64,000 nucleotides of DNA from Lama guanicoe. Taxonomy: Eukaryota. Of this stretch, positions 1 through 64,000 are shown one piece after another. The notes beneath the pieces were generated by a model. The model saw only the letters and a program-made list of their open reading frames with translations, ran no database searches and was not told where the DNA came from. Made by a program: the position numbers and the translations under genes. Location of the stretch: contig MU053594.1 in the NCBI GenBank assembly GCA_013239625.1, forward strand, positions 1,519,654 through 1,583,653. The letters run 5' to 3'. Each line of letters begins with the position of its first letter. Position 1 is the stretch's first letter.

Positions 1-94
1 ACAGAATAAAGAAATATAGGTCTGCAAGATGGAGGGCAGAGAATTTCTACTTGATCTGTGTGTTTTATGCATTTCAACAATTATGACAGGTGAC

Positions 95-312
95 ATGGTA
101 TAGTGGTTATTAGCTCATATTCTGCAGCCAGATTCCCTGGATTCATATTCCTTCTCCACTTAACTAGTTATATGACCTTGAGCATAGACTTAACCACTGT
201 ATTACTCATTCGCCTCATTTTACACAAGTGTCATTCATTGCACTGAAATCGTAGAATTGTTGTGAGAATTAAATTATTCAATACATGTAAAAACATTTAG
301 AATGATGCCTCC
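95..312 (+). mobile_element. MIR SINE (ancient)
   Basis: Core MIR-like text 'gtatagtggtta...ctgcagccagattccctggattc...tatgaccttgagc...gttgtgagaattaaat...catgtaaaaacatttagaatgatgcct'. Confidence 0.75.
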
Positions 313-564
313 TGCAAGGCAAATATATTTACTATATATTTAATATAATTATTAGGGGGAAAAAGATTTGAAGCAAATTAATAATATTCAGTTCTAGTGT
401 TGCAGATATAAGAATTTGTAATATTGGTTCTTATATTTCTGGGGGTTTTTGAAACTCAAATTTTTAAAAGACATACAGAATTTAACTGAAAGGAGAAAGT
501 ATAAATATTTTACTCCTAAAAAAGCAATAAAATACTGTTCTAAAAGTTTGGATGAAAACATATG

Positions 565-2020
565 CTTTCAGCCAGGATGTAACAACTGGGTCCAGATTTA
601 CCCTCCACAGTAGAACAACTAGAAAGCTGGACCAAGTCTATGAAACGATGGTTTCCAGACAGTGGACAACAAGCAGCAATGGGCAGTGATACTTGAGATC
701 CTTGAGTGCGCCCTATAATTGTCCCAGATCAGTGCCTGGAGGCAGTTTCCAGGACACAGAGCAGAGAAGGAATATGCAAACAGAGCCCAGCATTCTCTCT
801 GAGTTGAGGGGCGTGAGAATGGAGTTCAGGGGGACCAAGGCAACTTGAATTTCCATGAAAGGACTCTGGAGAGAGGGTACCTGCAGAGAGAGCATCAAAA
901 ATACATAGAGGGAGGTTCTCAATTTTGGGGCTGCATAGTGAGCCACACAGGCCTGACCTGAAACTCTACAAGGAAATAAGTGAACCCAACAATTCTGGGG
1001 CTCACATTGGGTGAGAAATAATTCATACCATCACCAGCAAGAGTGAGGAGATCTCACAATACATGGGGCATCAGAAAGAGTGCTCAACAAGGTATTACCT
1101 TGGTACTGAGGCTAATAACCCTGTACTGAAGGCTGTTCTGAATCCACCCCATGAAGCATAGAAGTAAACCTTAGAAGCTTTAAACTAACTCCAAGTAGTT
1201 TCACTCTGTGACAGAGGAAAGTCCAATATTTTCTAAAGAAATACAACACAGTCCAGCAGTGAACAGCATATAATTCATGAGGTCTGGTATCCAATCCAAA
1301 ATTGCCATACATACAGAGAAGCAGGCAAGTATAACCTATAACCAAGAGAAAAATTAATCATTAGAAATGGACCCAGAAATTATAGAATTGATAGAGTTGG
1401 CAGAAAAGAATACCAGAATGGTTAGTATAGATACACTCCCCGTGCGAAAGAATGCAGAGGGAAACATGAGTGTGATGAGGTGACAAATGGAAAGCAATCC
1501 AAAGAAAGTCCCAACTAGAACTTCTAGGGACAAAAAAAAAATACAATAGCTGACATAAAATTTTCACTGAATCAGATTAACAGCAGATTAGATCCTAGAG
1601 GAAAAAACAACCAAAATGAAGCATGGAAGACAAAAGGGAAAAAGAACAAGTGGTCAAAAAAAAAAAAAAAACCCAAGCAGTTTAAAACTTGTGTACTTAA
1701 GTCTTAGGAAAAGAGAAGGAAGCAGACAAGACAGAAAAACTATTTGAAGAAATAATGGGCAAAATATTTATACAGTTGAGGAAAATGGTAAATCCACAGA
1801 TCTTAGAAGCTCAAAAAAGCCCCAAAAGAATAAAGACACAAATAACCACACCAAAGCAGGGGATAATTAAACTTCTGAGAGCCAGGTACAAGGAGAAATT
1901 TTTAAAAGCAGACAGATGGGGAAAAAATAAGATATTATACAGAAAGAAAGAAAAATAAGGATATTTGTAGACTTCTCATCAGAAGTTATGTGAGCCAGAA
2001 GAAAATGGAGTGAAATCTTT
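565..2020 (+). mobile_element. Old L1 (L1M-type) 5' UTR and ORF1 relic
   Basis: ORF 1755-1958 (NPQILEAQKSPKRI...IIKLLRARYKEKFLKA) resembles the L1 ORF1p RRM/CTD. It is followed by 'gacttctcatcagaa...gccagaagaaaatggagtgaaatcttt', typical of the ORF1 end. A-rich plus strand. Confidence 0.85.
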
Positions 2021-2794
2021 TGGCGAGGACACAGTTCTATCTGGGGAACAAAGCTGAAGCCATGCCCAAGTGTCCCTGAGCAATATCTCTATAAGAGAAA
2101 AAAAAGCAACAAAGGTTAGAACACAGACAAATCACAGGTTCACAGGTTTTATATAAAAATCTCTTGAAATTCTTCATTTTCATGATCACTAGAGTCATTA
2201 TTTAATTTACATCATAGGTAGCTTTAGTTATGAACTATGATTTCCTTTGGGTAAACTGATATTCATGGTTTTTGCCCTGTGCCAGCGCAACCTTTCAAAA
2301 TCCAATTCATATCAGAAAATGCAACAAAAATAAAATCAAGAATTATAAGTGATTTTTCATACTTTCCCCCAGAAGTTCAAGTGGAACAATTTTTGTAAGG
2401 TCTTTAAAATGTACCCAATATTGGCTGGGCGCCTTGAGGTCAAACTCAAACAGTAAAAGACATTTAAGGTGAACACATTTCAGTCTCGCGTTACATTCTC
2501 GTAACACCCGATGTTGACTCCAGAATCAATCAAAATAAGTTTTAGCCTTTTCATCTTTACAGCAAAACACCTGAATCCTTACATAGACTAAAGACTTCTG
2601 TGACTACAGTTTGTATTTTGTGATAACCGCTCAATCACAAGAAAAAAGAAATGTCACTTTCTTCAGGGTAATTTCCTGACTAGGACCCAATTAGATCCAC
2701 AAGTGCAAGAGATTGTTTTGCCAAATCCAAACCCAGTTGATCAGGTATTAAACTACCTTTGGCCTGAGCTCAGTATTATTTTTAATTTTTTAAA

Positions 2795-3010
2795 AACAAT
2801 TTTTGGGACATATTTTACATACCATAAAATTCACATATTTTAGACATGCAATTCAATGATTTTTTTTAAGAAATTGACCGAGTTGTACCATTGTCTTCAC
2901 AATTCAGTTTTCAAATATTTCCCCCCAAAGATCTCTCATGCTCATTTACAGTTGATCCCCTGGCAAACACAAGTCTACTGGTCTACATTCTGTCTCTACA
3001 GATATGCATT
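2795..3010 (-). mobile_element. L1 (L1MB-like) 3' end fragment
   Basis: 'ttttacataccataaaattcacatattttag...caattcaatgatttttt...gagttgtacc...tctgtctctacagat' is an antisense old-L1 3' UTR. Confidence 0.75.
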
Positions 3011-4429
3011 CATGTTTTCTTTTTAAAATGATCCCTTTCTAGCTTTATTTATTTTTATTTTTAAAAAACAACCTTCACTCTTCTTAAGGAAAATCTTTAC
3101 TGATTTGATCACTAGAAACTTAATTATTTAGGAAAAACTAACCTCCTTAAGGGCTAATAATAGATTTTCCCATTTTGCATGTCTAAGTAGCTCTAGATAA
3201 AGAGATTTTCTTGGTTATCCGTTTTGTGCATTTAAACAAGGGGACACGATCATATGCCACTTCCACTAGGAGGCACCAGCCTCTCAGAGGGGAGGAGGCC
3301 AGGTGACCTGAGCGGACCTATCTTTGGGCAGACTCAGTTAGCCTCCCTGGTGGGGTTCAACTTTCTGATCAGACACCTGAGCCACAGTGTCCCTTTTCTC
3401 ACTTCCTCTCTTTCAGAAGTTGGACAGCGTGACTTCTCCGTCTGATTCCTCCACCATCTACCTCTTTGTCTCTTCGGCTCAGCTCAGCCCAGCTCGGGCA
3501 TGTTGTGTGACTCTGCTATAGGACAGGTAGAAACTGCCTGGGACACTCAGTCATCCTTTCTAAGTGCAGGAGTTGCAGAAGCCATGGCCTCAGGCCGAGA
3601 TTCTAAAGTGACCCAAATAAAGTGGGAGAAAGCCACCAGTCCGAAAACCACTAGTCCTGGAGATGAACTTTTTGACAGTCACTGTCCAGGCTTGTGGCCA
3701 TCTCCTCCTGTTTTTCTTGGTCAGCTCCATTCCACAATGGGCATCACTTTCTGAACCAAATGATGGTCAAAGTTAGTGACTTAACACTTTTGTTGAACTA
3801 TCTGGAGTCTGTTTCAATTCGGTATGTTTAATATCCTACTTAAAAGTCACCTTTCTGAAGAATGAAGTTATTTCTGAGAACGCTATCCTCTGAAACTCAT
3901 TTTGAAAACCTCATTTGGCTTGCATAAAACAATGAAAGCCAAGGTCACAGCTCTCAAAAGACATTTCTGTAAAAACGAAGATTAGCTCACACATGTTAAA
4001 GTAATAACATCGCACTAAGCCTTTCAATTTTCTCTTTGAAGTCAGCCTCCCTGTCTTCAGCCGGCCTGCAGCTCTCACGCGACGGCTTTCACTGAAACAT
4101 TCCCGGAGCCCCGTTTCTCCTTCACTTTCCTGACACTCCTTCCAAAATCTACCAATGCTCGTGGGGTTCGGTGCCGATCATACTTCTGACACCTACTGTA
4201 ACTTTTTTGAGGACTCCAGATCAGCAAGAAGAAAACACAGTCAGGTCAGAGCATCCGGTTATGCAGCCAAGGATGCAGAGGGTTGTGCGAAGAGGGTGCG
4301 TACAGAGCTGCCAGTTGAGCAAATGCGGCAAATCGCAGGTCTTTGACTTTGCCCTCCAGAGCCCTTAATGGGCAGTGACGCTAAGCATGGGTCTTTCCAG
4401 ATCCCACAGGCTCATCTCTTGCACTCTCT

Positions 4430-4860
4430 TGGCCGCTATGCACTCCGGAAAGTTAGAGAAGGGAAAATGGTCATGTCCGCTTGCTGCCAGTGTTACCCCC
4501 ATAGCGGTACCTCACCCAGGCACCCACATGTACAGTAGAAGTTGGTCCCACTTTCCAGCTTCTGTCCACACTCCCCCTCAGGGTACCAGCTCCATCCAGG
4601 CAGCACCCCCGCCTCCAAAGATCTGAGCCCCAACAATGTGGGATCCTCCCCAGAGCTTCTGAGTTCTGATAGCCCCAGCCCCCTCCCTTTGCCCCCCAAA
4701 GCCGGGGACGGTAGCTGCTTCATGCAGTTATCGCCTCTGTTACCCTGTCACTGTCTCAGTCCAGTCCCCCAGCATCTATTTAATCAATTCCCTATATCCA
4801 ATTCTCCCTGTAGAAATAACTACTGTAGTTTCTGCTTTGCCATCTAGACTGAATAACATA
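4430..4860 (+). mobile_element. ERVL LTR33-like solo LTR
   Basis: 'ccctccctttgccccc...ggggacggtagctgcttcatgcagtt...aattctccctgtagaaataact...gtttctg' resembles the LTR33 3' half. Left boundary uncertain. Confidence 0.65.
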
Positions 4861-5729
4861 AACGTACATCCTTCTGCTGATTCTAAGACGTGCCACCTTC
4901 AAGCATTGTGCCGTCCACCATTTCACAGACTTCACCTGGGATTCGATGAAGGAAGAGAAATTGTTTCCAACCATCCCAGGCCAGGGGTGCCAGACCTCAA
5001 TCACTGTCAGGGATAAAATCGATCACACATCTGGGGAAATACCACAAGGCAGCGAATGTCCAACTGCCAAAGAACTTAAGACCCCTACACAACCAAAAAT
5101 ATACCAGCTTTGTACATGCCCTGAGGGTACATCTTATTTGCCATCTCGTCCTCTGCACACGCACCTCCCTCTCCCCCACCACACCCCACTTGCCAATCTC
5201 AGAATGAGGTAAATTTGTGTTGACACGAGTTACAACCACCCAGCGGGTATGTACCTTCCGACTGAGAGGAAATGAAATGCAGCATTTCTTAAAAAGCCAA
5301 TTATTTCCAACCTGTTCCATTAGAGTCAAACATGCTAAATGAGCATGTCACATATTGACTTTTGTGCCCTGTGGCATCTGGGGCCATAAATGTCCTGCTT
5401 ATCATAACACTCATCTCCACAGCCCTTGCAAATCCGGGCCCTCCCCAGGGGAACACACGTTGCTCGTTCATAACTCAGGATGGCAAGGAGACAGGCTGCC
5501 TAACGTAACAGAGCTGGTCTCCCCTGCGCCTCTGCACACACGGCCGGCCCTGCTGCACCCACCTCCCCTCACCACGAGTCAGGGAGCCTCTCCACCTGTG
5601 TCTCAGCAGATGGCAGGCAGTACCATGCAGCCAATGCCATTCCCCAAGAGAAGGAAGTCAGGCTGCCAGGGGACTGCTCCAGATGCGGAGACAGTGAGGG
5701 GAGCCCTGATGAAGCCCACTGGAAATACT

Positions 5730-5960
5730 TAAGCTTTGGAGTCAGAACAACCTGCATTTGAATCTTGGCTCCTTCACTTATTCGCTGTGAGACTTTGGAC
5801 AAGTTACTTAACACCTCTGAGCTTCCATTTCCTTCCCTGGAAAATGGAGCAGGTGACGCCTAGTATTCAGTCGTTGTGATGATTAAATAATAAAATGTAT
5901 ATAGAGCTGTTCCTATGGTACCCAGGACATTATCAGTGCCCGACTAGTAGGCATCATTAT
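5730..5960 (+). mobile_element. MIR SINE
   Basis: 'gctttggagtcagaac..cctgcatttgaatcttggctc...gactttggacaagttacttaacacctctgagcttccatttcc'. Confidence 0.85.
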
Positions 5961-6499
5961 GTTTTATTTTGTATAAATGTGAACAATTGAGTGGATTTCA
6001 GATGCTGAGGGAAATGCTCTGTCAATGAATAACTCGATCGCTGCTGCTGCAGGTATAATGAGAAGCAAAAAGCACGCAAATGCATCGCCTGAGTTCTTTA
6101 AAGTGACCACTGGCTGTGCCTCTCTGGGAGACGCACACCTTCTCACCCTTCTCTCCCCCTTCCTCCTCCACCCTCCCTGCGCAGGTCCTGGAGACCAGCG
6201 GGAAGGATTTTTCTGAGCTCTCCCGGTTAAGACACTCTCCATTCCTGACAAGTTTTCTCTGTGTCCTGCTGTCTACAGGATAAACATTAATGACTCTGCT
6301 TCTGATGATCAGCCAAGATTAGACGCTCTGCTTTTTCCAGATCCAGCCGGGAAAATCCCAGGCATCCAGCAGAGGTGCGTGCAAAGCTCTCAGCTCATCT
6401 CCTGAACTTTTACACAGGTGTGGTGTTTGGGATTCGCCAAGGTAGCTGCATAATTACTTAGAAAGAGTGTCTTCTGATTGTTCCTTTCTCTGCAAGTGC

Positions 6500-6760
6500 A
6501 GTCTCTCCTGATAGCATCACCCAAATGAATGCCTCCTAATTCTGTCGGAATGCATTTTAATTATCGCTGCTTCTTACGTTGGTGAGCTGTCGGTGAAATT
6601 TTTGATTTGTGATGGAAAATACGGAAGCCATAAAGTATTTTGGTGACAGCTCCGTGATTAGGCAGCATTGCAGCAAAACAAGTTGTCACAATAAAACTGA
6701 TCAATCAAGTTGTCAGAGTAAAACAAATTAATGCCACAAAAAACCTTGGCTAGAAATTAC
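6500..6760. promoter_or_regulatory. Candidate developmental enhancer (PBX-HOX / MEIS / posterior-HOX motif cluster)
   Basis: Non-repeat island with GCCATAAA (6627-6634), TGACAG (6644-6649), TGTCA twice, CAATAAAA (6689-6696), ATCAATCA = TGATTGAT (6700-6707) and several TAAT cores. Confidence 0.45.
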
Positions 6761-6845
6761 CTCCATATCTTAGGGTATTTGACTGATGAATTCCTTCAAT
6801 TAGCAGAAACTTCCATTTCATGAGCATTTCCAAGTCTACACTTGG

Positions 6846-6985
6846 TTTTGTCTTTTTTGGGGGGGGTGGGAGGGAAGGAATTGGGTTTTATTTATCTATT
6901 TTTCAGTGGCGGTACTGGGGATTGAACCCAGGACCTCTTGCGTGCTAAGCACGTGCTCTATCCCTGAGCTCTACCCTCCACTCCT
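6846..6985 (-). mobile_element. Vic-1-like camelid tRNA-derived SINE
   Basis: Reverse complement reads ggagggtagagctcagggatagagcacgtgcttagcacgcaagaggtcctgggttcaatccccagtacc (A and B boxes). Perfect 15-bp TSD caagtctacacttgg at 6831-6845 and 6986-7000. Confidence 0.92.
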
Positions 6986-7319
6986 CAAGTCTACACTTGG
7001 GATCTGAGTCGGCCCGCTTGCCCTGGAGCAGAGGAGTCACTGAGAACCAGGAGGCGTATCTGGAGAAGACAGTCACAGACTTGATTTTCAGAGATGCTTC
7101 GCTCCTCCCTAACTATGTGGGAGACTATCAGTATCTGAAAAATAATCTAAAGCTGTAAAGTTTTAATGCAAAATAAATACAAAGTCCATTGCCTACAATG
7201 CTACCAGTGGGACTGGATTTAATTTATTAAAATGTTTAATAATAGTCCTCTGGATGGAAAGACACTGTGCAGTTCTTAGGCACTCTTCTGTCTCCAGGAA
7301 AGACTTTGCCCAGACTGGA

Positions 7320-7820
7320 GACACCAGTCGCAGGACCCGTCTACCACCGTTCATGGTAACATAGACGGTGGCGTGTGGTTATACAGAGCCCCATCCCCTC
7401 ACAACTGGAGACTGGACCAGAGGTGGGTATGACCACTGATCCTGGTATAAAGTAATGAACTGGGCCAATCACATCCCATCCTTCAAGACTTAGCCAGGGA
7501 ACAGAATGGGCCAGTTGGCTATCGGAGCTGAACGTGGAAAGAGTACCCTAAGGTAGTATAAAGCCACCAATGGTCTCAGCAAGCCAAAGTTAGGAGTAAG
7601 CAACAGCTTTAGGGTAGAGGAAAGATACAGAGCAGGGCAGGAAGAAGTGAGTGGAGTGGCAAGAAGAGAAAGAGACAGTAGAGAGAGAGAATTGGGAATC
7701 AACGCCAGTCGCAGCCTCCATTCCAGGGGGCTCTCCAGGTTCAATGCCAATTTGTAGTCTTAGAATAAAATCCCCTTCACTTGAGAAAGCCGGAGTGGGT
7801 CTCTTTCTTGCAAACACTTT
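7320..7820 (+). mobile_element. ERVL LTR16-like LTR
   Basis: 'gactggaccagaggtggg...gggccaatcac...gagagagaga...aataaaatcccctt...gccggagtgggtctctttcttgcaaac'. Confidence 0.55.
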
Positions 7821-8885
7821 AACAAACACACAGGGGAACTGCAGAGGACGGGGGAATAGAGAAAGGAAGGGGGTCCACAAGAGAGTGAGTGGTGTTCAGA
7901 CTAGTCAAAACAGATCACCCAGTGTGCCGTACCAGATTATATCGCCTGCATATCATACCTTGTCCTATGTCAACTCGTGCTGGTCTGTGGGAGCCCCTCC
8001 ACAGTGCTAGGCATTGCAGAGTACCTCAGCATTGGAAGAAAGGGCTAAAACACAAAATGTTGCCTCTCAGGCATCCCCACTAGCAGCTGATCATTGTAAC
8101 TGGCGTGAATAGATACTCGACGCAGCAAAACCAGCAGTGGGTTCCTCTCTTGGAAGGCACTGAGTGCAACACTCCTTCGTCTGACCAGATACCACCCTCA
8201 GGAGACTTTGGCCACACCACCTTTGAGGGCAGAGATTCACATCTCATAAGGAAGAAATGATACAGAGTGGAGAGAATTAAAGATATTGTGACCAAGTCTA
8301 GCCCCAAATAATATTAGGATCATAAAAACTCTGTGCTTTCAGCTTCCTAAGGAATAAATGGCCAATATCTACACAGATGTGCGCACACACCCTTATGGCA
8401 CAAATTACTTTTAAATAAAACATTATATATGAATATATCCGAGTTCAAAATACTGAACTATCCAATGGCAGATCTTCCAATTATTCTGAGCAATGTCCTG
8501 TTAAAAAACAATAACGAAGCAATGATGTTTTAACGCTCTACAGAGTACATTTCATCTATCTCAGTACTACTGTCAATTCAACTCAAAGACCACAGATCCC
8601 TGAAAGTAAATTTGGCAACTGGAAGCTACAAGGTCAACTCAAACTTAATTTCCAAGTTAGGGCAAATATGCCAACTCCTTCAGAAAAGTGATGGCATGTA
8701 GTGGAGGATCTGAGTTGAGGGAAGTTGAAGATAACTCCAGTCCACACAGTTCTTTACAGCTCAGAATTCTGTCTCACCCACATCTATTGTGACCCTCCTC
8801 AGTACAACTCCCCAGATTAGATCCTATTATTTCTCTCATCTCCATTTTATAGTGAAGGAAGCAGATTCCAAGAGATCAAAAGACT

Positions 8886-9412
8886 TAGCCAAGACATGGA
8901 AGCAACCTAAATGTCCATCGACAGATGATTGGATAAAGAAGTTGTGGTATACATATGCACAATGGAATACTACTCAGTCATGAAAAAGAATGAACTAATG
9001 CCATTTGCAGCAACATGGATGGACCTAGAGATTATTATACTGAGTGAACTAAGTCAGATAGAGACAAATATATGATATCACTTACATGTGGAATCTAAAA
9101 ATAAATGACACAAATAAACTTATTTACAAAACAGAAACAGACTCACTCACATAGAAAATAAACTTATGGCTACCAAAGGGAAAAGGGGATAAACTAGCAG
9201 TTTGGGATTAGCAGATACAAACGACTATGTACAGAATAGATAAGCAACAACCTGGATAGCACAGGAAACTATATTCCCAGTAGCTTATAATAATAGCCTA
9301 CAATGAAAAAGTATATATATATATATGTATGTATATATAACTGAATCACTATGCTGTACACCAGAAACAAACAACATTGTAAATCAACTATACTTCAATT
9401 AAAAAAAAAAAA
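8886..9412 (+). mobile_element. 5'-truncated L1 (ORF2 C-terminus, 3' UTR, poly-A)
   Basis: [21 protein letters not shown] (L1 ORF2p C-terminus), canonical 3' UTR and A-tail. Appears to interrupt a MIR. Confidence 0.95.
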
Positions 9413-9863
9413 GATTTCCACTTGAGAAAGGCATCCTTTGTGCCAGCCAGACCCTTCCAAGCCATGAGGGGCAGGGTACTTTTCAAAGCCCAGTCCTATC
9501 AGTCTGGTTACATATGTTCTAGGTGGGACCCCAAGCAAAGGTTGCAGCTAGCAACAGGACCACAGCCTGGCAGCTCTGGCAGCCTCTAACCCCACCCTGG
9601 GTGATGCTTCTGCCTGCCTGGAAAGTCACCACCACTGCATCCCATCCATCCTACTCTACACACCTACCATATTCAGCTTCCAGCAAGCATGCATCCTGGT
9701 CCCTCATCCTCATCCCCACCCTATTCTGTGTTTCACCCACCCTCACCCTTCCTTCCACTGCCACCCTCCTGCCAAATTCAGTCCTCTGAGCCCAGTGGGA
9801 CCCTCATTCCTTCATAAACAGATATGCCACTCTGTTCACCACCCTTTCTCAAAACACTCTCTC

Positions 9864-9998
9864 GGTGAGGAGGGTATAGTTCAGTGGTAGAGTGCCTGCT
9901 TGGCATGCACAAGGTCCTGGATTCAATTCCCAGTACCTCCATTTAAATCAATCAATCAATCAGTCAAATTACTTTCTTCACAAAAATAAAAAATAAAA
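9864..9998 (+). mobile_element. Vic-1-like SINE
   Basis: 'gaggagggtatagttcagtggtagagtgcctgcttggcatgcacaaggtcctggattcaattcccagtacctcc', (TCAA)n/A tail, degenerate TSD aaaacactctct/aaaaccactccct. Confidence 0.92.
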
Positions 9999-10069
9999 AC
10001 CACTCCCTTTACCTCCCAGCAGTAATGGCACCTGCATTTCTCTCTCGCAGGAAGATGACCTTCTCCAGC

Positions 10070-10470
10070 TAGAAAGCAGAGGTCCACTTTGTTCACTGCA
10101 CTGTTTTCTGAACATGAACTGTTATTTCCAATCTCCTTGCCTTTGTTCATGCTGTTCCCTCTACCTGAGATGCTCTGTCTGCCCCTCTGGGTCACCTCAC
10201 TCCCCACCCCATCCTCCTCCCAAGCACTAACCCATCTATCAAGAGTAATTCATGCCTCCTCTTCTGGTAGACTTTTCTGACCACCTCCTTCCATCATAGC
10301 TCTGCCCTGTGCAGGGTTCTCTCATAGACACCCCGAACATTTAATTACAGTCATTTGTTGATATACCTCCCTCCCCTGCTATACCAGGAGCTTCCAGAGA
10401 GCAAAAATCACATCTTATCCATCTTTATACCCTCTGACAATGCCTGATAAATATTCACTGAATAGATAAA
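10070..10470 (+). mobile_element. L2 3' end
   Basis: 'gcctttgttcatgctgttccctctacctgagatgctct...atgcctgataaatattcactgaatagataaatg'. Confidence 0.7.
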
Positions 10471-11496
10471 TGCAAAAAAGCAAATAAAGGTGGCTAAGCC
10501 GGGACTCTTTAAGTCTTCTGATGTGAAACCCGGGGTCTTTCCACCACAACAATCAGGCACATCCAGTGACAACAGCTGAACCAGAAAAGGGGATGCCAGA
10601 GGGGGTGAGGAGGAGAGTGACAAAGCAACGAGTCACCTGTTGCTGCTCTGCCCTAACCCACAGCCACCTCCGCTGACTGGGGCCGAAGGCAGCATCGAAG
10701 AAGGTCCTGAAGCCAGTGCCCACTTCCACTGGCTTGAGGCCACTGTCACATTTCTTATGCATCAGGGGTGAGTTATAGAATCACCTAATATTCCAAAATG
10801 GAGGAAACTAAAAAATCATGTGGTTCTTCCTCCTGATATTAAAGAGGAAGACTCGGAAGCACAGAGAAGTAAAGGAACTTGTCCCAGGTCATGCAGTAAC
10901 TTGGGGACAGAGTCCAGACTCTAGACCCCCGGCCTCTCCCTCCCGGTCCATTGCTCCTTCTTCTACACCCTTGGCCTCTCATGATGTTGGGGATGAGAGG
11001 TCATTAAGTCCACAGGACCAGGACCAGGCACGTACCCCCAGATGTCACAGGAAGGAACCTCGGCTTCCTCCTCCCAGCCCCGGCCTTGGATTCAGGCAGA
11101 CCCAGGCTTAAACCCTACGAGCCTAGTGCAGGGGTACTAGTGAGTTCACCTCTGTGAGCCTCAAACTCTTCCCTTATACACTAGGGATTCGATAGCCTTC
11201 CCTCAGCGTTGATGTGAAATAGGTAACATGATCTATGCTGAAGCTCTTAGCAAAAGTTTCATGTGCATTAGGTGCTTAATGGGTAAGCACCTTAAATTGG
11301 TTTCGAGCCCGAGAAAAGTCATTTGCAAATGATGTTTCAGGCGTCCTTAAAAGCATTCTGCCAATAGGCAGACACCCCCAACCTACAGTTCTAGAGGGTC
11401 TTCCATATTTTGCCCAAGTCAAAAATGCTGCTTCTTTAACATGACAGAGTTCACTTTTATAAGCTCACTATCACCCAAAATTATTTTCTCAGTTGA

Positions 11497-11615
11497 GTCA
11501 GTAATAGTTAACCAGACGTATTGTGGTGCAATATATACAAATACTGAATCATTATATTGTACACCTGAAACTAATATAATGTTATATGTCAATTATAACT
11601 CAATTTTTTTAAAAA
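11497..11615 (+). mobile_element. Short L1 3' terminal fragment
   Basis: 'aatcattatattgtacacctgaaactaatataatgttatatgtcaattataactcaattttt'. Confidence 0.8.
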
Positions 11616-11639
11616 GTGGCATGCTAAAACACTGATTGC

Positions 11640-12452
11640 TCAGTTCATTGGGCACATTTTCTACTTTCTACATCACTGCAGACAATAACGTTAAGTTTCT
11701 GCCTCTCCATCGCAAAGACCTCCTTTCCTCAAATTTCCGTAATATGTTTCTCACTTCCCTTTGAGACCTCACTGGCAGTATTGTTGAAGTTTCGGATTCC
11801 TACTGTCTGTTCAACTTAGGTTTTCTCTGATACACACGTCAAAAATCTTCCCACGGCTCACGCATTGGTCAGTAAGAAACCCACTCCGTATTTTTAGGTA
11901 TTTGTACCAAAACCTCTATTGGATAGTTATTGCTGTGTAACAAATTATCCCAAACTTAGCTGCTTAAAACACTTACTATCTCATTACTTCTACAGGTCTA
12001 GAATCCAGATGTGGCTTAGCTGGGTGCCTCAAGGTCTCTTACAAGGCAGCTATCAAGGAACAAGCTGGGGGGAGGATCAACTTCCAAACTCTCTCATATG
12101 CTGTGGGCAGGAAGCAGCTCTTCATGGACTGTTGGAGTTTTTTGCCTTTTGTTGGTTTGGGGCTTCCCTTGGTTCTTTGTCACATGGGCCTCTCCAAGGG
12201 GCAGCTCCCAATGTAGCAGTTAGCTTACTTCCCCCAGAGCAAATGAGAGAGCGAGAGAGGTACGCCCAAGGCAGAATCACAGTCTTTTTTAGAACCTAAA
12301 GTGAGAAATGGCATGCCATCACTTTTCCCATATTCTACTAGTTCGTCATGAGACATGAGGTCCAGTCCACACTCAAGGGGAGAGGATTACACAAGAGCAT
12401 AAATACCAAGAGATTGGAATCATTGGTGGTCATCTTGGAAGCTGTCTACCAC
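11640..12452 (-). mobile_element. MaLR (MLT1-family) LTR pieces, probably two adjacent elements
   Basis: 'tattgctgtgtaacaaattatcccaaacttagc...aggggagaggattacacaagagcat...catcttggaagctgtctaccaca', plus an upstream MLT1-like block. Confidence 0.75.
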
Positions 12453-13321
12453 AATGCTCTAATTTAATAATCACGAATAAAAGCAAAAGATGAGCCAAAA
12501 CATTAAGTCACACAGTAACAGACATACGAACAGAGAGGAAAGGCCTTCCCTTTAGGGTAGCTACTGCTAGTTTCACATTCTGGTTTTGCAGTATTCATTG
12601 ACACACTGGACAGCTTTGTTGGTTGGTAATGCAAACTTTCCAAGACCTTTAAAATCTAATTATGGTTTTTAATGCAACACTTCTCATGATACTAGATTTA
12701 TGTGAGTTGAGTATTGTATAATTGGGGGAACTATTGTAGTCTGGAGGTGAGAAATGTAATCATAACATCCATGAAATTCACGGCATAGAAGAAAACTCAG
12801 TTTCCAAGGGTGGCACTGACAGCTCCTGCCGTGACTTGTCCAGCCTTCATGCTTGTCTCTCTCTACTTCATACTGACTTCTGTTCATCAGATTCATCCCT
12901 GATTGGCATCTAAGCCATTCATCCATTCACTAGTCAACCACAAAGCACTAATTGAGCACCTGCTGCGTGCTGGGCTCTACACCAGGCACAAGGAAGAATT
13001 AGTCACAGTCCCTGCCCTTCCCAGACCACAGTCTGATGGGGGAGGTGACCAAGGCAACACATACAAAACCTTTGACCCGAGTTGATGGGGTTAGGGACAG
13101 CATTCCAAGTGATGGGCATGGCAAGGGTACAGCAGAACCAAAACTTGTTTCTTATTTCAAAGTTCTGCCCAAATATAAGGAAATGGAAGAGGAAATTCAT
13201 GACTGGTGTGTTTGTCTTAATAAACCCCACAAAGATTTCTGTCTACCTAGGAGCGTCAGAAGGCCCTAAGCGGAAAGGTCAGGGAGGACTTTCTTACTTG
13301 GACTTGTCAAAAATAAAGTGG

Positions 13322-13335
13322 GTTGCCATGGAAAC
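13322..13335. promoter_or_regulatory. RFX X-box
   Basis: GTTGCCATGGAAAC matches the RFX consensus GTNRCCATGGYAAC/GGAAAC and sits within a longer near-palindrome aaagtgg...cacttt. Confidence 0.5.
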
Positions 13336-13479
13336 CACTTTTCCATTTATTCCCTTTCTCTTTTCCAGCCATGCCCATCGTCTCTCCCTTCTTCCACTAA
13401 GCTTTGCTCCTTCTCTTTCATTCTTGGATCCTTGACTGTGCCACTCCCTCTACCTACAACACTCCCTCCACCCAGCCTT

Positions 13480-13763
13480 CCTTCATCTTCCTGGCCCCCA
13501 CTCCTCTTTCAGCTCAGCTTGGGTTTTACCTCCTCTGGGAGCCCTTCCATGACCACCGCCACCCACAAACCAGACTGGACCCACCTGCCTAGGGGCTGTC
13601 CCTGCTGCAAAACTCATACTTATTCAATACCTATCTTTCCATTTTGCTGGACTGTAAGCTCCTCAAAGACAGACAAGACTGGTATTTGTCTTGTTCATCA
13701 CCAAACTCCCCACACCTAGCAGAGTACACGGCATATGAGAGGGTGCAGTCAAATGGATGAATG
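13480..13763 (+). mobile_element. L2 3' end (interrupted at its tail by a SINE)
   Basis: 'ttacctcctctgggagcccttccatgacc...gactgtaagctcctcaaagacagac...cacacctagcagagtacacggcatatgagagggtgc'. Confidence 0.75.
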
Positions 13764-13901
13764 GGGGGGAGGGCACAGCTCAGTGGTAGATTGCGTGCCT
13801 AGCATGCACAAAGTCCTGGGTCCAATCCCCAGTACCCCATTTAAAAATAAATCAATACATAAACTAATTACCATCCCCCACCCAAAAAAATTTTGAAAAC
13901 A
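13764..13901 (+). mobile_element. Vic-1-like SINE
   Basis: 'ggggggagggcacagctcagtggtagattgcgtgcctagcatgcacaaagtcctgggtccaatccccagtacccc'. TSD caaatggatgaatg/caaatagatgaatg (13750-13763 and 13902-13915). Confidence 0.92.
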
Positions 13902-14261
13902 CAAATAGATGAATGAGTAAGTGAACAGAACATCCTCTGTCCCTGAAAGTGGCTACATGGCCATGTAATGGGAGTCGTATAGAGAAGATTCTAGATGGGG
14001 CAATAGGGTTGGGGCTTCAGAGTGTTCTACATGACCTTAAGCTCTGCTCCAATTCAACAAGACCAAATACAAAGGAAACTATCTTTTCTTGAAAGAGCGA
14101 TTGAAAGGTCAAATGTGGCTACTGGTGTCTTTCTTCACTGCTGCTCTGCAAAGGTAAGTAAGGCTGCTGACAGAGCAGGAGGTCCACTAAGAGCCTACAT
14201 CCAGAGCCGAAGTCTGACTCCCTCCTAGGGGACTGAGCCACCCCACGGGGACCACACTCAT

Positions 14262-14375
14262 GGTGTGGTTGTTCTTAAATGGTCCGGCTCATGGTCAACC
14301 TTGAGAACCCAGTGAAAGTTATGGAATGTCCCCCTCCAAAAGCACACAGACACGTGGATTTAGAAGGCTGCTTAC
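14262..14375 (+). mobile_element. Charlie4z-like hAT MITE fragment
   Basis: 'gttcttaaat...tcatggtcaaccttgagaacccagtgaaagttatggaatgtccccctccaaaagcacac'. Confidence 0.5.
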
Positions 14376-14623
14376 TCTTTCAACTCCCTTGAGCTCACAA
14401 ACAGACCTCAAGTTGAGATGCCCAGCCCAGTATGAAGTAGTTACCAAGATTATATGTTTCTGAGGACGTCCTCGGCCACAAGAAGCACTGTTTTCCTTTC
14501 CCTCTCAAATCCTTGGGGTGACGGTGACCAAAGCAGACCAGACCGCCACCAGCCTCACCCAGCCACTGACAGATACTGAACAATCTGGGAAGACTGACCA
14601 GTAAACTCCTTGAGTTCTGGGTC

Positions 14624-15108
14624 TGTCTACTGGGAACGAAAAATAGTGCAAACCGTATTAGTAAACAAAGAAGGCTGAAGCCATCAAGTCATCAGCGGCT
14701 GCCGCCACCCCCCAGCGAAGACAAGCCTGCAGTCAGCCTCTCAGCCACTCACAATGGTGCCCTCTGGGGGGACTCAGAATAAAAATGGACAGGATACTGG
14801 CCCTAGATAGCTAGGTGCTTGTCAAAGGAATGAATTCAATGAGCCCAAATGTTTGTTTCCCCCCATACATAGAAAAGCACTGAATTCTTTAACTTGAGAT
14901 GCCTGTTTTTCTTTAGATAACAAGTAATCTTTTATTGTTCCAACTACCTGGACTTTGTTGTAAAGCTCCTATATATCCTAGCTCTTCCCCTACGTCTTCG
15001 GAGCAGTCCCTCAGAGCCGTCTGAGAGGCTGTCATCCCAGGCTCGAGTTCTCCCACCAAATAAAACGTAGTTCTCAACTTTTAGGCTGTGCGTTTATTTC
15101 AGTCGACC
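14624..15108 (+). mobile_element. ERV1-type solo LTR
   Basis: Starts tgtctactg and ends cagtcgac (terminal inverted repeat). TATA-like cctatatat at ~14970 and AATAAA at ~15058 in LTR order. No clean TSD seen. Confidence 0.8.
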
Positions 15109-15899
15109 CTACTTAGTGTAGCATCCCAGGGATGCTACACTCCACTGGGAAAGACCAGTGGAGATTTAAAAGAGAGACAGACAGAGATGAAAAGAATGAG
15201 ACAGGATTACAGAGAGAGACTCAGAAAGGTAACAACAATACAGAGAAAGAGTTGGAGTCCTGAAAACCAGGAGCAGACGTTTAGTCCCCTCCCGGCCACA
15301 CAGCAGCCCCGAGGAGACGCGAGGCTGGCCAGCTGTGCAACTGCTTAAATTGTTAGGACTTGAATTGATAAGAACCAGTGTAACATTTGTGCTTCCTGTT
15401 TCTCTTACTTACACAGAAGAAAAAAAAACTCAAGAAAACTCTGTTTCTCCAGCCTTAACTTCCTCCCGGGAGCCAAGCTCCTTCAAAGTCAAGAACGAAA
15501 TGGTAAGTTGGGGCGGGGGAAGGGAGCCCCTGGGCAAGGCCGTGTTTCGCTCCAGCTCAAAGACCAGCTCTCCAGGCCCTTGGCTTGCTCCTTCTCTCTT
15601 GCTGGTTCCAATCTCAGCAAAACTCTGCAATTAAATTGCCACCAATTTGTAGTCTCCTGTGGTGGCTTCTGGCCTATCTCGTGCTGGAGCCTAGAAGAAT
15701 GGCTGGGAACAGGAGGACAGGAGCTCTGGGGGCAGAGGTCAAGTTCAACTTCATCTCCCCAACCCCCCAGAGCAGATGTCCCTCACACCACCCCCACCCT
15801 GGCCAACATCGGGGTACTCCTACCCCAACTTCGAGGCCTACCTCAGGGCTTCTGAAGGCCTCTGTGACCCTCGCAGGCCAGGGAGATGGGAAGCCACGG

Positions 15900-16135
15900 T
15901 GCTTAAGAGCGCAGGGCGGCCTCTGACAGACCAGCCTTTGAACCCCAGCTCTGCCTCTGCCCACCTGTGTGGCTTAGCCAGTTGTCCAGCCTCTCTAAGC
16001 TCCAGCCCGGTTCTCTGTAAAATTAGCTGAATAATACCCGCCACACAGGTTGTTGTGAGCGTTACGTGCAGCTCTGCAGGGAGTGCATTTAGCACAGTAT
16101 CTGTCACGTGGTAGGAGCTCAGCGAACATCGTCTG
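15900..16135 (+). mobile_element. MIR SINE
   Basis: 'tttgaaccccagctctgcctctgcccacctgtgtggcttagccagttg...ctgtaaaatt...gttgttgtgag...gcatttagcacagtatctgtcacgtggtaggagctca'. Confidence 0.8.
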
Positions 16136-16324
16136 TTAGGCTTAAATGCCCACTTCCTCCCCGGCTCCCACAAAACACTGAAATAAGCCGACGCCCCAGC
16201 ATTTAACCACACTGGGATGAAATGGGTCTGTTTCATGACTCCACGGAAAAAAAGCCTGCTCTCCATCTCCAGCACCGAGCACACCACGGGCGCACCACGT
16301 TTGACACATAAGCGAAATTAGGAG

Positions 16325-17066
16325 CTAGAAAGGAAAAACTGTTTTTCTCCTGTACTTTCACACTCCACTCACAATATCTCTGGCCACCAAGTTCCCATAC
16401 CAGGCAATTCTCAGACACCAGCTGGATGTGCCACAATTGAACTCAATTCGGGCACTATGTACCCAGAGATATTATCAGAAACCACAGGTTAAGGGTTCGT
16501 GCCTACAAGACTGCCCCTCACCCCACTTTAGGCACCAATGGCAAGTCCAGGTTGTCACCTGTGCCTCTAAGTGACTGGTGATAAATCCAAGGTTCCCATG
16601 ACCCCCAACTTGCTAGAGCAGTTCACAGAACTCAGGGAAACAGCTTGCTTACTAGATTACCAGTTTATTATAAAACAAAGTAACTTAGAAACAGCCAGCT
16701 GGAAGACACATGTAGGGCAAGGTAGGGGGAAAGAGGCATGCAGCCTCCTTGTCCTCGCCAAGCGGTCACCCTCCCGGCATCTCCACATGCTCATCAACCC
16801 AGGAGCTCTCTGAATCGCATACTTTGGGGATTTTTATGGAGGCTCCATTACATAAGCATGATCCATTACATCATTGGCCATCAGTGATTGACTCCACTTC
16901 CAGCCCCTCCTTCCTCCCCCTCCCCAGAGATTGGCTTGTTAAGAATAACAAAAGACTCTTTTTTTCATATTTATGGCTCTTATCTCTTAGGAAATTCCAG
17001 TGGTTTTAAGAGCTCTGGGCCAAGAACAGGACCAAGATATTTCTTATTATAAATCACAATATAATA
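16325..17066. mobile_element. MER21-like LTR
   Basis: 'gacaccagctggatgtgccacaattgaactcaattc...cacaggttaaggg...ttgctagagcagttcacagaactcagggaaac...ttcttattataaatcacaatat'. Confidence 0.8.
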
Positions 17067-17784
17067 GGAGCATACTACACACAGGGTCAGCTCACATTTT
17101 CCCTGTCAATATGGACTCAGAAAAAATCCGTGGACCCTACTCAGGCTTCTGGAGGTTTCTCTGTAATGTGATGATCATGGTTTGTCCTCTCTCTGATTTG
17201 CCTAGTCAGCCCCTTGCTCTTTAAAACTAAATGGGGCACTCGGGGAAGGGGCCCCTGCCCCCACTTAGGGTCTGAGCACTTGGTGAAACCTTTCACCCTC
17301 AGGTGAGGCAGAATTAACATTCTCAAGGGCAACAAGTCTCAAGCCAGTGGTTCCGGGTCCTCATCTGCATGGGTGAAAACATGCCCTGTGTTGTCTTCAA
17401 GGCAGAAACTGCCCAAAGAGCCACTCAACCGGCTCCAGGAAATGGCTAAATGGCAGGTCAAACTGCCCATAACTTTGCCGAGGAGGACGGCTGGATGATT
17501 GTATCACCTCTCCAGGGAGAAATGAAATTCAGAATTCAAGCGCCAAGAAAAGGAATCATAAAAAGCATCCCCCATGCAGGATTTACATCCTGCCGTAAAA
17601 CCGGGAAGGACTTGGGATGCACAGAGCAGAGGATGCTTCTATCAGCAGCGCACGTTTGTCAGGAAACACCTCCCTCGGCTGGACCAGACTGTTTGCTTTC
17701 AGACGATTCCTGCCAGGGCCAGACAATCCAGACATTTGCAATTATAGCATATCAATTTGTTTTTAAATTATAAGGCTTCTGGGA

Positions 17785-18200
17785 AGAGCCGACTCCCTGC
17801 CAGAAAGATGCTGCGCAGCGCTGGGGGCAGCCGCCCTGCGATGTGGCGCGACCACCGATCTGCCCAGACGCAGAGGATTTATCCCCTGCGCGCGCAGCCA
17901 GCCCTCGCTGGGCCACGGGACTGGGCAAACTGGGAGCCGCCCCTCCCTCCCTCTGGTAGCACTGGGTCTGCAAATGCCTAACCAGCCCTTCCCAGCACTT
18001 TTCACAGGTTGCTACAGGCCTCCTCCTCAAACCTCAGCAGCCTTTCAGGTGTTTCTGTTCCCCCGTTGTGTGTACGCGCCCACGAGGAGAAGAGATGGAT
18101 GGGGGAGGGTACCCGAGGAGTTGGCCTCCCAGGCTCTCCTGCCTGTAATCCGCCCTTCCCTCCTCCTCATCCCCAGGGAAGGCCGCCGGCTCCTCACCTG
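17785..18200. promoter_or_regulatory. Small GC/CpG-enriched patch (possible enhancer or weak promoter)
   Basis: Locally dense CpGs (gctgcgcagcgctg, tggcgcgaccaccga, ctgcgcgcgcag) in an otherwise CpG-depleted window. Confidence 0.35.
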
Positions 18201-18683
18201 GGGGACTGAACATGGCTCCGTTCTTTCAGAGCATCAAACTCCCCTGATGAAGGGCTCCAGAAAGTACCCTGGTAGAGTCACAGGGCAGGCGAAGAGACTA
18301 CCTCTGGTAGCACATGGTGGAGGTGAGGACAAGGCTGTACCCTAACTCCCCAGCCCTCTCTCCTGGAAGACCTCACCAGCTGGTAACCTCCTCTCCTCTC
18401 TGGGGGCACTCCTCCCCTTCTACATGGAAGGGGAGCCCCAGTCCTGAATCCTCTCTTGTGGGAGCCCCTGATATGGACTGGATGTCAGTAAAGTCACCCC
18501 CGATCTGAGCTTCTGTCTTGTTGGGAGTTGAGGGTGACAGGAGCAGCTATCATTTCCTGGGTGGAGAGATGTGGGTGCTTCAAATGCACTTGGGTTTTTC
18601 TCCCTGAGAGCCATCCATAACCAGCTTCCTCTTAATTTTCTGACATACAGACATACCTCATTCACAATAATTTGTTTTCTTTT

Positions 18684-18782
18684 AAGGGAGGGAAATAACT
18701 CAGGGCACAGCATATGCTTAGTATGCACAAGGTCCTGAGTCCAATCCCCAGCACCTCCATTAAAAAAAAAAAAACCCATGAG
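18684..18782 (+). mobile_element. Vic-1-like SINE
   Basis: 'gcatatgcttagtatgcacaaggtcctgagtccaatccccagcacctccatt' plus A-tail. 15-bp TSD aatttgttttctttt at 18669-18683 and 18783-18797. Confidence 0.9.
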
Positions 18783-19430
18783 AATTTGTTTTCTTTTGGA
18801 AGCCAAATATTCATTTTTGCTGTACAACTTGAACTCTATTCCTTGTGAATCAATTATCCTGATCTTTCTATGATAAAGAATCCTTTTCTTCCTCAGCCAC
18901 ATCATTACAAAGTGCCCCCGAAGGCCCCTGCCTGAGCTGTCTAGGACAATGGGGCCATACTTCTAGACATCACTTAGGATGATGATTAGGGATGGCATAG
19001 GGACCACTCTGGTTCATTCTACAGCACATACAAACTAAGGCACCACTGACATCCCTGCATCATGCAATCTGCCTTTCCAGACTCCTGCCACTTACCCAGA
19101 AGCAAAGCATCTCTTGATCAGGGCCCAGAGAAGCAGCCTTTCCAAGAAGAATGGGAAGGTGAGCAGTAACGGTAGCTGTCAAGACCACAGAATCACCTCT
19201 GATGCCAGGTCACATGAATTTCCAGACCAGAAAGCCCTGTTGATCACCAGGCAGAGCCTAGTGTGTATCTGGGAACTTCAGAGGTCTTGAGTGGCTGTCA
19301 TTCCTTCCTAACCAGCTTCTGTACCTTCATTCTGGATTTAAGTTTTGAGACATTGAGGCCACCAGAATTATCTTCCAGATTATTCCCCTGCTCTGAAGAA
19401 CCTAGATGGTAAAAAAAAACCTTTCTCTCT

Positions 19431-19505
19431 CACATGCTTAGCATGCACAAGGTCCTGGATTCAATCCTCAGTATCTCCATTAAAATTTTTTTTTAATTTC
19501 TAAAA
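19431..19505 (+). mobile_element. 5'-truncated Vic-1-like SINE
   Basis: 'catgcttagcatgcacaaggtcctggattcaatcctcagtatctccattaaa', flanked by ctttctct on both sides. Confidence 0.85.
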
Positions 19506-19539
19506 AAGAAGTCTTTCTCTACTGAGCCTTTTCTTCATT

Positions 19540-20132
19540 AATTATACATCTTCTAGTGTCTTCTGAGAAAAATTCTCCCACTATTCCACATACTCTTAAA
19601 ACCCCATTCTCTCCCTTTGTTTCTTGGTCGGGTCTCTAGAAAAAAACTCTACACTTACTTCACTTCTCATCACCCCACCCACTGAAACCTGGTTTCCACA
19701 CCCACAGCTCGAACATCTGCTGCTAACGTCTTCAGTGACCTCTTTGTCATGAAATCCAACATCCATTGTGATATTAACTCCTCCTGGTTTTCCTCTGCTG
19801 CTCTGGGTGCCTGTTAGCAAGGATGACCTTGAAAGTTGCATCTAATTCAGGGCACTTTTCAAAGTGGAAAGGGAAAGAGGAAACTATTATGTGAACATAA
19901 CGGGCATAAACCAGAACAAACTGCCAACAAACCAGGACATATGATCACACTTATCATCAGTCTCCTTTTCTGGCTTCTCTTTCTCTACTTGTCCTTAAAG
20001 GCCAGTGTCTCTCAGGGCTCTGTCCATAAACCCTCCTCTTTCCCTTCTACACACTTCTCCTAAGTGATCTTCCCCATTACCAAGACTTCAAATATCATCT
20101 AAATACTAATGGTTTTCAAATCTGTATCTCCA
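19540..20132 (+). mobile_element. L2 fragment containing a MER94-like hAT-Blackjack insert (~19815-19955)
   Basis: L2-type pyrimidine-rich text ('cagtgacctctttgtcatgaaatccaa', 'gtctctcagggctctgtcc...aaatctgtatctcca'). The insert ends 'aaaccaggacatatgatcacactta'. Confidence 0.65.
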
Positions 20133-20133
20133 A

Positions 20134-20305
20134 ATGCAGTAGTCAGTCTCAAAGATGGTACCAATGATCGTTGAGGTCCAGTATTCACATCCTACATCAT
20201 CCCTCCATCAGTGGATCAAGGTCAGTCTGTGTGACCACTAGGATGCGGTGAAAGTGATGGTGTGTGACTTCCGAGGGTAGATCAGTAAAAGACATTTCCG
20301 TTTCT
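20134..20305 (+). mobile_element. MLT1-type MaLR LTR, 5' part
   Basis: 'tctcaaagatggtaccaatgatc...gtgaccactaggatgcggtgaaagtgatggtgtgtgacttccgagg'. Confidence 0.7.
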
Positions 20306-21431
20306 AAGAATATACAATGGAGAAAAGACAGTCTCTTCAGTAGGCAGTGCTGGAAAAATTGGACAGCAGCATGTAAATCAAGTTACAACACTCCCTCACA
20401 CCATACACAAAAATAAACTCAAAATGGCTTAAAGACTTATATATAAGACGAGACACTATAAACCTTTTAGAAGAAAACATAGGCAAAATATTTTCTGACA
20501 TAAATCTTAGCAATGTTCTTCTAGGGCAATCTACACAGGCAATAAAAATAAAAGTAAAAATAAACGGGCCCTAACTCAACTTATAAGCTTTTGCACAGCA
20601 AAGGAAACCATAGGCAAAACAAAAAGACAACCTACAGAATGGGAGAAAATATTTGCAAAAGATACGATTGACAAGGGCTCAATTTCCAGAATATATAAAC
20701 AGCTCATACAACTTAATAATAAAAAAACAAACAATCCAACCAAAAAATGGGCAGAAGACCTAAATAAGCAATTCTCCAATGAAGACATACAAATGGCCAA
20801 TAGGCACATGAAAAAATGCTCAGTATCACTAATTATCTGAGAAATGCAAATCAAAACTACAATGAGGTATCACTTCACACCAATCAGAATGGTCATCATT
20901 CAGAAGTCCACAAACAATAAATACTAGAGAGGCTGTGGAGAAAAGGGAACCCTCTTAACACTGTTGGTGGGAATGCAGTTTGGTGCAGCCACTGTGGAAA
21001 ACAGGAGAGAGATTCCTCAAAAAACTAAAAATAGATTTCCCAAATGATCCAACAATCCCACTCCTGGGCATATATCCAGAGGGAACTCTAATTTGAAAAG
21101 ACACTTGCACCCCAATGTTCATAGCAGCACTATGTACAATAGCCAAGACTTGGAAGCAACCTAAATGTTCATTGACAGATGACTGGACAAAGAAGATGTG
21201 GTATACTTATACAATGGAATACTACTCAGCCTTAAAAAAGAATAAAATAATGCCATTTGCAGCAACATGGAAGTTCCTGGAGAATTTCATTCTAAATGAA
21301 GTAAGCCAGAAAGAGAAAGAAAAATACCATATGATATCACTCATATGTGGAATCTGAAAAAAAAAAAGACACAAATGAACTTATTTACAAAACAGAAACA
21401 GACTCACAGATGTAGAAAACAAACTTATGGC
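20306..21431 (+). mobile_element. L1 ORF2 3' region, truncated at both ends
   Basis: ORF 21115-21357 [18 protein letters not shown]...HMISLICGI is the L1 ORF2p C-terminus. The upstream part has frameshifts and stops. It ends abruptly at 'aaacttatgg' with no poly-A. Confidence 0.96.
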
Positions 21432-22664
21432 AGCTGCCCTGGGAAGGGTGCCAGATGACTCTCCTCAGAGGTGGAAACCTCCTCAGGGTTCTGACAGCTG
21501 CAGCCCTCCCAGCAGCTCGGGGAGTAAGTCCTTGGTCTCTGCTGACGGCTCTCCCAGGAACCTCTGCTGTTTGCTCCTATGCCATCCTCACTCACACTGC
21601 ACTGTAATTGCATGATTCTAGTCTCTGCCCTCCTGAGCACAGGTTCACACCTTTTTTAAATCTCTCCAGTCCTGCACCTAGTACTACTGGGCATATAGTA
21701 AGTGCTCAGTAAAATAGTATTGAATTTGAAGGACCAGAGGTGACGTTCAGTGCCTTCCAGGGGATGAGACTTGTTCAGAGCTCTCTGGAAACCCTCCTTC
21801 CCCGAGCTGCTTCAGCTCCCACCTAAGCCATGACCAAGTGGCATTCCCAAGGGCAGGTCTGTTCCCAGAACAGAGGGTGGAACCAGCGCCGAGCCCTGGA
21901 GGAACAAGGGTGGGCACACTGCCCCCTTGTTGGGTCATCTATCTGCCACTGGAACTGCAGAGCCAGAATTCACAAGTCTGATGCAACCAGATGACCCAGA
22001 GGGATATTTTTTTCCTCCTAATTCTATTCTCACTTATTAAATTTTAAACAGCCTTCGAAGACTCCAGCCTAACACGAAATCAAACGCAACAAAACAATGT
22101 GGTCTTATTAAGACGGCAGAGCAGACGGCCCCGCTCTGCAGCAAAGCTGTGAGTTACAGCAGAAAAATCAACCATCTTCCTCATGTCCCCAGGGGGCCCG
22201 GCATTCCACCCAGAGGTCAAGACCCCAGCTCCTGGGATCTCCAGCTGCCTGCACACATCCTCACCTGCAGGCTGCTGCCAAGACAGGTCAGGAGCCCTCT
22301 GATAGCTTCCAGCTGTCTGGGAAAGCCCAGGGGGTCAGGAGGCTGTGCCCCAAAATAGCTCATTGCAGCTGAGGTTCTCTCTCTGCACCAGCTATGAGAG
22401 CTGCAGCCTTGATCGCTGGGTAGGGTTCTTCAAGAATTTCCTGTGTAAATGGACAGGGCACTCCTACAGGAGAGTCAGGTGTGGTCCCTGGGGTTGTCCT
22501 GAGAACATATGTACTTCTGCCTCCATTTTCGCTGCCTGAGCTGGGCCCTGAAGTGGGACATGAGACATTCTGAACCATCCTTTTAGATACAGGGACTTCT
22601 TGAGATAGTATGAAATCAAGTTATGTAAATCACTGGCAAGCAAAGTGGGCTTTCAATTGGATGA

Positions 22665-22855
22665 TCATATAACTTAGCTAAATTAGGACACTTTTGAGAA
22701 TGAAACACACGGCTGTTAATCATTAAGCCAACAATATACACAAATACTGAGTTATTGTGTTATACACCTGAAACTAACATAATGTTTGTCAATTACACAT
22801 CGATTGTTTTAAAAAGTCATTAAGCCAAGATCTGGGTAAATTGTTACTGTCTCTG
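22665..22855 (+). mobile_element. MER94-like hAT fragment interrupted by a short L1 3' tail (~22733-22815)
   Basis: 'atgatcatataacttagc...aggacacttttgagaatgaaa', then L1 tail 'tatacacctgaaactaacataatg', flanked by the duplication tcattaagccaa. Confidence 0.6.
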
Positions 22856-23439
22856 GTTTTAGACTCTTCCATTCCACTCATGAGATTTCAGCCCACTCCT
22901 GACCCTCTTTCCAAGCCTCACCGTGCCCTAAGCTCACCCCGAGGGCGAGGGGTGAGGATGGAGTGGCCTGGATGAAGTGCAGGTCAGGAAGGCATGTGGT
23001 CCAGAGAAGGGATGAGGGACACACAGAGGTGGTGTGTGCTTCCTGGGAATTCTGAAGGGCATTTTCCTCTGAAATCCAGTGCTCAGCGACCAAGGCACAA
23101 GTTTCTATTATGCACATTCTCTTTTGTGACCAACATAGCGCTCAGCACAAAAGAGTTTCGTGGAGAAGGTGTTTCTGAGAGGGGAGGTGGGAGGGAAACC
23201 CATATCAAGCCCCCTCTCGTCCCAGTTTGCCCTGATCTGGCTCTGTCTTCTTTTGGGGGATGGGGCAGCATTTCTTCCCTCCAAGCTTCTGTTTGCTGAT
23301 CACCCTGAGCCACAGGAAGCTTGGATCTTCATAGGAGTAAGGAGACCAGACGCCACTGGTCCACTATCCCATGGAGGCCTGAAATACCAGGGGTCATTCA
23401 TCCTAGGGGAGAATGGGTGCTGGGTAGTGTGAATGTCAG

Positions 23440-23525
23440 TGTGTATGCACACCAGTGTGTGTGTGTGTGTGTGTACACCAGTGTGTGCGTATGTGTGTGT
23501 GTGTGTGTTGGTGCGTGTGTGCTGA
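23440..23525. repeat. Imperfect (TG)n microsatellite
   Basis: Direct reading. Confidence 0.95.
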
Positions 23526-25589
23526 TGTTTGTGTACTTGCTTATATTTGTGCTAAGATGGCTCAGTGTGCTTTCCCATAGCCTGGTGGAAGCAGAGTTTT
23601 CTCTCTTCCATGCTTGCAGACTTAGGGAGAAGCAAAGCATCAACAGGACACCTCCTTTCTCTCCTCCTCATGGCCTAAGAGAGCATCTTCCTGAAACCCT
23701 TCCTTCTGCCTCCTGCTGAATGGATATTTGTGTAAAGAGCCCCAAGGGTGAGAAGATGGCCCAAGCAGCCCCATGAGCAACATCCAGCCACAGCCAGCTG
23801 ATCAGGAAATTGTCCCAGTGGCGGTGGACAGGGGAGGTATTTGAAAGGTGGGTTGATGGATGGATAGGCTTCCACCGCTCCCCTACCTCCTGCAGACGAA
23901 TGAGTATGGGTACCTACCACAGCTTCCTGCCAAGCTGCGGAGGTCGACACATTAAACCCCAGCCCAGATGCCCAGGTTCCAGGACTGGCAGCTTCACTGG
24001 CCACAAATCCAGTGGGAAAAAGAAAACATCAGGCAATGCGGGCAGAGGCACTGGTCAGCTCTCCCCTTCAGGGAAAGTGAGCTGGTAATTAATGTGACTC
24101 ATTGTTGACAGGAAGCTAAGGAACTGGCCAGGCCAGGGCGGTCACAGAACTGAAACCAGCCCTCAAATGTCAGCCCCAAAAAGCCCTGCTGGCTCACCTC
24201 CCCCAGGAGCAAGCTCAGAAGGCAGCCTGCTGTATCAGAAAGAGGACAGAAAAGCAGCAAGTGACAAAAGGAAGTCCTCTGGGGTAGTGGGGAGCCACCT
24301 CGGGCCCTGAATCCAAGGGCAGATAGGTTCTGGTGACACTAGTTGAGAATATTGCCCCTAAATTCCACCTCATCACTAAGAACCAAAGGAGTCTTTTCCA
24401 CCACGCCCACAGCAGTGGCAAAGACTGGGGGAGGTCAAGTGATACGCGCGCATTCATGCTGAACGTGGGTGAGCAGCAGGGCGGCTTGTACCTACGTGCT
24501 GAGGGGAGTGGAGGTGTTTTATGAGGTGCAAACTTCAGGGCAGCGAGACTGCCTGCTTCCACACACAGCGCATACGCCAGCCAGGCCCTGAAGGCTGTTC
24601 CCACCAAGAAGCTCTAAATACCATTCGGAACAAGGCAGCCCGTCTGGGATCAGTGCATGGCCTCAGGCTGGGAGGAGGAGAAATGGGGTGCATGTCCACA
24701 GGGATGCAGGTGCTGGAATAATTGTTCAAAATACCACTTTACAGCCCCATCTCCTCCCATGGCTCTGCAAATCTTTAAAATTCTGCTGCTTCCCTTTCAT
24801 AATCTCTGTGATGCCTCCTCATTGAGTTCTAGAGGGAAGGAAGGAGGGGGTCACCTGCATCCAAGTTCCAGCTCCCACCTCTGCTAGCTTTTCCCATTAA
24901 TCTCTCACCTCCTTTGCTGCGTGGACCGCCAAGCCAGAGAAACCTGGACCTCCTGCCATCTCCTGAGTCAGATGACGTTCTGATGCCAAGGCTTGCCAGC
25001 TCTGAAGGAAATAGCAGGTGGTGTTCTCTGGTTCTTCAAGAGCAGGAGCCTCTCTGCCCCCACGTGCAGGAAATTAGCTAATTTCACAGCATGCCTGGTT
25101 GAATTTTACCCAGCTTTCCCAAGCACGCCTGAACACAGAACCCAGTATCAACACAAGTCGTGAAATGGTGGTTAAGAGAATAACCACTATCATGTTTATA
25201 ATATAAATGTCCAAAACGCCTCTGCTTTTCCTTCTGTGGTTTCCACCAAATTGGTTCAATATTTACTAAATACTCGTGGGGAGCATCATGCTGGGTCCAA
25301 AGGGCGTAAAAGGGTGACAAGACTCAAGGCTATGCTCAGCTTGCTTCTAGGAGAGGACCAGGGCTGAATGCAAATGACAATAAAGCAAGGGGGCCAAAGA
25401 GGTTGGAAAACGAGGAACCAGAGTGTTAGGGGAGGGACAGACGGGCTTGGGTGGTTTATCAGGAAAGCTTCGAGGAGAGGGGCAATTTGGATATGCCCCA
25501 AAGGACAGCGCGAGTCTACACCGCCCTCATGAGTGGAGGGACAGAGACAGTGTGACAGACTGAAGAGAACTGGTCATTTGACATCAGCA

Positions 25590-25790
25590 AAAACCTGAGA
25601 TCGAACCCCGCTCATCCCACTCACCAGCTGAGCAATTTTGGCCACGTTATTTAACCTCACTGTGCCTCACCTTCATCTCTACAGTGAGAATAATAACCCC
25701 AGCCTCACAAGGTGGCTACAGGGATCAAATCAGCTAGCATTTGTAAAGAGCCCTGTCTGGCACACAAAAGCGCTCCAGGAGTATTAATTT
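25590..25790 (+). mobile_element. MIR SINE
   Basis: 'ttatttaacctcactgtgcctcac...ataataacccc...gcatttgtaaagagccc'. Confidence 0.7.
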
Positions 25791-26057
25791 GTTAATTCCA
25801 AACGTTGCACTAAGTCATCTCATCACTAACCCCATGCGGTCCTTCTTCTGAGCTGCTCGCAGGCTGAGAAAATGTGAGGCAGGGCAGGGAGCAGAGTTCA
25901 CAGCCGACATTCCAGGCCAAGCATTGTTTCCGAGTGGAAAACAATAAACTGCTTTCACTTACTGTTACCCCAGAATCTTTCTTCCAGGAGCAGATATTAC
26001 AGAGTTTAAAAGCAAACTAAAGTCAACATCCAGAACAGAAAAGGCGTATATGCACGT

Positions 26058-26082
26058 ACACACACACACACACACACACACA
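26058..26082. repeat. (CA)n microsatellite
   Basis: Direct reading. Confidence 0.95.
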
Positions 26083-26419
26083 TACTCCCTCCTTTCTGTA
26101 AGAAAGGTTGCCATGGAGATGAGACAGAGAAACAGCAAAGACACAGAGGAGCCACTGAATTGGCTATAATTAATTTAAACAACTAGAAACAATTAAAATT
26201 GTATTAAAGCAAGATCATTCGAACAACGGGTAAATCAGGTGAGCAGATCACATCAACTATGAACAAAATAAAGGGTTGCTTTGGGGGGTTGGAACAGGTG
26301 TCTTCAAAGGAGGAAACTATTATTGCACAGCATTCAAGAACAGTAAAATATGTAACCTAGTTTATCTAATGTTTCTGAAAACAAGAGAGTTCTCCAATAA
26401 TTCTGCTTACTATGGTACA

Positions 26420-26650
26420 TTTTTCTTTAATTGAAGTACAGTTACAATGTGTCAATTCCTGGTGTACAGCACAATGTCCCAGCCATGCATATATATACAT
26501 TTATTCATTTTCATATTCTTTTTCATTAAAGGTTATTACAAGATATTGACTATAGTTCCCTGTGCTGTACAGAAGAAATTTGTTTCTTAATCTATTTTTA
26601 CATATAGTGGGTAACATTTACAAATCTCAAACTCCCAAATTTATTGCTTC
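26420..26650 (-). mobile_element. L1 3' end
   Basis: 'ttaattgaagtacagttacaatgtgtcaattcctggtgtacagc...tatagttccctgtgctgtacag'. Confidence 0.9.
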
Positions 26651-28054
26651 CTGTAATACCACTATGCCAGGTTATAAAACAAAACCAGGACCGAAAATTA
26701 CCCCTTATCAAGTAAATGGATCCATGTTTCTTTGTCAGACACTGTGGTCACAGAGCACTCGGTGCTACAGAAGTGAAGAGAATGGACCAGCATCGCGAAA
26801 CTGCTGCATGCCAGCCACTCTCCTTGCGTATGCCTCATTTACAACCCCAACAAGCTCTCTGAGGAAGGCATGAATGGTGTGTCCCACCGATAGGGGACCC
26901 AGAAAGATCCACAGCTTACTCAAATTCTCACAGCTGTTTGTATCCAAATAAACAGTTAAACTCAGATCAGTTCAGATATTAAAGCCCCTGCTTTTGAAAC
27001 GATATAACTGTAATTCTCATAGAATAAACCAAAATGGCACATGGGACAATGGACAACCGGGTACCATTTTTGAGCACCTGATGTATGCCAGGCCCTGGGC
27101 TACACATTTTACAAATTACTTGTAGATGAGATGCCCAGTGGTGGTGCACTTGGCAGAGTCCACGTGGCCGAAGACCATTGATACGGGTCTTCTATTTGCC
27201 CCTGGTGGCAGGTTGCTTCCTTCGATCGCCGCTGCAGGAGACCATGGCGGGTGGGTGAGGCCAAAGCACTCCTGGCAGGCCTGCTAGTCTCACCTCCTCC
27301 CCTCCACTCTGCTCCTGCCCAGCAGCCCCCTCCCCACTGAAAAATAAACCTGACTCTCCAGGCTCACACCTGGTCAAGGGTCACGATCCCAGGGCCGTTG
27401 TTTCTACTTTCGAGTCGTCCTGGCCGATCTGTCCTTTCTCCTGTTTGGGCCTCCCCCAGAGCAAGGGGCATGGGTTGGGGGGTGCACGTAGCCATTCCCC
27501 ACCCCTCCCATCCCTCCACTCTGCCACCCCACCCCCACCCTAGGTCCTTTCTTGTACAAGAAACCCTCCCTACCCTCAAGTCCGATTTCACGGGCTTCTG
27601 CCTTGACTGATTAGATATTCGGATGAAGAGCAGGTGGATGTTAAGGTGCATGTAGTGGGTGGGGAAGGGAATTTCCTGGACATAAGAAATAAGAAGAATT
27701 GTATAATTTGAGGGGGTGGGGAATGAGTGCTACGATTATCAGGCATTGTGCACCTGAGTTCCAAAGACCATGGTGCAGAACAGTTGTGGCCATTCGTTTA
27801 CTCATTACTGTTTATTGAGAAGTATATTGGCAGACACTGTGCAGGAGTCTGAGGACCAGAAGTTAGGAATCACAGTGACCTGTCTTCTGGAAAGCTCTCA
27901 GGCTCCATGAGGGACAGCAGTCCCTGCTGGGGCTTTTCCAAGTCAGCAGTCCAAGATTGCTGAGGGAGAAGGGGCTGCACTGGGACTGGCTGTTGTGTTC
28001 GGGGTCTTCTCTGAGGCCACGTGTGTCATTATTTCTACCTGGAAAGGTTCTTGG

Positions 28055-28661
28055 TGACACAGGAAAATATGGGGTGAGAGGATGGCTGTGTCCCAGGTCT
28101 CGGTTGAGTCTCTGGGACGTGCCCCACCAAGTGTGGGTCCTTGGCTTCACACAGGAAAGAATTCAAGAGCGAGCCACACTTGAGTAAAGGTAGATTTATT
28201 CAGAGAGGTGCATACTCCATAGACAGAGTGCAGGCCATCTCAGAAGGAGACAGGCCATGAGGTGTGGGGGTTGACTGTTCTGTTTAAAGTGAAAGTAGAT
28301 ACGCACTCCATAGACGGAGCACAGGACATCTCAGAAGCCGAGAGAGCAAGAGACCCGAGGCTGGGTGTTGCTGGTTTTTATGCACTCAGTAGCTTCATAT
28401 GCTAACAAGTGAGAGGATTATTCCAACTACTTTGGGGAAGCGGCTGGGATTCCCAGAAACTGGGCCATCACCCAACCTTTGCCCTTTTATGGTCAGCCTT
28501 AAAATTGGCACCGATGGGAATGCCATTTAGCATGCTATTGTATTTTAATGGACATATATTGAGGCTCAAGGTCTACTAGGAGTTGAATCTTCCACCACCT
28601 TGGTGCTAATTGCTATGTCATTCTTTTAATGGTTGTGCCTACCCCCTCCCCTCCTATCTCA
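28055..28661 (-). mobile_element. ERV1-type solo LTR, family A copy 1
   Basis: TG...CA termini, perfect 4-bp TSD TTGG, minus-strand AATAAA at ~28195. Homologous along its length to 32904-33534. Confidence 0.92.
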
Positions 28662-31169
28662 TTGGCAGTGCTCAACCACACACACAAGGTAAATCAATGC
28701 TCACTCTGTCCAGCCCCTCTCCCCAGCCCATGCTTGGGGCCAAGATGGTGGGAGGCCAGTTCCCCATCCCACTGAGGCCCACCTCCTAGAGCACTGCCCA
28801 TTTCTCATTCATAAATCATCATTCCCACCTTTACCCCTAAAGAACCAAAACACTAGAATGTCAGAGGAGTGATATCCTCAGGAAACACCTGACCCTTCCT
28901 TTTTCCCGTTTTATGGGATCAAAGGTCTAAGACGGTAAAAGGATTGTCTAATGTTTCTGCAACTCCTTGATTCACACTGTTAGTATCTTTCCTTCATTCA
29001 CCGCCTTCTGGAAGAGAAGAGGCCGAGACATTGAGCCCACTGATTCATCCCACTAACATCTAGGAGGGACCACTGCTTAGCTCTGGCCTGGGAGTGGTGG
29101 ATGCGATGTGAGTGATGCACCCTTTGTCTTTGGAGGGTTCACACTCCGGCAAGGGAGACACAACACAAAGGAACTATTTAAGTGTAATGAGTGAGTCACA
29201 AGGGCTGTGAGTGAGGCTCTTTTGAGGGGAGTTCCCAAGTGTATGGGGTGATGAGGACTGCTGCACAGAGAAGTTTCAGCAGGTCTTCAAGACCACAAAC
29301 ATCTCAAGGCCCCACAGGAGAGGGAGGGCTTGCCAGGCAAAGTAATTGGTTGAGCACAGTCCTGTACCCCATCTGCCTGGAGGGCAGAGAATGGATGAGA
29401 GAAAACAATGATGGGGGAAGATCGTTATGCGTTTGATCTGATCTGATCCTCACAAGGACACTCTGCTTCACAGAGCAGGAAACTGCAGCCCTCACAAAGT
29501 CCACCTTGCCCAAGACGATACAACCAAAGGCGAGCAAAACCAAGATCTGCTTAACTCTCTAACCTCCCAGCCCTCTGCATTTGTTCTCCTCAACTCCTCT
29601 AGCATTTACTATGGCTCCCATGTGTCACAGCCGCCCTGGATTGAGCAACACTTGGGGGCAGCTGGATATTCCATTTTCCCCCTTAGACAATCGGGAAAAA
29701 CAGAGAAAACTTTTTGGAGGAAGCAAATTTGGAGGTGGATCTTGACTTGGACATATGAGGTTTAAACAGGCAGAGCCCCTTCTTGTTCCTGAGACCAGAT
29801 GAGCCTAAAATTTAGAGCTGGGGTTGGAAGGTCTCCAGATGAGGACAAACACAAGGGGCATTTGCATGAGGTGACCTGAAACCCCAAGGGCTAGATGGAG
29901 CAGCAGACCCACTTGTCCAGGGAAGACAGGCCTGGGGCTAGAAGAGTGGTGCCCAGGGTCAAATCCAAGGATGAAATGAGCACAGACATGGGGAAGGAAG
30001 GCTGAAGGCCACCAGCAGGCAAAGTAGACATCAGACAGAACCAGGAACAAGAGGAGAAGTGAAGAAGGCCAAAGCTGCGTGGGAGCATGTATGATGGAGT
30101 GCTCTAGTCTTTGGTATCCGACATGTATGTTCCAGGGACAGGTGGGTGGCTCCAAGCAGCTTATCAGAAGGGGCCAGCTGACTATTAGCCAGGACCCTGC
30201 AGTACAGCCATCCGTGTTGTTACAATATTGAAATATGTCATAGTGGTTATACACAGCCAGGTCCTTGAACCTCACAAGGGCTCCCATCACCTTGGCCACC
30301 CGACCCCGCCTCTGAGATCCCCAGAGCCCCCTCACGCTCCAGCAACTGCACTACTGACACCTCCAACACCCCAACATTGGTGTGATTTGCCAGCCTGGGC
30401 CACGGTAGTGGATAAATATTTTTGTACATCAGCCCTTGCACTATGATAAGGATTTATGAAAGTGGCACATTGAATCCTGACCACAACCGTGAGATGGACA
30501 GTATGAGCTTGATTTTACTAACACAGGCTTTGGGAGCTTAAGCAACAGCCCAAGAGAAGTGGCCGTGGGGGTGAAGGGCTAAGAAGCTGACACGAGCCAA
30601 GAGGAGAGGCAGGAAAATAAATGGTTGGCAGCTGAGCTCGGATTTATTTCCTATGGGGTGAAACTCCATGGGTCACATGGAAAATTCTAGACCATAAGCT
30701 GCCTGTGAAGAGTCCGTCTAACTAGATGCTTAATTAGCCCACTCCCCGGATGCACTGAACACAGATGGCCATGTCCAAGAGATAGATTTACTGATTAAAT
30801 GAAAAATCAGATGAATGATGGAAGTTTCAGTAGCACCTAGAGCAGCCTCCTGCCTGTGATTCCAGAAGGGAAGTGAGGGTGTAATGAATGGCCTGCACCC
30901 CTCCTGGCAGGGAAGATAAAAGGCCTGGCCAGGCTACTTGTGTCTCCAGAAATATTTATTTCTCCACGGAATTCATTAGCGCACACCCATGTGGTGCAAA
31001 AGCAATATGTATTTAGACTTATGCTTTCCCAGAGAATAATTTCCTTCGCCTTGATAAACTACAGCTAAATGCCCAGACCACTCACCACAAAACAGTCTGA
31101 GCTGGGAGAAAGCGAAGCAGAAAAGCAAGGTAGAGCTCACGAGGTGGGAGGCAGGTGGGTTCTTTCACA

Positions 31170-31560
31170 CGTAGGATGTGCCAGGCGCTGTTCTAGGCAC
31201 TGGGGATTCATACACTCTCCGCCCTCATGGAGTTTCCAATCAAGCGAGGGAGACAGACAACTTAAACAAATATATAATATAATGTCAGGCCATGAAGAGA
31301 GAGGGCTAGTGCAAAGATCCTGAGGCCAGAAGGTTCTGGGTATGTTTGCAAAACAGCAAGAAAGCCAGCGTGGCAGAACAGAGCACATATGGGAAAGAGT
31401 GGGTGATAGGATGTTTAAGGGATGAAACTATGAAGCTTTCCAGGCCATAGAAAAGAGGTTGGATTTCATCCTGAGCATCATGGGGAGTTTGAAGCTGTTA
31501 GAGGGCTTTAAGTAGGACAGTGACACAACCTGATTCACATTTTGAAATGTCTCTCTGTGC
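31170..31560 (-). mobile_element. L2 fragment
   Basis: 'atgtgccaggcgctgttctaggcactgggga...ccctcatggagtttcca...gagggctttaagtaggacagtgacacaacctgattcacattttgaaa'. Confidence 0.75.
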
Positions 31561-32019
31561 CAGGTAATAGTCTGGCTACGCAGCAACATAACTTAGCGGC
31601 CACTGCGGTGCACGTAACATTTCTGAAGGACTTGTCATGTCATATGTTACCATGTATTATTAACTCATGTAACTCTTGCAGCAACAAAAGACACCTTTAT
31701 TGTCTCTATGTCACAGTTGGGGAACCAAGGCAAGGAGAGGTTCAGTAAGTGACAGAGCCAGGTTCTGAACCCTGGTCCCTTGCCTCTCACCTGCTGTGTG
31801 ATGCTGCCTTTCTGATGTAGTCCGGGCGAGGGATCATGGTGACCAGGACGGTGATGGCAGCCAATAGAGGTGGTGAGAAATGGCTGGATCCCAGTTATGT
31901 TCTGAAACTAGTGCTGACAAGGTGATCATTTTGAATAGACAGACAATACGACAAAAATACAGTTGGAGACCATTGCTTCGGAAGGGCTGATTTCAAAGTT
32001 CCCGTAAGAACCAACCACA

Positions 32020-32690
32020 ACCTCTAACTCACTGGTGCATAAGCCTGGAGAGTCAACAGAAGTTTTCACATATGCAGATTTTAGAACCTCACTCTGTCAC
32101 CAAACGCAAGTTTGTGTGCCCAACGCACCGCGAGACCAAACAAACTGAAACATGGGAGTTCAGAGCAGAGAAGGGTTTATTGCAGGGCCGAGCGAGGAGG
32201 ACAGGGTGGCCCAAGAAAACCCTGAACTCCTCAAAGAGTTTCAGCAAAGCATATTTAAGGGACAGGTAAGTGAGGGAGCGGGTCGCAGGGTACGTGATCC
32301 GCTCTTGCACAATCCTTTGGTTGGTTGATGTCAAGGTAACAGGGCGATCAACACTGTCAACCCCTAAGCGCTGGAAGGTCTGGGGGCCACGTGATCTCAA
32401 TCATCAAGCAGTTCATTTCTTCCCTTTGGTGCGGGTTTTTAGCATCTGAAAAACTCAGGAAATACGCATGAGCTACTATTACCTGGGTGCTTCAGAGAGG
32501 AGCTGCCCCAGAGGGTACGGGGGAGGGGTGTGTCCCGGGAAGGTCCCCCAGGGTCCTGCGCAGTTATAACTCCACAGGCACTGAAGGAGACATTCTAGAG
32601 GTGGGCCTAGAACCCTGCACTTCTAAACCACTTCCCAAGTGATCTTGAGGCAGCTGGTCCCTGGGCTGTCTTTGGGAGTCCCAGCACTTG
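32020..32690. mobile_element. MER5A-like hAT MITE split by an LTR insertion
   Basis: Left 'tatgcagattttagaacctcactc' and right 'tctagaggtgggcctagaaccctgcacttctaaaccacttcccaagtgatcttgaggcagctggtcc'. Confidence 0.65.
32095..32568 (-). mobile_element. ERV1-type solo LTR, family B
   Basis: Starts tgtcac, ends gttata (decayed ...CA), perfect 4-bp TSD ACTC, minus-strand AATAAA at ~32175. Confidence 0.88.
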
Positions 32691-32903
32691 GCCTTACATC
32701 CTGAGTCCTGGAGTGTGAGAGCTGAGAGCCCCCAAGAGGGGACAGTGCCACACCTCACCTCCAGGTGGGGCCCTCCAGGCCCCGAGAGGGGAGGGTTTGA
32801 CCCAGTTAATAAGAGGCGGCACTGGAGACAGAATCTACATCTTCTGATTCCCGGGCCAGAGCTGTGTCCACTAATTAGCCCCAGCTGATTCCCCCGGTAG
32901 CAC

Positions 32904-33534
32904 TGATGCAGGAGAAACAGACGTGGGGCTTCAGGAGGGCCGTGTCCCGGGCTTCGGCTGAGCCCCTGGGACATACCCCGCCAAGTGTGGGTCCTTGGCT
33001 TCGTGCAGGAAAGAAGTCAAGAGTGAGCCACAGTTGAGTAAAGGTGGAGTTATTCAGAGAGATACATCAAAAGGCAAAAGAAAAGCCATGAGGTGTGGGG
33101 GTTGGGTGCTCAGATTAGAATAAAAGTAGTTACACACTCCAGACAGAGTGCGGGCTGTCTCTGAAGAGGGAAGGGTGAAGAGCGAGAGAGAGGGGCCTTG
33201 AGGGGCAGTGTTGCCAGTTTTTATGGGCTTCTTAGCTTCATATGCTAATGAGTGGAAGGACCAGTCTAACTAGCCTGGGGAAGGGTCTGGGATTCCCAGG
33301 AAGTTGGCCATTTCCCACTCTGACCTTTTCTGGCCAGCCTTGGGACTGCCATGGCACCTGTGGGCGTGTTATTCACCATATGGATATGATACAGTAAGCA
33401 TATGACAAAGCTCAAGGAAGTCAAGTCTCCCACCATCTTGAGCCTCAAGGCCTCCTAGGGGCTGAATCTTTCGCCATTCTGGTGTTAATTGTGTTGTTCC
33501 TTGAATGACTGTGCCCTGCCCCCTTGCTGTCTCA
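32904..33534 (-). mobile_element. ERV1-type solo LTR, family A copy 2
   Basis: TG...CA termini, perfect 4-bp TSD GCAC. Shares 'ccaagtgtgggtccttggcttc...aggaaagaa..caagag' and other blocks with 28055-28661. Confidence 0.92.
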
Positions 33535-34133
33535 GCACCACACTGTTTACCTGCATCGCCCCTTATGTAAGGATAAGCAATGGGCTCCGAATGACCCCTG
33601 AGGTCACGGGAAGATCCCTGCAGTCAGCAGACGTGCCTTCTGCCACCTGCCATCAGTGAGATCCTGGGAAAGTCACTTCACCTCTCTGCACTTCAACTTT
33701 CTCATTTATAAAATCAGGACATGGGGTTCTCCAAATATGACTATTAGATTAGATGAAATAATGCATGAGAAACACTGAGCGAGACCTTGCTCTTAGCTGT
33801 TCTTTGGGGTTCTTTACCATTCACACAAATTTCCTGGTTCCTAATATGTTGTCTTTCTCCTACAGCATTTTCATTATGGTTTTGAAGACTTTGTGGATCA
33901 AAGGCGGGTACTCCAGGATGGAGGAGCAGCTCTAGATGTTCCTGACCAAGGCCTTAAGGAGGCTGGGGGCTGGGCAGCAGGAGGAGAGCACAGGGAAGCA
34001 GAGAGAAGCTGAATGGCACGCGTACACCAGCCCCATCACGGAACGCGGAAAATCGCAGTGCATCCACTTACCAGCCACGGGTCAAGTGCTCAACAGCCAC
34101 ACGTGGCTAGTGGCTGTCAGGACAGCTCTAGAC

Positions 34134-34334
34134 TAGGGGTTGTCAAAAGTTCTCCTCTAAAGGATCAGATGAACATCCTGAACCTTACAGCCACATACAC
34201 ACCCTGTTACATATTCCCTTTTTTTTTTTTTTTGGAACCCTTTTAAAAATGTGAAATCCACTCTTAGCTAACAGGCTGTGCAAAAACAAGCCATGGGCCA
34301 GATCTGGTTTCTGGTCAAAGTTTGCCAACTCCTG
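34134..34334. mobile_element. MER58-family hAT MITE (preceded by a MER3-like end, ~34060-34130)
   Basis: TIRs taggggttgtcaaa...tttgccaactcctg. 8-bp TSD ctctagac/ccctagat of the NTCTAGAN type typical of Charlie elements. Confidence 0.85.
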
Positions 34335-35369
34335 CCCTAGATCATAGCTCACTGAGGGCAGGAGCCACGCCAAACATGTGCACCGCTGAGCTCTCTGGCA
34401 CCTGGAATACAGCAGGCACTCAGTCCATAGTTACAGCTTTGAATTGAACTGAGGTGGGAGGAAGGATGTATTGTTCCCATTTAACATATGACACAAATGA
34501 AATCAGAGCATCAGAGTGACTTCTTCAGGGCCACACAGCTAGATACAAATCCAAAGTCACACGACTTCCGGCTCACTGCTCTTCCCTCCAGGTCACGCTT
34601 CTGTGACATGAGGACACTTGTTTCATAGCTGCACTGGTTGTCACTCTGATTCCCAGTTCTTCTGTCTGTCTTTGCCTCTGGATTTGCTCGCAGGCTCCCA
34701 GAAGCCCCCTGCAGCCTGGCAGGGAGGGGGCGTCGAGGGGTCCCGCACATCTCGGGGGACGCCAGCAGAGCTCCCGGCAGGCAGCACTGCTCACGCTCCT
34801 GCCTCCCTTCAAGATCTCTCCGGAAATGAGTGCTCTTGCAAGGTTAGAGAAAATGCATTTCTATTCTCCTTTTCAGGCTAAAAGCATCTGTCTCCCTCAC
34901 AAAGAAGGTAGTGAACCAGTTATAATTATACCCCATACACTGGGGAGCGTGAAAGTGACATTTAGCAGCACTGAAGCCTCGGGTGTGTGGTGGCTGCGGT
35001 AAACATTATACGATTGCAGCAGCAGCGATCCCAACAATTAACGCCAAAGAGCAGGGATGGAATGAAGTTCTCCAAGAAACTGCCACAGCCTGAGGGTCAA
35101 CTGGATGGAACCCAAAATCTCTCTTGTAGACAGCTCCTCACTTCCAAATGATAAGGCTTTTTTGAGGGGCAATGCTCTCTGTCCCAACAATTTTCAGCAC
35201 AGTTTTCCCAAGGTCCAGGGGACCAGGGAGCAAACAAGCATGAGGAGACAGAGATATCAGGAAGCTCTCTGATGGAGTGGCCGGCTTCCCAAGTGCCCTC
35301 TGATCTAGCCCAGGAAATTGGCGATTTGACAAACTGCAAGGTCAGTGTGGCTGGTTCACAGAAGCCAAG

Positions 35370-35660
35370 GAGCAGTGCTCAAGAGAGGGCCTGGGAGGGC
35401 AAGGATCAGTCTCGCCTGCAGGCAATGCAGTCACTAGATCAGAGCCTTTTTGCATTTTGGAAAGAAGCAGAGAGACAGGGAGAGAATGATCACGGCTGAG
35501 CTGGGCAGTGGGGACAGGGAGAAGTGGACAGACCTAAGAAGTATCTGCGAGGCAAAATTGATAGGACCTGGTGAGAGATAGGACTTGGGACAGTCAAGGA
35601 TGATTGCAGGCTTCTGGCTTTGGTGACTGAGAGGTTGGTGGTACTGAACCCTGGAAGGAG
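35370..35660 (-). mobile_element. L2 fragment
   Basis: 'gggcagtggggacagggagaagtggacagacctaaga...agtcaaggatgattgcaggcttctggcttt'. Confidence 0.7.
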
Positions 35661-35764
35661 GGAGGACAAGTTTAGAGGACAAAGGTGATGTGTCAGAGTG
35701 TTGGGTGCATTAACGTAAGGAGGAATCAGAAGAAAGGGGAAAGGAGAAATATGGCTCAGAAGAA

Positions 35765-35975
35765 ATATTAGGGTATAAATTAACAAATTTCTACTGTATA
35801 GCACAGGGAACTATAATCAATGTTTTGTAGTAACTTATAATGGAAAATAATATAAAAATGGATATAAGTATATATATGTGTGTGTGTGTGCGTGTGTGTG
35901 TGTATAGTTGACTCACTCTGCTGTACACCAGAGATTAACACAACATCATAAATCGAATATACTTCAATAAAAAGG
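35765..35975 (+). mobile_element. L1 3' tail with embedded (TG)n
   Basis: 'ctactgtatagcacagggaactataatcaa...gactcactctgctgtacaccagag...atacttcaataaaa'. Confidence 0.9.
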
Positions 35976-36470
35976 AGGAAGAAAAATGCTAGGGTGAAGA
36001 TAAAGATATGTGAATCACGTGCATCTAGGAAGCGATTGGCCACAGAGGTGGGCGAGCTTTCTGGAGAGAAGAAACATAGTAGAAAAGAAGATGAGGAATG
36101 CACTCGTTAAGGAGTGGAGCAGGGAAGGGGCTCCGACTATGGAGACTGAGAAGGAACCATCAGAGAAGGCAAAGGAGAAACAAAGAATGGCAGAGATGGA
36201 GGGGGGCCCTTATAAACTGAGGAAGAGGAGTCTTGGAATAAAAGAAGTGCAGAAGTGCACAGCCCTGTCTGATGGTAAAGGAAGAAGGGAGGTTCCCTCA
36301 TCCATTCAATAAAGACTGATTGAGCATCTACTGTGTGGCTGGCACCATCTAGGTACCGAAGAGAGAGCAGTGAAGTGAACGTAACAGATAAAACTCCCCA
36401 CCCTCGTAGGGGAAGAGAGATCAAATTTAAGCATATAAATAAGTATATGAGATGTCTATTATCTGGTATA

Positions 36471-36918
36471 TGTAATGGGTTGAATAGTGAGCCTCAAAAA
36501 TACATTTCTAAGTCCTAACCCCTGGTACTATGAATGTGACTTCATGTGGAAATAGGGTCTTTGCAAATGTAATTAAATTAAGGATCCCAAGATGACATCA
36601 TCCTGGATTTAAGCTGAGTCATAAATCTAACGACTGGTGTCCTTTTAAGAAAAAGGAAGGGGCTAAAAAAATAAATAAATACATAAATGCATAAAACTTT
36701 TTAAATAGAGAAAGGAAGATTCTCTTCTGTGTCTTCAAACCTCTCTCTCCTTATAAGGACACCAGTCACTGGATTTAGGGTTCCCCCTAATTTAATATGA
36801 TCTCATCTTAACTTGATTACACCTGAAATGCCCCTGTTTGTCAGTAAGGTCTCATTTGCAGGAACTGGGGTTTAGGACTTTCAACATATATTCTGGAAGG
36901 TTACAGTTCAGCCCACAA
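36471..36918. mobile_element. Two MLT1 LTR pieces in opposite orientation
   Basis: Plus-strand 'tgtaatgggttgaatagtg...aatagggtctttgcaaatgtaatt' and minus-strand 'ttataaggacaccagtcactggatttaggg...cagttcagcccaca'. Confidence 0.75.
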
Positions 36919-36919
36919 A

Positions 36920-38035
36920 AAATATACATATAATCAGCTTAATAAATGCAGAAAAAGCATTTGAAAAATTCAACACCCACTCATGATAAAAGCTCTCAGC
37001 CAACTAGAAATAGAAGCAAGTTTTCTGTGCCTGACAAAAAAATCACTGCAGAACACCTTCAATTAGTATCATACTTACAGTGAATGCTTTTCCCCTAAGA
37101 TAGAGAACAGAGCAAGGATGCCCATTCTCACTCTTTCTACTCATCATCACACTGGAAGTCCTAGCCAGTGAAATGAATGAATGGATGGATGGATGCAGAC
37201 TGGAAAGGAAGTATAAACTGTCTCTATTTATACACAACATGAGTGTCTACCTAGAAAACCCCAAAGAATCTACGAAAAAGTTCCTAGAATCAATATAAGT
37301 GTTTCCCAAAGTCTTGCAATATACAAAAAAAAAAAGCAATTGTATTTGTATTGACCAGCAATGAATAATTAGGAACTGCAATTTATAAAAATACCATTTA
37401 TAACAGCACCCAAAAACCATGGGACACTACATGTAAGAGCAGCTGGAGCTCTGGTTCACAGCCACTTTGCAAAGCAGCTTAGCAATTTCTTATGAAGTAA
37501 AACATACTTCCATCACATCACGCCTACGAGTCCCACTCCTGGGTGTTTACCCAAGTAAACCTACACGTACCAAAAAATCTGCATGTGAGTTTTTACAGCA
37601 ACTTCATTCTTATTTCCCTGAAATTGGAAAGCACAAAAGGGCAGTGGATAAACAACTGTGGAATATCTATACGATGGAATCCTACTCAGTCTTAAAAAGG
37701 AAGGAGTGACTAACACACATGCAGCGTGAATGAATCTCAGACGCATGTGCCGAGTGGAAGCAACCAGACTCAAAGGCTACATGCTCCATGGTTTTATTTA
37801 TATGACATTCTGAAAAGGCAAAGGCTGGAGACAGGAAACAAGTCCGCGGCGGCACCAGGGCTGGAAGTAAGGGGAGAGAAGGACACGGGAGGAATTACCT
37901 AGAGTGAAAGGATTGCTCTCTGTCTTGAACTCCGTGATGGTTAAACCACTGGATGTGTTTGTCAAAACATGGAGAATTGTACACTGATTCCGGTGAATTT
38001 TATTACATACACAGTATTACTCAATTTTAGAAAAA
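36920..38035 (+). mobile_element. Old L1 (L1MC/L1ME-like) ORF2 and 3' fragments
   Basis: 'aatgcagaaaaagcatttgaaaaattcaacacccactcatgataaaagctctcag', 'ctggaagtcctagccagtg', 'cccactcctgggtgtttaccc'. Confidence 0.85.
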
Positions 38036-38299
38036 CTAGGAAAGGATCACTTTGTCGTTTGGCTTGAGAATAGACCGTAGGGTCAAGGCTGCGAGCAAGG
38101 AGACCGCAGGATCCAGGGGAGAGATGCATGGCTGGGACTGAAGGTGGCCTAGGATCTGGCAGTACCTAGGTCATCGAGGACCCTTGTGGACACAATTTCA
38201 AGGACGGGGCAAAGGTAGAGGATGCACGAGTAAAGAACGGAGGTGAGCGTGTGCAGACAGCCTTGTGTCCTGTATCACAGACAACTCTTTCAAGAAACC

Positions 38300-38570
38300 T
38301 GGAAACTTGAGAACAAACTAGTGGTTACTAGTAGGGAGAGGGTGGGGTGGGGCAAGATAAGGAAGGGGACTGAGGCCAAAACTGCTAGGTATGAAATAAA
38401 TAAGACACAGGATGTAGTATTCAGCCCAGGGAATATAATCGATGTTTTATATTAACTTTCAATGGAGTATAACCTATTAAAATATCAAATCATTATGCTG
38501 TGTACCTGAAACTAACATACAACATTGTAAATCAGCTGTATTTCTATTAATCAATCAATAGGTATATAAA
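38300..38570 (+). mobile_element. L1 3' end (L1MA-like)
   Basis: 'gagaacaaactagtggttact...gctgtgtacctgaaactaacatacaacattgtaaatcagctgtatttc'. Confidence 0.85.
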
Positions 38571-38637
38571 TAGATAAACAAACTTGCTGGAACCTGCCCC
38601 ACAGGACAAGCCCTGGCTCGGAGAACAGCCTAGACCT

Positions 38638-38749
38638 TGGGTGACCAACGGGCCCGTTTTGCCTGGGACTGTCTTGATTTTGACACCGAAAGTCCTGCAT
38701 CCAGGGAAACGCCTCCTTCTCAGGTATACCAGGACACCCGGTCACCTAA
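38638..38749. mobile_element. MER81-like hAT-Blackjack MITE
   Basis: TIRs tgggtgacc...ggtcaccta and internal 'gaaagtcctgcatccagggaa'. Confidence 0.8.
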
Positions 38750-39070
38750 GCCTGATCCCTGACCTGCCCCGGCTGAAGGGCTGTGCTCAGCTCAAGGCCC
38801 AGCCTGCCCCTCCAGCCTTCTGCAGTTCTTCTTCCCTGTGGGCCACTTGGGGTCCCTGCCCTCCATCCTTTCAAGCCTCTGAGCTCCTCTCTGATACTGC
38901 TCACACACGAGGGGGTGCGGGGATGCCTGAGAACAGCCACCTCTGCTGCTTTTTGTGTCACCTTCCCTTCGGTCACCTGTTTGTTAGATGACTGGATACC
39001 AGGAAGAACTAAAAGAGCAGCTTTGTCACTCCACTGCCCAGAGTCAGGAGCAGTGAGCTGGAAACACACC

Positions 39071-39655
39071 ACCCAATGTTCAGAGCAGCACTGTTTACAG
39101 CAGCCAAGACATGGAAGCAGCTTAAATGTCCATCGACAGATGACTGGAGAAAGAAGCTGTGGTGTATATACACAATGGAATATTACTCAGCCATAAAAAG
39201 AATTAGATAATGCATTTACAGCAACATGGATGGACCTGGAGATTATCATTCTAAGTGAAGTAAGCCAGGCAGAGAAAGAAAAATACCGTATGATATTGCT
39301 TCCATGTGGAATCTAAAAATAAAAAAAAAAATAAATGAACTTATTTCTAAAATAGAGACAGACTCACAGCCATAGAAAATAAACTTGTGGTTACCAGGTG
39401 GGGAAAAGAGGTGAGGAGGGATAAATTGGGAGTTCAGGATTTGCAGATACACACTACTATATATAAAATAGATAAACAACAAGGCCCTACTGTGTAGCAC
39501 AGGGAACTATATTCAGTACCTTGTAATGGCCTATAATGAAAAAGAATGTGAAAAGGAATATATATATTCATATATTATATATATAAATGAATCACTATGC
39601 TGCACACCAGAAATCAACACAACATTGTTAATCGACTATACTTCAGTTTAAAAAC
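39071..39655 (+). mobile_element. 5'-truncated L1 flanked by a 59-bp direct duplication
   Basis: Canonical ORF2 end and 3' UTR. Flanks 39012-39070 and 39656-39714 align without gaps. Confidence 0.95.
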
Positions 39656-40239
39656 AAAGAGAAGTTCTGTGATTCCACTGCCCAAAGTCAAGAGCAATCA
39701 ACTCAGAACACACCTTTTACTCCCATCTCCCGTTTGAAATGCCTTTCCTGAAACCGACCCCTTGAAACACCTTTGCTTTGATCTAGTCCATCGTGATCTC
39801 TTAGACCATCATGATATCTCCACAGCTGTGGATTGGGAAAACACCCCCTCCTTCACATCCCTGCTTTGGTTGCCACCACACCCAGCCGTTTGGATCTCTT
39901 CCCACCTTGCTGATGTGTGTTTCTCACCCTCACACATCCCGGGGAGCAGTCAAGAGTGATGTTTGAGTGCCTACACCTTGACGTTAAACAAGACCTAGGT
40001 TTGAATCCCACCTTTGTCACCTTCCAGCAGGATGACCTTTGGGACTTTACTCCCCCCAACTTCAGGTATCCCTCTGTCAAATGGGTATAATGAATTCCCC
40101 CTCACTGGATTGCTGTCAGAAGTAAATTAAATGAGATTCTGTATGAAGGGAGAAAAAACCTCAGCACAATACTTAGAACAGAGCAAGCAAGAAATAAACG
40201 CAGCCCCTGATGTTATAAAATATTTCCAACAGTAATGCT

Positions 40240-40600
40240 CAACAATCGGAAAGTAGTTAATAAGTCAGGCTACATCATGATTTATTTATCGAATACTATA
40301 CAACGAAGCCATTAAAAATAATGACCTGAAGAACATTTAATGGTACAGAAAAATGTTCACAGTATAATTTTAAAAGAAGAAAAAATATTCAGGCTGTAAA
40401 ACTCAGGTCCCAATTCTGTTCTCTAAAAAAAAAAAAAAAGGATGAGCGTGTGTGTGTGTTGTAAATGGGTATTTAGGAAAAAAAGAAAAAATATCAAAAA
40501 CGTCGGCTGCTTTTTTCTTTTCTATTATATGTTCCTCTGTATTTTCAAGTTTTCTCTAATAAATATGCATTACTCTCACAATAATGGATGTTATTTTTAA
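40240..40600 (+). mobile_element. Ancient L1ME-like 3' end
   Basis: 'gaatactatacaacgaagccattaaaaataatg...atggtacagaaaaatgttcacagtata...ctgtattttcaagtttttct'. Confidence 0.6.
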
Positions 40601-41390
40601 AATTCAGTCATCAATATTTTGATTCGAAAGAGATTTTTCTAGCACACTCTAAGTGCCCAGCAATATTCTGGACTCTAGGGAAACTGTGATAAAAAAAGTC
40701 CACAGGCGGGATTTTTCTCAAGACACTGTCTAGCCTTGCATTTAATTCTCCTTACATGTTTTATGCACTAGTTTTGTCTCCACAAATAAATTAACTCCTC
40801 GAGAGAAGAAAGCACATGATCCTCTTCCCTGTAGCCACTCTGTACGCACAGGAAGAACTCAGTAATGCATTTCACTGCGATACCTGGGGATTGACTGAAA
40901 AGTAGCCAGTTTCCTAACATCAATTATGATGAGAAGAAAAGAAGGGGTGCTTTTTTACTTGGGGCTCTCTTTCCCCTACCTCCCTTGTGCCGGGTGTGGA
41001 TGGTTACCACCTTCAGTGGGTTTTCCTGCAAGCACAGGAGCCTTATGGCTGGCCTAGCCTGATGTGGAGGGCGCTTCTCAGTCTCCAGCCTCCACCAGAA
41101 GACACATCAAACCTCCCCTTCCCCATATTTAAGCAACTTGAGAGAATAACAGTTGATCACTTCCTCTTACATCAGGAGTTCTCTATTGTTTTTACAGCTT
41201 GAATCCCTTGGGCAGTCTCGTGAAGCCTGTGGAACTATCTTAGATTAAGGTTTGTCAATGCATCAAATAAATACACAGGATTACCAAAGAAAACTAAATA
41301 TACAGAAATACAATTGTGTTTTAAAATATATTTATTATATAGTAATAGATTTGTTTCTTTGCACGACATTAAAAATAAAACATCACATAT

Positions 41391-41580
41391 AAAATAAACA
41401 GCTTTATTCTGTATAGCACCTGTATTCAATATCTTGTAGTAACCTGTAATGGAAAAGAATATGAAAATGAATATATGCATGTATATGCATGACTGAACTA
41501 TTATGCTGTCCACTAGAAGTTGACAAACCATTACAAACTGACTATATACTTCAATAAAAAATTTTTAATTAAAAAAAAAA
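41391..41580 (+). mobile_element. L1 3' tail nested in the hAT element
   Basis: 'attctgtatagcacc...gaatatatgcatgtatatgcatgactgaactattatgctg...tacttcaataaaaa' with degenerate TSD aaaacatcacat/aaaacattacat. Confidence 0.88.
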
Positions 41581-41629
41581 CATTACATTTGAAATACAGT
41601 CAAATTAAATGTTAATTTTTAAAGACATA

Positions 41630-43230
41630 CCCAGATGAACACTTCTGCTGACCTTGCACAAGAACATAAAATGTGAGAATGATCTTAAACAAGATAATAC
41701 ACGTCTTGTTGAAAACCCAGCTGATTTTTTTTATGGTAACAATGTTGAAAATTCAATCCTGAAAGATAGAGTGTTGAAAATGAAATTAAAGCTTGGGAAC
41801 TCCTTCACAAAGTAAAGGTCAGTGTCTCCTAGGGACCACGAAAACCGTCCAAGGCTTGTTGGTGACACTTTAGTTATAGTGTTTTTTTGGTCCCAAGATC
41901 AATGAGTTCATCTTTGGCTAGGTCAACATCATTGATAGTTTGTATCAGAAAGAAAAAGAATGCAACCGCTAGGATTCAGTTTTGTTACCATCAAGACAGA
42001 AATAACTTTTGCAAGGGTTCTAAAGTGTTTCCAGGTGTTTATAAATTATTCTTTTCAAATAAATTGACAGCAGCTTATAATTCAATTCCATCAAAGTAAG
42101 GTACTTTCCCCAGCATTTGAAAGTCTGCGAAGATGTCAGCCTCCTATCAGCCAAGAAACCTCATAATGTTTTCATAAGCATCAGGGCCTTCAATTCAAAG
42201 AGTCGTCTCATTCATGTGGTTAAAAATAACCTACCAGATAAGGCAACCAACCCACAGACCAAATTCTTTCCAAGTGTTCCCAGAGTGAATTTTCGTCTTC
42301 TTTTATAAAAAGTGAAACTTCCCTTTTGAATTCAATGAGCTTCTCTATGGTAAAGAAGTCCCTCATTTTCTGCTATGGTTTCTTGACAAAACCTGTAAAA
42401 AATACTATGATTCAGAGACCGGCTTTTGATCGAGTTGCTGACTTTTATGGCTGTTAACGAAACTTCTCTCAGGATTTTGGAAAAGCCAGAATATGTCGGT
42501 ATGAAACGCAGCAAGTGAAAACGTGACATGCTTCCTTTTTCACTAAAGCAATATCAGGTATGCAACCAAACTGCACCATCTCCAAGACGTCAGTGGTCTT
42601 GGCAGTTTCCAAGGAACTCACAAAACGAGAATTCTTCTTTGCTGATGTTAGCGGGTCAAGGTGAACAAAACAAGGAGGTGGCTACATTAAACGATGCCTG
42701 TAGTGACTTACATCGAGTGACTTACCAGAGGGGAAAGACGAGGTGGCTAGTTCCCCCATTACTCACTTCGAAATACTCCGACCCTTCTCCATGGAAGCAT
42801 CTCCTTTGACAAGACAGCCACTGCCAGTCCAGTCCCCATTCCCAGCATATGTGGCTTCAGCTAGTTTCCCCAGTGACCTGGGGGTTCTTTAGTTTGGCAC
42901 CTGGGGAGAAACTTCAGGAATGCTTCCAGAATAGGTTTTCATGAAATGGCAAATTTGCATTGAGGAAGTAGCCGATTTTTTTCTCAAACTGAGCTTTCTT
43001 CATCCATATACACACTAAACCCTTCATTTCCTTTGGATGCATTTTTTTCTAGATGGGCAGACATGAGTTATTCAATCCTTCAGTCTTCCTGACTTCAATC
43101 TTCCATTTGCAGTAATTTTTCCACAAAAGAAAAGAAATCATTGTGGCTTCCATGCCCTCTCGCTTTGTTAATGTGAATGAAACCAGGTACACTGTTTTCA
43201 TCACACCTTCCTTTGCTTTGCCAGCTCAAG
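41630..43230 (-). pseudogene. Decayed hAT/Buster transposase (ZBED5/FAM200/ZBED8-like family) with many frameshifts and stops
   Basis: ORF 42332-42529 ...LREVSLTAIKVSNSIKSRSLNHSIFYRFCQETIAENEGLLYHRE matches the Buster motif L.EVL..AVKVVNFI.ARALNHRLF..FC.EMG.EH..LLYHTEVRW. Manual reading also gives KEEFSFCE..ETAKTTDVLEMV, KKAQFEK, KPILEA, AYL...FNHMNE and an FSTLY...FSTL-like C-terminus. Confidence 0.9.
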
Positions 43231-45339
43231 ATAAATTGGGTCTGTACAAATAATAAATAAAGCTAAAATCAAATATTTTATTCCATTATCATTTTTTGAA
43301 ATATAATACTTACTTTGTGGTTCCTAAGAGATTTGTTTGATAAACCTACTTAGAAGGGAATCATCTGCACATTAAGTATAAAATATTCATTAAATTTTAT
43401 GACAAGTAAGGAAACTGAGGCAGATTTTTACAATCAGCCAGTGTTTACACTGATAACACCTCTTTACTTTTGTATGGACCAGCGGATGACAGCCATAGCT
43501 CAGGAGCCCTGTTCTCGCTGGAATTTAGCTGTTGCTTCATACAACTCCCCAGGACTGTAGAAATAATGGTTCTCATTTCTCATATTGTCGGTGTTTCCCA
43601 CAAAGTTATTTTTGTTTAATGTGGGACATTTTCACTGAATAAAAGTACAAGAACAACATGTGCATGATAAACTGTGCGTGGAGGACTTGACTTCATGGCA
43701 CAGACACTGTGCAAACAGCGAAAAAGAAAAACAAATCAAAGACAGAACTGTTGCTACTCAGAGCGCTTACCACACTGTCATGACCCGTGTCGCCGTGCAA
43801 TCTGCTAGCCATCAGAAGAAGTCACTTTAAATATCACACTTCGGCAGTTAGCTCGGCAAATCAGACATGTTTCAACTCATCTGTGTCCCCAAAGGCTGCA
43901 TTCCCGAAGGACAGAGGGAAACTCACGTGACAGCAATTTGGATCGGCAAAGCTTTAGCACACTGAAAATGATTCAACTCCTTCTGTGTATTTATCCACAA
44001 ACAATCGTGGTTAAGGAATGTTGGAAGGTCTGGGTCATCCCCATGAGAATACATCGCCCACCCCATGCACGGTGGCCAGGCAGTAGTGGCTACGACGGAG
44101 GAGAGTTTGTCAGGAAGATGCATCCCACACTTCCAGCGGCGACTAAGAGCTTCTGTAATTTCAAAAGAGTGGTGGGCATGAGTGACATATCCAGGTGTCT
44201 CCCACAACTGTAATGTGATAGGAAAATATTTGTGATTTCTACTAATGACAAAATCACAGGTCGTGCTAATACCAGTGGTTTGTTGCCACACTCATAATTG
44301 AAAGAAATGCCACATTTCAGACTGAGGATCGTAAAAAAGAACCTGCAATTTTTCTGTGCCCAAGTTCATGAACCCTCTGACTTCTCTTCCACAGACCCCA
44401 TGGGCCCATGGCTTCAGTTAAGAGCCTCTGTTTTATGTGGTTCGTAGTGGTCCAGGGGAGTGGTTTCCAAATTTCAGAAAAGGGAAATGAAAAAAAAAAA
44501 AAAAGGAAAAAGAAGCAAGTTTTTATAATGCTACATTTATTTATGATAACTTTTTTTTCTTCTTTGCTTTTAAAATGTTCTTTTTGATGAAATGATAAAG
44601 ACTGTAGATGGTAATTGTTTAAATGTCTTTACTAGGTGAATAATGAGGAGTTGGCGATCTTGTTGCCAGTTTCCTCATCTACTTCTTTCAATGTATTTAT
44701 GGGTCTATGAAATCCAAACGCTAGAACTCATTTGTCCAGGACATCATGACAAACCCACTGAGCCCCGGTACCTAGTCCCCCTCAAAAGAACCCCAGATTA
44801 GTCTGTTTTTCCACTCCTTGCAGGAGGTGGCCCCATTCCCATCTGGAGAAAAATCCCGAGTGGTCTAAGCAGTCATGGAAAGCCCGTTGTCTGGGCAGAG
44901 ATCGATTTACTGGGTGGAAACATGGCTCAGTCTGGCCAGTTGGGCCGGAAAGGAATGTGGTTGTGACTGGGTGTCTGATGTCTGGAAATGCCGGGGTCAT
45001 TCCACCACCACAAGGGAAGGCAGCCTGGGATGAAGTTGGCAGAGTGAAGAGAAGGAGAGAACCCCGCCCTGGATGGCCTCTCGGGGCTGACCCCACCACC
45101 GGGAGCTGCACCACTGCTGGACTTTTTGCTACATAAGATGGTTCCTAATTGTCCCCCGCCATTGAGTTGGGGGATCACTAACTCCCAGATGCAGTTGTCC
45201 TAACTGATGCAGCCAGACACTGTGAGAACCTTCAGGAAGGGCCGTTACCTCTAAACACAATTGCCGCACCAGGGCACGAAGTGAGCTCACCTGTCCCTGT
45301 TTATGGAGATGATGTCTCCTGCAGCCCTAACTTCAGCCA

Positions 45340-46015
45340 TCCCCCCAGCACCGGCTGATTTCACCTCCTAAATATCCCCCTAATCCTTCCCATTCCTTCC
45401 ATTTCCACTGCCAACGCTGGCCCAGCTACTGTGAGCTCCGGTTCAGAGCACGAGCCTGGTGGGCGCAGCCCATCATCTGGTTTTCCTGCTCCCACTGGGG
45501 CCTCTTCCAAACAGCAGCCGGAGTGCTTCGGTTTTAATGCAGATCAGTGCACATCATTTTCCTGTTTCAAGCCTTGCGCTGGTTTCCCATTGCACTTAGA
45601 ATAAAGCGCAAACTACTTAAATGACCTACAGAGCCCCTCAGAGCCAGGCCCTCCACAGCCTCCAGCCTCACTCCCTCACCCCTGCCCTCCCAGCTTCGGT
45701 CGCACAGGCCCTCCCCTCCCCTTCCCCTCCTGGATCCACTCAGAGCCTTTAGGTCCTTCAAGTCCTTTGATCCCAGCTCAGCCATCACCTTCTCAGGGAA
45801 ATCTTTGATGACCATCTTCCGCCAGAACCAGACCTCTACGTAGGCCTTCCTGGCATCTAACACAATTTGCAATTACATATTTATTCGTGTGATTAGTTGA
45901 TCGATGCCTTCTTTCCCTACTAGAATGCAAGCTCCCTGTCTTGGTCACCATTGGATTCCCAGTCCTAACACAATGTAAGTATTCAAACAATATTTGTGGA
46001 ATGAATGGATGGACG
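45340..46015 (+). mobile_element. L2 3' region
   Basis: 'tggtttcccattgcacttagaataaagcgcaaactacttaaatgacctacagagccc...ctagaatgcaagctccc...aatatttgtggaatgaatggatgga'. Confidence 0.85.
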
Positions 46016-46265
46016 TCACAAATGGTCACAGTTACCCCTGGGGAGCACCTTGTCCCCCCGGAGTATCTGGCTTCATAAACATTGCACAACATCCCTGTTC
46101 ACCAGTTTCCAGAGCCCTGCTCACAGGCACAGCAACTTTGCACGTGACCTCTCCTTCTCTACACAGGGCTGAAGGTGAGGGAGCTGTGTGCCCTCCTGTG
46201 TGCTCCCAAGGGTGACCCAAGTCTCCACCCACACTCTCCCCAAGTCATGGAAGAGGCAATATGAG

Positions 46266-46644
46266 TGCTATGGACTGAATGCTTGTGTCTCCCCAAAAAC
46301 TCATATGCTGACGCCCTAAACCACCACCACCCCGAAATGTGACAGCATTAGGAGGTGGGGCCTTTGAAAGGTGATGACGTTGAAGTGATTAGGTGTAGAT
46401 GAATTCACCATGGGGTTCGTCTCCTTCTAAGGGGAGGAAGAGGCTAGAACTATCCCTCTCTCTCTGTCATGCGAGGACACAGCAAGAAGGCGGCCATCTG
46501 TAAACCAGGAAAGGAGTCCTCACCAGATAATGATTCTGTTAGCACCTCAATCTTGGACTCCCCAGCCTCCAAACTGAGAAATAGATGTTTGTTGTTGAAG
46601 CATCCAGTCTATGGGATTTTGTTGCTGCAGCCCGAACTAAGACA
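46266..46644 (+). mobile_element. MLT1A/B-like MaLR solo LTR
   Basis: 'tgctatggactgaatgcttgtgtctcccc...aggtggggcctttgaaaggtgat...ccagtctatgggattttgttgctgcagcccgaactaagaca'. Confidence 0.88.
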
Positions 46645-49329
46645 AGATCGTGTACGTAAGGCTTCTAGCTTTTCGTATGTTAGCCCAGTATAAGCATTTA
46701 TCAATGCATATCTTAATTTTTGTTTGAATTGCTATCACAGAGCTGAAACAGGGCCTTAGAGAGCAAATAATAATCTGATTTCACGAATGTGCTCCAAAGA
46801 GGCACCAGTGACAGAACCAGCAGAAGAAGCCAAGCTCGTGGCTCCCTCTGGGCACCACGTCCATCACAGCCTGCGTGCATCCTGATTCTCTGTGCTCTGA
46901 CAGCTCAGGGCCCTCCCAGAGCTGAGAAAGTATCTGAAGAGGGAACAGCTATGAGCTTCTCTCCTCCGGGTCCAGGGTGGGTTTAGCTATTGAGTGAATG
47001 CAGAAGGGACCAGACGGGTGCTTCTCTGCTCCCAGAGAATCTTCATTCCCTCAAGGAGCCTAAAGAGACACAGGCTAGGAGAATGTCCTAATTAATTCAG
47101 GACTATTCATCTCTTTTATAGGGCCTTCCTGGAAAAAAATATTCCAGACTATTTATTGAGCTTTCTTTCAGCACTGGTCATTCTCTCCCTGTCCTGGGAC
47201 CAACAGAGATTAATTCCCTACTAATGGCATCCTCATCATGCTGATACTCAAAGGGTATTTTGTGAGGATGCTGTTCAGAAACAGCGTCACACGCACACAC
47301 ATACACCTGACCAAAAAATAGGTTCCTGGATGCCTGCCTGATGTTGCAGCTGAACAGCTGCTTGACAACAACTGGGACGAAGAAAGAGAGACAGTCAGAC
47401 AGACAGGGAGAGAAAAACCAGTAAGAAGTCCATGTGCCCATGGGGGCAACATAATCAATCACTCCTAAAGGGCGTACTTCCCCTGGAGAAAAGATTTAAG
47501 GAAACAGGCAAGCAGATTGGAGGAAAAATTCCAAGTCGGCTGATTGAAATCTGTTGTATGTTCATGCTATTTGAGAGCACATCACTTTGCATTAGGCAAT
47601 CAGCTTATGCCTTAGGTAAATAGAAAACAGAAACTCTTTCCAAGAGATGAGCACGTTTAGCAGAGACATCTCTTTGTGTTGCACACTGCCCACACCTCCT
47701 TCCCTGTGGTCTCGTCTCTGATGAGACACGTCCAGGTCCCTCCAGACGGAAGGCCCCTCTGCTCCTCACTGATGATGACTGTCTCCAGGATAACCAGGAG
47801 GTGCTTCCAGAATGCACGGCGCTCTCCTTTGTCACCTTCCTCTGTAAAAACTGTTGCCTCTGCCTGGAACCCCCTCCTCTGGCCTCCTTGCCCACCAGTG
47901 TTTGCCTAGAAAGCATCCTTCCAACACCATCTCCTGCAGAAAGCCTAATCTGGGGCCCCCGGGGGGCTCCTGTGGCGCCTTGTCCCCACCCTTGTTGTGA
48001 CAATGATCACCCTGCTGTAACTACCACTTCTCAGGCACATTCTTCACATTTTTGTGTTCTGCTGGGTCACTGTACCCACTCCTGTTGTGATAATAATGAT
48101 TCTTTTGCTCTTATTGCTCAATTCTGAAACACACTCTTTTTTTCACTCTTGAATGTTTCTAAAATCAGGATGTTTTGCAACAATGTGTACATTGAGTGTG
48201 GTAGTGTTTCTGTTTTTGGTTTTTTTTTTCTCCTAAAGAGCTGTTATTACATTGAGAGTGCATTTTAAAATCAAAGAAGTGATGTTACTTGAATGAGCCC
48301 GACGTCCCTTCCCTACTGTGAACTGGGGGGGGGCGGGGAGCAGGACCCACGTTCTGACCATCTTGCATCGCCGCCCCTTCACAGAGGGCTGGCTCTGCAG
48401 CTACTGCTGCGTAAATGCTGGAGGCAGGGAGGGAGGGATGAGGGCGAAAGGAAGGAAGAAAAGGAGGAAGGAAGAAAAGGAGGACGGAAGGGAGAGCTCT
48501 TCCAGCACCGTTTAGGAAGCACAGTCACAGCTGCTCCCATTCAGTTTGATTTCCCATCAGCGGGCGCTAGGCTCTCTCCCTGGGGACCTGCCTCGGAGTT
48601 TCCCCACTACTGACTGCCTTCTGGGCACTCACGTCTGCCGCAGATCCCCAGCACAAGGCAAGGCTCATCAGCCCCCCAGGGCAGGCGCTGTGAAGGGAGA
48701 AGCTGACCAGGAGGAACGTCACCCCTCAATTCAGTTTCACTGCGATCCCGCATGCCTTCCATCACTCCTCCACCAGCTCCTTGTCTGGCCCGCCGAGCAT
48801 GCCAAGCTCTGGCCCTGATCTAACCTTCCCTGCCTGATTTCTCGAGACTCTGGCCAGCTGATTTTCTCATTTTCCCCAACTCCTGCCTTGCCAGTGACAT
48901 TTTCCCTGGCCCCCAGCTATCCCAGGACATCTTTGATCCCCCTGTCCTCCCAGACCCCTCTGAAGAGCATCTGTTGTCTGAGCTAGACCGGTTAGCACCG
49001 GATATGCTGCTGCTGGTGTTTTATTAGCATCTCCCACAGCAGAGGGGCTAAGCACATCCTTAGCACTCAGACCCAGGATTGAAACAAATTAACACAATGA
49101 TCAGCTCTCAGGGGCTCCTCCTCTCTCGTTTCCTTGGTCCACACTTCCTTCTACTTCCAGCCCAAACAAATCTCTCTCTGAGGCCCCCAGTTAAGAATTA
49201 TGCCCCTTGCCTCCGGTTTTTCCAGGTATTTTGTTGAAGATATGTGTGGACCATGCTCCAAGCAGCCCCTGGCAGCCGGGACCACGTCAGACATCTCTCT
49301 GAACTGGCCTCTCTCCTTGGCTACTGTGT

Positions 49330-49720
49330 CTTTCTTATAGGTTCCACTCTGTTCTAGTCAGATAACCACCTTGTCGAGTTTCTCTGAAATACTGTCATCT
49401 TGGTGGCATTATAAGTGGGGGAAAGTAGCCTCGTGATACTGTTGGCTTATGTGGAGTTCACAGTCAACTGACTCTACTAGGTTCTATGGACATGAGCTGC
49501 TGTTAAATCAGGTTTTTCGTCCTTTACATGCAACCGATTTTGTAAACCCAAGGAGTGCCATGTGCATTTGCCCCTCTTAAATTCCATCATGTTTAGCTAT
49601 ATCATTCCAGCTGGTGGGGATCGTTCCAAGGTTTCATTCTGCCTTTTCAGCTCCTCAGCAGGATGGAAACAAAGTGCACACAGGCTTTATAGTGACCTGG
49701 ATGAAGGCATTAACACCACG
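49330..49720 (-). mobile_element. L3/CR1 LINE fragment
   Basis: 'cagtcaactgactct...acatgagctgctgttaaatcagg' and 'catttgcccctcttaaattccatcatgtttag...tcattccagc' resemble the antisense L3 RT region. Confidence 0.55.
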
Positions 49721-50273
49721 TCTCTATCAGGGATTTAGTTTGCTTCTTAGCCCTGAGACGCCATTGGGTCTGGCCAGCTGCAGCCTTTTAAGGCTCATTT
49801 CTACAAGAGTGAGACATGCCTAGTAATTCCCATTTTATCCCATTCCACCTCCACCCTTGGGCTCCTCCCACAGGCTCCCTGTCTCAGTAAATGGCACCAT
49901 CGTGTCCCCACGTGGTGGCCAAGCCAGGAACCGGAAAGGCATTCCTAACTCCTCTTTCCCCTCCAGCACCCTCATGAAATCAGTTCCTTAGTCCCATCAA
50001 TTGATGCTACTCCTAAATAAAGTCGCTCAGCCACGGCTCCCTCTGACACTTTAGCCTACCTTTGTACACTCATCTCCCACCTTCGTCTGTTTAACGTCCA
50101 CATCACAGGTCTCAGCTTAAATCTCACTTCCTCCAGGAAGGTTTCTTGTCCCATAGATCAGACTGGGGGATCCAGCCACCAGCTTCCCCAACATCATGCT
50201 TCCCCTGTCCTGTCACCTAACTTACGGCATGCTTTTGCTGATGGAACTCCTCCCAGCTACAGCCAAGTTCTAC

Positions 50274-50621
50274 TGAAGAGGCAAAATCCACAAAGGGACC
50301 AGCAGGACCTCCCAGGCAGGGCCATTGCCTTCCCGCTCTTGTGCTTCTGTAAAAGGGCTTGCTTCTAGGGAAATGAAACTTACCCCTAAAATTCCATTGG
50401 TTCCCTAAAGCTCACTCCTGATTGGTCCATTTCTAACACTTCATATGCATATGGTGCAAACTTAATTGAAACTAAAACCCTATAGAAGCCTGTGTAAACC
50501 TACAGACGGGGTACAGAGCTTGGAGTGTTGACTCCTCTGGACCCGCTGGCATAATAAACCTGAGTTTTCCAACCCTCTGAGTGTTGCTTGGTCTCTTGAC
50601 AGGATTCAGGTTTCTATGACA
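50274..50621 (+). mobile_element. ERV1-type short solo LTR, family C copy 1
   Basis: TG...CA termini, two inverted CCAAT boxes, TATA-like cctatag, AATAAA at ~50553. Reverse-complement homolog of 61039-61383. TSD imperfect (ctac/tttc). Confidence 0.9.
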
Positions 50622-51239
50622 TTTCAAGGATGGAGAAGGAATCTGTTTTGCTCATCATCATGGCCCCAGCATACAGTATTTCTTGAATTAGTGAATTAAG
50701 TCATGGTACTGTGATTTTGGCTGGACACGTTTTAAACTGTTGGCAAGTGGTTTGGCTCAACGCCCATGAAGCATCCTGGCACTGAAGGGAAGAATACCAG
50801 CTTTGGCTTCTGATGAACAATGAGAGCCTCATTTTTCTCATCCAAAAAGTGGGAATAAAAATTTATCACATAGGGTTGTCACAATGCTCAAAGGAAATTA
50901 TGTATATGAATGTGTTCCCCAACTAAAAAGTTCAAGGGCAAGTATAAGCATGGACACCCCATCCTTCTATGAGTGGCCCAGTCCTGACTTCAGAGGTTAT
51001 GCCAAACGAAGATCCCCATGGGCTCAACCTTGACTACTGGGACTCGTCAGTTTGGGTCCCATCTAAGTCCAGCAGGTTGGTCTTTTCTTATTCATTTTCA
51101 ACTTTGTCTGCTGTCCTCATCCCCCTACACTCCTGGGCCGCTTCCAGAAGCTTTCATAACCTCCGCCTCTCCTGCACTCTCTTGGCTGAGGGCTTAATGA
51201 TCCTGAAGGCCCTAGAAATACACTGAATTAAAACACAAA

Positions 51240-51790
51240 ATGGATAGCATTGTGCGTTTCAGTGAAACAGCAATTAGGAGCGGCAGTCACCGTGGACTTG
51301 GGAGGGCAAGAGAGCTGAGGAGAAAAAGAAGGGTGACCTCATACAGACACTTAATTCCGTTACCACCAGACAAAGTTTCCCATTATTGCTCTTGGTGTTT
51401 AATAGTTTTATGATTCTATCTATTGATGCTTAGCTAGTTCATTAACTGTGCTGCTAAAAATACAGTTATCGCCAACAAAACCTTCATCACTGATAAAAGG
51501 GAGGGGGAAAAAAAGGCCTCCATCATTACCAGAAAGCAGTGGGCTGGACACACCTGTCTAGTCACTCCTTGGCCCCCAAGTTTTCACAGAGACCGAGAAA
51601 CTATCACTACACAAGTTTCATGTGGCAGTTTTAAAATTTAATCAAACAACTGCTACTATTTAGCTGACTCCAGTTAACAGGTCGTACTGATTCCATGCAT
51701 CTAATTGACGTTGGCTTTGATTGAGTCATCTGTGTTGACCCATCACAATGCTGGTGACAGATAAGAGAGGGCTATGAAGATCCGCTTCAC
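51240..51790. promoter_or_regulatory. Candidate enhancer / conserved non-coding island
   Basis: Repeat-free, with TTTTATGA (51406-51413), CTAATTG (51701-51707), CTTTGAT (51715-51721), TGAGTCA (51722-51728) and TGACAG overlapping AGATAA (51755-51764). Confidence 0.4.
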
Positions 51791-52582
51791 TAGTCACTCC
51801 CTCAGTAGGTGTTGACTAAGCCCTGGCTGCCAGCCAAGCCCTGGTTAGGCAAACAGAGATATATAACAGCGATAGGGTCCTGTTTTCAGGCAGCTGACGG
51901 TCTAGTAGGCAGTGGGTGTCTGTGGGGTCAGAGGAAGGAGAATTCCTGTAACTGAGCTGGGGCTCAAGGCGCACCTCCACTCCTGATGCGGAGTGGGGGA
52001 GGAGAGAGTGGGTACCAGCAGGGCAGAAGGTGAGGATGGCTTTCCGTCTCACTTAGCACAGAGCCTTCTGACAGCCCAGCAGTCAGAGTCTGAAGTGAGA
52101 GCCAGAGGCAGAGCAGGAAGAACCCCATGGAAATTCAGACTCTCCCAGAGGTCTTCCTGATGGGGCCGAGGCCCACCTGGCCAGCCAACCTGGGGAGTGC
52201 CTCCTCTGCAAGACAGAAGGAAGTGTTTGAGCTGGCCCTGCCAGTGGCTGCAGCCCAGTTAGGAAGATAGATGCCCAGTGCTGTCAATGACACAAAAATA
52301 AGACAACGTGTGTGCATAAGGCTCCTGAGAAGAGAGAACTTTCCAAGAACTGCAGGGCATCCTTGCGCTCTGCTTGCCTTTGGGAAGAGTTTCTGAGTGT
52401 CAGGAGCTGCGCTGGCTCTTTGGCTTCCTTGCGAGCCTCACAATGACCTCATAACGTAACATAGGGCTTGTCATCCTCATTTGACAGACACCGTAGGTCA
52501 TGCAGCTGAACAGTCAGGCTGGACTTGAACCTCAGTCTGCCTGACCTTCAAAGTCTACACCTCTTCAACCACACCCTGTCTT

Positions 52583-52667
52583 CTGTGTGTGTGTGCACAT
52601 ATGATCATACACGCTCAGACAGACAGACACACACACACACACATACACACATACACAGATACACACG
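52583..52667. repeat. (TG)n/(CA)n microsatellite complex
   Basis: Direct reading. Confidence 0.9.
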
Positions 52668-54298
52668 CCTTATCTACTGTCTACAGAGGCAATTATTTTT
52701 TGGAAAAAGCAACACAGAGCCCATTGCCAGGTGTGTTCAGAGAAGCCAAATCTTCCATATTCCTTCCTGGGTATTTTATTATTCACAGAAGAGAACAGGT
52801 TTTTGTGGGTTTCCCTTTTGCTTCATTATAAGAAGTCTGGTTAGAAAGTAAAGCAAACAAGTTGTAAAATTTGAGATTTATTCTTTCCTTGGCAAGCCGC
52901 TTCGTGTGGAAAGAGGGCTGTGTGGGAAGAATGACTTGGTCCTCAGTACTGGCCTCCGCCCCAGGGAACTTGCTATGTTTGGTGCTGGGCTGGCCCACAT
53001 GGGGAGCAGCAGGGTTAATAAATGCTGACCCACCAGCGATGCCCCATCTGGCCACCAAATGCCGGAGGCACATCTCCTCCTTCTTGTAACAGACATGTCT
53101 CCAGCACCCATAGGGTACCAGGCCCTCAAGATGCTCAGTCTGATGAAGGAGAGCAAAGGGGAGTTAATTAGTATAATGTGATGTAAGAAGTGCTATCACA
53201 CAGTGCGGGAGCATCCAGGGGAAAGCAGCTCGTTCTCCAGGGGCAGGGGGGCCAACGAAGGTGTTAAGAAAACCGTAACAAAACGGGAGATAGCGAGCCA
53301 GCGCTTTGATGGCTGCGGAAGACTTTCTTGGCACAGATAGACAAGGGGAGGAGAGAATTCCCCACAGAGGGCACAAAAGCAAACTCTGGGAGAACTGAGC
53401 ATGCAGGAAGGGTGAACACTATGAAGCTGGAGCAAAATTGTGGGGGAGGGGAGGTGGGTTGTGGGTCGGACCTGGGGACAAGTCCTAGATCAGTGTCGTT
53501 TTTAATTTTTCAATTCCTGTTCTAGCAAAGACTAATTTATTGCAGAACCTGGCTTAATTGATATTTTAATTATATGCTTACACCTGCAACATTTTCGAAT
53601 GAGAACAGGTACACGAGATGAGAGGATGTGAAAGCTGTGACGTGCTATACGAACTACTGTGAATGCTGTTCTGCACTGTTCTAAGATTCCTGCAGCAAAG
53701 CATCCATTCACTCCCACATCCTCACGGGGCCTCTGCTACACGCATCCCAACCGGTGCCAGGCTCTGGGGAGGCTGGAGCGGAAGGACACACAGTCCTTCC
53801 CCAAACACCTACCCGCCTGTCATCAAAGCGTGAACCTCAGTACTTCTTAGACCAATAAGGAGGTGCTCAGACCATAAACCCTTCCAGGGCAGGCCCCGCC
53901 TTAAACCACAACACTGCTTCCACGGTGCTGTGTGGCTGAAAGGTAACTGACCTAATCTCTCGCTCCAGCTGTCCCCCTGGGTGGCCTTTGGGAGCCACCG
54001 TCCTCTGGATCTCAGGGTCCTCATCTGGAACATGGAACACTCAGAGATAGTGGTGATATCTGGGCAGTTTTCTCAGCTCCCTGGGGCCTCTCCAAGGAAT
54101 TTAGAAGCAGAAACTCTCTCTTCCCAACCACCTCATCTGGTTGTCTGGCCACATCAGGGCAAGAGGATACAGAAACAGTCAGGAGAGCGAAGGAGAGAGG
54201 AGTAAGCACTCCAGGATTCTGCGTTCCAGTGTGGACTCTGCCCTCAGCCCTGGGCGTGTCATTCAACAGCACCCCACTGGCTTGCTTTCCTCCTCTGC

Positions 54299-54347
54299 CA
54301 AAAAACAAAAATAAAACAAAAAACAAAAAACAAAAAAACAAAAAAAC
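54299..54347. repeat. (CAAAA...)n A-rich simple repeat
   Basis: Direct reading. Confidence 0.9.
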
Positions 54348-55726
54348 CATCAAGGAAACCCCAAGCCCCAGCTTACCCAGTAGTCAATCCAAATGCTCTA
54401 TCTGTTCATTCACTAAATACATATTGAGTGTCTACTATTTGTTGGCAATGCAGAATAAGCCAGGCTGCAAATATTTTTTTAAATAATGTTTAATAAAATA
54501 TTTTTAAAATAATAATAAGACATGGCCTCTCAGAATTCATGCAGAATTCTAGCCAAGCTAAAAATATGAATATTTCCAATTTAAAGTCAGTGATGCGCCT
54601 GGTGTCTTTCGGAGTAGACAAACAATCACAGAAACGTGAGGCAAGAGCTGTGATAGAGTCTAGACTTTAGAGCAAGGTCCGAGACCAGGACTAGGCACGC
54701 AATCGGTACTGAACAAACACTTGTTGAACTGACAGAGGTCGTAAGAGCAGGGCGCTGTGAAAGCACCCGGGAGAGGTACCCATGGGCTGGGTACCTGGGG
54801 ACGAGGAAAGCATCTCCGGGGAGCAACTCCTGATGCCTGTGGCTGCATCACTGCCACTTTGGAGGGAAACCCGGGCTGAGGGGCAGGCAAAGAGCTACCC
54901 TGTAGGGGGTGTGGGCAAGAAAGAAACGGACCATCGCTGCCCTGCATCCAGGAGCAGGCTGAGGGGCTATTGTGTCAATAAGGCCTTTGCCAAGAGATGC
55001 CCAGGAGGTTGTAAGGAGTTTTCACGCCTGAGAGCAGGCTGGGGGCTGGGGAGGGGAGTGGTTAGGGAGCAGAAGCCCCCACTCAGACTATATGCAGTAT
55101 TTACAAACACAGCTACTTGATCCGCATCCATCTGCTGGCGGGGGCGCCATGGCTGGCAACCTGATTTTCACTGATCACTGGCTGTCTTATTCCCAGAAGC
55201 ACAGCAGAATCCAGACCTAAATTACTTCTTATATCTCCTCCCTTTACCTTCCTGATAGACTCATCTCGTCACTCACGGGTCTATCTTCATGCGGGAACAA
55301 TGAGCTCTCCCAAGACCAGCTCCGGCAACTCACTTTAATCCACGCAGAATTGTAGTCAGGCTGAAACTCCAGGGTGATTTCATTTTTTTAACTGGTGGGA
55401 GTATAAGCTTGCAGAACGGCTCTGGGAAAGCAGCTGGTAACGCTCATAGAACCAGAGAGAAGAGCGCTGGCTAACAGGGGTTGGCTCTGGGCTCAACCCC
55501 TCACTAGCTCTCAGGCCCTGGGCAAGTCACAGAACATCTCTGAGCCTTCATTTCCCAGTGGGGCACCTGGAGAGACAATGTGACCTCCAGTGGAGGGGAC
55601 AGACCATGGGATCCTCAGGAGCTGAGAGTCAAATCCTAAGCCATCCACGTAGCAGATGCATGGCCCAAAGCGCCAGAAGTGCACGCTGGTGGATGCTTCT
55701 GGCGGGGGCATCGTCAAGGAGCCCAC

Positions 55727-56190
55727 AGTATTAGTCAGAGCCTCGCAGGAGAATCATTTGCACTCAAATTAGATAATTTTTAGAGAGTTTAATAAAGAGA
55801 GTGTTATGAAGGTGTGGGCAGGGTGGAGGGAGACCTTGGGGAATAGTGCAGTGCTCTGGAACGACACAGGTCAGCTTACTAGGGTGAGAGCAGGTTGAAG
55901 GGGGTGAGAGGTGAGATCTGGAGTGACAAGCCGAAGCTATCTAGAACACCCCAATAAAGCTCCAAAAGAAAAAGTTAACTTCAAGTATGTACCAAAGCAG
56001 CAAGGGCACAAAAACAGCAAGTTCATAATGGTTCCAGCCAGAGAAGATCTCCCCTGCCTCTGACCTCTCCTCTGTGCTCCTGCCAACCCCAGAGGGGGCA
56101 GAGACTATTGAAGCTCAGCAGATTGGAGGTCAGGGAAAGGAAGCACAAAGCAGGGGGAGAGAGAGCACTGATGGGCCTGTTGTGGACCTA
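55727..56190 (-). mobile_element. ERVL-type LTR (LTR33/LTR41-like)
   Basis: 'gtattagtcagagc...cactcaaattagataatttttagagagtttaataaagaga...aaggtgtgggcaggg'. Confidence 0.55.
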
Positions 56191-56199
56191 AGTGAAGAA

Positions 56200-56664
56200 T
56201 GTATTAGAGTAGACTTGGCTGCTGTAACAAACAGACCCAAACATTTAGTGACTCCATCCAATAGAGGTTTATTTCTTGGTCATAAAACAATACAGGGAAG
56301 TTCTAGGTTGGGGTAGAGAGGACGGCAGGAGGCTCTGTGGCACGGTTATTCTGGGATCCAGTCTGAGCATCCTTAACATACAGCTTCCAAAAGCACCCTG
56401 CGGTCACTTCCATCTCAGTCAGTTGGAAAGAAGAAACAGCATGGAGGAGCACATCTGGAAAGTTTTTAAGGGACAAGCCTAGAAGTGAAACATATCCCTT
56501 CTACTCACACTCCATTGGCTAGAATTCAGTCATATGATCACTCCTAACTGCAAGGGAGACTGGGAAATGTAGTCCAGGCAGCCAACCAGGCTTTCAGAAC
56601 TCTTATTATAATGGAAAATGGAAAACAAATAAATATATTTTGGTAGACAGTTGTGTCTGTTACA
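56200..56664 (-). mobile_element. MLT1J/K-like MaLR LTR
   Basis: 'gctgctgtaacaaacagaccc...tccattggctagaattcagtcatatgatcactcctaactgcaagggagactgggaaatgtagtc'. Confidence 0.8.
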
Positions 56665-57178
56665 GAGAAATTTTAAGCCCTGAAATTCACTATTATACAG
56701 AATAGACATTTACATTACTAAAAGGGTCTGTTTTGTGGTTAAAAGCTACAAGAGAATTTTATTATTTGAGGTGGCAGAGAGAGTCACGAGGTCTGCCCTA
56801 GAAGTTAGTTATCAAAGGAACAAAAAAGTACTAGCCTGAGAGCAGGTTTGAACAGGCGTGGACAACAGTTCCAACAACAGCTTGGAAGCTGTCTACGTAT
56901 GTTCTAGGGATTACTGCTTGCTCAGTGTACTGATTACTGCATCATCCTTATGTGATCAGAATGTGTAATATTTTTCCTTGCTCCTTTTACTTCTATGAGA
57001 GACATTTTAAAAAATTCTTATAATGTGTTACTTTAAAGTGGAGAAAAATATAATACACACCTTTTTTTAAGCCAGTGAAGTTACCCAGTCTTCCTATTTT
57101 GGTTACAGTCAGCTCTTTACTAATTACTAGCACCTTCTGCTTTAAAAACTGTAGTCAACTCAATACTCAGTTGATGAC

Positions 57179-57531
57179 TGTCTTTGTCAGTTTGGGCTGC
57201 TATAAAAAAATTACCATAGGCTGGTGACTTAAACAGTAAGTGTCTATTTCTCACAGTCTGGAGGCTAGAATTCTGAGATTAGGGTGCCCCCCATGGTCAG
57301 GTTCTGGTGAGAGCCCTCTTCTGGGTGTCAGACTGTCAACTTCTCACTGTGTCCTCAAACGGCAGAAAGAGGGGAAGAGAGCTCTTTGGGGCCCCTTTTA
57401 TAAGGGCACTAATCCCATTCATGAGGGTGGAGCCCTCACCTCCCAAAGGACCACCTCCTAATACCATCATATTGGGAGTTAGGATTTCAAACTATGTATT
57501 TGGGTGGGACAAAATCATTCAGTCCGTAACA
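57179..57531 (-). mobile_element. MLT1A-like MaLR solo LTR
   Basis: TG...CA termini with perfect 5-bp TSD ATGAC. Contains 'tataagggcactaatcccattcatgagggtggagccctc'. Confidence 0.92.
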
Positions 57532-58028
57532 ATGACTGAGACCTTGTTATATTCAAGGAAGTTGGTCAGTGCGGCCAGGGAAGGGAGCTAAGAACAGCAG
57601 AGCAGAGAATACAGGCTAATTCAAGGGTCTATTATGGTGCAGCCATCACAGGCAGGGTCTAGCTGGAAACAAAAACATTCCTGTGGCAAATTATAGGAGA
57701 CCTCTGGGTCAAGATCCAAGTAAAACTGGTAAAGAGTTTGCCTGCAATTATGGGGCTCACAGACGTCCTCCTGAGACCAAGCCCAGGGGACAGCATTTTG
57801 GGCTGTGTATGGCTTCACCCTGCTAATGTCCTAAATCAGTCTCCCCATCATGTACTACAACTTTCTCATGGCGTTATTATTCTCATCTGCATTTGATGTC
57901 CAAGCTATAAATGGTGGATCCAGGATTTGACCCCAAGCAGCCACCCCAAGGTTGTAACCACTCCACCATGAAAATATCACCCCCATTGCCTATTGACCAG
58001 ATGAAACATGTAAAGTGCTGAGCCCAGC

Positions 58029-58436
58029 TGTGTTTGTTTGCTGGGGCTGTCATAAAAAGATACAATACCAGGGCGGCTTAAACGACAGGAATTTGCCTTC
58101 TCACCGTTCTGGAGGCTAGAAGTCTGAGGTCAAGGTTTTGGCAGTGTTGGTTTCTTCTGAGGGCTGCAAGGAAAGGTCCTGTCTAGGCCTCTCTCCTCGG
58201 CTTACAGATGGCTGTCTTCTCCCTGTGTCTTCACATTTGTCTTCCCTGTGTGTGTCCAAATTTCCCCTTCTTATAAGGACACTAATCATATTGGATGGGG
58301 GCCCACCCTAAAGGATTAATTGTACCTTAATTACCTCTGTAAAGCCTTATCTCCAAATGTGGTCACGTCTGAAATACAGGGGGTTAGGATTTCAGCATAT
58401 GAATTTGGGGTGAGGGTCACATTTCAGTCCATAATG
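58029..58436 (-). mobile_element. MLT1C-like MaLR solo LTR inserted in a MIR
   Basis: 'ttctggaggctagaagtctgaggtcaagg...ttcttataaggacactaatcatattgga'. 5-bp TSD ccagc/ctagc. Confidence 0.88.
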
Positions 58437-59979
58437 CTAGCTAAATAATCATAGCTCTTACTGTGATCCTGGAATTCAAGGAGCCTCACGATCTCAACCC
58501 CCAACTCACCTTTCCAGGCATCTTTATGTCCCCAACCCCACGTGTCAAACTCTCGCAGTTGCTATTAACCAAAACACCTTGAACTTCCCCTCCTCTGAGG
58601 GTTTCCTGTGCTGTAAACTACCTATGACAATATCCACTCCAAATCCTCCTCTGAGAGGGAGGCTCTCGGCTCAAGCCCCACCAGCACTTGGCTATTCCTG
58701 CCACTCCAGCCATTCGAAAGAAAGAAAATTAGCAGATATGAAACACAGTATGTTTTCACCAGCCCCAACCATGTCATGCTGTTCTCTCATATTCCTATCC
58801 CCCCTCCCAAGTTAGGAAACTGAAGCTCAGAGTGGTTAAGTACTGCGTCCAAGGTCACTCAGCAAGTGAGAGTAGGAATGTGATTCTAACTCCATCGGTC
58901 TGATTCCAGGTCCAACGATCTCCCCATCCTGAACTCCGACAGCAGTTCTGGCCAGAAGCCTTCACCTGGCAGTAAGTCTGCTAGCTAACGCCTGATGCTG
59001 GCTCATATTATCACTCAAGCTTTTACTTTGAACTGTCGTTAAGTCTTTCCTACCAATTTTCTATTCACATGGCTTTTCTCTCCCATTATATTTTCAGCAT
59101 CTTAAGAAGAGGAACGGATTTTTCCTCTGGACCAAGCCCTTCACAGCCACTGGCAAGGTTCAGCGGAGATGACTGACAGAGTTTCAGAGCCAGGTTGAGG
59201 GGTGTTCTCTAAATAGCCAAAGACACACCCACTCCTCCAGGGAACTGAACACATTCTCCAGAGAGCTGGCCTCCAGCCAGCAGGACAGATGGGCCTCTTT
59301 CTCCTCCGAATACAGCGGCTTCCAGATCTTATTAATTTCAGAGATGGGTGTTGAGCCATCCTCCTCGTGCCCCAGGCCCCTCGCAGACCTCTTTCTTGTG
59401 TAGGGGACCAACATGCCAGGCACAGGGCTGGACATGCACACCGACATATTTACTGTTTCTGCTTCCACTCTTCATTTCCTGTCCCCAGTCTCCTCTCTCT
59501 CCTCTTTCTAGGACCTCAAGGTGGCCTGAAGCTAATGTCTATTATTCAGTGGTTACTGGAGGCCGGCCGCTATTCTAAGCACTTTATAGCTGTAACCACT
59601 ACGTTTGTACGAGCAGGACTCAGGAAATGGTGTCATAAAGGTTTTTTTATTTTTATTTTGAGTCCTACGGTTTATTTTTACCTCCTCAGTGTGGGTGGCC
59701 CTTGTCAGATGAACATTCAAATAGTCTGCACAGCCCTTCTGGTCACTCTTGGGTCACCAACACTTCTACCATCGCTTTCAAATACAAACAGTCCCATTTC
59801 AGCCACGACAAAGGTTGGAGTCCCACGCCATAACCAAAACTTGAAACCTGACTTGGAGTTAAGGTGTTCTCCTCCGTCCAGCCGGGTTGGGCTGCATGTG
59901 GGCTCTGCGTATGACTGTTGGGGAACAAGCAAGAGGGTGTGGGGAATGGAGATGGGACCTATGGTGGCCATGGGGGTGA

Positions 59980-60380
59980 CAGCTCAGTTCTCCCTCAGGA
60001 GAGCCTGCTGTGGGGGGCAGAGCAGACTGACAGCCCAGTGGCCACCCTGGGACCCACCACAACGCTTGCACCAAGGCTGTACTTCCCAGGGCTGCTGTCA
60101 GCTAAAGGCCGAGCACAGCTCGAGCTAGGGCATTTCTGCCGGCCAGGGGACTTTCTGATGGCAGCCTTTGCTGGGGAAGTAGCTGAGGACCAGCAGGGGA
60201 CTGGCTAGCCCCACTCACACTTGCTCAGCATTGCACTGTGGACTGGGGTTCTTCCTACCCCAATTCTCCTTCCTTTCCCCTTCTGCAGCCTCACTCTCTG
60301 CCTAGTCTTGCTTTCTTCCCTCTTATCCTTCGTAGCTGCTTCCCCAGCCAGTCCCTGCTTCTCGGGAATCCTGAACTGAC
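59980..60380 (-). mobile_element. Degenerate ERVL (LTR16-like) LTR
   Basis: 'gcatttctgccggccaggggactttctgatgg...ctgcttctcgggaatcctgaactgaca'. Confidence 0.45.
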
Positions 60381-60654
60381 ACGACTTTGCTGCCTGGCAG
60401 TTTCAGCTCCTCCCCAGCCAGAGGGGCCAGTGGCAACCTGGAAAGCACGTGTAGTCACCTTCTCCTGTCTCTTCCGTGTCCTCCATCTTCCTGAGCTGCT
60501 CCTTTGCCCCCCACCCCCAACCCCCAGCCCCAGTGGAAGCAGGGGAGGGAGTAAGGAAGGAGGCAGGAAGGTAATTACTTGACTGGCTCTAACTTAAGAT
60601 GGCTTCTCACTCTCTGGACCTGATGGGTCTTAAAAGCTGACAGTTTTTCTCATA

Positions 60655-61457
60655 AAAAAAAAAAAAGAATGAAATAGTGCCATGTGCAGCGACACGGATG
60701 GACCTAGAGATCATCACACTAAGTGAAGTAAGTCAGACAGAGAAAGACAAATATCATATGATATCACTTATATGTGGAATACAACAACAACAACAACAAA
60801 AAGACACAAATGAACTTACTTACAAAATGGAAACAGACTCACAGACATAGAAAACAAATTGTGGTTACCAAAAGGGAAAAACGGTAGGGAAGGATAACTT
60901 AGGAGTTTGGGATTAGCAGATACAATTTACTATATACAGAGTAGATAAACAAGGTCCTGCTGTACAGCACAGGGAACTATATTCAATAGCTTGTAATAAC
61001 CTATAATGAAAAAGAATAAGAAAAAGATTATATATATGTGTTACAGAAACCTGAATGCCATTGAGAGACCAAGTGACACTTGGATGGTTGGAGAGCTCAG
61101 GTTAATTACACCGGCAGGCCCAGAAGAGTTAACATTCCAAGCTCTGGCCCCTGTAGGTTTACACAGGCTTTTATAGGGTTTTAGGTTTCAATTAAGTTCA
61201 TGCCATATGCAAATGAGGTGTTAGAAATGGACCAATCAGGAGTGAGCTTTTGGGAACCAATGGAATTTTAGGGGTAAGTTTCATTTTCCTAGAAGCAAGC
61301 CATTTTACAGAAGCACAAAAGCAGGAAGGCAATGGCCCTGCCTGGGAGGTCTTGCTGGTCCCTTTGTGGGTTTTGCCCCTTCATATGCATATCACTATGT
61401 GTACACCAGAAACTAACACAACATTGTAAACCAACTATACTTCAATTGAAAAAAAGA
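60655..61457 (+). mobile_element. 5'-truncated L1 3' end split by an LTR
   Basis: 'atggacctagagatcatcacactaagtgaagtaagtcagacagagaaagacaaatatcatatg...', resuming at 61384 with 'atcactatgtgtacaccagaaactaacacaacattgtaaacc'. Confidence 0.95.
61039..61383 (-). mobile_element. ERV1-type short solo LTR, family C copy 2
   Basis: TG...CA termini, perfect 4-bp TSD TATG, octamer ATGCAAAT at 61207-61214 and two CCAAT boxes. Confidence 0.93.
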
Positions 61458-61589
61458 AGAAGTGTTTAACGAGCTGCCATTTATCTACTCTGTAGTTTTG
61501 CACGGGATGCAGCTTCCCCTTTGGATTTCAGCCTCTACTGTATGTTGGGACAATAATGGAAAACTTTTAAACATCCTGTTCCATATGTA

Positions 61590-61760
61590 TTTACTCATTT
61601 AAGTTTCACAACCACCTTGAAAGTAGGTGCCATTACTATGCCCATTTTACAGATGGGGAAACTGAGGTACAGAAAGGTTAAGTGATTTGTTCAATGTCAC
61701 ATAGCTCTTACGTGGTGGCTCTGCGATTGGACCCAAAATACCCGGTCTTTAACCCCCACC
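61590..61760 (-). mobile_element. MIR SINE
   Basis: 'cccattttacagatggggaaactgaggtacagaaaggttaagtgatttgttcaatgtcacatagc'. Confidence 0.88.
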
Positions 61761-63102
61761 TTGGTGATAAGCAACACTGTCACAGGGAGGAAGGAGACAG
61801 CAGCTGCACGTAATTATTTTTTTCTCTCTCAGGAAAGCGTTTGGCTGAGTGAAGACATAACTCAGTATCCTTCGTGTGTTCAGGCAGGATTGTCTAGGGG
61901 TCACGTGCACCCTGCCCACCCTAGGCTGCCGTGTGATTGCTACTTGACTTGGTCTTGATTCTCTGTTTTGCTGCCTTATCTCTCCCCTCCCCTTGGAGCT
62001 GCAGTGTCCTAATTTTTAATATGGGACCATATCAGACCCACCGCACCCAGCCATTGTAAGAATTAGCAGGCACCTATATATCTGTCTTACCTTTGGCTTT
62101 GCTGCCCTGCACCCGGGATAAAACGTCTCCCTCTGACTTCAGCTGCTCAGATTTCTACCTGGCTCCCAGAAGCACCCAGTCACGCTTCGGGAGCAGAAGC
62201 TACATGGTGAGGAAATGGCTATGTTTGCAGCTATCTGAAATACCTGCTCTCAAAAAAAAAAAAGTCTTTTATAAACCGTAAAACCTACCAGTGATGACTC
62301 AGAGTTAGCATATGTCCCCCAAAGGAGTTAACCAAGCTGATAATGGATTTCTCACGCACCACCAGAGCCTGTCTGAGAAGTCAGCGCATCTCCTGGGATT
62401 AACACCTTCCACCTGGGGAACAGGCTCAGCCACCGACTCGACTCCCAAGGGGCTGGGTTTTCCTGCCTGGAAGAGCCGGCCACCCAGACCTCCTGGACTT
62501 TCCTCTCTCATCAAAGATAATGCTTAATTCCAGGCAGGATGCACTGAGGAAGAAGCAGAGCTTCACAGGACCATCTGGCCTCCCCTGGAGACCATAACCT
62601 CCAGGATGTCAAACCCAGAAAGCGGCTGGGGCTTCAGCCTCACCCCACTGCGCCCTCCCCGACAAGCTCCTGAGCCCAGGCACAGCCAGCTTCTACCCTC
62701 CAGGCTTCTGCCATGTGTCCAGCATGTTGTCTCCATCTGCACCCCCTCCACCCCCAGCCTCACTCAGAGCTGCCTCGGGACTCACCTGGGCTATGGCCAG
62801 GAGCTCCCACCTGCAAGTCTCACCTCCGCCCTCATCTCGCCTGACTCTTCCTCGACGCCAGATCCCAGTGATCCACACAGCTCTGACCAGGCTGCCCCTC
62901 TCCTCTGAAACCTTTCCATCTCCCCACTGCCCAGCAGAGGGACAGACTGGTAGCCTCCGGCCAGACACAGTATGCAGACAGGTTTTGTTTGATCTGCACA
63001 ATGTTTTCAAGTCTTTTGAACCAATACTTTAAAATCAGGAGTTGCACATAAAAATTCAAATTGCTGACTTGTCTCCGACACCAGGAGATCTGGCAAACCC
63101 AA

Positions 63103-63623
63103 TGTGGTGGTTAATTTTATGTGTCCACTTTCCTGGGCTAAGGGGTACCCAGATAGCTAGTTAAAAAATTATTTCTCCATGTGTCTGTGAGGGTGTTTCC
63201 AGGAGACATTAGCATTTTAGTTGGTGAACCAAGTAGAGAAGATCTTTCCCCCCAGTGTGTGGGCATCATCCAGTCCATCGAGGGCCTGAATGGATAAAAC
63301 TGTGGAGGAAGGGGGAATTCATTCTCTCTGCTTGAGCTGAGACACTCGTCTTCCTCTGCCCTTGGACATCAGCTTTCCTGGTTCGATGGACTCGGGATGG
63401 GACCTCCCCGGCCCCCACCCCCGCCTCCCTGGTTCTCAAATCTGCAGACTCAGTCTGAACTACACCACCAGCTCCAGCTCTCGTGGTTTTCCGCTTGTAG
63501 ACGGCAACTCGGGGGGCTTCCTTGTCCCCATAACCACAAGAGCCAGTTCTTACAATAAATCTTCTCTTATGGATAGCTAGATCAATCTTACTGCTTGTTC
63601 CTCTGGGAAACCCTGACGAATAA
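63103..63623 (+). mobile_element. MLT2-type ERVL solo LTR, apparently inserted in a MER102-like hAT fragment (~62940-63750)
   Basis: 'tgtggtggttaattttatgtgtccact...gtgtctgtgagggtgtttccagga...gttcctctgggaaaccctgac'. Confidence 0.88.
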
Positions 63624-64000
63624 CCTGGGTCTTTATTTACACCATCAGCTGGAGCTGGGTCTGGCAGCTGCTCGCTCTGCCGGCTCCACTTGCACCACAG
63701 CCCCGTGGCCAAGAGACTGGAGTCCAAACTCTTTGACCTCCTTTCCTTACTCTCGCCCTAAGCCTTCTTTGTAGCTTCACTCTCACTACAGATGCAGTGA
63801 GCATATGATGCATCTTCCAAATCAGGACATTTTTGAAAGTAAAAAGCAGCACTGAGAACAAGTACCAGGTGCTCATTGATCCGCAACAGGCATACACTGA
63901 GGCTTTTTCTGGCAAACCTGGGTGTATGGTTGCCCGAACTATCGACCTCAACTTGGGCATCACACACCCTAATCTCCAGGCAACCCACATCGCCCGTGGT

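Follow-up and report, generated by a model that had tools for sequence, protein, structure and literature searches.

Charlie4 and Charlie4a (MER80) are hAT-Charlie elements of eutherian mammals, and longer sister models to Charlie4, for example Charlie6, exist. Both are given as human hAT families in Repbase in the excerpt of one source (PMC5753468), and both are also annotated in elephant in the excerpt of another (bioRxiv 10.64898/2026.02.25.707932). An 8-bp target duplication belongs to the definition of hAT elements, and the Buster target consensus is nnnTAnnn (PMC3517528). TcBuster, AnBuster and other active Busters have one ORF of ∼600 aa, terminal repeats of 14–16 bp and an 8-bp duplication (PMC12637253, PMC3575427), and domesticated SCAND3 (from Charlie10) goes back to the same Buster family plan. 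The locus studied here is likened to these systems by description.

Within the 64,000-nt stretch of Lama guanicoe DNA that was analysed (the window), positions 41173–44430 are one hAT/Buster DNA transposon, which spans the element from end to end but is incomplete. The span is 3,258 bp, or 3,058 bp without a later L1 insertion. The coding relic was aligned to P0162, a 598-aa protein from a cluster of five, on contigs of up to 3,468 bp, which is collinear with it over the whole ORF. From left to right the features are:

41165–41172, unstranded: left 8-bp copy of the target site duplication, TCTTACAT, with TA at positions 4–5
41173–41188, minus strand: 3′ terminal inverted repeat, decayed
41189–41629, minus strand: 3′ untranslated arm; the trailer, terminal repeat included, is 257 nt once the L1 and one of the two L1 duplication copies are subtracted
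41377–41396, unstranded: left copy of the L1 target site duplication, 17/20 identical to 41577–41596
41397–41576, plus strand: 5′-truncated 3′ end with an A-rich tail, which we take to be L1, a later insertion of 180 bp that resembles four further ends of this kind in the window at 72–84% identity
41577–41596, unstranded: right copy of the L1 target site duplication, 17/20 identical to 41377–41396
41630–43224, minus strand: transposase relic, residues 1–597 of P0162 at 50–51% identity
41757–41759, minus strand: catalytic Glu position (E551 of P0162), which here reads Gly beside a frameshift
42325–42350, minus strand: 11-codon gap that falls within VRWLSRGQVLKRLFKLR; its junction can be placed in more than one way
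42565–42585, minus strand: junction at the second catalytic Asp (D244), around which a 25-residue gap lies; through a 7-nt microhomology the junction reads as either side
42712–42714, minus strand: first catalytic Asp (D177 of P0162); its codon is retained beside a frameshift
43054–43149, minus strand: region that we take to be a BED finger from its C-x2-C...H-x4-H pattern, with the first Cys and the first His (two zinc ligands) read as stops
43225–44135, minus strand: inner leader, ∼0.9 kb
44136–44414, minus strand: 5′ subterminal arm
44415–44430, minus strand: 5′ terminal inverted repeat, decayed
44431–44438, unstranded: right 8-bp copy of the target site duplication, TTTTATGT, with TA at positions 4–5

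The two degenerate terminal inverted repeats proposed in the initial annotation are of the right type and polarity. The CAG-starting 16-mers at 41173 (plus strand) and 44430 (minus strand) agree with the terminal repeat that complete related elements carry at 10/16 and 12/16 positions, respectively. Of 3,201 CAG-starting 70-mers, the one at the right end is the best match to the 5′ ends of all three relatives compared (3/3), and the one at the left end comes first, fourth and fourth against the 3′ ends of the same three; crossed to the wrong polarity, the ends take ranks of 76–396. The 44135–44430 interval aligns to the relatives' leaders (z = 5.2, 2.2 and 2.7) and not to their trailers, and the trailer here does not align to theirs beyond the terminus (z = 0.7–1.8). 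The flanking 8-mers are identical at 5/8 positions, all three differences are transitions, and both copies are TA-centred, conforming at this one site to the Buster consensus. Among 200,000 random 8-mer pairs, 0.0025% satisfy all three of these criteria, which were chosen post hoc, and 3.2% satisfy the 5/8 identity alone.

Complete Buster elements on metagenome contigs (L001–L004 and L012–L014) share the 16-bp terminal repeat, the 8-bp duplication, subterminal motifs and gene orientation, with a DNA identity of 55–60% that applies to the long ORF matches only. Relatives found through their ORF carry the same terminal repeat in matching polarity; the ends and the coding relic belong, as had been supposed, to one Buster-type element. 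Among viral contigs, three stretches contained no relatives, and eight terminal-repeat matches came without a transposase or element match; 39 stretches of prokaryote genome contigs gave one weak match. The 16-bp repeats and the total length also lie within the ranges for hAT elements (5–27 bp and <4 kb), and a hAT dimerisation domain is assigned by collinearity, P0162 passing PF05699 above the Pfam cut-off. All relatives found are ZBED8/ZBED5/FAM200-like, names that we take to belong to the Buster group, and the trees hold neither an Ac/Tip outgroup nor a named Buster. A domesticated Buster gene (ZBED5, ZBED8, FAM200, SCAND3) does not describe the locus, where the frame is destroyed and both repeats and duplication are present. 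Since 0.89–0.97 of the locus words are present in 17 further runs (seven studies, organisms A–E), the locus is not an assembly artefact. Runs X19–X23 hold small shares of these words, and no RNA run is among those listed as holding them.

We estimate a probability of about 80% that the locus records a single cut-and-paste insertion of a ∼3.3-kb hAT/Buster transposon, followed by neutral decay, with the family possibly having arrived by horizontal transfer. By analogy with established hAT biology, transposase would have bound the ends, cut out a donor copy and integrated it at a TA-centred site of 8 bp, which repair would then have duplicated. The copy would have decayed neutrally through point changes and short deletions at microhomologies, and the L1 tail would have been added later by target-primed reverse transcription. 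The L1 duplication (17/20) is better kept than that of the hAT element (5/8), as expected if the L1 is the younger; the boundaries of the L1 lie close to the 41391–41580 given beforehand. The copy produces no transposase and cannot serve as its own helper. Less firmly, mammals may have acquired the family by horizontal transfer, from a Buster lineage that also invaded crocodilians.

The leader, estimated beforehand at ∼1.2 kb, measures 1,206 nt. We assumed the boundary at 44135 from Charlie4a, and also from the relatives' leaders. Part of this length could be foreign: a 2.3–2.4 kb transposon with ∼0.9 kb of unrelated DNA inserted later would be otherwise compatible with the main reading, and the extra length would then be uninformative about the master element. 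We regard this as possible, if doubtful. It would agree with the complete metagenome elements, which are shorter (2,422–2,452 bp) and whose leaders of 251–287 nt resemble the outer arm here, and with described Busters of 2.5–3.0 kb (PMC12637253). The inner leader matches nothing that it was compared with: the leader found no match among 35 metagenome loci and all fetched proteins, none in Rfam, and only three weak matches in the window (E = 0.009–0.46), and its 109-aa open stretch gave no protein candidate. However, the ∼0.9-kb segment is not repeated in the window and has no convincing bracketing duplication, the one 9/10 match being at about chance level. Its outer half is CpG-rich (observed/expected 0.60, a value reached in 3 of 254 windows), as the promoter region of a transposon might be, and the inner leader carries an acceptor-like signal ∼18 nt upstream of the position of the start codon. 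In addition, the contigs that encode the closest intact proteins measure 3,001, 3,305 and 3,468 bp, similar to the 3.27 kb that this element would reach if its gaps are counted.

The minus-strand transposase relic, which had been placed at ∼43230 to 41630, was found at 43224–41630. All 120 transposase queries match 41500–43400 and none of them matches elsewhere in the window, and the frameshift-aware score of the relic is 576, against 32–44 for ten control stretches. KPILEA, KEEFSFCE and LLYHRE occur in the order claimed, although the last had been spelled LLYH(T)E, with T for R. Similarly, the element had been called apparently complete, which holds for its span and not for its ORF, where ∼70 of 598 residues are missing. 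Alignment to P0162 gives 10–11 stops, 19–24 frameshifts and 70–71 unmatched residues, with eight gaps of three or more residues. Two of the three catalytic positions (the second Asp and the Glu) are damaged, their roles being ones that we assigned from hAT motifs. The second Asp codon may survive out of frame given the ambiguous junction, and its full loss was rejected as a firm reading for the same reason; placing the 11-codon gap over VRWLSRG was likewise withdrawn as ambiguous. With these stops, frameshifts and catalytic damage the copy is dead and not a functional gene, as had been thought, and it lacks the open frame with an intact DDE triad and BED finger that marks an active autonomous element. 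Raw frames were uninformative: Pfam gave one chance match (E = 0.51) on nine frames and none on the three of the coding region, a word-seeded search with a 128-residue frame returned 0 of 247 candidates, and PDB sequence searches gave one chance match for a raw frame and none for P0162.

Whilst the whole ORF span is present, one deletion is common to other decayed ORFs, which bears on whether the copy was intact at insertion. By sequence reading, five ORFs (P0002, P0004, P0005, P0007 and P0009) have the 11-codon gap; P0166 and P0015 end at the junction and are uninformative, and automated 'shared' calls for P0011, P0015 and P0166 proved false. From the 15 hits, P0003 (repetitive) was dropped, and P0012 was aligned separately. 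The sharing is nested, with the 11-codon gap in five ORFs, the 7-codon gap in four and the 5-codon gap in none of the five. The copy could have been defective when it inserted, as a member of a subfamily with the 11-codon deletion that was moved in trans by the transposase of another element and was not an autonomous master copy. The five ORFs cross the same junction as such a subfamily would, but their identities to the window (44–65% for protein, ∼68–82% for DNA by simulation) and the nested gaps fit orthologues at least as well, and we rate a defective subfamily as rather improbable. Less firmly than the identity of the element, these ORFs may be putative orthologues in other mammals, from a copy that died early. 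As the deletion is common to five other decayed ORFs, an intact orthologue is not expected, and there is less hope of finding an intact frame in some other lineage.

The highest identity to the relic, 53–54%, is found in decayed copies of Crocodylus porosus annotated as ZBED8-like or ZBED5 (P0043 = A0A7M4E8X6, P0066 = A0A7M4F4W3 and P0165 = XP_019388644.1). This closeness suggests an ancient horizontal transfer between distant animals. Buster transfer in general is well known (PMC12637253, PMC3517528); no title or abstract opening in the literature searched points to a Charlie4–crocodilian link, most subscription journals and Repbase Reports lying outside that scope. At 38–39 sites, the relic sides with crocodile at 19–20 and with P0162 at 1–3, and at five crocodile-derived sites it shares one and has the P0162 state at one. 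A 97% grouping of relic and crocodile in a quick tree was lost in the careful tree, where support is only 69/58, and AU tests rejected no alternative (p = 0.14–0.50). Vertical descent from an amniote ancestor with slow protein change would need no transfer, and is consistent with these trees, with a comparison made at the protein level, and with the slow evolution of crocodilian genomes and their retention of old repeats, as stated in the excerpt of PMC5753468. We nevertheless consider it unlikely. The relic matches 58–59% of columns where the crocodile proteins agree and 58–61% where all close relatives agree, which leaves little room for divergence between masters, and the close relatives are patchy, with lobster proteins 69–75% and a spider cluster 68–70% identical to the crocodile proteins.

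A chance assembly, in which an unrelated transposase fragment came to separate the arms of a short non-autonomous element, or alternatively a decayed copy of one of the domesticated genes (ZBED8, ZBED5 or FAM200), could draw on the unaligned trailer and on automatic 'ZBED8-like' names, but is very improbable given the terminal repeats of elements found by ORF alone, the start of crocodile P0043 with GVLNLG, a translation of the same 5′ terminus, and the lack of any mammalian protein among the named hits in the best 120 of 318.

Returning to the single insertion of a Buster transposon, the locus itself is a neutral fossil, ordinary apart from its closeness to crocodile, and the crocodile link matters more than the locus. 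When 307 vertebrate genomes were screened for transfer, mammals or birds were involved in only 24 events (PMC7070016), so a dated mammal–crocodilian case with a living intact relative would extend a short list, and would show the origin of an old mammalian DNA transposon. We tentatively propose, more as a conjecture than an expectation, that a true Charlie4 master of ∼3.3 kb with a 1.2-kb leader is missing from repeat libraries, that horizontal transfer brought nearly the same element into both early placental mammals and crocodilians, and that a close intact relative, P0162, survives in a living host, none of this being yet in print or in current libraries. P0162 would then offer a naturally occurring, working substitute for a transposon that died out in mammals long ago.

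Both arms resemble what we take to be Charlie4a, and on this resemblance the family is very probably mammalian Charlie4. Judged by the Dfam 1.2 model only, which has 1,961 states in the excerpt of its source (PMC4229909), Charlie4 is 1.1 kb shorter than the 3,058 bp here; this 2013 model would be too short for both arms and the whole ORF, which alone need ∼2,350 bp. The suggestion in the initial annotation that the locus may extend the library consensus has this length in its favour, while the ∼0.9 kb of leader matching nothing counts against it. As a scaffold, the locus fixes the order and length of the element. That it is a complete master copy useful for rebuilding the ancestral enzyme, as had also been thought, is not supported: it has eight gaps and two damaged catalytic positions, and public data contain far better preserved relatives, which make it a poor template. 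The crocodile copies, compared as protein models only, are far less decayed and keep segments deleted here, and the last residues of both UniRef models, YVFKK, resemble what the window reads beyond the position of the stop. P0162, which is 89% identical to the crocodile proteins at columns where those agree, carries substitutions of its own that are absent from the relic; unlike the relic, it has an open frame and all three acidic catalytic positions.

The stretch 41173–44430 is a real, single and dead insertion of a Buster-type transposon, of a known kind. Its parts are as follows:

41173–44430: the element, with first bases CAG and last bases CTG
43224–41630, minus strand: the transposase relic
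41397–41576: an L1-type stretch in the 3' arm
43396–43422: a short motif that we take to be MIR-core-like, with no extension shown
43809–44213, plus strand: an open stretch of 134 amino acids, antisense to the element

A full HMMER search with one relic frame as query gave 15 matches, comprising 13 short unnamed ORFs, a fish FAM200A-like protein which carries the hAT dimerisation domain, and a repetitive protein, which was dropped. An alignment of four of these matches led to 318 longer relatives, and the best 120 of the 318 all matched 41500–43400 (120/120) and nothing elsewhere in the window. The best full-length guide was P0162, an intact transposase of 598 amino acids, to which the relic aligns over residues 1–597 with 50–51% identity and a score of 576, compared with 32–44 for 10 control stretches. 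The damage amounts to 10–11 stops, 19–24 frameshifts and 70–71 unmatched residues, mostly in eight gaps. From the hAT motifs, we take the catalytic residues of P0162 to be D177, D244 and E551. The codon of the first Asp is preserved in the relic, the Glu position reads Gly, and two zinc ligands of the finger, the first Cys and the first His, now read as stops. The second Asp falls within a gap of 25 residues, with 7 nt of microhomology at the junction; the Asp codon may survive out of frame through this microhomology, and the ∼20 codons leading up to it are missing. The copy is dead beyond doubt. One ORF, P0037, has its zinc-finger part fused straight to the middle of the ORF (window 43144–43080 and ∼42393, minus strand), suggesting a transcript that runs through a decayed copy in a different genome and has been spliced; the window reads a good splice acceptor at the join site.

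The two ends of the element have decayed too far to be among the 25 longest inverted repeats of the window, and were therefore compared with those of relatives that had been identified solely by their coding region. Eight of 35 metagenome loci had a convincing pair of terminal repeats together with an 8-bp duplication; the weak pairs at three further loci were discounted. Seven of the eight elements measure 2,422–2,452 bp and represent about three distinct insertions; the remaining one (L010:3294–7826) is 4.5 kb long, with ∼2 kb extra within the ORF span. The terminal repeat of these elements is 16 bp, and the window ends match it at 10/16 (left) and 12/16 (right). A score of 10 is attained by 58 CAG-starting sites of the window, so that the left repeat is weak on its own, and a score of 12 by only two. 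At a length of 70 nt, each end gives a strong match with a clear polarity: the right end ranks 1 of 3,201 against the 5' ends of all three relatives (3/3), the left end ranks 1, 4 and 4 against their 3' ends, and the crossed comparisons, with opposite termini, rank 76–396. This polarity agrees with the minus-strand gene. The flanking 8-mers are identical at 5/8 positions, with all differences transitions, and have a TA core, as does the Buster target consensus (PMC3517528). The L1-type stretch is 72–84% identical to four further 3' ends of this type elsewhere in the window, is bracketed by 20-bp repeats (17/20 matching) and was inserted later. The anatomy drawn in the initial annotation is borne out. 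Its description of the element as complete applies to the end-to-end span and not to the broken ORF.

Once the L1 and one copy of its flanking repeat are subtracted, 3,058 bp of element remain, of which 1,206 are leader, 1,595 coding and 257 trailer; restoring the missing codons brings this to ∼3.27 kb. The family is probably Charlie4. The Charlie4 model in Dfam 1.2, given as 1,961 states in PMC4229909, is insufficient for both arms and the whole ORF, so that the extension of this 2013-release consensus suggested by the initial annotation is plausible if the family is indeed Charlie4. The difficulty lies in the inner 0.9 kb of the leader, for which the evidence on membership of the element is weak either way. 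The contigs that encode the closest intact proteins measure 3,001, 3,305 and 3,468 bp, no duplication brackets the 0.9 kb, and its outer half is CpG-rich (o/e 0.60 at 43700–44199, a level reached by 3 of 254 windows, versus 0.27 for the whole stretch), all of which favours membership; however, the leaders of related elements are 251–287 nt and the inner 0.9 kb had no match in the sequences searched. The antisense open stretch, whose first 109 residues gave no protein candidate, is probably due to chance.

The majority of the short ORFs align with the relic at 42–69%, with the frame shifting along the match (P0014 at 31% only), and are therefore stretches read from other decayed copies that lie in public contigs; P0010 and P0011 are closer to other relatives (71% and 85%). 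On reading the sequences, the 11-codon gap of the window is also crossed, without the missing residues, by P0002, P0004, P0005, P0007 and P0009; the residues are present in P0010, P0011 and the crocodile model P0043, and P0015 and P0166 stop there. A 7-codon gap near 42150 is common to P0002 (equal in size, less sure in placement), P0004, P0007 and P0008 and absent from P0005 and P0009, and a 5-codon gap near 42183 is shared by none of the five ORFs spanning it. Such nesting is what either a defective subfamily or orthologues of this insertion among other mammals would show. Under either reading, another lineage is unlikely to have an intact frame at the locus, as had been hoped. The worth of the copy as a template for the ancestral transposase was overstated. 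Other copies with coding sequence do exist, as P0015 retains the segment at the second Asp.

The window is mammalian-type DNA, with 46% GC, a CpG o/e of 0.27 and numerous copies of L1-type 3' ends and short tRNA-like repeats, of types that are presumably camelid. Of the 24 listed runs, 18 contain 0.89–0.97 of the words between 41600 and 44200 (or 17, from 7 studies and five coded organisms, if the possible source run is set aside); the sequence is therefore real and common to close relatives. A tRNA-Ala-like short repeat (6864–6979, 9869, 13768, 18699 and 19431) is called as tRNA by ARAGORN but occurs in several copies in the manner of a SINE. Other repeats pair at 69–72% identity (28079–28500 with 32933–33341; 46455–46645, 57178–57374 and 58028–58136).

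Identity to the relic is highest for Crocodylus porosus protein models (53–54%), and lower for the P0162 cluster (50–51%), partial lobster proteins (49–52%) and a spider cluster (45%). The crocodile models (P0043, P0066 and P0165), annotated as ZBED8-like and ZBED5, are decayed copies of transposons: the reading of P0043 starts within the terminal repeat, with a translation of the 5' terminus, and two models run past the stop position into YVFKK, where the window reads YVFKN. The N-terminal part of P0165 is unrelated. In the columns on which two crocodile copies concur, identity is 89% for P0162 and 58–59% for the relic. At the 38–39 of these where P0162 differs, most of them ambiguous or explained by changes private to P0162, the relic agrees with the crocodile 19–20 times and with P0162 1–3 times (three guides); it shares one of five crocodile-derived sites. 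The grouping of relic and crocodile receives 97% in a quick tree and 69/58 in a careful one, and AU tests rejected no alternative to it. The careful tree supports a six-row group containing the relic, the crocodile copies and P0162 at 100/99, and the parent of the relic lay near the common node of the latter two, within this group. In a neutral simulation, protein identity of 58–61% corresponds to DNA identity of about 78–80%, a divergence that would be taken up by the normal decay of an old mammalian repeat. These sequence comparisons suggest that horizontal transfer, whatever its direction or donor, lies behind the mammal–crocodilian closeness, with a probability of about 0.8. A bacterial MAG contig also matches the transposase weakly, at 35% (L036:4001–4225), through chance or contamination.

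PMC7070016 gives 41 hAT-Charlie families in C. porosus, and some library therefore probably includes the crocodilian family. The literature search found no report pointing to this link, although Repbase, current Dfam or the consensus and transfer tables of PMC7070016 may contain one; the 12 supplements of PMC7848197 gave no match. Other work on the subject includes PMC5753468, bioRxiv 10.64898/2026.02.25.707932, PMC12637253, PMC11835228 and PMC3575427. The remaining interest of the element lies in a possible 1.1-kb extension of the library model, and in a mammal–crocodilian link with an intact living relative.
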